NCBI GenBank assembly: GCA_045612465.1
Contig: JAZKZC010000092.1
Location: 1 to 47,323, forward strand
Length of the DNA stretch: 47,323 nucleotides
Direction of reading: 5' to 3'
From: Eubacteriales bacterium
GTDB lineage: Bacteria; Bacillota; Clostridia; Oscillospirales; CAG-272
Below are positions 1 through 47,323 of this stretch, in pieces. The translations under genes and the position numbers were made by a program. Position 1 is the first letter of the stretch. Each line of letters begins with the position of its first letter. Below the pieces are notes generated by a model. The model ran no database searches. It had not been told where the DNA came from and was given only the letters and a program-made list of their open reading frames with translations.

Positions 1-1582
1 TAGGAATAATTGCAATATGGTCGTATTTGATTTCTAACAATAATTCATCTTGAGTCGCAATCAAGTTATATAAGTCTGATAAAAAACTAACGGGTGACTG
101 TGATTTTAACTTTGAAGATAAAGTATCTATATTTTTAAAATTAGAAATATGTTCAACCAAATCTTTTGCGGATAGATTTCTACATTCCGACCATAAGGTG
201 GTATACCATTCATGAGTTTCTTCACGCAAAGGCAAAAATTCATAATCAATTTCATTAGCGAGTTTCCAGATGGTATTCCTAACTTCTTTATCTCGCGAAT
301 TAGGAATATTAATCTGCTGTTCATCCCATATATCGAAGAGAGATTCGCGAATCCCAATATGAGTATCTACTAAAGCAGTATATTTAATTGCTTCTCTACA
401 TTCATTAAGTACATTCTTTTTAACCCACTCAGAAGACAACCAATCTTTTTCAACTACTTCTCTGGTATTCGAAGCATTAAATATCTTTTTCAATTGTTCT
501 TCAACAGAAAAATCCAAAAAGGTTTTATAGAGCTGAATTGCTTCACGCATGATTTCTTTATTTTCCTCAATCAATTCATCTTCAGTATCCGTCAAGAAGA
601 TACCATCGCGAGGTTCTGTTGGATTGAATCTTGCTGAATTAATTACAACCGGAAAGAAAAAATCATGAGTTCCTATTAACGGAAAATCGCAGAAAAGTTT
701 AGGTAATGATTCTGGGATCTTGTCACAGGCAGGCGTTTCGTTTTCTTTATAGATTGGCAAAAGAATTGACACATCATTTTTAGTTAATACAAATACATAT
801 GTATTCTTTTTAGCATTTCCAAGCTGAGAAACGACACGATATACTTTGCCACCTTCTAAAGATAAGTTAGTTATCTTTTCAACATAATACTTTTTTCCTT
901 GTGGTTGGATTGTAATATATTCAATTTCAGGAATCAAAGATAACACATATGGAATCGAAACATCCAAATCGTCCAATCCTTGTTTGGCTACCTGCATTCC
1001 TCGTTGATCCAACTGATATTTAAAGCTTGTATTATAATCATCTTCAGCGTACAATACAGCATCTGTCAAACTCGATTTTAGTTGAGCGTCCGTATTGTTA
1101 ATAGCTGATAATAATTCCTCTTTTGTTTTCCCTGAACGATCTAACAGAACTTCAAAAGATTGAGGAGTACTATCCTCTAAAAGAATGCCGGAAACCAGGA
1201 CTTTTGTTGACAATAGATGAGTAGTTAAAAATCCAGTTCCGAATTTACCTGTTTTCTTTGAAGAGGATTTTCCGCTACTCCTATCCTTTGTGGATACTTG
1301 TTCCATCAAGTATATTAAATGTTTTAATGTAAATGGCGCTCCATTATGGCTAAACTCAAGTATTTGCTTTTCTTCATCAAAGTTCACTTGAATTTTTATT
1401 TTGCCGGTGGAATTCACGACATCTTTAGCATTTTGAACAAGTTCCCATATCCATCTACGAGGACTATTTTCGTTAGAACTATATCGCAAATTCCTAAGTA
1501 AGTCCAATATTCTGTTGGCAACATTTGTTTCATATGCTTCTTGCTTAATTGCATCGATTTTTGATGCGTTAATATTAGACAT
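1..1582 (-). CDS. Sacsin/Hsp90-like GHKL ATPase domain protein. Only the N-terminal 527 codons are present; the C-terminus runs off the left window edge.
   Basis: Absent from the supplied ORF track because there is no stop in the window. My hand translation of the minus strand from the ATG at 1582-1580 stays open down to position 2. It reads MSNINASKIDAIKQEAYETNVANRILDLLRNLRYSSNENSPRRWIWELVQNAKDV...SSSKKTGKFGTGFLTTHLLSTKV...FPLIGTHDFFFPVVINS... WELVQNAKD matches the Bergerat N-box. GKFGTGF matches the G-box of sacsin-type HATPase domains. Confidence 0.75.
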   Translation of the reverse strand, partial: MSNINASKIDAIKQEAYETNVANRILDLLRNLRYSSNENSPRRWIWELVQNAKDVVNSTGKIKIQVNFDEEKQILEFSHNGAPFTLKHLIYLMEQVSTKDRSSGKSSSKKTGKFGTGFLTTHLLSTKVLVSGILLEDSTPQSFEVLLDRSGKTKEELLSAINNTDAQLKSSLTDAVLYAEDDYNTSFKYQLDQRGMQVAKQGLDDLDVSIPYVLSLIPEIEYITIQPQGKKYYVEKITNLSLEGGKVYRVVSQLGNAKKNTYVFVLTKNDVSILLPIYKENETPACDKIPESLPKLFCDFPLIGTHDFFFPVVINSARFNPTEPRDGIFLTDTEDELIEENKEIMREAIQLYKTFLDFSVEEQLKKIFNASNTREVVEKDWLSSEWVKKNVLNECREAIKYTALVDTHIGIRESLFDIWDEQQINIPNSRDKEVRNTIWKLANEIDYEFLPLREETHEWYTTLWSECRNLSAKDLVEHISNFKNIDTLSSKLKSQSPVSFLSDLYNLIATQDELLLEIKYDHIAIIP

Positions 1583-1602
1583 ACATAACCCCTTATATAA
1601 TG

Positions 1603-2427
1603 TTATTTGAATTCAATGTTTTGAAATAGTGGCAACAATGTGCTTCTTATGGTAGTATTAGAAGGAACTTCACGAATGCCATATCCCATAATTGCTCCGT
1701 TTGCATGATGCCTCAAACGTGGCAGAACATAAGCCTCGCAGAGATCTTTAGCAAAAGCATAGTTATTTTTGTCATATAAAGCTCTACGCAGATAACCGTT
1801 CATTGCACCTGCGGCAAAGTCCGCAAGCTGTATACCAAAACTTTGAGCACTACACTCAGTAAGTACGCCATGATACACACTGCTATATTTTAAAATAAAA
1901 TCTCCGCGAACAGTCAGTTCATGGCAGGCAGATTTTATATGCTTGAGTTTTTCTTCATTTAACTCGTCCATAATAAGCATTGCAAATCCTTCAGGACTTT
2001 GCGCATCCATTTGTATTCTTTGCAATGCTTCTTGGAGGTGAAATCGCAGCAAGGTATTCTCCGACCAAACGCAGTTTTGTCCTCGCAAACTCGTAATGGT
2101 AAATAGAAACACAGCCGACTGTGCTCTATGGAATACTCTACGGTAGTAACCTCTAAGCTTGTCCTCGGACATCGTTGCTATAAAATCGGTTCTTGGATTA
2201 TTTTTATGTAATGACCAAAGATCCGCCCATTTGATTTCTTCTCCGACGGGAACTCCGTATTTTTTATTAAGCTCCTGCATATCCGATTGAAAAGTCTTAT
2301 ATGCTTCTGCTGTCATAATGACATTGGATCGAATATAAAACGGAGAATTCCGAATGGTTTTTTCACTGGGATGCTGCTGATATACACCAGCCTCATCTGT
2401 AAATACAAAATAAGTTTGCAATGCCAA
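1603..2427 (-). CDS. DUF3800-like protein
   Basis: 274-aa ORF. The N-terminal FVFTDEAG and the C-terminal GIQLADFAAG resemble the DE(S/A)G and QxAD motifs I associate with DUF3800. It lies 20 nt upstream of the ATPase start and 4 nt downstream of the previous gene. Confidence 0.6.
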   Translation of the reverse strand: MALQTYFVFTDEAGVYQQHPSEKTIRNSPFYIRSNVIMTAEAYKTFQSDMQELNKKYGVPVGEEIKWADLWSLHKNNPRTDFIATMSEDKLRGYYRRVFHRAQSAVFLFTITSLRGQNCVWSENTLLRFHLQEALQRIQMDAQSPEGFAMLIMDELNEEKLKHIKSACHELTVRGDFILKYSSVYHGVLTECSAQSFGIQLADFAAGAMNGYLRRALYDKNNYAFAKDLCEAYVLPRLRHHANGAIMGYGIREVPSNTTIRSTLLPLFQNIEFK

Positions 2428-2431
2428 CTCC

Positions 2432-3496
2432 TTATCCCTTTGTCAACCACCATGTAAGGAAGACGGCCCCAATTGTTGCCGCAGCGCCAATAAATGCAAC
2501 CAACAACTGAATTCCGTATTTTTCCATCCACGTCTTTTTCTCAGTCGGAGTGTTGTGTAACACTTGATTGGTATTACCTCCAGTAGAAATGTTAGCTCCG
2601 GATATATTACCTTGAAAATATACATTGGTTACATTTTGAGCAGGTTGGGTATCTACAGAAGCAGCTGCGGTGTCTTCGGACTTTTCAATATAACTTGAAT
2701 AATTATCTTTAATTGCATTTAACTTCGCGGTAAGTTCCTCAAACAATCGTCTGTCAGTCCAACCTCTAAATCTATCAAAAAGATCATATGTTTCTTGTAT
2801 GAAATCATCTTGTTTGAGTTTCTTCAGTTCTATCTTGACAGATTCTTTCCACGCTATGAATATTGGTTGATTGTATATGCTTTCAGTTCGAGGAAAGCCC
2901 GCCCCACCCTCGCTAATCACAAAAGCCTTTTTAATTTGGGGAATTTGATCAATCAATTCAAACAATTTTGATGTTGTTTCTGTGCTCATGGTATTCGTTT
3001 CTCCTTGCTCTATTTTTAATGTCCATTCCCATAATTCGTTTTTTACCTTTTCAACAATGCCAAGCAAAGATTCTTTTGTAATAAAAAGCGCTGACTCAAA
3101 AACGATTGGATATCCAGCCATCTCGGATATCTGCTGTGATGTGGCACCAGGGAATTTAATGTATAACGGATTTTGTTGATCCGATAATTTCAACAATTCA
3201 CTAACGGATTGATATATTTTTTTGTGCGTTAATATATTTTCGAGTTTTTGATCTTCAATTATTACTGGAATCCAACCGTTTATGGGATTATGCGACTTTA
3301 CAATTCCTCTAACATCTCGATATGAAGGGATCACATCGTTTTCGGGAGGATATCCGTTCAATTCGTTTTGAATCCACTTGCCAAATTCAGTCATTTGACA
3401 TCTTACGGCTATTCGATGAGCTTTTCTCAATAAGGTAACAATATCACACTTGTCTTTTAATATCTCATCTTGAAGTTCTGTAATTAAGTTTCCCAT
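2432..3496 (-). CDS. AbiTii-like N-terminal domain protein with a single C-terminal transmembrane helix
   Basis: 354 aa. The N-terminus LITELQDEILKDKCDIVTLLRKAHRIAVRCQMTEFGKWIQNELNGYPPENDVIPSYRDV resembles the AbiTii abortive-infection domain pattern (LLRKA...W...ELNGY), as I recall it. The C-terminus IQLLVAFIGAAATIGAVFLTWWL is a hydrophobic tail anchor. Confidence 0.6.
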   Translation of the reverse strand: MGNLITELQDEILKDKCDIVTLLRKAHRIAVRCQMTEFGKWIQNELNGYPPENDVIPSYRDVRGIVKSHNPINGWIPVIIEDQKLENILTHKKIYQSVSELLKLSDQQNPLYIKFPGATSQQISEMAGYPIVFESALFITKESLLGIVEKVKNELWEWTLKIEQGETNTMSTETTSKLFELIDQIPQIKKAFVISEGGAGFPRTESIYNQPIFIAWKESVKIELKKLKQDDFIQETYDLFDRFRGWTDRRLFEELTAKLNAIKDNYSSYIEKSEDTAAASVDTQPAQNVTNVYFQGNISGANISTGGNTNQVLHNTPTEKKTWMEKYGIQLLVAFIGAAATIGAVFLTWWLTKG

Positions 3497-3506
3497 TTGT
3501 ACTCTC

Positions 3507-4004
3507 CTACACAGAGGTTTCCATCTTTTTTAAGTATTTTGCTATACTGATTCCACGATCTTCGGTGGGAGAGAATTCAACTCTGAAATCCATCAAACCG
3601 AGGTTGATAAGTCTATACCGAATTGCAGATTTCGAAGCAAAGAAATATAACTTCATTCTTCGAATACAACTCTTATAATCCAAGAAATTGCATTGTTGTC
3701 TATCTACATACAATACTCCCGTTCGTCCATTCCAGTCCATAAATTCATCAAAGACCGGTTTAAGTAAATGGAATGGGAGTAAGAGGCAGGCGGCAAAAAA
3801 GTTTGCCTCTACCTCTTTCTTTGCTCTTTCATGCACAGAATCATCCAATCGTTCAAAATCTCTATCAAGACAGACTGTTTCAGACTCAGTATCATCCAAA
3901 TGATTCAAGAAGTAATGACCTAATTCATGGGCAATAGTAAATACTTGCATATGCTCTGTGTGCTTGGCATTGTAGTATATCACCGGAGTATCGTTTATGT
4001 ACAT
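3507..4004 (-). CDS. ImmA/IrrE (M78, COG2856) zinc metallopeptidase domain protein without an HTH domain
   Basis: 165 aa. It has the HEXXH motif (FTIAHELGHYFLNH) followed by EVEANFFAACLLLP, the typical E-x-x-A-N-x-F-A...L-P motif of this family. The peptidase domain begins at the N-terminus, and no XRE gene is adjacent. Confidence 0.8.
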   Translation of the reverse strand: MYINDTPVIYYNAKHTEHMQVFTIAHELGHYFLNHLDDTESETVCLDRDFERLDDSVHERAKKEVEANFFAACLLLPFHLLKPVFDEFMDWNGRTGVLYVDRQQCNFLDYKSCIRRMKLYFFASKSAIRYRLINLGLMDFRVEFSPTEDRGISIAKYLKKMETSV

Positions 4005-4045
4005 AAAGCGTCCGCAGACTTCTTCTGACCATTCGTGATAATCAA

Positions 4046-5413
4046 TTAATTCAATTCCTTCACCAAATTGGCTGTATCATCTGTTGAATCTTCTCCAAAC
4101 GAGCGCGCAGCTTGGCGAACATCATATTGTTCATATTTCTGATTATTAAACTCAAGAATATGAGCGTTTGGCATGGAATCAGCTACAGTAACTTGTCCAT
4201 TCATAAGCATGGGAAGTAGCCAATCTCGAAGTTCTTTAAGCTCGCGGTTCTCCTTGCGAAGACACTTTTGCTTATCCATAATGGGCGCGTATATCTCCAC
4301 AAATGCGCGCATTGTCTTTTCATCCGGAATAGGAAGTAAAAATGACGCACTTACATCTGGTTGAATGCGTTTTCTGCTACCAGTAGATGCGATGGCGTTT
4401 TCTACCATATGAACGTAAAAAGCCTCAGAATCAAGAACAGCATAGCAGAATGGACGAGTCCACAATTCTCTTGGGCGATATACGATAAATTCAGTAGAAC
4501 ATATTGAATTTGCGGTGTCGCAATATGGATCCCACAAGCGCTTAAAATGCGGGTTAAGCTTCGATGTCAAAATGCATTCGGGCGTAACAGCATACTTACC
4601 ACTCTCAATAGTTTTAGCAGACTCATATACAGGACTGTGATTTTCATCGAACGCAGGAATACTATAGTGTTCCATTATGGTATCCCCCAACTTTTTGGGG
4701 TTAACGGAAACATTATCGATTTTCATTAAGTCATCAACTGTTCCTACTTTCCACCCCTTGGGAATTTTTCGTTTGAGTTGATCGTTCCACTCCATAGCAC
4801 CACCAGAGGAACGATAGGGTTTTCCGTCTGCGCTTGAAAAATCAAACTGTGTAAACCAATAGTCATAGAGCGTTTTTGACATGGATTTCAACTCTGTGCA
4901 AATGCGAGAGTTGTTTTGAATCAAGTCATCAATCGCAGATAAAACATCGGCAATTTTTGTTTGTGTTGATACTCCACATTCGGGGAATGGAAAACCTTTT
5001 ATATCGTCTGAATTTAAATTCTTGCGAACGCCTCCAGCTAATGCTCTGAGCTGTTCGTAGTTATTCTTGATCCAATAGTAAAGAAATCTATAATCTGCTT
5101 TTTTAGAATCAACAACAATATTACAGCAAGCTTGATTTGTTGTTGCAGGTATCATCAAGATTGATGCATTTCCGCGAGTTTTTCCTTCTCCATACATTGC
5201 TACAGAAATGGTTTTTGAAGGCCACAATTTTATTGTGGTTTCTTGGAGCGCAACACTTGAAATATATTCATTTGCATCATAGATTTTATATTCGCCCAAT
5301 TGCTCTGTTTTTACCCATGGAATATCATTTGAATTCCAATATTTATTGTTACTACGCAGGGGAGTGATGCCACTTCCTATTTCAGCCGAAATATCAAATA
5401 TTGTTCTACTCAT
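4046..5413 (-). CDS. hsdS: Type I restriction-modification specificity subunit
   Basis: 455 aa with a two-TRD layout. There is a central conserved helix (TQTKIADVLSAIDDLIQNN...LYDYWF) and a distal one (RELKELRDWLLPMLMNGQVTV). It overlaps hsdM by 8 nt. Confidence 0.9.
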   Translation of the reverse strand: MSRTIFDISAEIGSGITPLRSNNKYWNSNDIPWVKTEQLGEYKIYDANEYISSVALQETTIKLWPSKTISVAMYGEGKTRGNASILMIPATTNQACCNIVVDSKKADYRFLYYWIKNNYEQLRALAGGVRKNLNSDDIKGFPFPECGVSTQTKIADVLSAIDDLIQNNSRICTELKSMSKTLYDYWFTQFDFSSADGKPYRSSGGAMEWNDQLKRKIPKGWKVGTVDDLMKIDNVSVNPKKLGDTIMEHYSIPAFDENHSPVYESAKTIESGKYAVTPECILTSKLNPHFKRLWDPYCDTANSICSTEFIVYRPRELWTRPFCYAVLDSEAFYVHMVENAIASTGSRKRIQPDVSASFLLPIPDEKTMRAFVEIYAPIMDKQKCLRKENRELKELRDWLLPMLMNGQVTVADSMPNAHILEFNNQKYEQYDVRQAARSFGEDSTDDTANLVKELN

Positions 5414-7049
5414 GACGAATCCTCTTTAATTGTTGCGTTACTTCAGCTTCCAATCGGTGACTTTGCGTAAACATTTCATCTAAACGTTTAGCATATTCAT
5501 TCATCTTGTCTGTAAATTCTTGGGATGTTAATTCTACATACTCAACTTTCACCTCAAAGTATTGGCCAGCCGAGAAAGATAGCTTTTTGGCCTCGATATC
5601 AGTATAACTAACATCTATACAAAAATCATTATCGGTTCTTCCAGCGTTGAAGGTATCAATAATTTTATTGATTTCTTCCAGGCTTAAGACTGTTCGTTGA
5701 TTCTTTCCGTCAAGTTTTTCTTTCGTGCCGAGTTTAGATGCATCCATCAAAACAACTTTTTCGTTTTTCTTTTCTTTGTCAATAAAGATAATGGATACGT
5801 TTGTGCCAGTAGTAGCGAAGATGTTTGATGGCATAGAAATAACACCGCACAGCATTCGATTGCTAACTAAATGTTCACGAATTGCGTATGCAATTTTATT
5901 GGATCTGTTACTTGCGGTCAAAAATCCCGTGGGTACAACAATCGCTGCCTTTCCGTTATCTCCAAGAGAATGGATAATATGCTGAAGGAACATTAGATGT
6001 ATTGCCATGCTATCCTTGTCTTGATTAGGAATATTCGGTACACCGGCAAAGAAACGCTTTTTATGTTTCTCATCTGCCAGTTCATCACGGTTATCGCTGA
6101 AATCGGTATTGAAAGGAGGATTGCTGACGATATAGTCAAACTGCGCCAAACGATCTCCTTTTTTGTTTTTGTGAAAAGGTTTTGTCAGTGTATCGCCATA
6201 AATGATATTAGGCAACGAATGGACAAGATTGTTGAGAATCAGATTCAGGCGCAAAAACTCATTGGATTTTTGAGATATATCCTGTGTAAAAATGGTACAG
6301 TTATCCTCACCAATCTCGTGCGCCAAAGCCAAAATCAGCGTACCGGATCCGGCAGCAGGGTCATACACCGTAACATTCTGTGCACCGTTCGGAACCATTA
6401 TCTTTGCGATAATGGTAGCAATGGAATGGGGCGTATAGTATTCTGCGTATTTACCAAAGTCCTTGTTATAGTCTTTGATGAGATACTCGAAGATCTGTGC
6501 AAAGAAGTCGTATTTCTGTGCGAATACATTTTCAAAGCTATGAGAAGCAATTTTAGAAATGATGGCTTTACAGAAATTATCCTTTTCATTTTCTTCGGTT
6601 ACGTGTTGTGAGATGCCGTTGAAAAGCTTGATTTTGGATTGTCCACTCGTATGTACAGAAAAGACATCAATATTGTGATTAGCGATATCGATAAGCGTGG
6701 AATCAAACAGTTTATGAAAACCTTCCGTGTTTTGATGGTTGAACAAATAGGAAATCAAGTGCTCCTTTTTAAGAGTAGCTACACTCGCTCCAAAGTCCAA
6801 CAAAAACAGTTCGTATTCGTCTGCCGTCATTTCAGCCAAAGCTGTTTCTACCTCTGCAGACGTTTTATTTGCGAAATCGGTTTTTACCCTTTTTGCTTCA
6901 GCAAGGAATTTATCATTCAAAAACTTATACAGAAATACTTCCGTAATGATCTTGTATTCACTTGAAGCATTTCCAAGTCCATAGTTAGTACAAACCGCTT
7001 TCAGATTGTCAATCATCTGCTTGGTTTGCAAGGTTATATTGTTATCCAT
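5406..7049 (-). CDS. hsdM: Type I restriction-modification N6-adenine DNA methyltransferase subunit
   Basis: 547 aa. It has an AdoMet motif (DPAAGSGTL) and the catalytic NPPF (IVSNPPFNTDF). It overlaps hsdR by 1 nt. Confidence 0.95.
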   Translation of the reverse strand: MDNNITLQTKQMIDNLKAVCTNYGLGNASSEYKIITEVFLYKFLNDKFLAEAKRVKTDFANKTSAEVETALAEMTADEYELFLLDFGASVATLKKEHLISYLFNHQNTEGFHKLFDSTLIDIANHNIDVFSVHTSGQSKIKLFNGISQHVTEENEKDNFCKAIISKIASHSFENVFAQKYDFFAQIFEYLIKDYNKDFGKYAEYYTPHSIATIIAKIMVPNGAQNVTVYDPAAGSGTLILALAHEIGEDNCTIFTQDISQKSNEFLRLNLILNNLVHSLPNIIYGDTLTKPFHKNKKGDRLAQFDYIVSNPPFNTDFSDNRDELADEKHKKRFFAGVPNIPNQDKDSMAIHLMFLQHIIHSLGDNGKAAIVVPTGFLTASNRSNKIAYAIREHLVSNRMLCGVISMPSNIFATTGTNVSIIFIDKEKKNEKVVLMDASKLGTKEKLDGKNQRTVLSLEEINKIIDTFNAGRTDNDFCIDVSYTDIEAKKLSFSAGQYFEVKVEYVELTSQEFTDKMNEYAKRLDEMFTQSHRLEAEVTQQLKRIRHE

Positions 7050-10000
7050 TATGATGCAAAATTCCTTTCGGTAAAGTATTCATTGGACACACAGGCACCG
7101 ATATATTTCACCTGTGAGGCGGTATATTTCACACCGTGTCCGTCAAGCTCTTGTTTGATCATCGGGAAGAGATCCCTTGTGAAATAAGATTCATTGTCAA
7201 GCAAATGCTGATTTGCTATTACTTTGCTGTCCACATTGTGCTTCAGATTCAACAGGATCTGATTCAAAACATAGTCGGTAGTGATAGGGGGAGGATTCTC
7301 TCTCAAACGCTTATGCGTGCGCATAAACTTAACATCGCCCTCGTATTTATCTGCCAACATCTGATCCTCACGGCGTTTTCTCTCCGCTGCGGCACGTATG
7401 CGCTCAAGCTCCGCCATATTTTCATTCATTTCATCGGCAGTTAATTCCTCAATGTTCTTTTTGCGCAAAACTCGTTGCAGTTCCTCAAGCAAAGTAATAT
7501 ATTCGGGATCTTTAGGGTCAAGAGTATGAGCTACAGCTTGCTGTGTTTTAACTAAAGTGTCACGGAACTTATTGGCAATAACCAACTCGCTCTCGGAAAC
7601 CTTTCGGAACTGAAATTCAATCTGTTCCATCGCCAAGTTAAGAATCGCCGTCATATCTTCAGCGTTTGCCAAAACTTGCTTTTGATTTACCAACGCAATG
7701 CGATTGTTAACTTCATTATAGAGCGCACCGACCTTGTCCAAATCAAACTTGTCGGAAATGTCATCATAGCCAAACAATTTTGAAATGTTAAAGAGTTCCT
7801 TATAAAGTTCCAATGCGTGACGAATCTCAATCAATTCTGCTTTTTCATCAATAGCGGAGATTTGCTGAGAGAATACTTCTGCATTGTCTGTGTTATAGAG
7901 GAACAATGTTTCTTTGATTGCTATCAAGTCTTTTTCAATATCTTCTTGAGACTTGAAAATGTTATTGTATTGTTGGAATGCATCTCCAAGCTCCGCTTGA
8001 AGTTCTGCAAAATAAGCCTTGTTGGTTTTATCAAATTCTGCACGGATATCTGCAAAATCCACGACATAGCCATATCTGAATTTCTTATAAGGACGATTGA
8101 CGCGAGTCAAAGCTTGAAGAAGAGAGTGATCTTTGATAACTCTACCAAGGTACAGTTTCTTCAATCTCGGAGCATCAAATCCAGTCAAAAGCATATTGAA
8201 CACAACGAGAAAATCAATCGTTCCTTTTTTGAAATCTGTAATATATCCGCGTCTTGTTTCTTTATCATCCACATCATGAAGGATCAATGCGCAAGTGTAT
8301 GATGTTTTCTTTAATTCGTCAAAAACAACCTTCGCCTGATCCGAAGTGTCGCATACAATCATACCACCAATAGTAGCATCATTCATGGCAACACGGCTCT
8401 TGGTAAAATCATTGACTATATATTTTACCAGTTCGGAAACGTACTTGGGATGTGCATACATATCCTTTTTGGATATAGAGCCTTGAAGGGTTTTGATTTC
8501 AGCCAGAGCAGATTGTAAACGTTCGCGGTAAGTGGTTGCGATTCCTTCTCGAATCAGTTTCAGCGTATAACCATCGGATATAGAAGCGTTATAATAGTAC
8601 TTATGTATGTACTCGCCAAAAATCTGTTTTGAATCGTATTTCTTGCCACCAATTGGTCTGCCCTCATCATCGTAAATGACGCCAATTAAGGGAGTACCGG
8701 TAAGAGCGATCATAACGGCTTTTCTATCAGATTCTATCAAATTTCCAAGAAACGAGCCCGTGGGATTATAGCTTCTATGAGCTTCATCCATAAAATATAC
8801 TCTTTGAACATCTATCGCGTAATCGGATTTTTTCGCAATAGATTCTTTTGAAAACTTTTGAATATTAACTACCGTAATTGTTAGTTTTCCGGTGTTCTCC
8901 GTAGAAGTTGTAGCGCTGATATTCTTGATAAAGTCTTCTTTTGAATTGACTTCTTCCACATGCAATCCACGATTTCTAAATTCCGTTGCTGCCTGCGTCA
9001 GCAAGTCAAGTCTATCTACGATAAAATAGAATTTGGGTATTACACCTTGCTTTTGATAATAGTCGGTTAAATATCTAACGTTGAAGAAGGTAAGGGCGGT
9101 TTTTCCGCTACCTTGGGTATGCCAAATGATACCGTTTCGCTTTCCACTATTCAAATGCCTTTCGATTGCTTTTGTTGCAAACAATTGAGGATAACGCATA
9201 ATGTGTTTCTCAAGGTGAGTAATACCGTTATCATCAGTTCTTTCTACATATGCAATTGCGTACTTCAGAATAGTAAGAACACGCTCTTTAGAGAACAGAG
9301 ATGTGATTATCCTGTTTGTGGGAGATTCGGGATTTGAGTTTGTAAGATATTCGGGAGATCCCTTGATAGAAGTTAGATTTGTATCAAACAGAATTGCTTT
9401 TTCTTTCGTTTCATCTACTTCGCAAATGCGTGAGAATATAGATTTATCTTCTTCGCGGAAATGACTGAAAAACAGTTTTTCATAACTGCTGGATGCATAG
9501 AATGCACCGTCCAACGGAACAACTTCGTTATCGTCGTACTCGCTATTATTGGAAAACACCATTACTTGTGTGATGTTCACAAACCTACGGAATTTTTTAT
9601 TCTGAAAACGCGTATTTATACGCTTATACTCGGCTTGTATACCATCTTTGTTGTTCGGCTTTTTGACCTCGATAAAAGACAACGGCATTCCGTTAATAAG
9701 AGGGATGATATCCGGACGGAACTCATCGCTACCGTTTTTGTAGGTCAATTCAGTGACCACGTTGTAGATGTTGTTACCATTGAAATCGATTAATTTTAAG
9801 CCTTTATATCCATTGATGAGGTACGAGTAGAACACTCTGCCCAAATCATCATTATCAAGAACAATCTTTAATTCGTTTACGATTCCACGAGCATCGTCGA
9901 TAGAAATATTGCATCCATTGATATCATTTATGGCGCGACAAAATACATCGAGGAAAATATTTGTATCTTCATCGATTAAATTTGTATTCGCGTATTTTTT

Positions 10001-10081
10001 AAGCGAAACATATTCATATCCTAATCGAGTAAAATGAACCAACGCAGGTATTTTTACTCTTGAGTTTTCATTATGTGGCAT
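7049..10081 (-). CDS. hsdR: Type I restriction enzyme endonuclease/translocase subunit
   Basis: 1010 aa. It has an N-terminal PD-(D/E)xK-like motif (RPDIIP...FIEVKK), a Walker A (TQGSGKT) and a DEAH box (FMDEAHRS). Confidence 0.95.
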   Translation of the reverse strand: MPHNENSRVKIPALVHFTRLGYEYVSLKKYANTNLIDEDTNIFLDVFCRAINDINGCNISIDDARGIVNELKIVLDNDDLGRVFYSYLINGYKGLKLIDFNGNNIYNVVTELTYKNGSDEFRPDIIPLINGMPLSFIEVKKPNNKDGIQAEYKRINTRFQNKKFRRFVNITQVMVFSNNSEYDDNEVVPLDGAFYASSSYEKLFFSHFREEDKSIFSRICEVDETKEKAILFDTNLTSIKGSPEYLTNSNPESPTNRIITSLFSKERVLTILKYAIAYVERTDDNGITHLEKHIMRYPQLFATKAIERHLNSGKRNGIIWHTQGSGKTALTFFNVRYLTDYYQKQGVIPKFYFIVDRLDLLTQAATEFRNRGLHVEEVNSKEDFIKNISATTSTENTGKLTITVVNIQKFSKESIAKKSDYAIDVQRVYFMDEAHRSYNPTGSFLGNLIESDRKAVMIALTGTPLIGVIYDDEGRPIGGKKYDSKQIFGEYIHKYYYNASISDGYTLKLIREGIATTYRERLQSALAEIKTLQGSISKKDMYAHPKYVSELVKYIVNDFTKSRVAMNDATIGGMIVCDTSDQAKVVFDELKKTSYTCALILHDVDDKETRRGYITDFKKGTIDFLVVFNMLLTGFDAPRLKKLYLGRVIKDHSLLQALTRVNRPYKKFRYGYVVDFADIRAEFDKTNKAYFAELQAELGDAFQQYNNIFKSQEDIEKDLIAIKETLFLYNTDNAEVFSQQISAIDEKAELIEIRHALELYKELFNISKLFGYDDISDKFDLDKVGALYNEVNNRIALVNQKQVLANAEDMTAILNLAMEQIEFQFRKVSESELVIANKFRDTLVKTQQAVAHTLDPKDPEYITLLEELQRVLRKKNIEELTADEMNENMAELERIRAAAERKRREDQMLADKYEGDVKFMRTHKRLRENPPPITTDYVLNQILLNLKHNVDSKVIANQHLLDNESYFTRDLFPMIKQELDGHGVKYTASQVKYIGACVSNEYFTERNFAS

Positions 10082-10156
10082 ATGAATCTCCTTATAGGTA
10101 TTATTACAGTACTCGTTAGTATCAACGATTAATAATGACAGAAAAAATCACAAAAA

Positions 10157-12004
10157 TTACCATGCGTACATTTTAAGAAGTGTTTCCACAATCTTATCCG
10201 TTCTTGCGGTTATTTTGTCGACAGTCCATTCTGTTTCGGTTACTACATCCTCATTGAGAAAAAGACCATTTTTGTAACCAATATTCTTAGATTTATCTTT
10301 TGATTGTCTGTCCTTTTTATGTTCAAAAGACATGTTGGAAAGATTCTGATTGTAGCCGGTAATTGTTAAATTACCAAGGGTATGTACATAATCAGCTCTG
10401 ATTTGAATTGCCTTAGCTTTGTCGCCGTTTGCAATCATATCAACCCATTCTTTCGGGATATTTTCTCCTTCGGGAAATATGTGTTCAATTGTCCAAACAT
10501 ATTTATTGCTTGTGTCTCTGGACCACAAATCAGAATATATTTCCTTGGTTTGATGTTGTGCTTCGACATTACAGAGAACAAATCGCGTTGCTTCGGGATT
10601 TTCATCGTAAATCGGACCACGGAGTTTTTCCTCAAAGGTTTCATCCGTTGCCGAAACAGCTTTAAGCATCTCTTTAATAGTTCCTGCGATTTCATTTCCG
10701 CTTTCCGATTTGATTTTTGCAATAATATCAATAAATAATTGAGTGAGTTTGCGGGTGTTCGGAACGTCGGTTAGGTTTCTTCTTACAAAGAAAATGATTA
10801 GAGTATCCACTATGGCTTTGATATTTTCATCCGAAAGAGACAGAGTTTCTTGGTTAGTTAACAAATACATCAACAACAAGTAAGAAGGAGCGCCTGAAAT
10901 CCTCGCTAAATTCTGTAAACTTGTTGTATACACGAATTCGTCTTCAGTGTTATTGACGATAACGGCATATTTGTTTGCTTTTTCAGAAAGATTCTCTAAA
11001 AGAGCTTGATAGTCACTTTTGATCATCTTCTCATAAATATCGATTAAAGTTGTTCTTGTCGCCAAATAGCCAAGATAGTACTTCTTTTCTGTTGATTTAT
11101 AGGGTGCATTGAGTTCATCCCTAAATGCATTATAGAATTGTCTAAAGAAACGTTCCTGAACAGAATATTCATCTTGTCCTACAGCTTTCAAAATCTGTTT
11201 CCATTGTTCATATGCATTATCCGCATCGGCAGAATTTTCTGCCTGTGCAATAAGAGAATTCTTAATTAAGTCAAGAGCAGAAAGAGGAACACCTCTATGG
11301 TTAAGTGATTCGAAAAGCATGTAAGCGTCTTTATTCGTATCTACTTCAATTCCCACTAATACTGCCGATTCAAACTTTCTGACAATTTGGAATAACGCTC
11401 CTACATCGGTAATGTTTGGATTGTCATTTTTGATTTCTTGCACTTCATCTGATATCAGTTTTAGAAAATGGCGATACGCTTTAGCAATCCTTCTGTTGCC
11501 AAAGTTCGATGGTTTCGTATGTTTAACGGTTATAATTCCGTTATCTGAAAGAATATAAGTATAGTCCTCGTCGTTTGAGTTTTGTTTTTGCAACAGAAGT
11601 CTTTGATTGTATTCGGTAACTTTTCCACCAGTAGCGGTAAACTTTTGCTTTTTATTAGCAAGCTCGTTTCGTAAGTTGGAAAGCTCACTTGAATCATCTT
11701 CGTCCATTTCAGTTTTGTGCTTGGAAAGTTCAGCATAAAGCGCCGCTAACAATAATGTTATTGTTGAAAAACGTTGCTGTCCGTCGATAACCTCTAAAAT
11801 AGTTCCTTTAAGAGAGCCGCTGTTCACACAAATATAAGAACCCAAAAAGTAACCAAAATCATTTTCAGTAACATCATTGAACAACGCATCCCATTCTTTG
11901 ATGCCCCAAGTATATTCACGTTGATACTTTGGAATTTTATATATCTTATCGCTGGTTATAGAAAACACATCAGCAATTGTTGTTTGCGATACAGTTTTTA
12001 TCAT
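10157..12004 (-). CDS. DUF262 plus DUF1524 protein (GmrSD-like, putative type IV modification-dependent restriction enzyme)
   Basis: 615 aa. The N-terminal DGQQR motif (EVIDGQQRFSTITLLL) marks DUF262. The C-terminal EHIFP...HTLGNLTITGYNQNLSN is the His-Me-like DUF1524 motif. Confidence 0.85.
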   Translation of the reverse strand: MIKTVSQTTIADVFSITSDKIYKIPKYQREYTWGIKEWDALFNDVTENDFGYFLGSYICVNSGSLKGTILEVIDGQQRFSTITLLLAALYAELSKHKTEMDEDDSSELSNLRNELANKKQKFTATGGKVTEYNQRLLLQKQNSNDEDYTYILSDNGIITVKHTKPSNFGNRRIAKAYRHFLKLISDEVQEIKNDNPNITDVGALFQIVRKFESAVLVGIEVDTNKDAYMLFESLNHRGVPLSALDLIKNSLIAQAENSADADNAYEQWKQILKAVGQDEYSVQERFFRQFYNAFRDELNAPYKSTEKKYYLGYLATRTTLIDIYEKMIKSDYQALLENLSEKANKYAVIVNNTEDEFVYTTSLQNLARISGAPSYLLLMYLLTNQETLSLSDENIKAIVDTLIIFFVRRNLTDVPNTRKLTQLFIDIIAKIKSESGNEIAGTIKEMLKAVSATDETFEEKLRGPIYDENPEATRFVLCNVEAQHQTKEIYSDLWSRDTSNKYVWTIEHIFPEGENIPKEWVDMIANGDKAKAIQIRADYVHTLGNLTITGYNQNLSNMSFEHKKDRQSKDKSKNIGYKNGLFLNEDVVTETEWTVDKITARTDKIVETLLKMYAW

Positions 12005-12056
12005 TTTAGTACCTCATCGTTATTTTAATCTTGTCTATCAATTCGTATTAGATATA

Positions 12057-12473
12057 TTATCCTTCATTCCGCTGCTTATAAATCTCCTTCAGATCCTCGA
12101 TTGCCACTTCAGGGGCGAGGGTATGGAAGATGAGCCAATTTCGGCTCATGGTCTCGGCAGGAGCTTGTTTGTAGATTTCTTTACTGTCTTCTCCGGTATT
12201 GAAGTGCCAGAAACGGTAGAGGTAACCTGCCCAATAGAGCACTTCTTTATCGTACACGGAGCCGCTTGTTGTTAACTCTGCGTTATCGGCAATCTCTGCG
12301 AGGAGATATTCTTCACCTGCCCACTGTAAGCGGTTGAACTTGGAGTCAAGTCCTTTGGCGACATCGCTTGTCATAAACGCTTTGATAAATGGTGCGCTAT
12401 CGTATCCCTTAGCACCTGACAGCTCAAAAAGTCTGCCTTGTATATCACACATTTTTAGCTGGAGTTCGTTCAT
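12057..12473 (-). CDS. Hypothetical 138-aa protein, partner of the HTH::DUF3990 gene
   Basis: The ORF starts 12 nt downstream of the stop of the 12486-13349 gene on the same strand. I recognise no motif. Confidence 0.6.
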   Translation of the reverse strand: MNELQLKMCDIQGRLFELSGAKGYDSAPFIKAFMTSDVAKGLDSKFNRLQWAGEEYLLAEIADNAELTTSGSVYDKEVLYWAGYLYRFWHFNTGEDSKEIYKQAPAETMSRNWLIFHTLAPEVAIEDLKEIYKQRNEG

Positions 12474-12485
12474 TGTTATCTCCCT

Positions 12486-13349
12486 TTATTTTGCTTCATC
12501 CAATATCTCATCAAAGAACTTTCCTTCACGGCGGTAATTCTTGCAAATATCGTTTGCAAGTGTAATGCCTTTCTGACGGTTCGCTTCGCTTTCATCTTGA
12601 AGAAATCTGCGCTCGAGCATCGAGATAGGAATCTCTTTTTCAATTTTGATGGCTGCACAAGCCTTTTCGGTGGTCGCTACGTACTGTTTACCGAGTTTTA
12701 GTGCGGATAGGCTGTTTACCAGAGCTGCATCCGTGATGTTACCCATAAAGAAATTATCAAGCACGTAGAACATTCTGTCATTTGCAATGCTTCCGATTAC
12801 GAGATCCTTGCCGGCATCAATGTTGCTGTATTTATTATAAAATTCCGTATCCTTGATCTTATCCATTCTTACTCTGTGGAAGGCAACGAGCATTGCCCAA
12901 TCAAGATCGGCTTTGATCTCTACGGTATTGAGGGCGCGTACATCAACGGAAACGATATAAAACTTTGATTTTTCAAAGTCACAGATGAGCGTTAGGGGCT
13001 GTCCGGGATCGGTACCCATATAAAAGCCTCTACCGAAGTCACACATCTCACGACTCTTGGGGGCTATGTCGCCAATGATACCGGACTTTGAGCCGTGGTA
13101 AAGCAGAACGCGTCCTTCTTCAAGATTGATTGCCTCGGCTTCTGCCTTGATCTTATCAAGAATAGTCTGATATACGGAGATATTGTTTTCTTGACAGAAA
13201 TTATATAATTGCGTTTGCGCCATGCGGTTGGGGAGCGTTTTGCCGTTTTCCCAGCGGTTGATGGAAAGCGGAGTTGTGCCGAGGGCACTTGCAAACTGTT
13301 CCTGATTCATATTTGCCGCAGAGCGTATCGCTTTGATCAGTTCTTTCAT
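12486..13349 (-). CDS. XRE-family HTH fused to a DUF3990 domain
   Basis: 287 aa. The N-terminus MNQEQFASALGTTPLSINRWENGKTLP is an XRE HTH. It is followed by LLYHGSKSG...DFGRGFYMGT...VIGSIANDRMFYVLDNFFMGNITDAALVNSLSALKLGKQYV. This matches the DUF3990 pattern, including the conserved FY motif. Confidence 0.75.
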   Translation of the reverse strand: MKELIKAIRSAANMNQEQFASALGTTPLSINRWENGKTLPNRMAQTQLYNFCQENNISVYQTILDKIKAEAEAINLEEGRVLLYHGSKSGIIGDIAPKSREMCDFGRGFYMGTDPGQPLTLICDFEKSKFYIVSVDVRALNTVEIKADLDWAMLVAFHRVRMDKIKDTEFYNKYSNIDAGKDLVIGSIANDRMFYVLDNFFMGNITDAALVNSLSALKLGKQYVATTEKACAAIKIEKEIPISMLERRFLQDESEANRQKGITLANDICKNYRREGKFFDEILDEAK

Positions 13350-13357
13350 GATATACC

Positions 13358-13410
13358 ACCTATCATTTGTAGTCGAATACTATTATATACTATGATAGGT
13401 AATTTGTCAA
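13358..13410 (-). promoter_or_regulatory. Consensus sigma-A promoter with an overlapping 9-bp inverted repeat (putative operator)
   Basis: The minus strand reads TTGACA (13410-13405), a 17-nt spacer, then TATAAT (13387-13382). The inverted repeat ACCTATCAT (13358-13366) / ATGATAGGT (13392-13400) brackets the -10 element and the start region. Confidence 0.7.
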
Positions 13411-13488
13411 TTACATAAACCTATAATCGATGATGTTTTATAAAATAATGTAGAATTTGTGTATCTATGTGTGATTACAATGATATAA

Positions 13489-13525
13489 ATTGAAAAGAAA
13501 AACTTCGAGAGGGAAGCTCGAAGTT
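13489..13525 (-). terminator. Rho-independent terminator of the metallophosphoesterase gene
   Basis: Stem AACTTCGAG (13501-13509) / CTCGAAGTT (13517-13525), followed on the minus strand by a T-rich run. Confidence 0.65.
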
Positions 13526-13546
13526 TGATTCAAATGTTATTATATT

Positions 13547-14239
13547 TTACAGATCCTGATTGCTTTCGAAATTGTGTAACAGAAAATGCATTTTGTCGAT
13601 TCGTTTGTTGATATGCCAATGACCGCAATACCACGCCTTGTAGTCTGCCATTTCTTCGATTTTATCTAACCATTTTTCTGTGCTTGTATCGACTTCACTT
13701 TGGTCGATATTCGGAAGAAAACACTCAACAGGCTCGTATTTGAACGGGCAGGTGTGAGATAAAATAACGTCGAATTCTTTTTCTTTCACCTGTTGTTCAA
13801 CATACGATTTGATTTCTTCGGATGGTTGTTCATCCTCCCACCAACCGTGTCCGAAAGTCAGGCGAAAATGCTTGTCGACGCTGTATGCACCTCCTATGAC
13901 AAGGTGTTTTGTGCCTTCAATATCATAGATATCTCCGTCTTTGGCAAATAGTATATTTGGATATTCTTCCTCATACCAAACCACACCGCCATTCCATTCT
14001 TTCGTTTTGTATGTGGGGATAGTGCAAGGACGCATTTCGTGATTACCGTGTATGCAAAATATTGTCGGTTTCAATTTGGCAAATTCGGATTTTAACATTG
14101 CATCTTTCGCATTCCTGTAATAATTTGCACCAACATCGCCGAGAATTACCACAACGTCTTTTATTGTTAAATTGAATCTTTTGCAAAACCGTACGATTTC
14201 GAATTTAGAACCGTGTATGTCGCCTGTATAGTATACCAT
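13547..14239 (-). CDS. Calcineurin-like metallophosphoesterase
   Basis: 230 aa with the motifs GDIHG, LGDVGAN, HGNHE and GHWH. It has its own extended -10 promoter (TGGTATAAT on the minus strand near 14262) and its own terminator. Confidence 0.85.
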   Translation of the reverse strand: MVYYTGDIHGSKFEIVRFCKRFNLTIKDVVVILGDVGANYYRNAKDAMLKSEFAKLKPTIFCIHGNHEMRPCTIPTYKTKEWNGGVVWYEEEYPNILFAKDGDIYDIEGTKHLVIGGAYSVDKHFRLTFGHGWWEDEQPSEEIKSYVEQQVKEKEFDVILSHTCPFKYEPVECFLPNIDQSEVDTSTEKWLDKIEEMADYKAWYCGHWHINKRIDKMHFLLHNFESNQDL

Positions 14240-14292
14240 TTTATCACCTCTTTGAGTTAATTATACCATATTTTAATGAATAAATCTATGAG

Positions 14293-14682
14293 CTATTTAA
14301 AGTATTTATCCAGCAGTTTTCTATGCTTCTTGCTTTTCTTGATGATTTTGAAGGCGTAGTCGCAAGTGAAGTCGATGAGCCATTCGCGTGGGACGATCTC
14401 GAAGTTATGGGCTTTGGTGATTTGGAGCCAGCCGCGGTTGATCCATCGGCGGACGGATTCGTGCTCGTAGCCGAGGATGGTTTCCACTTCCTTTGGTGTG
14501 ATGACGTCAGGAAGGTCGTACCACTGATCGTCGAGCCACGGGCGAAAGTCTGCGGGGACCTGATGCGGGTAGAGGTAGTACTTATCGGGCTCACGTTTAC
14601 CTGGGTTATTTGAGGTAAAGGTGACGGGGATAAAATACTTTTCGGGGTGCTCGGTGCTGTCCTTTATTATGCATCGAGGTCT
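14293..14682 (-). pseudogene. Mobile-element-type small DNA-binding protein remnant; the open frame lacks a start codon for its first ~65 codons
   Basis: The frame is open from the stop at 14683-14685 down to 14293. The first ATG/GTG/TTG is the GTG at 14487 (the track ORF 14293-14487). The upstream in-frame sequence ...KYYLYPHQVPADFRPWLDDQWYDLPDVITPKEVETILGYEHESVRRWINRGWL looks coding. The segment is GC-rich, unlike its neighbours. Confidence 0.35.
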
Positions 14683-14840
14683 TCACGCAGGACAGTGTAA
14701 CGGCGGGTTTTCTTACCGCTGTCCTTGCAGGGGATAATTCCGTTTTGGAGCATCCAAGCGCACTTGCGTTTGCTGATATGTAAGATTTTGCAGACCTGTT
14801 CGGCGGAGAGTTTTTCGTCCTTCTTTGCTTTATTCGTCAT
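14667..14840 (-). CDS. Small HTH (excisionase-like) protein, 57 aa
   Basis: Below the track's size cut-off. Hand translation gives MTNKAKKDEKLSAEQVCKILHISKRKCAWMLQNGIIPCKDSGKKTRRYTVLREDLDA. Its start overlaps the end of the upstream 88-aa gene. Confidence 0.5.
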   Translation of the reverse strand: MTNKAKKDEKLSAEQVCKILHISKRKCAWMLQNGIIPCKDSGKKTRRYTVLREDLDA

Positions 14841-15096
14841 GGCTCATCCTCTCCCGCTGACGCCTCTGCCATGCGATTTCGTCGTCGGTGGTGGCGGCGA
14901 GGTAATCGATAAAGTCGGCTTTGCTGATCAGCCGCTTGCCTCGGTAAGCATATGCGATGAGCTTGCCCTCGTTGATCGCCGCGTGGATGGTGTTCTTGCT
15001 CACGTGGATCAGCCTTGACGCTTGGAGCGCGGTGATCACGTCAGGGCATTTGCGGAGTAGGTGCTCCAGCCCTTTTATCTTTTCTTCGGTTGTCAT
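14830..15096 (-). CDS. Excisionase-family HTH DNA-binding protein
   Basis: 88 aa. ITALQASRLIHVSKNTIHAAINEGKLIAYAYRGKRLISKADFIDYL matches the MerR/excisionase-type HTH pattern common in Firmicute integrative elements. Confidence 0.6.
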   Translation of the reverse strand: MTTEEKIKGLEHLLRKCPDVITALQASRLIHVSKNTIHAAINEGKLIAYAYRGKRLISKADFIDYLAATTDDEIAWQRRQRERMSHDE

Positions 15097-15256
15097 TTCG
15101 TGACTCCTTTCTGTTTTGTCAGCACAAAGGATACCACAAAGAAACGGAAAGTCCAGAGAGAATCGGGGAAGAATCCAATTATTTTATCTCTGCCTTTCAG
15201 TTTGCTACCACTTTTCCGAAATCACCCCTATTTTGTGCGTTTTTTGCTCTTTTCTC

Positions 15257-15286
15257 AAGGACGGACAAGGACGGCGAAGGACAAAA
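15257..15286. repeat. Three tandem 10-bp repeats (AAGGACGGAC / AAGGACGGCG / AAGGACAAAA)
   Basis: Read directly from the sequence. The copies have helical-turn periodicity and lie in the non-coding region between the HTH genes and the tRNA fragment. Confidence 0.7.
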
Positions 15287-15366
15287 AGAAACTGATTATA
15301 TGTCACACCCGAGAAAAACACCTTGGGGTTCGAATTGTGACGGCTTTTTGACACTTTTTCAACCTC

Positions 15367-15395
15367 TTGAAAAGTGTTTTGAACTGTGATATAAT
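15367..15395 (+). promoter_or_regulatory. Near-consensus sigma-A promoter with an extended -10
   Basis: TTGAAA (15367-15372), a 17-nt spacer ending in TG, then TATAAT (15390-15395). No ORF follows before the terminator at 15643-15684. Confidence 0.6.
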
Positions 15396-15593
15396 GTTTT
15401 TATAAGAACTTTGCGCTTTGCGGAACAAAAAAGTGACCGCCCGTCCCTTCGGCCTTGCAAAAGCCGTGCATTTTTCTCGGAAAGGGCAATAAAGCGGTCA
15501 CTAATCGGTTCAAATTTGCGGAAATTAGGGACAGTGAGGGACAGAAAGAGCCTGTGTGACAGCTGCTCGAAATCAGTTTTGAAACAATGCCAC

Positions 15594-15621
15594 GAGGGTT
15601 CAAATCCCTCCCTCTGCGCCA
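15594..15621 (+). other. Orphan tRNA 3' fragment (T-arm, 3' acceptor strand, discriminator and CCA); putative att-site remnant
   Basis: GAGGG-TTCAAAT-CCCTC, then CCTCTGC, G, CCA. The complementary 5' acceptor strand GCAGAGG is absent upstream, and no D-arm or anticodon arm can be drawn. The track ORF starting MAQREGFEPS on the opposite strand is the classic tRNA T-arm artefact. Confidence 0.7.
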
Positions 15622-15642
15622 AATGCGGCTATGTTCGCACCA

Positions 15643-15684
15643 ATACGCCGCAAAGTGAGGATACTTTGCGGCGTATCATTTTAT
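15643..15684 (+). terminator. Rho-independent terminator
   Basis: A perfect 14-bp stem, ATACGCCGCAAAGT (15643-15656) / ACTTTGCGGCGTAT (15663-15676), followed by a T-rich tail. Confidence 0.8.
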
Positions 15685-15856
15685 GTGCGTATATATGAAT
15701 GAGCCCATTGAACAATCCTGCACAGCATTTAGAAGCGCCATAGATCAAACGAAAAACTATGATATATAAGTATCATATGTAAAGGAGACAATATATACAA
15801 ATAAAATTATTGTATACACAATAATATATGATATAAATCGTAATGGAGAATGAGCG

Positions 15857-16462
15857 ATGAAAATATACGATATTTCCCAAGAAGTTTTTGGATGCAAGGT
15901 ATATCCGGGTGATCCCGCACCTGAAAAAACGGTACTTAATTCGATGAAAGACGGTGGGTTGTATAATCTGACGGCGTTCGGTATGTGCGCTCACAACGGT
16001 ACGCATATTGATGCTCCGTTTCATTTTATCAACGACGGGAAAACTGTTGGTGATATATGTCTTGAAGCGTTTATCGGAATGGCTTACGTGGCAGAACACG
16101 AGGGCATCGTTTCGGGTGATGATGCGGAGAGAATAATCAAAAAAGCAAAAGAGAACAGTGCGGAGTCCTCAAAAAGAATTCTTATAAAAGGAAAAGCAGA
16201 GGTTTCTTCCGATGCCGCAAAGGTATTTGCATCGGCGGGGATATTGCTTTTCGGAAATGAATCCCAGACGGTAGGGCCTGAAAATGCACCGATGGAGGTA
16301 CACAAAATACTGCTGGGCGCGGATGTCGTTTTGCTTGAGGGAATTCGTTTGGCAAATGTGGATGCGGGTGTGTATCTTTTGAATGCCGCACCGCTGAACT
16401 TATCGGGTGCTGACGGCTCCCCGTGCAGAGCTGTGTTAATAGATACCGAAGAAACATCTTAA
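15857..16462 (+). CDS. Cyclase-family protein (kynurenine formamidase-like)
   Basis: 201 aa with the HxGTHxDAPxH motif (HNGTHIDAPFHF). Confidence 0.8.
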   Translation: MKIYDISQEVFGCKVYPGDPAPEKTVLNSMKDGGLYNLTAFGMCAHNGTHIDAPFHFINDGKTVGDICLEAFIGMAYVAEHEGIVSGDDAERIIKKAKENSAESSKRILIKGKAEVSSDAAKVFASAGILLFGNESQTVGPENAPMEVHKILLGADVVLLEGIRLANVDAGVYLLNAAPLNLSGADGSPCRAVLIDTEETS

Positions 16463-16533
16463 TTGATAAACAGACAGAGGGCGACCGTATAGGTCACCCT
16501 CTCAGACCGCCGACTTTACCTTTGTCAGCGGTC

Positions 16534-16566
16534 AATGCCGTGTATCAAACACGGCATTTTGTTTTT
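16534..16566 (+). terminator. Rho-independent terminator
   Basis: Stem AATGCCGTGT / ACACGGCATT followed by TTTGTTTTT. Confidence 0.75.
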
Positions 16567-16590
16567 GAAAAAGTATGATAAGCGAAGAAT

Positions 16591-16630
16591 TCAAAAGCAA
16601 GCGGGCATAGAGCGCTCCGCTTGCTTTTGA
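16591..16630 (-). terminator. Hairpin downstream of the adhesin gene
   Basis: A 14-bp stem, TCAAAAGCAAGCGG / CCGCTTGCTTTTGA, lies 12 nt beyond the stop at 16643. Confidence 0.5.
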
Positions 16631-16642
16631 ATTTAATGTTGT

Positions 16643-19126
16643 TTAAACTGTTCTGCGTCTGTATATCAACATCACGCCTGCGAGTGTGATGAGGGAAATA
16701 CCGAGAACTGTAAATACCGTTGTACCGATACCGCCTGTTTCGGGCAATACAACACCGGACTCGTTTTCGATCACGATGACTTCGTCATCTGTATGGCTGA
16801 AGTCGTCGATCGTCAATTCCAATGTGTTTCCGAGCTTGTTATAGCCTTTGGGTGCTTCAGTTTCGAAAAGGTAATATGTACCGTATGCAAGGCCGTATAT
16901 TGCAACCTTACCATTTTCATCTGACGTTACCGCTGTAACCTTTTCACCCGTAAGAGCTGTGTTATCGAAGAAGGAAACCTTTACAAACTTTCCTACAAGA
17001 CCGGGAAGCTCTGTAAGTCCTTCGATCTCTGCGCCGACTTCATCGGCTGTAGCTGTGCGGTAGACTTCGAATACAGCACCGGGAAGTATAAGCGTGCTGT
17101 CTGTCGCATCAACCTTCAGAAGGTTGATACCGCCCGTGTATACGTAAGGCTTGTCGGAATTCTTTTCAAGAACATCTTCGACAGCGTTGATATACTTTAC
17201 CGAAGCCTGGTTGGGTATCTGCGTGCCCATAGTTGCGTTTGCGTTGATCTTTGCATCAAAGTAAATGCGGATCATATAACCGTTATACTTGTTGTCGCCG
17301 ATAGCTTCCGCAATCTTTGCCATACCGTCAGCTGTAAGCTCTACCTTGAATGAATCTGAGGGAGTGCCGTCTGAAAGGGAATCAACATCAGTCAATGTGA
17401 CGGTGTAATCCGTGTCAAGTGTCAACTGCAGGGGATTTACTGTCTGATCGTTACTTTCGAGGAATACTTTAAGGTTTCCAACGTAATCAAGACGGTTGTC
17501 AAGTGTATCTGTGATGACGTATGATTTACCTGTGGCAATATCTTCGGGAACTGTAGTTCCGATGATCCACGTATGTTCTTCGTAAGCATCGAGAGAAGCT
17601 TCATCGTTTCCGATTGAAATAACGTCTTTCTCGATCTTTATCGTACCCTTTAATTCGTTCTTGGGGTTGATAGTTACTTCGTATATGGGTTCTTTCGTAA
17701 CAGGATCCTCGTCGGGAATGAAAACGTAGAACGGATCAAGCGGTTTAACAACTTTAGGGCTGTTACGTTCAACGATCAGATATACACCGTCGGGAAGTCC
17801 GTGGTGGAGCAGATTCAATGATGCGTTTCCGTTTTCGTCGGTTATAAGCGTATATTCTGAAATGTTGGGATAATCATATTCTGTAGCCTCGGGAAGCTTG
17901 ACTGTACCTGATTCGTATTCTTCCTTTGTTGCAACGAGGTAGATGTCAAAGATAATGTCGCTGATAGGCTCGCTTCCATTTTCCTTGTTTGTTGTCTTGT
18001 GGATGTTGAGGATACGATCGTCAGCAGCAACTGCTTCTGCATAAACGGGAAGTCTGCCGTTACTGTAACCTACCATTGACTGAGAGGTTCCACGTTCACC
18101 CTCGGAATCGAAATAGTAAAATCCTGTTGAGGTCTGATAACCCGAAATGGAGAGCTTAACTTCTCCTGAAGCAACAGACGCGGGAACATTATTGAATTTC
18201 AAAGTTACGTTCTGTCTGCCGTCTTCAAGTTCAGCCGTTGCGGAATAATTATCGCCAAGCTGCGCTTTGATTGTGAGTGAATCACCGTCTTTGATGCTTA
18301 CGTCTACTGTAGTTGTAACGGATATGCTGTATGTACCGTTGGGATTTTGGGTAAGCACGGGAGCATTTAGATTTTTAAATGAGGCTGCTGAAAGTGTTTT
18401 GTCAGTAGCTTCGACGGGTTCCAGTGATATAAGATGGTTGTATACTGTTTTAATCGTAGTTTCTATAAGTGCAGTGTTCTTGTATCTCAAATCGTTATAA
18501 GAACACAAGCTGGCATACTTTGTCTGCGTGGGATTGAATATGTATCTGCAAAATTTAGGGAACGAAACGATAGAACCGTGTGCAACTCTCCAGATAGCGC
18601 ACTGCGTTGCGGCGATAGCTTCACCTACCGTCAAATTTTCAACGCCTGCCGCTTTACCCAACTGTTCAGCTTTTGCATTGACTCTTGCAGCGAACTCCGC
18701 ATCGGATTCACCGCTTTCGGGAAGAACGTAAAAGCCTTCGTAAAGTATCGCACGGATAAGTCCTGCCGAGCTTCCTGCAAACGGAGAGTCCTCAAGATTC
18801 AAACGGCGATAGTTGGCACCTGCATGAGCTGTAGTGTTAATATCACAACAGTATGAGGGAATGTAGGTTTTGTTTACAGAATCATACATCGTGTAGACAA
18901 ATGCCTGTATCGGAACACCGTTTCCGCCGTACGTGTTATCCAAATCATAACCAATCATAGAAGGGCTTTGGAATTGGTACAAGTGGTCACCGTTACTGTC
19001 ACGGTCCAAAACGTAGGTGTGGTTTTCTGTGACGTCTGTATCAGCTGCCGAAACGGTTGTTGCCGCGACAGAGAAAAGCAGAATCACAGACATCAAAAAG
19101 GAAGTAAATCTCTTAAAATTTTTCAT
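16643..19126 (-). CDS. LPXTG-anchored surface adhesin with a thioester (TQXA) domain and SpaA/Cna-B-type Ig-like domains
   Basis: 827 aa with a signal peptide. PSYCCDINT...ATQCAIWRV matches the Cys...TQxA(I/V)W thioester-domain signature. GAVFEVY...YGTYYLFETEAPKGYN is a prealbumin-like fold motif. LPETGG, a TM helix and the RRR tail form the sorting signal. Confidence 0.85.
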   Translation of the reverse strand: MKNFKRFTSFLMSVILLFSVAATTVSAADTDVTENHTYVLDRDSNGDHLYQFQSPSMIGYDLDNTYGGNGVPIQAFVYTMYDSVNKTYIPSYCCDINTTAHAGANYRRLNLEDSPFAGSSAGLIRAILYEGFYVLPESGESDAEFAARVNAKAEQLGKAAGVENLTVGEAIAATQCAIWRVAHGSIVSFPKFCRYIFNPTQTKYASLCSYNDLRYKNTALIETTIKTVYNHLISLEPVEATDKTLSAASFKNLNAPVLTQNPNGTYSISVTTTVDVSIKDGDSLTIKAQLGDNYSATAELEDGRQNVTLKFNNVPASVASGEVKLSISGYQTSTGFYYFDSEGERGTSQSMVGYSNGRLPVYAEAVAADDRILNIHKTTNKENGSEPISDIIFDIYLVATKEEYESGTVKLPEATEYDYPNISEYTLITDENGNASLNLLHHGLPDGVYLIVERNSPKVVKPLDPFYVFIPDEDPVTKEPIYEVTINPKNELKGTIKIEKDVISIGNDEASLDAYEEHTWIIGTTVPEDIATGKSYVITDTLDNRLDYVGNLKVFLESNDQTVNPLQLTLDTDYTVTLTDVDSLSDGTPSDSFKVELTADGMAKIAEAIGDNKYNGYMIRIYFDAKINANATMGTQIPNQASVKYINAVEDVLEKNSDKPYVYTGGINLLKVDATDSTLILPGAVFEVYRTATADEVGAEIEGLTELPGLVGKFVKVSFFDNTALTGEKVTAVTSDENGKVAIYGLAYGTYYLFETEAPKGYNKLGNTLELTIDDFSHTDDEVIVIENESGVVLPETGGIGTTVFTVLGISLITLAGVMLIYRRRTV

Positions 19127-19394
19127 TTTTAAACGTCCTCACTCTAAATTTTTCCTTATTTTATCAGTTTATCATCGATTTTTGACTTTTTCAAGACCTA
19201 ATTATTAATTTTTTATATAATGTAATTACAGCAATTAATTGTTACGATACATATATTAAATATGACAGTTCGGCATGCAGGAGGAAAATCGATGCCCTTG
19301 TTTTGAATTTTCTGTGAATTCGGTGAAAAAGCTTGTTATTTTCGGTCGGATTTGCTATAATGGCACAACAAAAACGATTTAACTGGAGAAGCAG

Positions 19395-20237
19395 ATGGAT
19401 AAGATATGTGATTTGCATACACATTCCGTTTTTTCTGACGGGACATATACACCCGGCGGAATCATAAACGAAGCCGTAAAGCTCGGACTGTCGGCGCTTG
19501 CCCTTACGGACCACAATACGTCTGATGGACTCGGTGAATTTATCGCGGCTGCTTCGGGTAAAAAAATCGATATTGCCGCAGGCGTTGAATTTTCAACGGA
19601 TTATAACGGGGGAGAGCTTCACGTTCTCGGACTTTTCATAAAACCCGAATATTTTTCGCAGATATCACAGCTCATGTCAGATGTCAATAAAAGAAAAGAA
19701 GAAAGTAATTTACAGCTTATTGAATCGTTGAAACGCGGCGGTATCATCCTTGATTACGATGAAATAAAAAATGCGACACCGAACGGATTGGTGAACCGTG
19801 CTCATATCGCAAGCGCGATGATAAAAAAAGGGTATGCCGATTCTCCTCGCGATGTATTCGCAAGATATTTGTCGCCGTCCTGCGGATATTATATTCTGCC
19901 TAAAAGATTAACGGTTTCCGAAACGGTCGATTTCATACGCTCGATAGGCGCGGTGTCCGTTCTCGCGCATCCGTTTTTGAATCTTGACGAAAACGGTCTT
20001 TTGCGTTTTCTTTCCTGCTCTGAAAGCGATGGCTTGAACGGTATGGAATGTTACTATTCCGAAAATGATGAAGAAACAACCGCAAAATCCCTGCATATTG
20101 CAGACGAATTCGGTCTTATACCGAGCGGCGGGAGCGACTTCCACGGCGAAAGAAAACCCGATATAAAGCTCGGCACGGGAAAAGGGAATTTGATGGTACC
20201 CTTTGAGTGTTACTTGCGGTTAAAAGAGTTGATTTAA
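19395..20237 (+). CDS. PHP-domain metal-dependent phosphoesterase
   Basis: 280 aa with CDLHTHSVFSDGT and LTDHNT motifs. Confidence 0.85.
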   Translation: MDKICDLHTHSVFSDGTYTPGGIINEAVKLGLSALALTDHNTSDGLGEFIAAASGKKIDIAAGVEFSTDYNGGELHVLGLFIKPEYFSQISQLMSDVNKRKEESNLQLIESLKRGGIILDYDEIKNATPNGLVNRAHIASAMIKKGYADSPRDVFARYLSPSCGYYILPKRLTVSETVDFIRSIGAVSVLAHPFLNLDENGLLRFLSCSESDGLNGMECYYSENDEETTAKSLHIADEFGLIPSGGSDFHGERKPDIKLGTGKGNLMVPFECYLRLKELI

Positions 20238-20319
20238 TAAAAAAAACGGCGTTGATCACCTGAGTATCACGTCGTTTTTTTGAATCATTGTTTTTACAAA
20301 TTATTTTAAATTTAAAAAT

Positions 20320-20535
20320 TTAAAAATGTGACTCAAGTGTAATTGTAAAGCTGTCGTCGTTAGAGATGAGGTCCATTTTGCCTCTATACTTTTTTGCGAT
20401 CTTTTGAAGTGAATAAAGTTCGAAGCCGTGCTCTGCGCACTTAATTTTTTCCAACAAGCGAAAACGAATGTTCGCGATATGATTGTTCGAGGTTATGTTG
20501 TTTTTAACATAAAAACACTCAGCATATCTTATATT
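20320..20535 (-). pseudogene. C-terminal remnant of a GHKL sensor histidine kinase
   Basis: Hand translation gives ...ECFYVKNNITSNNHIANIRFRLLEKIKCAEHGFELYSLQKIAKKYRGKMDLISNDDSFTITLESHF*. It resembles the G2-box tail (G-x-G-L-x-x-x-x-x-I-x-x-K-Y-x-G) of LytS/AgrC-type kinases. There is no start codon, and an in-frame stop lies at 20536-20538. Confidence 0.4.
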
Positions 20536-20812
20536 TTAGCGAAAAGGAATAAAAAATATGCAAGGATGGCCTCAGAATTTTAATCAAACGTTAAAAATAT
20601 GTTACTTTTTGTATTTTTTGGACAGTTGCACATTAAATTGCTGAAAAGTACTTGCAAAATGAATTTTTTTATGTTAATATACACGCGTTGTGGTATTTGC
20701 GCAAATATACGGTTATACAGACGGTTTCTTTCGATATTTGACTTTTTCATGTGTTGTATCGGCTATACCGCTGTTTGTGTTTGTACTGCCACTTTCACTT
20801 ATTGGGGGAAAT

Positions 20813-21259
20813 ATGACGGATAAGGAACTACGAAAGCTTACGAGAAGTGAGCTTCTTGAAATGCTTATCATTCAAACAGAGAGAAATGAAATGCTGAATG
20901 CGGAGCTTGATGAAGCACGTCGCCAGCTTAAAAACAGAAAGATAATATGCGAAAAAGCAGGTACTCTTTCGGAGGCCTCATTACAGTTGAGCGGTGTGTT
21001 CAAGGCGGCTGAAGAAGCGGCAGGTATATACCTTGAGAATCTTGAGCGTATGAGCGCCGAATGTGATAAGCAAAAGTCGTACATTCTCGATACAGCAAGA
21101 AAAGAAGCGGACAAGATGATAGAAGAAGCTGAAAAATACAGCGACGATATACACAAGGAAGCGGATGAGTATTGGAATTGTGTTTACGATAAAGCACAGT
21201 CATTGCTCAGAGAGCACAGCGACCTTCAGAAGTTAGCTTTCTCGATTGAAAGGAAGTGA
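20813..21259 (+). CDS. Coiled-coil protein of unknown function
   Basis: The ATG at 20813 is preceded by GGGGGAA. I treat the longer track ORF from 20690 as an N-terminal over-extension. The sequence is rich in heptad-like E/K/L repeats. Confidence 0.6.
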   Translation: MTDKELRKLTRSELLEMLIIQTERNEMLNAELDEARRQLKNRKIICEKAGTLSEASLQLSGVFKAAEEAAGIYLENLERMSAECDKQKSYILDTARKEADKMIEEAEKYSDDIHKEADEYWNCVYDKAQSLLREHSDLQKLAFSIERK

Positions 21260-21857
21260 TTCGGTGAACGGTAACGAATTTCAGTACGAGTTTGATTATC
21301 CCAACACCGAACAACTGAAAGCGGAGTTTGACAGAGAAAAATACAAAAAAAGGTATCTGCGTGTTTTGCGCAGCACGATTTACATACTTATCGTGGTTGC
21401 GGCGGTAGCGGTGCTTGTGGCGACGCTCCTGATGCCTGTTTTGCAGATATACGGTACTTCGATGACTCCGACACTCAATGAAGGAGATATCGTTATCTCC
21501 GTAAAGAATCCCGATTTTGCGCCGGGAGATCTAATGGTTTTTTACGTTGGAAATAAGATACTTGTCAAGCGATATATCGCAGGCCCCGGACAGTGGGTGG
21601 ATATTGACGAGGACGGAAATGTTTTCGTTGACGGAAAACTGCTTGATGAACCTTATATAGAATCCAAAGCGCTTGGTGACTGTAACATTGAGTTACCGTA
21701 CCAGGTACCCGAAAATAAAATATTCTGTATGGGCGACCACAGAGCGACGTCGGTTGACTCGAGAAATACCGCTGTAGGCTGTGTTTCCGAAGAACAGCTC
21801 GTAGGTAAGATCGTCTTCAGAGTATGGCCGATGGCGGGATTCGGCAAAGTAGAGTAG
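21246..21857 (+). CDS. lepB: Signal peptidase I (S26)
   Basis: It has GTSMTPTL (Ser box), KRYIAGPG (Lys box), GDHRATSVDSR and an N-terminal TM segment. The true start may be the GTG at 21264, after GAAAGGAAG. Confidence 0.85.
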   Translation: MKGSDSVNGNEFQYEFDYPNTEQLKAEFDREKYKKRYLRVLRSTIYILIVVAAVAVLVATLLMPVLQIYGTSMTPTLNEGDIVISVKNPDFAPGDLMVFYVGNKILVKRYIAGPGQWVDIDEDGNVFVDGKLLDEPYIESKALGDCNIELPYQVPENKIFCMGDHRATSVDSRNTAVGCVSEEQLVGKIVFRVWPMAGFGKVE

Positions 21858-21928
21858 AGTACATTTTTACACAAACCAAGAGGAACCATCAATTTGAATT
21901 TTATCGTTTATGGAAGGAGGGTTCTGAA

Positions 21929-24900
21929 ATGAATAATGCATCATTGAATCAGATATCCGAGTATTCAAAGAAGCACAGCCGCAGAAAGCGCTGGCAGAGT
22001 GTCGTTACGGCAATGGCAGCTATAGTTGTGTTTGTGACGACATACGCGCTGATTCTTCCTGCCATAACTATGGACAACGATCCCTCTTGTAATATTGAAG
22101 AACACAAGCATACAGACGAATGCTTTTCGGACAGTAACGGAGAAAGGGTACTTTTGTGTGAGCTTACGGAGCATACACACCACGAGATAGCATGTTATGC
22201 CAACCGCTCGGCGGATGTCGAAACAAAGAGCGATTGGGAAGCACTTCTTGAGGATGTTGAGCTCGTTGGCGCATGGCACAGAGACGTGATACTTGTTGCA
22301 AGGTCACAGCTTGACTACCGTGAAAGCAGTGCGAACGTCATCTGCGACGAGGACGGAAGGCTTCAGGGATATACGCGCTACGGTGAGTGGTACGGTAATC
22401 CCTACGGAAAATGGTCTGCGATGTTTGTGTCTTTTTGTCTTGAATACGCAGGCGTTCAGGGAATGCCCTTGAATGATGATTGCTCCGAATGGATAAAAGA
22501 GCTTTCAGCGGCAAAGTACGACTTTTACCGAAATGCAGACGAGCATACGCCGTCATCGGGAGAAATCGTATTTCTCGACAAGGACGGAGACGGTATCTCT
22601 GACTGCGTAGGTATAATCGACCAGGTTGTACCGCAGATCGGTGATTCGGGCGCCAAGCTCAAGGTAATTGAGGGCGGATCGTCAGACAGTGTCCGTTACG
22701 TAATATATGAGTACAACTCAGATGCGATACTCGGGTATTCCATATTGCCCGACGGAATGTATAAAGAGCAGACGTTGCAAGCACAGATATTCACCGACGA
22801 AACGTACGAAAAAACGTATGATTCCGACGATATGGTGATAAAAGTAAGCGGTATGCTCCCAAAAGACGGTAAGGTTTACGCATATCCCGTCACATTGAGC
22901 ACAGGGGATACCATATGCGCATATGATATAACCATTTTTGACAGTGACGGAAACATTTTTGAGCCGATTGTCGGCAACGATATTAAAGTGTCGTTTATTT
23001 CAGACATGCTTAAGAATGATACGCTCCCTGACGGTGTTCATCCCGAGGTGTACTATTTACCGGAGGATGGCAAGGCAGAAAGAATACCGTCAAGCAATAC
23101 GGACGAGGGTATCGAGTTCTCGGCGAATCACTTCTCCTTATACGCTGTGGAGGGGGTTCCCGAAACGAGTGTAGGAAACTACAGACAACTCAGAGAAGCT
23201 ATACAGAAGAACAGCAAGATGTATATTCACTTGACTGCGTCTATTGCTACAGAGAGCAGACTCGATATACAAAATAAGAATATAATAATAGACCTCAACG
23301 GTTTCAGATTGACACCGAACACAAGCCGTTTTAATGACACGATGTTCCGCGTGGATTCAAACGGTAGTCTGACGATAGTTGATTCAAAACAGTATACCGA
23401 AACGAAAACTGAAGTGAATTCACCGGAGTCGCCGTACGGAAACAAAGCAACGCTGTCTGTGTCAAACAATAATGCAACGCTGACTTATTACGTTACCGAA
23501 TCCAAGGTCGTGAACAGCAACACAGGCGCGACGGTTGAAACGCTGTATAAACACACCGTAAGCGGTGTATCGGGTGCTGTTGTAGGAAGCGGCAATCCCA
23601 TTGTAACGGTAAACGGCGGTACGTTCACGCTTCAAAGCGGTATGCTGCGAAACGGAAGCAACAGAGCGGTGTACCAGACAAGCGGTACGACGAACATCGT
23701 AGGCGGATACATCTGCGGCTTCGATAAAGCATATACCCGTACTGACTGGCAAGACCCGAATGAATACGGCGGTGCAATTTATGCATCTAACGGAAAGGTC
23801 AATATTTCGGACAGTGCTGTTCTTGCGGCGAACACCGCAGGCAACGGAGGTGCTGTCGGTGTAACGGGACAGCAAACGGAGCTTAACATAAGCGGCGGCG
23901 TGATAAGCGGAAACACAGCTACATACAAAGATGCTGAATGCAGCGGCGGCGGCGGTGTTTGCGCGAACGAGTGCACGGTGACGATGACAGGCGGTTACGT
24001 AACCAACAATGTCGCAAACGGAATGAAGTATCTTGACGGCGGCGGCGGATTTTATATAAGAGGCGGCGGCTGTAAGTTTACCGTTTCGGGCGGTTACATC
24101 ACGGCAAACGAAGCAAACGGCGGCGGAGCTTTTAAAACAAAGGCTGACGAAAACGTGACCGTCAACGTGACGGGCGGATTCTTCTCGGGTAACCTTGCGG
24201 TAGCCGGAGAGGGTGCGGGCATTGCCATTGAACGCAGCGCTACAGCGTATATTTCGGGCGGTTATATAACTAACAACTTACTCAGAGAAACAGAGCATTG
24301 GGGCGGCGGCGGTCTTTTCTGTGCCAATCCCTCAACAGTATATATAGAAAATCTCCTTGTTACAAACAATAGCGCAGGCGGCTTCGGCGGCGGTATTGCG
24401 GGATGCCCGACCGGTGAGCTTTACTTGTACGTCGATGCGGGGTGTGCATCGTTTGACAACCGCGACGTTGCGTATGGCGAAGTCAAATGGGTATCGGGCG
24501 GTACTAAGAACGAAGAAGATATTCAAAAATGTAATGAGGTCTTCCAGCGCCACGGCCATGCCGATTACTTCTGCGCATTGAGCGGTACCGTTTCGGGCAC
24601 GATGCTCGGCGGCGGCTCGGCTGAATGGGAAGGAACGGCAGACGGTATTCCCGTAACGGGCGGCAAAGGTGACTATATAGTGTCGCGTAACGTAATGGGC
24701 CTTGAGGCTCATCCGAGTGACGAAGATAAAAACGCTGCGTACAGCGTAGCAAAGGTTTACATAAACGGCAACCATTCCGACACGCACGGCGGGGGAATAA
24801 TGTGTAACGGCGACCTTATTGTAGGCTCGGCTGTTGACATCACACTTTCCACAAACGTGCAGTTCCAGGCAAATAACGTTCTTTATAAGGGCGGTACGAA

Positions 24901-26299
24901 CGAGGAACTTCCGCTGGATGAATACACGTTCAATTTCCAGCTTATAGAGTCATATCTCAACGGAGTGGTGCTTGAAAACGCAACGAGCGATAAGGACGGT
25001 TTGATATCGTTTGAGGACATCGTAAAGCTTTCCGAAGAAGGTACTTACGTCTATTATATGAAAGAAGTACCCGAAACGGATGACAACACCATCTTATATG
25101 ATAATGCAATCTATAAGATAACGATGAAGGTTGAGCTTGACGACGGCGAACCCATGAACGACGATACTTTGACCGATAAAAAGAAATACACGTATCAGAT
25201 AACCGAACTTACGGTGGAAAAGAGCACCGATGGCGGTAATACGTGGACATCAAATTACGAAAACGAATCTCCTATGGGCGGTTCAGTCGTTGTAAATCCT
25301 TCAAACGGTTATGCATTTGTAAACCGTACGATGGAATTCACGAAGATCACCGCTAAAAAAGAGTGGCAGGGCGAAGTCGGAGCCGACTCGGTAGAGATAA
25401 CTCTTATGCAAGACGGCATCGAGTACGATACGGTAACGCTTAACGCAAATAACGGTTGGACTTACACATGGAACGCATTGCCCGCAGGATTTCAGTATAC
25501 GGTGTCGGAATCCCCGATTCCCGGATATACTCCGAGTTACAACGTCGTACCGGGTAAGACGGCAACGGTATCAAAGACGCTTGCAAGCGGAAAATATTGG
25601 ATTCCCGCATCAGCTATAGAGTCAGGAAAGGTATATATTATTGTAAGTCCTGACGGTAAAACTGCTCTCTGCGTTGCGGAAGGCAATGAAGACGGTGTAT
25701 TCACGACAGCCGACACGACGGTTGCGAATGTACAACTCTCCAAGATAACGATCGACGGAAAAACGTATGATTTCTGGATGTCGGACGAAGCCCTTGCAAA
25801 GGGAGCAACGTTTACCCCCGAAGCGAGAGGTAAAGGCGGTACGGCATTGCGAAGCGATCGCGGAAATGCATGGCTTCTGGCTCAAGATAATGGCGGAAAC
25901 TTCTTTAAGAGTACGAATTCGATTGATTGGTCATCGCTTGTAGTCTGTCAGGACGGACGCTTGCTGGTGAATAAGGAATTTGACGGTACGCCGAACAACC
26001 TTCGTACGGTCGTATTTGAAAACGGAAAGTTCAACACCGTGGATACAAACAATCCGATGGGCGCGGCACTCTTCCTGACTCAGGTGGAGGTTCGCGGTAA
26101 GCCTACGGTCAACGAAACAATCGTCGAAGACGTAACGATTATTATTACGAACTCAGGTTCTCCCGCTTACCAGTTACCCGAAACGGGCGGTAACGGCACA
26201 GTAATGTATATTGCGGCAGGCACAGCGCTTATAATGCTCGGTGTCTACCTCACATATAAAAAGATTAAGTGCGGGAAGGAGGATATAGCATCCTTCTGA
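21929..26299 (+). CDS. Very large LPXTG-anchored surface protein (putative pilus tip adhesin)
   Basis: The ATG at 21929 follows GGAAGGAGGG, giving 1456 aa. The N-terminus has a TM/signal segment. A CHAP-like region follows (YGEWYGNPYGKWSAMFVSFCLEYAG...GEIVFLD...DCVGII). The central part has many GG(A/G)x repeats typical of right-handed beta-helix / Pmp-like repeats. Cna-B-type domains are present (KKEWQGE...NNGWTYTWNALP). LPETGG, a TM helix and a basic tail form the sorting signal. Confidence 0.85.
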   Translation: MNNASLNQISEYSKKHSRRKRWQSVVTAMAAIVVFVTTYALILPAITMDNDPSCNIEEHKHTDECFSDSNGERVLLCELTEHTHHEIACYANRSADVETKSDWEALLEDVELVGAWHRDVILVARSQLDYRESSANVICDEDGRLQGYTRYGEWYGNPYGKWSAMFVSFCLEYAGVQGMPLNDDCSEWIKELSAAKYDFYRNADEHTPSSGEIVFLDKDGDGISDCVGIIDQVVPQIGDSGAKLKVIEGGSSDSVRYVIYEYNSDAILGYSILPDGMYKEQTLQAQIFTDETYEKTYDSDDMVIKVSGMLPKDGKVYAYPVTLSTGDTICAYDITIFDSDGNIFEPIVGNDIKVSFISDMLKNDTLPDGVHPEVYYLPEDGKAERIPSSNTDEGIEFSANHFSLYAVEGVPETSVGNYRQLREAIQKNSKMYIHLTASIATESRLDIQNKNIIIDLNGFRLTPNTSRFNDTMFRVDSNGSLTIVDSKQYTETKTEVNSPESPYGNKATLSVSNNNATLTYYVTESKVVNSNTGATVETLYKHTVSGVSGAVVGSGNPIVTVNGGTFTLQSGMLRNGSNRAVYQTSGTTNIVGGYICGFDKAYTRTDWQDPNEYGGAIYASNGKVNISDSAVLAANTAGNGGAVGVTGQQTELNISGGVISGNTATYKDAECSGGGGVCANECTVTMTGGYVTNNVANGMKYLDGGGGFYIRGGGCKFTVSGGYITANEANGGGAFKTKADENVTVNVTGGFFSGNLAVAGEGAGIAIERSATAYISGGYITNNLLRETEHWGGGGLFCANPSTVYIENLLVTNNSAGGFGGGIAGCPTGELYLYVDAGCASFDNRDVAYGEVKWVSGGTKNEEDIQKCNEVFQRHGHADYFCALSGTVSGTMLGGGSAEWEGTADGIPVTGGKGDYIVSRNVMGLEAHPSDEDKNAAYSVAKVYINGNHSDTHGGGIMCNGDLIVGSAVDITLSTNVQFQANNVLYKGGTNEELPLDEYTFNFQLIESYLNGVVLENATSDKDGLISFEDIVKLSEEGTYVYYMKEVPETDDNTILYDNAIYKITMKVELDDGEPMNDDTLTDKKKYTYQITELTVEKSTDGGNTWTSNYENESPMGGSVVVNPSNGYAFVNRTMEFTKITAKKEWQGEVGADSVEITLMQDGIEYDTVTLNANNGWTYTWNALPAGFQYTVSESPIPGYTPSYNVVPGKTATVSKTLASGKYWIPASAIESGKVYIIVSPDGKTALCVAEGNEDGVFTTADTTVANVQLSKITIDGKTYDFWMSDEALAKGATFTPEARGKGGTALRSDRGNAWLLAQDNGGNFFKSTNSIDWSSLVVCQDGRLLVNKEFDGTPNNLRTVVFENGKFNTVDTNNPMGAALFLTQVEVRGKPTVNETIVEDVTIIITNSGSPAYQLPETGGNGTVMYIAAGTALIMLGVYLTYKKIKCGKEDIASF

Positions 26300-26351
26300 T
26301 GCCGAATCAATCTAAATCAGTAAATTTAATAAACCGAAAGGAAAAACAAAA

Positions 26352-28046
26352 ATGAAAAACGCAAAAAGACTCAGCGCATTCGTGCTCGCTTTGGTTATGG
26401 TTTTTGCAATGTCTTTCACGACTTTTGCATTTGACGTTACTCTTGAGAGCACAACATCCACTCCCACAGCGGGTCACATCTACGATATCTACCAGATATT
26501 CACAGGTGACCTCGAAGAAGGTGTTCTTGCGAACATCAAGTACGGTGCAAACTATGCTCCCGACGGTAAAGCAACAGGCGATGCAGTTCCTACTGAAGAG
26601 CTTGACGCCATCGATCTTATGGGCGCACGTGCATTTGCAAAGCAGCTCGTAAACGATGAATTGCTTTCAGGTGCTGCTGTTGCAGTTCTCAACGAAGAAA
26701 ACGGTTGGGCTGCAAAGGACCTTGAAGCAGGTTACTACCTCATCGTTGAAAAGACGGTGACAGACGATCTTCCCGAGGGCGAAACACTTTCCGCTTACAT
26801 CGTTCAGGTTAAAGAAGACGTTGTTATGGCTCCCAAGTCAGGTATAACTTACATCGACAAGATCATCAGCAACGATGATAACAAGATCGATAACAAACTT
26901 GACATCACAGAGGACGGTAAGTTCGACAACGTAAGTATCGGTTCTAATGTTGAATTTACACTCAAAACACCCATTTTGACAAATGCAGGCGATTTCGACT
27001 TCTGTTACTTTATCATCAACGATACTCTCTGCGAAGGCTTCACGTTCAACAACGATATCGAAGTTACCATCGGCGGCGATTTAGCTGTTGAAGGCGAAGA
27101 CTATACTGTATTCACAGGTGACGAAGCAGACGGTTACACATTCCGCGTTGCACTTCTCAATGCAAAAGAAAATGCAGGCGAAGAAGTTATCGTTAAGTAT
27201 ACAGCACTTCTCAACGACAAGGCTGTTATAGGCGAGCTCGACGGCAACCCCAACAGAGCAAACCTTACATATTCCAACAATCCCGAATTTGAGTATGACG
27301 GTACACACGAAGACGGTAAGCCCAAGGAAGAATACGAGTCCGAAGACGGTTCAGGCAAGTACAAGATTCCTCTCGGCGTAACAGTTGAGATCGTTACACG
27401 CACATACACAACAGGCATCAAGATAGTTAAGGTTGACGAAAACGGCAACGCACTTCCCGGTGCTTCCTTCAAACTCGAAGGTGAAAACGTTGTAGGTGTT
27501 GTTATCAAACGCGAAGTATTCACAGAATCCGAAAACGGTACATACTGGCTTTTGACAAACGGCTTCTATACAACAGATGATCCCGCGACAGAGGGAATGG
27601 ACACTTCCTTGTATGCAGATGTAAACAAGAAGTACGAAAAGACTGTTGTTACAGAGCAGGATGCTATCATAACAGACGAAATGGTTGAAGGCGAAGTAGG
27701 CGCTAACGGCGTTATCATCTTCGACGGTCTCGGCGAAGGCACATACACTATCACGGAAACAGTTACTCCCGCAGGTTATAACACAATCGATCCTTTCGAA
27801 GTTGTTATTGAATGGGATGCACCCGAGGCAGGTTCTGACGACTGTGACTGGACAGTAACTGTTGCAGGCGAAGCAGTTGAAAAGAACAACGAAGGCGTAT
27901 TCGCATTCGAAATCGTAAACCTTTCCGGTATTGAACTTCCCGACACGGGTGGTATCGGTACAACGATATTCTATATCGTAGGCGGTATTTTGGTAATCGG
28001 CGCTGTTGTACTTCTCGTTACAAAGAAGCGCATGAGCAAGAACTGA
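26352..28046 (+). CDS. LPXTG major pilin (SpaA/EbpC-like backbone subunit)
   Basis: 564 aa with a signal peptide. It has an E-box-like motif (YTITETVTPAGYN). LPDTGGIGTT, a TM helix and KKR form the sorting signal. It sits directly upstream of a class C sortase. Confidence 0.8.
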   Translation: MKNAKRLSAFVLALVMVFAMSFTTFAFDVTLESTTSTPTAGHIYDIYQIFTGDLEEGVLANIKYGANYAPDGKATGDAVPTEELDAIDLMGARAFAKQLVNDELLSGAAVAVLNEENGWAAKDLEAGYYLIVEKTVTDDLPEGETLSAYIVQVKEDVVMAPKSGITYIDKIISNDDNKIDNKLDITEDGKFDNVSIGSNVEFTLKTPILTNAGDFDFCYFIINDTLCEGFTFNNDIEVTIGGDLAVEGEDYTVFTGDEADGYTFRVALLNAKENAGEEVIVKYTALLNDKAVIGELDGNPNRANLTYSNNPEFEYDGTHEDGKPKEEYESEDGSGKYKIPLGVTVEIVTRTYTTGIKIVKVDENGNALPGASFKLEGENVVGVVIKREVFTESENGTYWLLTNGFYTTDDPATEGMDTSLYADVNKKYEKTVVTEQDAIITDEMVEGEVGANGVIIFDGLGEGTYTITETVTPAGYNTIDPFEVVIEWDAPEAGSDDCDWTVTVAGEAVEKNNEGVFAFEIVNLSGIELPDTGGIGTTIFYIVGGILVIGAVVLLVTKKRMSKN

Positions 28047-28061
28047 ACGTAATTTTTGCAA

Positions 28062-28100
28062 ACTGCTGTAACCACCCGTAACAGGGTAGGTTACAGCAGT
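28062..28100 (+). promoter_or_regulatory. Perfect 16-bp stem-loop between the major pilin and sortase genes, with no T-tract
   Basis: ACTGCTGTAACCACCC-GTAACA-GGGTAGGTTACAGCAGT. The sortase RBS (AAGGAGAA) follows immediately. Confidence 0.6.
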
Positions 28101-28114
28101 AAGGAGAACCCTAC

Positions 28115-28963
28115 ATGAAGAAAAAAAACAGTAGATTTACAACGTTTCTTTTGGTATTGGTCTTTATTGCAGGGCTGTCCTTACTGCTGTATCCGAGCGT
28201 GAGCGACTATTGGAATTCACTCACACAGTCAAAAGCGATTGCAAGCTACGTCGAAAAAGTAGCAGACCTTAACAAGGAAAAATACGACAGCATCATAAAC
28301 GATGCGTCTGTATACAATGCTTCATTGAAAAACAGATACAACAGTTACGTACTCAGTGAGCAACAGAAAAACGAATACGTGAATCTGCTGAACGTTGCAG
28401 GCGACGGTGTTATGGGATACGTTGACATTCCTGATATAAAAGTAACGCTTCCTATTTATCACGGCACAGCCGAGGAGGTTCTTCAGACGACCGTGGGACA
28501 CCTTGAATGGACGAGCCTTCCTGTCGGCGGCACAGATACGCACTGTGTTATTTCAGGACACAGAGGATTGCCGAGCGCGAAGCTTTTCACTGATCTTGAC
28601 AAGCTCGTTGAGGGTGATATTTTTATGATACGTGTGCTTGACGAAGTCCTGACGTATGAGATAGACCGTATACGTATAGTTGAGCCGACTGACACAAAGG
28701 ATCTGCAGATAGTACAGGGCGAGGACCTTTGTACGCTCGTTACCTGCACACCGTACGGTGTAAATTCACACCGCATGCTTGTAAGAGGACACAGAATAGA
28801 AAATATAGAGGAATCGGAGGTAGCGCGTGTCGTATCCGACGCCATACAGATAGAGCCTATGATAATTGCGCCCATTGTGGCGATCCCTATGCTGTTGGTG
28901 TTGCTTATAATACTGATGCTCCCGAAAAGTAATAAGAGAAAGAGAGATGATACCGATGAATAA
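28115..28963 (+). CDS. Class C (pilus-polymerising) sortase
   Basis: 282 aa with an N-terminal TM segment. It has the His (ISGHRGLP), the TLVTCTP catalytic Cys motif, the Arg (LVRGHRI) and the C-terminal TM helix typical of class C. Confidence 0.9.
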   Translation: MKKKNSRFTTFLLVLVFIAGLSLLLYPSVSDYWNSLTQSKAIASYVEKVADLNKEKYDSIINDASVYNASLKNRYNSYVLSEQQKNEYVNLLNVAGDGVMGYVDIPDIKVTLPIYHGTAEEVLQTTVGHLEWTSLPVGGTDTHCVISGHRGLPSAKLFTDLDKLVEGDIFMIRVLDEVLTYEIDRIRIVEPTDTKDLQIVQGEDLCTLVTCTPYGVNSHRMLVRGHRIENIEESEVARVVSDAIQIEPMIIAPIVAIPMLLVLLIILMLPKSNKRKRDDTDE

Positions 28964-29849
28964 CAGACAGAAGCTTGGCGCTTTCCTTGCTGTTATAATG
29001 CTTATATTGCCGTGTTTGGTCATTTTTTCATCGGCTTTTGTTGTTGATATTGACCGAGGAGTGACTCTTGAAATAAGAGACATACCTTTTGGAGATATAA
29101 AGTTTTTCGCATATCGTATAGCATCATATGATGAAAGTGGTATCCTCACGATAGACGATGATTTTGCATCCGTTGATATTGATCTGAACGGTACGCTGGA
29201 TCATTCAGCACTTTCGGATATGCTTTCAAAAAAGGTATTGGCAGATGAGAAAGATCCCGATGCGGTCATTTTGAGTGACGAATACGGCATCGCTTTGTTC
29301 AAGGAGCATACACTTGATGTCGGTTTGTATCTTATTGCAAGCGAAAAGTTCAAAATGGACGGAAAAGTATACAGTATGTCACCGTTTACGGTAACACTTC
29401 CGTATAAGTATGACGGCGGCACTGCATATAATGTTTTTGCAAGCGCAAAGTTTGATGCTTTGCCGACAACTGATACGTACACGGTAACAAAGGTCTGGAA
29501 CGATGACGGATCAGAGGATAAACGCCCGTCGAAAATTGACATAGTTTTATACTGTGACGGTGAAGTGTATGACGAAATCTCGTTGCCTCACAACGGCAGC
29601 TGGAGATATGAATGGCAAGACCTTCCCTCCGAGCATACTTGGTGGGTTGAAGAAAAATCGGTTACCGACTATAAAGGCACTGTCAAGCAAAACGGCACGT
29701 CGTTCGTTATTACGAACACTTATACGGGAGAAAAGCCCGAAGAAGACGTACCTGCCACAGGTCAGCTCTGGTGGCCTGTTCCCGTGCTTGTATGCGCAGG
29801 ACTTTTGCTTATTTCTCTAGGAGTTGTAAGAAGAACAAAGGCAAAATGA
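28947..29849 (+). CDS. Minor/basal pilin with a Cna-B-type domain and a variant sorting signal (VPATG)
   Basis: 300 aa with a signal/TM segment. It has a pilin-motif-like FTVTLPYK and a Cna-B-like YTVTKVWNDDGSEDKRPSKIDIVLY...GSWRYEWQDLP. VPATG, a TM helix and RRTKAK form the sorting signal. It overlaps the sortase gene end. Confidence 0.75.
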   Translation: MIPMNNRQKLGAFLAVIMLILPCLVIFSSAFVVDIDRGVTLEIRDIPFGDIKFFAYRIASYDESGILTIDDDFASVDIDLNGTLDHSALSDMLSKKVLADEKDPDAVILSDEYGIALFKEHTLDVGLYLIASEKFKMDGKVYSMSPFTVTLPYKYDGGTAYNVFASAKFDALPTTDTYTVTKVWNDDGSEDKRPSKIDIVLYCDGEVYDEISLPHNGSWRYEWQDLPSEHTWWVEEKSVTDYKGTVKQNGTSFVITNTYTGEKPEEDVPATGQLWWPVPVLVCAGLLLISLGVVRRTKAK

Positions 29850-30541
29850 AAAACGGAACTGTATTGATCGTGGCGGGGATTTTGGTTATCCTTTCCGCGC
29901 TGGGACTTGTTGGGTACAATGTGTATACCGCCGATACGGCTTACCGCGATGCAACGTCCGCTCTCGGAAAATTGCAGGATATGATACCAAAGCAGGAAAA
30001 TCCCACACCGTCCGTTGACGGAAATGATCAGTTTATTGACGGCGACAATGAGACAGCGACGGGCGAAGATGCAGAGCATAACGAAGACGTTATACCCGAT
30101 GTCAAAGTACCCGCATATATTGAAAATCCCGAAATGGAGATGCCCGTGCAAACGGTTGACGGTCAGGATTATATAGGGATTTTGGAAATTCCCGAAATTT
30201 CTTCGGAGCTTCCCGTTATATCGCAGATGTCGTACCCTAAACTTAAAAAGGCACCGTGCCGTTACAGCGGTTCGGCATACACCGACGATCTTATAATCGG
30301 CGCGCACTGTTATGAGAAATTTTTCGGAAAACTCAAAAACTTATCAAACGGTGCAGAGGTTAGATTTACCGACGTTGAGGGAAACGTTTTTGTGTATAGA
30401 CTCGTCTCAAAAGAAACGATCAACGAAAAAAATCCGCAAGATCTTAAAGCGGGTGAATGGGATCTTTCGCTTTTTACGTGTCCCGTAATGACGAATACCG
30501 ATAAACGTGTGGTTTTGAGGTGCGAACGTATATATTCGTAA
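29846..30541 (+). CDS. Second sortase-family transpeptidase
   Basis: The ATG at 29846 overlaps the preceding stop (ATGA). It encodes 231 aa with an N-terminal TM segment, the His (IIGAHCY), the Cys (LFTCP) and the Arg (VVLRCERI). Confidence 0.75.
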   Translation: MKNGTVLIVAGILVILSALGLVGYNVYTADTAYRDATSALGKLQDMIPKQENPTPSVDGNDQFIDGDNETATGEDAEHNEDVIPDVKVPAYIENPEMEMPVQTVDGQDYIGILEIPEISSELPVISQMSYPKLKKAPCRYSGSAYTDDLIIGAHCYEKFFGKLKNLSNGAEVRFTDVEGNVFVYRLVSKETINEKNPQDLKAGEWDLSLFTCPVMTNTDKRVVLRCERIYS

Positions 30542-30544
30542 TGG

Positions 30545-30580
30545 AAATACAGCTGTGAATAACGGCTGTATTTAATTTTT
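30545..30580 (+). terminator. Rho-independent terminator ending the pilus locus
   Basis: Stem AAATACAGC / GCTGTATTT followed by AATTTTT. Confidence 0.6.
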
Positions 30581-30618
30581 ATAACTGCATATAAATATTG
30601 TGGAGGACAGATTACAAA

Positions 30619-31671
30619 ATGAAAGACGGTAAATATAATATTCTGCTCGTTTTGACAGGCGGAACGATATGCTCGTTTGCGGATTCAAACGGCGAAAGAG
30701 CATCAAATACGGAAGCGGCGGAAGCTCTTATAGTAAAGAATTTCAGATGTGGTACATCTGCTTATAAAAGCGAGGACGTCGTTGAGTTTACACCGTGTTT
30801 TTTGCTTGATATATTAAGTGAAAATATGACGCTTGTCCATTGGAATACGTTTATAAAGGGATTGAAGGAATGTACTTTTACAGCTTATGACGGTGTTATA
30901 ATACTCCACGGAACAGACACGCTTGCGTATACATCATCACTTTTGTCAATTTTGCTTGCAGGCATAAAGGTGCCCGTATTTCTCGTTTCAAGCCAGCTTC
31001 CGATATATGAAAGAGAAGCGAACGGAAACGATAATTTCAAAACGGCGGTAGAGCTGATAATAAACGGAATTTCCCCGAATATTTACGCTGTATATAAAAA
31101 CAGTAGCGGTAAAATGTTTGTGCATTACGGCTGTCATTTGCTTCAGTGTGCAAATCATTCGAACGACTTTTTCAGCTGTGATATGACCGAGATCGATGAA
31201 AATTCACCGATGTTCGAAGGAAAAAAACAGACAGCGGAAGCGATGCTTCTTGATAAGCTTGAATCGCTTTCATCACGTGTTCTTAAAATCGAACCGTATG
31301 TCGGAATTGATTACAGCGCATTCAATCTTAACGGTGTTTCTGCTGTTTTGCACGGTACGTACCATTCAAGCACGTTATCGGTCGATCCGTATAAAAACAA
31401 AGATATATCGAATGACTCCGTTATGTATCTTAAAAAGATGTGTGACAGATCAACACCTGAAATCCCCATATTTATACAGCCGTGTGATAAAGATGCGTAT
31501 TCTTATGAAACAACGGGAAAAGCCTTGCGCGAAGGTATTATACCGATAAACGGAATGACGTGCGCAACATCGTACGCCAAGCTCCTTATCGGCACCTCCC
31601 TCGGGTATCGTGGGGATGAGCTTGTAAAATTTGTAAACACCGATGTAAACGGAGAAACGGTTTTGAAATGA
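30619..31671 (+). CDS. L-asparaginase/glutaminase-family protein
   Basis: The start MKDGKYNILLVLTGGTICS carries the TGGT nucleophile motif. ILHGTDTLAYT is the second Thr motif. The track ORF from 30598 is slightly over-extended. Confidence 0.75.
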   Translation: MKDGKYNILLVLTGGTICSFADSNGERASNTEAAEALIVKNFRCGTSAYKSEDVVEFTPCFLLDILSENMTLVHWNTFIKGLKECTFTAYDGVIILHGTDTLAYTSSLLSILLAGIKVPVFLVSSQLPIYEREANGNDNFKTAVELIINGISPNIYAVYKNSSGKMFVHYGCHLLQCANHSNDFFSCDMTEIDENSPMFEGKKQTAEAMLLDKLESLSSRVLKIEPYVGIDYSAFNLNGVSAVLHGTYHSSTLSVDPYKNKDISNDSVMYLKKMCDRSTPEIPIFIQPCDKDAYSYETTGKALREGIIPINGMTCATSYAKLLIGTSLGYRGDELVKFVNTDVNGETVLK

Positions 31672-31838
31672 AAATAAGAGCTATTTCAAAATGTTCAGTT
31701 TCTTGGTTTGAGTTTTCATCGTAATTTATAGATTCAAAAACTTTGAAAGTTTTTAATCTGTTTCAGGTTAAAAAACTATAATCTTAATGAGATTATCTAT
31801 AATTGATAATGATATAACCTGCAAAAGGAATAGATGGT

Positions 31839-32054
31839 ATGTATAGGAGAGTACGGGATTTAAGAGAGGATAACGGATTAAATCAAACACAAGTAGCCGA
31901 ATATTTGGGGATGTCGCAAACGGGATATTCAAAATATGAAACGGGTGAAAATGATATTCCGACGGCAATTCTGATAAAGCTTGCAAGATTCTACGATACA
32001 AGCGTTGATTATCTTCTCGGTGAAACAAACGAAAGAAAAAGATACACTAAATGA
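31839..32054 (+). CDS. XRE-family HTH transcriptional regulator
   Basis: 71 aa; LNQTQVAEYLGMSQTGYSKYETGENDIP. Confidence 0.85.
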   Translation: MYRRVRDLREDNGLNQTQVAEYLGMSQTGYSKYETGENDIPTAILIKLARFYDTSVDYLLGETNERKRYTK

Positions 32055-32190
32055 TGATATTGTATTTTCAATATATACTTTATCCGAAGAAATGAACTTT
32101 AACTTCTTTTTCTTAAGCAGCATATAATCGGGTTCTGCTGTAAGGCATCCGATTATCAGTTCAAACTGAATGTGAGGTAAAATAATAATA

Positions 32191-33042
32191 ATGGGTTCAC
32201 TTGTTAAATCTGCATATAAAGCGACTGTACGATTTTTAAACAGAAATAAATACATAATAGGAAACAAAAATTTCCCGACTGTAAAAAATGAAGTAAATGT
32301 ACACAGATACAGGCTCAATTCAGGTAAAGAAAATCTCGGAGATTATCTTCCCTGCGTAGTGGTGGACTATCTGAAGAATATGTACGGAATAAAGGGGAAT
32401 GCCGCTGAAAAGACAAAGCATTTGTTTGCAATAGGATCCATATTGCATTTTTGCATTATGGATGCTACTGTATGGGGAAGCGGTTTTATGAATTATCCCG
32501 GTAAAACTTCGGACGTATATCTTATGCGTAAGCTGCATAAAATGGATATTCGTGCTGTACGAGGACCGAAAACAAGAACGATCTTGTTGGATTTAGGATT
32601 TAATTGTCCGGAATGTTACGGTGATCCTGCTGTTTTAATGCCGTTGATATATTCAAATGACAATATCTGTAAAACAAAGGAATTTTCTGTCATCAAGCAT
32701 ATGTCGGATAAGACGAAGTGTGCTAATGAAATAAATATTCTTACGGATGACTACAAAGGCTTTATTGATAAGATGCTTGAATCCAAATTGATTATCAGTA
32801 GTTCCTTGCACGGAATTATTTTGGCTGAAGCATACGGTGTACCCGCTGTTTTATATCTTCCGGGTGATACTACACTCTCCCTGCTGAAATATGAAGATTA
32901 TTATTTCGGAACGGGACGATACGAGTTTCCTGTTGCAAGAACTATTGATGAGGCGTTGTCAATTACTCCTTGTCCGCTCCCGGATTTTACTTCCATGCAA
33001 AAGGCATTGATAGATTCTTTCCCTAAAGATATATGGAAATAA
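32191..33042 (+). CDS. Polysaccharide pyruvyl transferase-family protein (tentative)
   Basis: 283 aa. ISSSLHGIILAEAYGVPAV resembles the conserved C-terminal motif of PF04230-type enzymes. The gene lies in an AT-rich segment. Confidence 0.5.
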   Translation: MGSLVKSAYKATVRFLNRNKYIIGNKNFPTVKNEVNVHRYRLNSGKENLGDYLPCVVVDYLKNMYGIKGNAAEKTKHLFAIGSILHFCIMDATVWGSGFMNYPGKTSDVYLMRKLHKMDIRAVRGPKTRTILLDLGFNCPECYGDPAVLMPLIYSNDNICKTKEFSVIKHMSDKTKCANEINILTDDYKGFIDKMLESKLIISSSLHGIILAEAYGVPAVLYLPGDTTLSLLKYEDYYFGTGRYEFPVARTIDEALSITPCPLPDFTSMQKALIDSFPKDIWK

Positions 33043-33106
33043 GTTTGTTTTCAATGTATCGGCAAGTATGATTTAAAATATATGCGATATTTTTTCTCGC
33101 TTTCTA

Positions 33107-33135
33107 TTGACATTTTTACTCGGTTATGATATACT
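33107..33135 (+). promoter_or_regulatory. Consensus sigma-A promoter of the aspS-gatCAB operon
   Basis: TTGACA (33107-33112), a 17-nt spacer, then TATACT (33130-33135). Confidence 0.75.
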
Positions 33136-33141
33136 TCACGA

Positions 33142-33397
33142 TAGATAATTAGGCTGTGATGAAGGCAGTAGGGCAGGATCAATGTTTACAGAGAACCGCA
33201 TATCTGGTGTAAGTGCGGTAACAAATTTTACCTGAAGAACACTTCGGAGCTTGCGGAAGAAAGCCGAAAGGTTATTAGAACCGCACGTTGATCGCGTAAA
33301 GATTTAATGAAGCGGACCGTTTTGCGGTCAATTTGGGTGGTATCGCGGAAGTTTGCCTTTCGTCCCATGTTTGTGGGATGAAAGGCTTTTTGTTTTT
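33142..33397 (+). promoter_or_regulatory. T-box riboswitch leader
   Basis: The T-box sequence is AATTTGGGTGGTATCGCGG (33331-33349). Stem I has GA/AG elements (TGATGAAGGCAGTAGG, CAGAGAA). The specifier-loop context is CCTGAAGAACACTTCGGAGC. The terminator stem GCCTTTCGTCCCA / TGGGATGAAAGGC (33355-33386) is followed by TTTTTGTTTTT. Confidence 0.85.
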
Positions 33398-33456
33398 CTT
33401 TCGCATAAACTACCGTAAACAGGAAAATATTTTACTTAAAAGGAGTACAATACACT

Positions 33457-35232
33457 ATGCTTAGAACACACACTTGTAATGAACTCGGTATTGACAATAT
33501 CGGACAAAAGGTAACACTTACAGGCTGGATGGATACTGTGCGTGACCACGGAGGCGTGCTCTTTATTGACCTTCGTGACCATTACGGAGTAACACAGATC
33601 GTCCTTTCCGACGATTCGCTCATCGCGGGCATCGCAAAGGAAACAGTTATCCTCGTTGAGGGTATCGTTTCAAAAAGAGATGAAGAAACGGTAAACCCCA
33701 AGATCGCAACAGGTCTTATCGAAGTAAAGGCTGAAAAGGTTGAGGTGCTCGGCCCCTGCCAGCTCGGACTTCCTTTCGAAATCGACTCATCAACACAGAC
33801 AAGAGAAGAAGTAAGACTTAAATACAGATATCTTGACTTGCGTAACAGAAAGATTCACGACAACATCGTGCTTCGTTCGAAGATACTCAGCTATCTGCGT
33901 TCACAGATGGAGGATCTCGGATTTTTGGAAATACAGACACCTATTCTTACAGCTTCCTCTCCCGAGGGCGCAAGAGACTATCTCGTTCCCAGCCGTAAGC
34001 ACAAGGGCAAGTTCTACGCTCTGCCTCAGGCACCCCAGCAGTTCAAACAGCTTCTTATGGCATCGGGATTTGACCGCTACTTCCAGATCGCTCCCTGTTT
34101 CCGCGACGAGGACGCACGTCAGGACAGATCCCCCGGTGAATTCTATCAGCTCGACTTTGAAATGTCCTTTGCAACACAGGAAGACGTATTTGCGGTTGCC
34201 GAAACTGTTGTGTACAACACATTCACAAAGTTCTCTGATAAAAAGGTATCAAAGCCCCCGTTCAGAAGAATCACATTTGCAGATGCAATGCTGAAGTACG
34301 GTACAGATAAACCCGACCTCCGCAACCCTCTTGAAATCAAGGACCTCACGGACTTCTTTGCAACACACGAATTCCTTGACATCAACGGCAGAACGGTTCC
34401 GTTCAAGAACAAGCTTGTACGCGGTATCGTTGCAAACTACCTTGTAAAGAAAGACGGCGAGGGCGACGGTAAAAAGGCATTTGAAAAGGCGATCGACACA
34501 TATTCAAGAAGCATCGGAATGAAGTTCGGATGCGGATATATAACTCTTGAGGGCGGAGATTTCAAAGGCCCTATTGCAAAATTCCTTACAGACGAACAGA
34601 AAAAAGAGCTTTGTGAGCTTTGCGGTGTAAAGGAAGGCGATTCCATATTCTTCATCAGTGACAGTGCATCTGTCATCGACCGTCTTTCGGGCGAAATGAG
34701 AACTTGGATCGGTAACGAGCTTGGACTTATCAAGGACGATTCCTTTGAATTCTGCTTCATCGTTGACTTCCCGATGTATGAGCTTAATGCTGAAACGGGA
34801 AGAATTGACTTCACACACAACCCCTTCTCAATGCCTCAGGGCGGTATGGATGCGCTTCTTAACAAGGATCCGCTTGAAATATTCGCATATCAGTATGATA
34901 TTGTTTGTAACGGCGTTGAGCTTTCTTCGGGTGCTGTACGTAACCACAACCCCGAAATAATGAGAAAGGCATTTGAAATCGCAGGCTACGGCGAGGAAGA
35001 CCTCAAGGCGAAGTTCGGCGCGCTTTATACAGCGTTTGCTTACGGTGCTCCCCCTCACGCAGGTATGGCTCCCGGTGTTGACAGAATGATAATGCTTATC
35101 GCAGGTGAGGAAACAATAAGAGACGTTATCGCATTCCCGCTTAACGGAAATGCGCAGGACCTTATGATGGGTGCTCCCGGTGAAGTTACTGAGCAGCAGC
35201 TCCGTGAGGTTCACATAAAAGTAAGAGATTGA
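33457..35232 (+). CDS. aspS: Aspartyl-tRNA synthetase (bacterial type)
   Basis: 591 aa with class II motif 2 (FRDEDARQDRSPGEFYQLDFE) and motif 3 (GAPPHAGMAPGVDRM). Confidence 0.95.
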   Translation: MLRTHTCNELGIDNIGQKVTLTGWMDTVRDHGGVLFIDLRDHYGVTQIVLSDDSLIAGIAKETVILVEGIVSKRDEETVNPKIATGLIEVKAEKVEVLGPCQLGLPFEIDSSTQTREEVRLKYRYLDLRNRKIHDNIVLRSKILSYLRSQMEDLGFLEIQTPILTASSPEGARDYLVPSRKHKGKFYALPQAPQQFKQLLMASGFDRYFQIAPCFRDEDARQDRSPGEFYQLDFEMSFATQEDVFAVAETVVYNTFTKFSDKKVSKPPFRRITFADAMLKYGTDKPDLRNPLEIKDLTDFFATHEFLDINGRTVPFKNKLVRGIVANYLVKKDGEGDGKKAFEKAIDTYSRSIGMKFGCGYITLEGGDFKGPIAKFLTDEQKKELCELCGVKEGDSIFFISDSASVIDRLSGEMRTWIGNELGLIKDDSFEFCFIVDFPMYELNAETGRIDFTHNPFSMPQGGMDALLNKDPLEIFAYQYDIVCNGVELSSGAVRNHNPEIMRKAFEIAGYGEEDLKAKFGALYTAFAYGAPPHAGMAPGVDRMIMLIAGEETIRDVIAFPLNGNAQDLMMGAPGEVTEQQLREVHIKVRD

Positions 35233-35248
35233 TTTAAGGAGCGGAAAT

Positions 35249-35530
35249 ATGGACAGAGTTATACTCAGAAGACTTGAGCTTCTCAATCAGCTCAGTCTTA
35301 CGGAAACACAGAAAGATGAAGTTATAGCATTTTTTGCAGACAGAGAAAATGATGCAAAAAACCTTGAAAATATAGATACTGAAAACACAGAACGTATGGT
35401 ACACGTAATGCCCATTATGACGGTAGTGCGTGAGGATATTCCCTCACAGCCCTTTTCTCGCGATGATTTACAGAAGGGCGCACCCGAAACTGACGAGGGA
35501 TACTGGTGCGTTCCCCGTGTCGTAGAATAA
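35249..35530 (+). CDS. gatC: Asp/Glu-tRNA amidotransferase subunit C
   Basis: 93 aa, located between aspS and gatA. It shows the typical GatC pattern (...LSLTETQKDEV...IDTENTERMVHV...REDIP). Confidence 0.85.
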   Translation: MDRVILRRLELLNQLSLTETQKDEVIAFFADRENDAKNLENIDTENTERMVHVMPIMTVVREDIPSQPFSRDDLQKGAPETDEGYWCVPRVVE

Positions 35531-35548
35531 GTAAGGAGGGGACGGAAA

Positions 35549-36724
35549 ATGATATACACAGCAAAAAAAGATGTTAATTCTGAACTTAAAATAGTAGCAG
35601 AAGATATGCTCCTTACAACTGATATGCCCACAGCCGCAGGCTCAAAAATGCTTGACGGTTATATGAGTCTTCTTGAAGCAGAAGCGCTTACACGCCTTAA
35701 AAATAAAGGATATGGCATATGCGGAAAAGCTGATGTCGGTGAATTTGCCATTGATTTGCTTGGTGAAACATCGTACAACGGCGCAAATACAAAAGACGGA
35801 AAGCTTTTGAATTCATCTGCTGAAATTTTGAAGGCAAATGAAGCCGATGCCGCTGTTGCGCTTGATGTAAACGGCGCACCCCGCCGTGCGGCAGCGCAAA
35901 ACGGTCTTGTGAGTGTCAAACCCACATACGGTACTGTTTCCCGTTACGGTACTGTTCCCGTTGCTTGCTCGGGTGAAACTGTAAGCGTTATGGCAAAAGA
36001 TGCTGAGATGTGCCGCAAGGTGCTTGATGATATTGCAGGTCACGATGACAAGGACGGCACAAGCCTTCCCGAAAGTGAAATTGCAAAAAAGGCTGATGCA
36101 AAGCCTGTTAAACGTATAGCAATCATAAACGATATGACAGCGGACGTTTCCGCTGACGTAAAGGCGAATATTGACTCTGTTTGCGCAAAGCTTGAAGCTC
36201 TCGGAGTTGAAGTTGTAAAAATTGACAGCTCAATCATCGCCGCATCGCGTCCCGCTTGGAATATTCTTATGAGCGCGGAGCTTTGCAATAACGTATCAAG
36301 ATATGACGGTGTTAAGTACGGATACAGAGCAGAGAAGTTCTCGGGCATTGACGAGCTTTATACAAACAGCCGTACAGAAGCATTCGGCGAGCTTCTCAAA
36401 ACAGCCATAATCTTCGGCTCGGAAACACTTTCGACCGAAAATTATATGAAGGTGTATGACAAAGCGCTTCGTACACGTCGTGTAATCGTTGAAGAATTTG
36501 CAAAGATATTTGCAGAATTTGACGCTGTGATGATTCCTGCTTCCTCAAAGGCTTTCTATACGGAAGAAGATGTAAAGGCAGACAAATACATTTCTTACAA
36601 AGAAAATTTCTATACAGCACCCGCATCAATTACGGGACTTCCCGCAGTTGTCGCAGGCGGTGTACAGCTTATAGGCAAGGCTTTTTCCGAAAATGCTCTG
36701 CTTGAGCTTGCATCAAAGATTTAA
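35549..36724 (+). CDS. gatA: GatA-like amidotransferase subunit with a degenerate amidase signature
   Basis: 391 aa. The C-terminal two thirds align well to GatA (KPTYGTVSRYG, SRYDGVKYGY, SRTEAFG, ITGLPAV). The canonical KDN, GGSSGGS and GSDTGGSIR motifs instead read AEDM, LLNSSAE and ALDVNGAPR. Confidence 0.8.
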   Translation: MIYTAKKDVNSELKIVAEDMLLTTDMPTAAGSKMLDGYMSLLEAEALTRLKNKGYGICGKADVGEFAIDLLGETSYNGANTKDGKLLNSSAEILKANEADAAVALDVNGAPRRAAAQNGLVSVKPTYGTVSRYGTVPVACSGETVSVMAKDAEMCRKVLDDIAGHDDKDGTSLPESEIAKKADAKPVKRIAIINDMTADVSADVKANIDSVCAKLEALGVEVVKIDSSIIAASRPAWNILMSAELCNNVSRYDGVKYGYRAEKFSGIDELYTNSRTEAFGELLKTAIIFGSETLSTENYMKVYDKALRTRRVIVEEFAKIFAEFDAVMIPASSKAFYTEEDVKADKYISYKENFYTAPASITGLPAVVAGGVQLIGKAFSENALLELASKI

Positions 36725-36741
36725 AAGGAGGTATAACGGCT

Positions 36742-38184
36742 ATGAATTACGAAACAGTCATAGGACTTGAAGTACACGTTGAGCTTGCAACACAGTCCAA
36801 AATTTTCTGCTCCTGTTCGGCGCATTCTTACGGCGCTGAGCCTAATGCGCACGTATGCCCCGCTTGCTGCGGTATGCCGGGTATGCTTCCCGTTGTAAAT
36901 AAGAGAGTTGTTGATTACGGTATGAAGGCGGGCCTTATGCTCGGATGTGACATCAACCGTGTTACGACTTTTGACAAAAAAAGCTACTATTATCCTGACC
37001 TTCCTGCCGCTTATCAGACAACACAGTGGTTTGCGCCCGTTGCGGTAAACGGTCTTGTTGAAATTGAAACTTCAAAGGGTAAAAAGGGAATCCGTATCAA
37101 GCAGATACACATGGAAGAGGATGCAGGTAAGCTTGTACACGATATAAGAGAAGATACAACACACGTTGACTTCAACCGTACAAGTGTTCCGCTTATCGAG
37201 ATCGTAAGCCAGCCTGACCTTTCATCGGCTGAAGAAGTCGTTGCATACCTTGACAGACTTAAAAATCTGCTCCGCTATGCACGTGTTGCCGAATGTGAAA
37301 TGGCGCACGGTACGATGCGTTGCGATGTAAACCTTTCTGTCCGTCCCGAGGGAAGCGACAAGCTCGGCGTACGTACGGAAATGAAAAATATGAACTCTAT
37401 TGAGGCTATCAAGAGAGCTATCGAATACGAAACGGCAAGACATATCGATGCGATAGAAAATAATACAGAGGTGCTTGTTCAGGAAACAAGACGCTGGGAT
37501 GACATCAAGGGCAAGAGCTTTGCAATGAGAACAAAGGAAACAGCGGGTGACTACCGTTATTTCCCCGATCCCAACGTAATGCCCGTTGTAATCGACGAGG
37601 CTTGGTTCGATGAAATCAAGTCATCGCTTCCCGAATTCCCCGAAGTAAAGCGTGCACGCTATACGGAAGAATTCGGACTTGGTGAATACGATACAGAGCA
37701 GATAACAAAGAGTATTGCGCTTTGCGAATGCTTCGAAGAAGCCGCAAAGACGTGCGGTGATGCTAAAAATGCCGCAAACTGGATCATTTCAGAGGTTATG
37801 AGCATACTCAACCTCCGTCAGATGACATACGATATGCTGACGGTAAGCGGAAAATCACTTGGTGAGCTTATTACGCTTGTATCGGGCGGTAAGGTCGGCC
37901 GTGCGAATGCGAAGAAGATACTTGCAGCTATGTTTGACGATGCAAGCATCAACCCCGAAGAATATGCAAACGCAAACGGATTTATAATTTCAAACGATAC
38001 AGGTCTTATTGACAAGGTCGTTAAAGAGGTTGTTGAATCTGATCCCAAATCTGTTGCAGACTATAAGGGCGGTAAGGAAAAAGCGCTTATGGCTCTGTTC
38101 GGCAGATGTATGAAAGAGCTTAAAGGTAACTGCGACCCGCAGACACTTCGCAAAATACTCATCGATTATATCGATAAAATGTAA
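36742..38184 (+). CDS. gatB: Asp/Glu-tRNA amidotransferase subunit B
   Basis: 480 aa with the N-terminal IGLEVHVEL motif, PDLPAAYQTTQ, and a YqeY-like C-terminal domain. Confidence 0.95.
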   Translation: MNYETVIGLEVHVELATQSKIFCSCSAHSYGAEPNAHVCPACCGMPGMLPVVNKRVVDYGMKAGLMLGCDINRVTTFDKKSYYYPDLPAAYQTTQWFAPVAVNGLVEIETSKGKKGIRIKQIHMEEDAGKLVHDIREDTTHVDFNRTSVPLIEIVSQPDLSSAEEVVAYLDRLKNLLRYARVAECEMAHGTMRCDVNLSVRPEGSDKLGVRTEMKNMNSIEAIKRAIEYETARHIDAIENNTEVLVQETRRWDDIKGKSFAMRTKETAGDYRYFPDPNVMPVVIDEAWFDEIKSSLPEFPEVKRARYTEEFGLGEYDTEQITKSIALCECFEEAAKTCGDAKNAANWIISEVMSILNLRQMTYDMLTVSGKSLGELITLVSGGKVGRANAKKILAAMFDDASINPEEYANANGFIISNDTGLIDKVVKEVVESDPKSVADYKGGKEKALMALFGRCMKELKGNCDPQTLRKILIDYIDKM

Positions 38185-38195
38185 ATTTAAAAGGT

Positions 38196-38246
38196 GTCGG
38201 CTTGGATTTAAACATTGGTCTAAATCCGAGCCGACTTATATATTTT
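38196..38246 (+). terminator. Rho-independent terminator of the aspS-gatCAB operon
   Basis: A 15-bp stem, GTCGGCTTGGATTTA / TAAATCCGAGCCGAC, followed by a T-rich tail. Confidence 0.75.
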
Positions 38247-38412
38247 AAGTGGTGTCTTAAATTTTCTGCTCTGCCTTTGGATTTCCTTGTAATAAACGTT
38301 CGTATAATATTTACCAAAAATTTAACATTAATATATATACATGTATATATATTAAGATAAAATGAAAATTAGTATACTTACTAATATGTAACATAAGAAA
38401 GGACAAAATGAA

Positions 38413-41136
38413 ATGCGCAGAGCTATTAAATGTTCAATAAGTCTTGTGTTGGTATTAACCATAATATTTTGTATGATTCCTGCCAATACATTAGCGCTTG
38501 ATTTCGAAAGCCGTGAATCTGTGAAGATGAAAGCATCGTACGATGTTACATTGCACGCAGGCACGTTTGATGAGCTGGTTTCGGCAATAAACACAGCAAA
38601 CGAAAATGCAAGTGCACTCATCAATCTTACAGGTGACATAGCTGTAACAGCGACTTTTCCTGAAATAACGGGCAATATCACAATTAACGGCGCAAATTAC
38701 ACGCTTTTGCGCGCTGATACGTTTACGGGTAAATTCTTCGCGGTTAATGCAGGGAAGCTTACCCTTGGCGGCGGACTCGTTATCGATGGTAACAATTCGT
38801 GGCAAATGAATGAATCGCTTTATGCCGAGGAGTTGGCAAAGCATATGAAAAACAGTGCATCAACCGAGGATGCTTGGAATTTTGCAGTGCTTGAAACTGA
38901 TGCCCCTGTAGCTACAGCAAGAATGTTTACGGTAACAAATGGCGACGTTGTTGTGAATGACGTTACCATTAAAAACCATGTGGGCGGTACTAATGGCAAT
39001 TTCGGATACGGACTTTTTGAAATAAGTACCGCATCAAGCCTTGAAATAAATGACGGCGCACATTTTTATCATAACGCAACAAAAGGCGGCGTTACAATTT
39101 GTTACATAGTTGCTACAGATGCTACGGTTGTAATGAACGGCGGTGTGATCGAGGATAACTTCTTTGCAAACAAGGGCGGCATATTCTACGTTGCGCATGG
39201 ATATCTCGAGATGAACGGCGGTACAATATACAATAACCGCGGTATAGGCTCAGACGGTACGGCGGTTATGATTAGAGGTAGTAGCTATCCGAAATTTGTA
39301 ATGAACGGCGGTACTATTTGCAGTAACGTTTCATTGCAGGCGGGCCAGGGCGATGACTGTAATGCAGTCAATCTCAGCGGATCGAATTGTAACGGTATAC
39401 TTGAAATACACGGCGGTAAGATCTGCCACAATACGGGACGCCGCGGTGGCGGTGTTACTGTGCGTAATACAAGTGATGGCAAGTGCACGATAACAGGCGG
39501 CGAGATAGTCGATAATATTGCGGTGTCGCTTCCTCCGATAAAGCCGAGTACTGCCATCGATGCCGAAGATATGAAAGACTTCATTATTGGTGAAGTTAAT
39601 ATGGACAACATTTCAATCGTAGGCGGTGTATTTTCACAGAATCTTTACCAAGAACCGGATTTGTTCAAGGAAACTATGCGCGATACAATTACCGATAGTG
39701 AAACGTACGGTCAACAATATGGTTTTGAGGTTATTTTCAGAGTTGTAGACGGTGAAAAAAAGCCTTATTTCCGCGTTGTTCCCGCGGTAGCGAAGAATGA
39801 ACGCACGGGTGAAACGTTCGGTTATTTACAAGATGCTGTCGACGGCTCCGAGACCGGTGATGTGATAACACTTCTCTGTAATCAGGAAATAGTATATAAC
39901 CCTTTGTTTGTAACTGAAAATCTCACGTTTGATATGAATGGATATACGATATACGGAAGTAAGTATGTCGGATACTATCGAGTTAGCAGCAGCTCATATG
40001 CAACGCTAACTTATGCTATAGATCCTATGATTATTGCTATGGCTGATGATATTACTTTTAAAAACGGAACTATCGATGCAGTCACAATTAATCATACGGG
40101 CGGTACGATGTTTTTTATGGGGGAACCGAATGAGGGGGTACCCGGTAACCTTACCATAGAAAGCGGTACTTACATTGCTGAAAGCAATATTGCGTTGGGA
40201 TTTTACGGCAACTTGGAAATTGAAGGCGGCTACTTTGATATTAAAAACGTCAAGAGTGGTGTATACGGTCTTGACTGTAATGATAGTTTATATAACAGTG
40301 GTGAAACTTCCATATCTGTTTCCGGTGGTACGTTCAAAAACTTCGATCCCGAAGAAAACGGTGCAGAGGGCGAGAATACAGACTTCTGTGCTTATACGTA
40401 TGTAACAACACAGCTTTCATCCGATACGTGGCAGGTAGTTACTTCTGTTTGCTGGAACATGCAGACAACTAAGCATTACGAAACTGTTGCAGAGGGCTTG
40501 TCAAAGGCAAAAGCGGGCGAAACGATTCAGCTTCTTGTATCAACAAAGGAGGAGGACTTGCAGCTTCTTCCCGACACGAAGCTTGATATAAACGGCCTTA
40601 CGCTTATTGCCGATAACGTTATCGGTGTCAGCACAACACACGTTTATGACAGCACGAACAACGCGGCAAACGGATATAAGGCAAACGGTGTGCTTCGCGT
40701 GCTTGAAAATCTTCTTCTCGCAGATGACAACTGCGCAATACCCGTATATTCACCCGTTGACGGCGGTTATATATTCGTGGATATACTTTTCAACCAGGGA
40801 CAGGATCAGTTTGGTGATATATCAAGAGTAAATGCGCTCGTTACTTCAAGAACAACAAAGATAATAACGCTGTTTAAAGACGGTGCATCAGACAACGATA
40901 TACAGATAGGTGTACGCTTGACGGTTAACGGAACAGACAGCGCGACGTTCGTTTTCACGGACGTTACGATAGAAAACGTAATGAATTCCAACGGCGGAAA
41001 GTTCAATTTGTTTGACCGCATGTTCTATGCAAACTTCACAGGCTTTGAGGATTTTGACAGCATTGTCGCAGAAGTTCTCGTAATTGCGCACGGTAATGTC
41101 ATCGATACGCACAAAGAAGCGATAGTTTTGAAATAA
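38413..41136 (+). CDS. Secreted right-handed beta-helix repeat protein (no cell-wall anchor)
   Basis: 907 aa with the signal peptide MRRAIKCSISLVLVLTIIFCMIPANTLA. It has repeated MNGGxIxxN / GGxxY units (MNGGVIEDN, MNGGTIYNN, MNGGTICSN, IHGGKICHN, ITGGEIVDN). There is no LPXTG motif. Confidence 0.8.
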   Translation: MRRAIKCSISLVLVLTIIFCMIPANTLALDFESRESVKMKASYDVTLHAGTFDELVSAINTANENASALINLTGDIAVTATFPEITGNITINGANYTLLRADTFTGKFFAVNAGKLTLGGGLVIDGNNSWQMNESLYAEELAKHMKNSASTEDAWNFAVLETDAPVATARMFTVTNGDVVVNDVTIKNHVGGTNGNFGYGLFEISTASSLEINDGAHFYHNATKGGVTICYIVATDATVVMNGGVIEDNFFANKGGIFYVAHGYLEMNGGTIYNNRGIGSDGTAVMIRGSSYPKFVMNGGTICSNVSLQAGQGDDCNAVNLSGSNCNGILEIHGGKICHNTGRRGGGVTVRNTSDGKCTITGGEIVDNIAVSLPPIKPSTAIDAEDMKDFIIGEVNMDNISIVGGVFSQNLYQEPDLFKETMRDTITDSETYGQQYGFEVIFRVVDGEKKPYFRVVPAVAKNERTGETFGYLQDAVDGSETGDVITLLCNQEIVYNPLFVTENLTFDMNGYTIYGSKYVGYYRVSSSSYATLTYAIDPMIIAMADDITFKNGTIDAVTINHTGGTMFFMGEPNEGVPGNLTIESGTYIAESNIALGFYGNLEIEGGYFDIKNVKSGVYGLDCNDSLYNSGETSISVSGGTFKNFDPEENGAEGENTDFCAYTYVTTQLSSDTWQVVTSVCWNMQTTKHYETVAEGLSKAKAGETIQLLVSTKEEDLQLLPDTKLDINGLTLIADNVIGVSTTHVYDSTNNAANGYKANGVLRVLENLLLADDNCAIPVYSPVDGGYIFVDILFNQGQDQFGDISRVNALVTSRTTKIITLFKDGASDNDIQIGVRLTVNGTDSATFVFTDVTIENVMNSNGGKFNLFDRMFYANFTGFEDFDSIVAEVLVIAHGNVIDTHKEAIVLK

Positions 41137-41151
41137 AACGGGGGAAATAAA

Positions 41152-41295
41152 ATGAAAGAATATGTAAAACCTGAAGCGGAGCTTGTCGTCTTTGAATCGG
41201 AGGACGTTACAGCCATCGCCGATCTTTACAAAATAAATTTTGACGGCGGAGATATAAGCAATATTCTCAACCTCGGCGAGGAATGGTTCGTATAA
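41152..41295 (+). CDS. Small 47-aa ORF (MKEYVKPEAELVVFESEDVTAIADLYKINFDGGDISNILNLGEEWFV)
   Basis: Below the track cut-off. The ATG lies 5 nt after GGGGGAA and 15 nt after the stop of the 907-aa gene. A hairpin plus T-run follows at 41319-41359. Confidence 0.45.
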   Translation: MKEYVKPEAELVVFESEDVTAIADLYKINFDGGDISNILNLGEEWFV

Positions 41296-41318
41296 CGAAC
41301 CGTTAAAGTAATAATTCA

Positions 41319-41359
41319 CGCAGGCACTGTCTTTTCGGACGGCGCCTGCGTTTTGTTTT
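41319..41359 (+). terminator. Rho-independent terminator
   Basis: Stem CGCAGGC...GCCTGCG followed by TTTTGTTTT. Confidence 0.65.
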
Positions 41360-41377
41360 AATAAAAGTTGTGCGCAA

Positions 41378-41414
41378 GAAAAATAACACCCCGAAAACAT
41401 CGGTTTTCGGGGTG
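41378..41414 (-). terminator. Rho-independent terminator of the GNAT gene
   Basis: Stem CACCCCGAAAAC / GTTTTCGGGGTG, followed by a T-run on the minus strand. Confidence 0.7.
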
Positions 41415-41437
41415 AATATACTTTTGTGCAGATATTA

Positions 41438-42433
41438 TTATCTTATTTCTTTTCTCATATCAGCCCAGGAACGTACTACCTTGAAGCCTGCAGATTCGTA
41501 AATGTTTCTTGCGGGGTTTGTTTCGCCTGTGAAAAGCGTCATAAACTCAGCGCCCATATCGTGAAGTCCTGCACAGAGAGATGAGAACAATGCACTGCCA
41601 AGACCGTATGTACGGTATTCCGTGTGTACGCCGATACCTGCAAAGTAACCGCGTCCGCTTTCCTGAACTGTAAGAGGACCTGTGAAGCCGATTACCTTTG
41701 CGCGGCCATCGCCTGCAGATGCATCTTCAGCAACCAAAAGGGGCAGGGGATTTTCTTTTGCTTCGTTGCCCATAATTGCCGCTTTCCAACCGGGATTCTT
41801 GAGGTTGTCAAAAAGTTCCTCGAGGTCGTAGTGGCGGTTCTTGTCGTAATACGTGATGGAAAGACCGTGTTCCTTTGCCTTTTCCATTTTAGCCTTGATC
41901 TTTTCGGAGAATTCAAATCCTTCAAGACATCTGTAATATGAATTCTGGTATGCAAAATCACGGTAGCCGATATTCTTCATAAATATGTAACCGCCCTGAA
42001 GCATATCAACACCGGGGATTCCGGGGTGGTCATGTCCGTCTGTGCCGGGAACGATCCATGAAAGACCTACGGGATTGTAGAATACAGCTTCGTACTTTGT
42101 AAGCGTAACGTCAGCAACCTCTTTAAGAAGCTTTTCAACTTCTGCTGCAAGTGTCTTACCGATCTTCTGACGGCGGCAGTCCTTGTCAACGAGAACGTAC
42201 GTCATATAACCGACTTCCATTCCCGCTTTGTGCGTACCTGCGGCAAATCCGATAACTTTGTCACCGTCAACTGCGGCAACAGCAACCTTTTTTACACCCG
42301 TGTATTCTTCAAAGAAAAGACTCTGAAATTTTTCGGGTGAAAATTTTTTGATAACTATTTCGTTTTGAGCATATTCGTTCCAAAAAGCGGAAAGAACACT
42401 GACATCAAGTGTTTTTGCGTCAACTATTTTCAT
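41438..42433 (-). CDS. Tandem-GNAT N-acetyltransferase
   Basis: 331 aa with two acetyl-CoA motif A-like segments (RRQKIGKTLA and YRTYGLGSAL). Confidence 0.75.
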   Translation of the reverse strand: MKIVDAKTLDVSVLSAFWNEYAQNEIVIKKFSPEKFQSLFFEEYTGVKKVAVAAVDGDKVIGFAAGTHKAGMEVGYMTYVLVDKDCRRQKIGKTLAAEVEKLLKEVADVTLTKYEAVFYNPVGLSWIVPGTDGHDHPGIPGVDMLQGGYIFMKNIGYRDFAYQNSYYRCLEGFEFSEKIKAKMEKAKEHGLSITYYDKNRHYDLEELFDNLKNPGWKAAIMGNEAKENPLPLLVAEDASAGDGRAKVIGFTGPLTVQESGRGYFAGIGVHTEYRTYGLGSALFSSLCAGLHDMGAEFMTLFTGETNPARNIYESAGFKVVRSWADMRKEIR

Positions 42434-42604
42434 AACAAACCTCGCTAATATTTAATAAGTTCATTATAATATAAGCCTTACAGTTTGTCAATATTTATCC
42501 GTTTTAAAAGGAGAAAAAATAAATTTTGCAAACAATTTTATATAAATCGCTTGACAATTTTAATAAACTATGCTACTATAATTGTGCAGAAACGGAGTGA
42601 TAAA

Positions 42605-43255
42605 ATGCAAAAAAGCTTATACAGTCTGATACTTTCAGACTCTGTAATATCAAAAATAGATATGCTTGCGTTGAAGCAGGGAACAAACAGGTCGAATATG
42701 ATAAATATGATCCTTGCCGATTACGTTTCTTTGACAACCCCCGAAATGCACATTGAAAATGTTTTCAGGCAAATGGAAAAAATGCTTTCGGTATACGATA
42801 ATATCGTTCCGATAATGATACCGAACAGGGCAACGATGTCCGTTAAAAGCACACTTGAATACAAGTACAGGCCGACTGTAAAATACGATATACATTTGTA
42901 CCGAAACATTGAAAAAGGTGCATTCGGTGAGCTGTCGGTTTCATTCCGCACACAGTCGGGCGCGCTTTTGTCGCTGACGGAGGAGTTTTTTAAGTTCTGG
43001 TGCAGACTTGAAAGTGCGTACGTGCAAAGGTATTTTAAAAATGACATAGGGTATTACTATACTGACGGAAGATTTGTTCGCACTCTTATGCACACCGAAG
43101 CGGAAACGACACCCGAGGCGATTGCTGAGGCGATATCCGCGTATGTCCGCACACTTGATGATATTATGAAAGGCACGGTGTCGGGCAGATATTCACTTGA
43201 AGATTCCGAAGAAATATACGTTTCATACCTTAAAAACGCGAAACTGATGATATAG
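42605..43255 (+). CDS. Hypothetical protein with a possible ribbon-helix-helix N-terminus
   Basis: The ATG at 42605 follows a TTGACA-17-TATAAT promoter at about 42551-42579. The track ORF from 42485 is over-extended. The N-terminus LILSDSVISKIDMLALKQGTNRSNMINMILADYV is RHH-like. It lies 12 nt upstream of clpB. Confidence 0.5.
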   Translation: MQKSLYSLILSDSVISKIDMLALKQGTNRSNMINMILADYVSLTTPEMHIENVFRQMEKMLSVYDNIVPIMIPNRATMSVKSTLEYKYRPTVKYDIHLYRNIEKGAFGELSVSFRTQSGALLSLTEEFFKFWCRLESAYVQRYFKNDIGYYYTDGRFVRTLMHTEAETTPEAIAEAISAYVRTLDDIMKGTVSGRYSLEDSEEIYVSYLKNAKLMI

Positions 43256-43267
43256 GAGGAAAATATA

Positions 43268-45856
43268 ATGCAAATGGACATATTTACGAAAAGATCGCTC
43301 AAAGCGCTTCAGGATGCGCAAAGCGTTGCAAGTGAAAACGGTAATTCGCAGGTAACGTCGGAGCATTTGTTTTATGCGCTCCTTTCTCCCGCCGACGGGC
43401 TGATACGCCAGCTTTTTGAAAAGTCGGGATTTGATACGGAAGCGGTCATTCTTTCGCTTAAAAGTGTTATTGAAAATATGCCGAGAGTCAGCGGCGGCAG
43501 AGAAGCCGACAAGATTTATATATCCCCGGACTGTGACCGTGTGCTTGCGAAAAGCGAGCAGACGGCGAACAGCCAGAAGGACGATTATATTTCCGTTGAG
43601 CATATTATGCTCGCAATTTTCGATGCTCCTACCGATAAAATAAAACGCATACTCGATGAAAATAAGATAGACAGAAAGACCTTTGAAAAATCGCTTTCTG
43701 CTGTTAAAAACAGCCGTGTCACGACTGATTCACCCGAGGAAACGTACGATGCGCTCAACAAATACGGCACGGATCTCGTTGCAAGGGCAAGAGAGCAAAA
43801 GCTTGATCCCGTCATCGGACGTGACAGCGAAATACGTGACGTTGTCCGTATTCTGTCAAGAAAAACGAAAAACAATCCCGTTCTGATAGGTGAACCGGGT
43901 GTCGGTAAAACAGCGATAGCCGAGGGACTTGCACAGCGTATAATGAGAGGCGACGTCCCCGAGGGGCTGAAAAACAAAACGGTATTTTCTCTTGATATGG
44001 GCTCGCTTATCGCAGGCGCAAAGTTCAGAGGTGAGTTCGAGGAACGTCTTAAAGCTGTACTGAATGAAATCAAAAATTCCGATGGCAAAATCATTCTTTT
44101 CATCGACGAACTTCATCTGATCGTCGGCGCAGGTAAGACCGACGGCGCTATGGATGCAGGCAACATTTTAAAGCCTATGCTTGCCAGAGGCGAGCTTCAC
44201 TGTATCGGCGCGACCACGCTTGACGAGTACCGTAAGTATATCGAAAAGGATGCGGCGCTTGAACGCCGTTTTCAGCCCGTTCTGGTTGATGAACCGACGG
44301 TTGAGGACACAATTTCAATTCTCCGCGGACTTAAAGAAAAATACGAAATATTCCACGGTGTGCAGATACAGGACAGAGCGATCGTTGCCGCCGCAACGCT
44401 GTCAAACAGATATATAACCGACAGATTTCTCCCCGATAAGGCAATAGACCTTATCGACGAAGCGTGCGCTTGCATAAGAACCGAAATTGATTCTATGCCC
44501 GAGGAGCTTGACCTCTTGCGACGCAAGATAATACAGCTTGAAATTGAGGAAACGGCGCTCAAAAAGGAATCCGACAGTCTTTCAAAGGAACGGCTTGAAA
44601 AGCTCACCGAGGAGCTTTCTTCTGACAGAGAAAGATATAATGAACTCAAAAGCCGTTGGGAAAATGAGAAAACTTCCGTTGAAGATGTCAAAAAGCTGAA
44701 AGAGGAAATTGACCGTGTCAACGCACAGCTTGAAAAAGCGCAGATGAATTATGAGTATGAAACGGCATCACGCCTTCGCTATTCAACCCTGCCCGAGCTT
44801 GAAAACAAGCTGAAAACAGCACTTGAAAAGGCGGAAAAAACGAAGGGAGAAAAGCTCGTTACCGACACCGTGACAGAAGAGGAAATAACCGAGATAGTTT
44901 CAAGAAGAACGGGAATTCCCGTGTCAAAGCTTTCGGGCGGTGAACGTGAAAAAATTCTCAATCTTTCAAAAACACTTCACCAGCGTGTTGTAGGTCAGGA
45001 CGAAGCGGTGGAAAAGGTGTCGGAGGCTATAATCCGTTCACGTGCGGGCATATCCGATCCCAACCGTCCTATCGGCTCGTTTATGTTCCTCGGCCCGACG
45101 GGCGTAGGTAAAACGGAGCTTGCAAAGGCGCTTGCCGAGGCGATGTTTGATGACGAAAGCAATATGGTGCGCATCGATATGGGCGAATATATGGAGAAAT
45201 TCTCCGTTTCACGTCTTATCGGAGCGCCTCCCGGATATGTCGGATACGATGAGGGCGGTCAGCTTACCGAGGCTGTGAGAAGAAAGCCGTATTCCGTAAT
45301 ACTTTTTGACGAGATAGAAAAGGCGCACCCCGACGTTTTCAACATACTTTTGCAGGTGCTTGACGACGGAAGAATAACGGACAGCCAGGGAAGAACGGTG
45401 GATTTTAAAAACAGCGTTATCATTCTGACGTCCAATATCGGCTCGCAGTATCTGCTTGAATCGTCAAGCGACGGCGAAATATTACCCGAGGTGCGTGACG
45501 GTGTTATGGCACAGCTGCGTGCATCGTTCCGCCCCGAATTTTTGAACAGACTTGACGAAATAATCTTCTATAAGCCTTTAACACGTGAAAACATCGGTAA
45601 AATAGCCGATATACTGATGAAGCGTATAGAGCTTCGACTGAAAGAAAAGGGCTTGAGTCTTGAAATAACCGACGCGGCAAAGACGAAAATAATCAATTCG
45701 GGATATGATCCTGTGTACGGCGCAAGACCTATGAAAAGATATCTGCAGTCAAGTGTTGAAACGATACTTGCAAAGGCAATACTTTCCCGTGAGCTTAACA
45801 TCGGCGACACACTGACGGTTGATGTTGACGGTATGGGTGAGTTATATGTGAAATAG
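43268..45856 (+). CDS. clpB: ATP-dependent chaperone ClpB
   Basis: 862 aa with two AAA+ modules ([10 protein letters not shown] and [12 protein letters not shown]), a long coiled-coil middle domain and an N-terminal Clp repeat. Confidence 0.95.
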
Positions 45857-45860
45857 AATT

Positions 45861-45897
45861 AAAAGAGTAAAACGCACGTCGTTTTACTCTTTTAATT
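45861..45897 (+). terminator. Rho-independent terminator of clpB
   Basis: A 14-bp stem, AAAAGAGTAAAACG / CGTTTTACTCTTTT, with a T-tail. Confidence 0.8.
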
Positions 45898-46053
45898 ATT
45901 TTAACTATAAGTGTACGAATTTAGAATAAATATGAACCGAATTTTCCTTTTTGTTAATAATAGATTTAAGAAAAGTTGATGATATAAAATGTACAATTTG
46001 ATATTATATAAATGGATATTTTTTGTATATTATTTATAGACAAAGGAGAAAAA

Positions 46054-47323
46054 ATGAAACGTTTACTTGCACATTTACTTTGTATCTGTATGGTATTCAC
46101 GCTTGCGGCGGCTGTTATGCCGTATGAGGCTGATGCCGTATCGTATTCAGGTTCAGCGTCGTATATGTCAGGCCCTTACTATGCCGCATTGACGGGCGTT
46201 AAGCTTACGGGTAATGAAAGACGTGACATCGTCAACGTTGCCAAAACACAGATAGGTTACCAGGAGGGTAACAACTCTTCACAGCTTTCGGGTACGGTTC
46301 AGGGCTCGAACAACTATACGGAGTACGGCCGTTGGTACACAGCGCACAAGGGTACATCTTATAACCACATTTCTTCACAGTGGTGCGCGATGTTCGTTTC
46401 GTGGTGCGCATACAATGCGGGCATTCCGCAGAGCATCATTTCGTGTCAGCAGTACACGGAAGACCAGGTAAGACCGTTTAAAAACCAGGGCAGAGCGCAC
46501 AGATGGTCTGAAATACAGTCCGGCGCATATTCTCCCCAAGCCGGCGACATCGTATTCTTCCTGTCATCAAGCGGTGCGGCAAGCGGTAGAACAGTTAACC
46601 ACGTAGGTATCGTATCAGGCTGGGACGGCAGAACACTTTACACCATTGAAGGTAACACAAGCTCCGCTTACTTTACAACAAACGGCGGTTGTGCATCCGA
46701 TAAGACATACGATATTACAAGTACATACATCGCATACATTTGCGAACCCGCTTACGTGAATTCCGATCCCATTCCCGAAGAAGTACGCACGGTGCTTTTC
46801 GATGCGGAATATTATGCGGATTATTACACAGACCTTCGCGAAAACATCGGTACTGACGCAGAAGCTCTTTACGACCACTTCATAATGAACGGTATGAAAG
46901 AGGGAAGACGTGCAAGCGCAATATTTGATGTAAGATATTATCTCAGCGCAAATGCTGACCTCAAGGCGGCATTCGGCGACAACTACGAAGCCGCATTCAA
47001 TCACTTCATTGATTCGGGTTGTAAAGAACCCCGTTATACAGCCGAGGGCGAGGATATCGGAACAAAATTCTTTGCAAAGATAAATTATCCCTCCGCAGGA
47101 CTTTGCGTAGCACCTGCAGGAGATAACGTAGTCACGGCAACACCTGTTTCGGGTACTGAACAGCTTTGGTTCTTCGAAAGAAACAGCGACGGAAGCTACG
47201 TTATAACAAGCTATTCGACGGGCAAGGTATTGACCGTTGAAAACAGCTCGTACGAAAAGGAAGCGAATATCGGCGTAACGACGAAAAACGGTTCAAGCGC
47301 TCAGAAGTCGGAGGCCAAGCGGT
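46054..47323 (+). CDS. Secreted CHAP-domain protein with a C-terminal ricin-B-like lectin region; the 3' end runs off the right window edge
   Basis: Absent from the track because there is no stop in the window. The ATG at 46054 follows AAAGGAGAA. Hand translation gives MKRLLAHLLCICMVFTLAAAVMPYEADA...SSQWCAMFVSWCAYNAGIP...GDIVFF...NHVGIVSG...YTIEGNTS. These are the CHAP Cys/His motifs. Later comes EQLWFFERNSDGSYVITSYSTGKVLTVEN, which is Q-x-W lectin-like. Confidence 0.8.
   Translation, partial: MKRLLAHLLCICMVFTLAAAVMPYEADAVSYSGSASYMSGPYYAALTGVKLTGNERRDIVNVAKTQIGYQEGNNSSQLSGTVQGSNNYTEYGRWYTAHKGTSYNHISSQWCAMFVSWCAYNAGIPQSIISCQQYTEDQVRPFKNQGRAHRWSEIQSGAYSPQAGDIVFFLSSSGAASGRTVNHVGIVSGWDGRTLYTIEGNTSSAYFTTNGGCASDKTYDITSTYIAYICEPAYVNSDPIPEEVRTVLFDAEYYADYYTDLRENIGTDAEALYDHFIMNGMKEGRRASAIFDVRYYLSANADLKAAFGDNYEAAFNHFIDSGCKEPRYTAEGEDIGTKFFAKINYPSAGLCVAPAGDNVVTATPVSGTEQLWFFERNSDGSYVITSYSTGKVLTVENSSYEKEANIGVTTKNGSSAQKSEAKR

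Follow-up and report, generated by a model that had tools for sequence, protein, structure and literature searches.

The locus lies on the minus strand of the window (the whole 47,323-nt stretch of DNA that was analyzed) and contains two closely spaced genes. Gene A (12486..13349) encodes a protein of 287 amino acids in which an XRE-type helix-turn-helix (HTH) is fused to a DUF3990 domain, and gene B (12057..12473) encodes a predicted all-helical partner of 138 amino acids that matches PADLOC PDC-M42B. Only 12 nt (12474-12485) separate them. The open reading frames, together with matches to HTH_3 and PF13151, confirmed the arrangement described in the initial annotation, a fusion protein followed 12 nt on by a 138-amino acid partner. 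An intrinsic terminator (13500..13526, minus strand), with a 10-bp stem and then a T-run, closes the upstream phosphoesterase gene and insulates the A-B promoter, so that the pair begins a separate unit of transcription. On the other side, 52 nt downstream of B, is a GmrSD-type (DUF262/DUF1524) gene (10157..12004, minus strand) with matches to both GmrSD_N and GmrSD_C, and type I hsdRMS, M78 peptidase, AbiTii, and DUF3800 genes also follow on the same strand, in agreement with the proposal that the pair stands at the head of a defense island. Within the window, we found no terminator or strong promoter between B and the GmrSD gene, or between the GmrSD gene and hsdR. Excisionase-like HTH_17 genes also adjoin the pair.

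A sigma-70-type promoter, TTGACA-17-TATAAT (13382..13410, minus strand), precedes the A-B unit. It matches the consensus at 12/12 positions and is the sole perfect match in the region, where by our own estimate ~6e-4 such matches would be expected by chance in 1.8 kb. Most of 80 related loci carry a TTGACA/TAnAAT promoter at the same position. The promoter is bracketed by an exact 9-bp inverted repeat, whose arms read, on the coding strand, ACCTATCAT (arm 1, 13392..13400), within the -35/-10 spacer, and ATGATAGGT (arm 2, 13358..13366), which lies 15 nt past the -10 hexamer and overlaps the Shine-Dalgarno sequence AGGTGG (13361-13356). Over 18 nt, the arms are 78% complementary. An exact 9-bp repeat has a chance expectation of ~0.02 in 110 nt, and because the repeat is conserved in related loci, its occurrence is far beyond chance. 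Both the promoter and an inverted repeat overlapping it had been pointed out in the initial annotation, and both held up.

The position of the repeat is kept across the 80 genome loci, and both arms vary by clade with the HTH recognition helix. In particular, the half-sites CTATCAT/ATGATAG go with helix TTPLSINRWENGKT in 9/9 loci, and the half-sites TATAACA/TGTTATA go with helix VTFATVNRWENGRA in 54/54 loci; a third pairing of half-site and helix is found in loci L057 and L068. Since the sequence of the repeat co-varies with the recognition helix, the repeat appears to be a genuine operator, and autoregulation, which had been suspected from the layout of the operator, is well supported by this co-variation. 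However, the half-site centers are 34 bp apart, an uncommon distance for a simple XRE dimer and a point against the model proposed below. Four loci (L011, L014, L017, and L029) have an aberrant GC-rich upstream region; a group II intron or riboswitch was considered there and rejected, as these regions gave no Rfam match.

To judge from related genomes, A and B form a tightly linked core. B lies directly 3' of A in all 77 resolvable genome loci, and no A was seen without B. In 75 of the 77, the intergenic gap is between -8 and +13 nt, and in many loci the stop and start codons overlap. A search of 2.9 million IMG/VR contigs gave 14 loci, and on viral contigs A is followed by B in 12/12 loci that hold A. 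When metagenome loci were found via B, A was immediately 5' in 64 of the 76 that could be resolved. Copies of B in which A is missing or disrupted do occur (L148-type, L153, L160, L083, and L084), and we found no orphan A. Such an asymmetry would be expected were A the harmful member of the pair, although the orphan copies of B represent only ~5 independent contexts, a point that counts against our model. The tight linkage (77/77) and a DNA-binding protein that, from the co-variation of operator and helix, probably regulates its own promoter are features of type II-like toxin-antitoxin systems. Three apparent A-B fusions (P0288, P0301, and P0309) were rejected as evidence of interaction because they are internal-deletion chimeras or fragments.

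The N-terminal part of A (residues 1-72; 13134..13349, minus strand) comprises the XRE-type HTH and a linker helix and matches HTH_3 (residues 5-41, E 7.7e-8) and HTH_19. AF2 predicted five helices here with pLDDT >90, and Foldseek aligned the model with P22 c2, HigA2, and the 434 repressor at rmsd 1.1-1.8 Å. This part of A diverges faster than the enzyme part. Residues 82-235 (12645..13106, minus strand) form a DUF3990 / Tox-ART-HYD2-like domain with a predicted ADP-ribosyltransferase (ART) fold. The match to DUF3990 (PF13151) has an E value of 2.8e-28 and a score of 98.9 bits (cut-off 32.2), and it spans profile positions 2-151 of 152. Residues H85, D104, G108-F109-Y110, W151, R159, and D182 are invariant among 47 homologues and in stand-alone DUF3990 proteins of 27-30% identity, and the motifs YHGS and DFGxGFY are likewise invariant.

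Pfam includes DUF3990 in its ART clan (PMC7955679). The signature of Tox-ART-HYD2 consists of H, D, GFY, W, and R, with the H on strand 1, the Y on strand 2, and the D on strand 5 (PMC3482391; PMC5512222). A carries the same residues, and the strand positions agree in the AF2 model, in which strand 1 ends with H85, Y110 falls within strand 2, and strand 5 starts with D182. From the motifs and the distribution, we infer that DUF3990 is Tox-ART-HYD2. Taken with the Pfam clan, this supports the earlier grouping of DUF3990 with ART folds and the reading of LYHGS...GRGFY, motifs that are invariant, as an H-Y-type arrangement. In a structural search of the kind that the initial annotation had recommended, the best non-HTH matches in Foldseek were all ARTs, namely tankyrase-2 (E 0.039, probability 0.87), tankyrase-1, diphtheria toxin, and PARP14/1/10, but they were weak, with none at E <=1e-3, TM scores of 0.25-0.35, and a model pLDDT of 53-75 over residues 86-130. 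The DUF3990 profile matched no PDB sequence, even at E 10. Both the weak fold matches and this blank profile search count against the model proposed below.

The remainder of A (residues 240-287; 12489..12632, minus strand) is a conserved helical extension, with AF2 helices at 244-272 and 279-286 and invariant residues that include R258, G261, N266, K270, R273, R274, D280, and E281. It is specific to the HTH-fused subfamily and missing from stand-alone DUF3990 proteins, and it may provide a surface for partner binding or dimerization. DUF3990 pairs that have no HTH at all also exist (L081). To our knowledge, no member of the DUF3990 or DUF3791 families has been studied experimentally. Previous work has placed DUF3990 at the C-terminus of T6SS Rhs effectors, where the toxin sits, and in a Serratia example the next gene 3' of the DUF3990 toxin is a putative immunity gene (PMC4524185, PMC10763514).

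Searches of B against Pfam, NCBIfam, and PDB sequences gave no match. Its AF2 model (pLDDT 90.6) is predicted to be entirely helical, with ten helices, and Foldseek searches with this model gave no match in either PDB, where the best E was 1.6, or BFVD, where it was 1.1. The description of B as a partner of unknown function does not fully hold, as its family touches DUF3791. B falls short of the DUF3791 gathering threshold (14.4 bits versus 25, E 0.039, over residues 112-134 only), and 5 of 83 members of the B family match DUF3791 at E <=0.01 (best 4.3e-5), so that the sequences point to a relationship that is distant at best. Conserved polar residues in B are Q12, D43, Q50, R87, E95, S97, and H117. 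Proteins of the B family also follow a PtuA-like ATPase (L084) and other unrelated proteins, and some carry C-terminal GNAT or HExxH extensions. Because of these varied partners and extensions, an adaptor or effector role fits B as well as that of an antidote. We also considered B as a FicA/VbhA-type antitoxin of a neighboring Fic protein and rejected this, as B has no [ST]xxxE[GN] motif and Fic is one cargo among many.

The initial annotation held that this architecture had not been described for the family, which is wrong. A and B match the A and B components of PADLOC PDC-M42, and A also matches PDC-M13 and PDC-M10; all three are untested candidates obtained by 'guilt-by-embedding' (Payne et al., bioRxiv 10.1101/2024.01.29.577857). 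The matches of A are to PDC-M42A (E 6.6e-10 and 1.1e-7), PDC-M13A/B (to 3.9e-17), and PDC-M10A, and B matches PDC-M42B over nearly its whole length (E 4.4e-7). As in PDC-M42, an A-type and a B-type gene are adjacent and co-directional, here with a 12-nt gap. FAM_00403 is common to all three candidates, which, like the A-B pair, are embedded in or beside restriction-modification and BREX-type loci. However, PDC-M42 is a three-gene cassette (FAM_00403>>FAM_03189>>FAM_00360), whereas the A-B pair and its 80 relatives have two conserved genes and a variable third. The gene after A-B varies in 71 relatives, and PDC-M42C (FAM_00360) is not among the 25 matches listed for the downstream GmrSD gene. 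The modest scores indicate that A-B is a divergent branch, and because the candidates are explicitly untested, the match supplies a name and no mechanism. The pair is therefore not a new kind of system but one already listed as a defense candidate, and the computational prediction of ART-HYD2 toxin-antitoxin systems came earlier as well. What stands of the toxin-antitoxin or abortive reading is its plausibility, given that every A found has a B beside it, whereas some copies of B stand alone.

Known ART toxins offer partial parallels. An H-Y-[EDQ] ART can act as toxin in an anti-phage toxin-antitoxin system, as CmdT demonstrates (PMC11618068). As proposed for A, this H-Y-[E,D,Q] enzyme of the diphtheria-toxin family is neutralized by a small and partly helical protein from an adjacent gene; unlike A, it has no HTH, the A-B pair has no SecB-like chaperone, and the partner families differ. 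Models of CmdTAC and DarTG, a SecB-like chaperone, and a macrodomain antitoxin gave no PADLOC or Pfam match in A, B, or their neighbors. DarTG and ParST/MbcTA also consist of ART-clan toxins, each with a cognate antitoxin, and an XRE HTH and an ART-clan toxin occur together in Xre-RES pairs as well. In these systems, the HTH or macrodomain is on the separate antitoxin, whereas in the A-B pair the ART-like protein carries the HTH in the same chain; Pfam detected no macrodomain or DUF2384 domain in B. The domain of A shares the residue signature of Tox-ART-HYD2 and differs in that it is cytoplasmic, with an XRE HTH fused on its N-terminal side and a helical extension on its C-terminal side. Among regulators, the C proteins of restriction-modification systems and BrxR/CapW are small HTH repressors that have their own operator and head varied defense operons. 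These lack both a toxin-type enzyme domain and an obligate small partner, whereas A-B has both; no WYL domain was found in the pair with Pfam.

The genes behind the pair are variable. A GmrSD gene follows in only 3 of 71 related loci, and we conclude that in the window it is interchangeable cargo outside the conserved core, probably transcribed by read-through from the A-B promoter. In 59 of the 71 loci, the next gene has the same orientation as the pair, and in 48 it lies <=100 nt away; 47 of these 48 show no terminator-like hairpin. In 12 of the 71 it is convergent, and some loci have a terminator after B. At least 30 of the 71 cargo genes are defense-related, including PDC-S04/S72 Fic (13), type I methyltransferases (4), type II methyltransferases (4), PDC-S14 (3), GmrSD (3), and Cas9 (2), as well as AbiH and PDC-S32. 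Upstream neighbors are unrelated housekeeping genes, indicating that the unit begins with the pair.

Within gut and rumen metagenomes, the HTH-fused branch amounts to 6,650 clusters at 90% identity for A and 2,670 for B, and the module is common in gut Clostridia. Copies of the pair are 61-97% identical between MAGs that carry the labels of different families, and in some cases of different phyla, a sign of horizontal spread. Among 50,697 phage and 72,556 plasmid records, we found only distant matches to DUF3990, and B was absent. A phage or plasmid origin of the pair was rejected on these counts and on the 14 loci in IMG/VR. One gut metatranscriptome, available as contigs only, includes several A-B variants at 90-95% identity, with possible DNA carry-over and no coverage of the GmrSD gene; it therefore has no bearing on read-through.

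We propose, at just under an even chance, that A and B make up a conflict module of two genes, self-contained and autoregulated, that belongs to the toxin-antidote or abortive-infection type. The sigma-70 consensus promoter would drive both genes and, given the lack of a downstream terminator, probably also the cargo (GmrSD, perhaps hsdRMS). The XRE HTH of A would bind the inverted half-sites around the -10 hexamer and transcription start and shut the promoter once enough A has built up. The body of A, an H-Y-D ADP-ribosyltransferase (DUF3990 / Tox-ART-HYD2) with an intact catalytic signature, would be the toxic effector, spending NAD+ to modify protein or nucleic acid, and B, made from the same mRNA, would bind and neutralize it, with the conserved C-terminal helices of A as a candidate binding surface. 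Once phage infection or loss of the element had removed or displaced B, the enzyme would be freed and growth would stop. The enzymatic activity and toxicity of A, which protein neutralizes which, the trigger, and the target are all parts of the model that we infer.

The model is at odds with canonical type II systems, in which the protein with the DNA-binding domain, encoded by the first gene, is the antitoxin rather than the toxin. The polarity could therefore be reversed, B being the effector or toxin and A a DNA-binding antidote that represses the operon and binds or ADP-ribosylates B, as in type VII-like enzyme-antitoxins. The occurrence of B in the effector place behind the PtuA-like ABC ATPase (L084) and beside other partners elsewhere, and its conserved polar residues, would suit this reading. 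We nevertheless consider it quite unlikely: on chromosomes B occurs alone and A never does, the opposite of what is expected of a toxin, B has no recognizable catalytic fold or structural relative, and DUF3990 itself serves as a secreted toxin domain (PMC4524185). A toxin-antidote pair of the proposed polarity might also have been selected only to stabilize the mobile island, with no effect on phage. The identity of the pair across families and phyla, its excisionase-like neighbors in the window, and its absence from the phage and plasmid collections are in line with pure addiction; even so, we judge it very improbable, as the association is consistently with defense genes and not with integrases or conjugation genes, and relatives were found by 'guilt-by-embedding' in type I restriction-modification, BREX, and DISARM loci (bioRxiv 10.1101/2024.01.29.577857).

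The steady place of the pair before unterminated defense genes also means that it could be mainly a regulator. A would then repress the promoter that feeds the operon, the pair would gate the defense genes behind it, and neither protein would be a growth-arresting toxin. The ART-like domain and B might sense or switch, for example by release from the operator that depends on a ligand or on infection, or they might time establishment after horizontal transfer, as C proteins do. Several observations fit: the close, co-directional, and mostly hairpin-free downstream genes, their interchangeability and frequent link to defense, the unrelated housekeeping genes upstream, the uninterrupted stretch from B through GmrSD to hsdR in the window, and an operator that, from its co-variation, appears real. 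We still regard this role as unlikely, because a full toxin-type ART signature is invariant, beyond what a sensor needs, the same domain forms the tip of Rhs toxins (PMC4524185), stand-alone DUF3990 pairs without an HTH exist (L081), and some loci have a convergent neighbor or a terminator after B. In a bolder form, defense islands in gut Clostridia would be under a new class of master switch, a portable cassette made up of the HTH-ART protein and its helical partner, by which a promoter of consensus strength is kept shut and opened upon infection or entry into a new host for whatever cargo follows (Fic, restriction-modification, GmrSD, Cas9, or others). The operator-tethered ART would be the switch, with RNA polymerase, nearby nucleic acid, or the ART itself as the target of modification, and would not act as a bulk toxin; this claim we think decidedly improbable.

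The proposed toxin-antidote module remains the reading that we prefer. The comparative data provide material that can be used directly in experiments: two to three natural pairs of operator and HTH specificity, three candidate catalytic residues, and natural variants in which A is missing or truncated. Should the ART domain prove active, DarTG and CmdTAC would be joined by another conflict system based on ADP-ribosylation. The pair moves among distantly related gut bacteria, where it heads many different anti-phage genes, and if it also gates this cargo, it would explain how mobile defense operons are silenced and then switched on in gut Clostridia.

The 287-aa protein that joins an XRE helix-turn-helix (HTH) to DUF3990 (A) is encoded at 12486..13349 on the minus strand, and its 138-aa helical partner (B) at 12057..12473 on the same strand, 12 nt after A. 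A perfect consensus promoter (TTGACA-17-TATAAT; 13410..13382, minus strand) precedes them, and because the upstream metallophosphoesterase gene is closed by a clean terminator (13526..13500, minus strand), the A-B pair starts its own transcription unit. On the same strand 3' of the pair lie a GmrSD-type enzyme, a type I hsdR-M-S operon, an M78 peptidase fragment, AbiTii and DUF3800; neither a terminator nor a strong promoter was found in the B/GmrSD or GmrSD/hsdR intervals of the window. The A-B promoter carries an exact 9-bp inverted repeat, ACCTATCAT/ATGATAGGT, with one arm within the -35/-10 spacer and the other 15 nt past the -10 hexamer, overlapping the Shine-Dalgarno sequence. All the elements reported in the initial annotation (reading frames, 12-nt gap, promoter, inverted repeat and downstream defence genes) were borne out. 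Elsewhere in the window, an ordinary T-box leader (Rfam RF00230, 120 bits; 33147-33370, plus strand), unrelated to A-B, lies 5' of a 591-aa ORF (33457..35232).

We compared the promoter region across 80 loci encoding proteins related to A at 61-97% identity. Almost all are in MAGs of gut or rumen Clostridia; the few binned in other phyla fit horizontal spread or mis-binning. The layout is kept across loci: -35, half-site in the spacer, -10, ~15 nt, second half-site, ribosome-binding site. Half-site sequence varies by clade, with both arms changing together with the HTH recognition helix. CTATCAT/ATGATAG accompanies the helix TTPLSINRWENGKT at 9 of 9 loci, TATAACA/TGTTATA accompanies VTFATVNRWENGRA-type helices at 54 of 54, and TATCATT/AATGATA-like half-sites occur with [GR]Y[IL]T helices at loci L057 and L068. 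The HTH part has also diverged faster than the enzyme part (in L009, 77% identity overall vs 89% over residues 75-287). This comparative evidence argues that the half-sites are read by A's own HTH, so that the operon is predicted to be autoregulated, which upholds what the look of the operator had suggested in the window alone. With 34 bp between their centres, the half-sites are more widely spaced than a simple XRE dimer on a single palindrome could span.

Pairs 62-93% identical among these loci carry the MAG labels Selenomonadaceae, Kiritimatiellae, Sphaerochaetaceae, Bacteroidaceae and Candidatus Spyradenecus, plus Clostridia, a range that reflects either wide horizontal transfer or a mis-binned mobile island. 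At L011, L014, L017 and L029, the usual promoter and operator are missing from the 110 nt 5' of A; these loci have a common GC-rich upstream sequence (…CGAGGCAGATTG…GCGTTGCGTGAAGCGCAAC…). The reading frame of A can be continued into this sequence, for which Rfam gave no match.

Within A, residues 3-49 match HTH_3/HTH_19, residues 82-235 match DUF3990 (PF13151; E 2.8e-28, 3x the gathering score), and residues 240-287 form conserved helices exclusive to the HTH-fused subfamily. Pfam places DUF3990 in the ADP-ribosyl clan (PMC7955679). Invariant in 47 homologues of A are L83-Y-H-G-S-K88, C103-D-F-G-x-G-F-Y-M-G112, W151, R159, D182, G186 and A189; the core YHGS, DFGxGFY, Q117, W151, R159, D182, G186 and A189 is still present in stand-alone DUF3990 proteins encoded by a Lactobacillus plasmid and by Geobacillus phage E3, which align at only 27-30% identity. 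This conserved core reproduces exactly the published 'H, D, GFY, W, R' signature of the Tox-ART-HYD2 toxin family (PMC3482391), whose active site has H on strand 1, Y on strand 2 and D on strand 5 (PMC5512222). The AF2 model of A (pLDDT 84) has H85 at the end of strand 1, Y110 in strand 2 and D182 at the start of strand 5. Foldseek against the PDB returned HTH repressors for the N-terminus and, for the remainder, only ADP-ribosyltransferases (ARTs): tankyrase-2 (E 0.039, prob 0.87), tankyrase-1, diphtheria toxin, PARP14, PARP1 and PARP10. These matches are weak and the model is poor over residues 86-130, so the fold assignment is supported but not proven. The ART link proposed for DUF3990 in the initial annotation gains from clan, signature and Foldseek matches.

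T6SS Rhs effectors of Serratia and Enterobacter also carry DUF3990 domains as their C-terminal toxin tips, and the Serratia effector gene is followed immediately by a putative immunity gene (PMC4524185, PMC10763514), which argues that the domain may be toxic by itself. Experiments on CmdT established that the toxin in an anti-phage system of toxin-antitoxin type can be an H-Y-[EDQ] ART. By PADLOC, A is a member of neither the CmdT nor the DarT family. An HTH-less version of the pair is found on the 179-kb Lactobacillus crispatus plasmid NZ_CP047143.1 (L081:3989-4752), where the gene for a 162-aa stand-alone DUF3990 and that for its 91-aa partner, which matches PDC-M13B/C, share 1 nt.

B had no match in Pfam, NCBIfam or PDB sequences at normal thresholds. 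Its model is a high-confidence ten-helix bundle (pLDDT 90.6) with no significant structural neighbours in the PDB or BFVD, and its family numbers 1,151 50%-identity clusters among 1.8 billion representatives. DUF3791 is matched by the window's B below threshold (E 0.039), and 5 of 83 family members hit it (best 4.3e-5), so B appears to be a divergent DUF3791-like protein of greater length. Additional C-terminal sequence is seen in several B homologues (P0133, P0123 and P0135, 239-242 aa; P0244, 284 aa; P0306, 627 aa; also at L015, L017, L018, L022, L026 and L033): some have a conserved extension of ~100 aa, and single representatives bear a GNAT acetyltransferase domain or a lengthy HExxH-containing region.

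PADLOC matched A to PDC-M13A/B, PDC-M42A and PDC-M10A, and B to PDC-M42B. These systems, which have FAM_00403 in common, are explicitly untested 'phage defence candidates' identified through guilt-by-embedding in RM, BREX and DISARM loci (bioRxiv 10.1101/2024.01.29.577857). PDC-M42 by definition has three genes, the third of which the A-B loci here do not conserve. Given these catalogued matches, the claim that the architecture had not been described for this family fails.

B lies directly behind A in all 77 resolvable genome loci (the remaining three stop at a contig edge), with gaps of -8 to +13 nt in 75 and stop and start codons often overlapping. From B's side, A is directly upstream in 64 of 76 metagenome loci that could be resolved and in 12 of 14 loci on viral contigs, and all the exceptions, few and partly non-independent, are B without intact A. 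B is found preceded by an unrelated 274-aa protein, in a locus flanked by mfd and pfl genes (L148/L172:2304-3917), where the 274-aa protein may resemble Abi_2/AbiD-F; directly ahead of a Fic gene (L153:3501-4541); with a truncated A (L160); behind a PtuA-like ABC ATPase (L084:2716-3981, B at 4001-4456); and behind an uncharacterised 238-aa protein (L083:252-1559). No A without B was found in the genome, metagenome or viral-contig loci. This asymmetry is what a harmful A with B as its antidote would be expected to leave. A toxin-antitoxin or abortive module is the best reading of the pair, at roughly even odds; the initial interpretation is thus partly supported, keeping the ART link and autoregulation and losing its novelty. 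The reversed polarity, with B harmful and A protective, is improbable against the same asymmetry. Short proteins joining a piece of A to a piece of B (P0288, P0301, P0309) were set aside: they look like the products of internal deletion within the operon or of chimeric assembly, and not like designed fusions. At L014, a 709-aa DUF262/GmrSD-like gene (4385-6514) sits between A (3497-4360) and B (6507-6923), overlapping B's start, and a Fic-wHTH gene lies behind B; a defence gene is thus embedded within the pair.

The gene behind B is co-directional in 59 of 71 loci and lies within 100 nt in 48, 47 of which lack a terminator-like hairpin after B. This cargo is interchangeable and often defence-related: PDC-S04/S72 Fic proteins (13), type I methylases (4), type II methylases (4), PDC-S14 (3), GmrSD (3), Cas9 (2), AbiH, PDC-S32 and YafQ. 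The genes upstream are unrelated housekeeping genes. Reference collections of phages and plasmids essentially lack the pair. In a gut metatranscriptome (run X3; window 12110-13500), short contigs carried several 90-99%-identical A and B variants and none covered GmrSD, which fits family expression with other cargo in the sample, or DNA carry-over. A pair serving purely for addiction is the least probable reading, slightly behind reversed polarity; a regulatory head cassette, to which the cargo arrangement is relevant, is somewhat less remote, if still unlikely beside the toxin-antitoxin or abortive module. Co-directional, unterminated and variable cargo behind B, with housekeeping genes upstream, makes the pair a conserved head before swappable cargo. 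Read-through into the cargo is predicted, and the pair's repressor very probably influences expression of the cargo.
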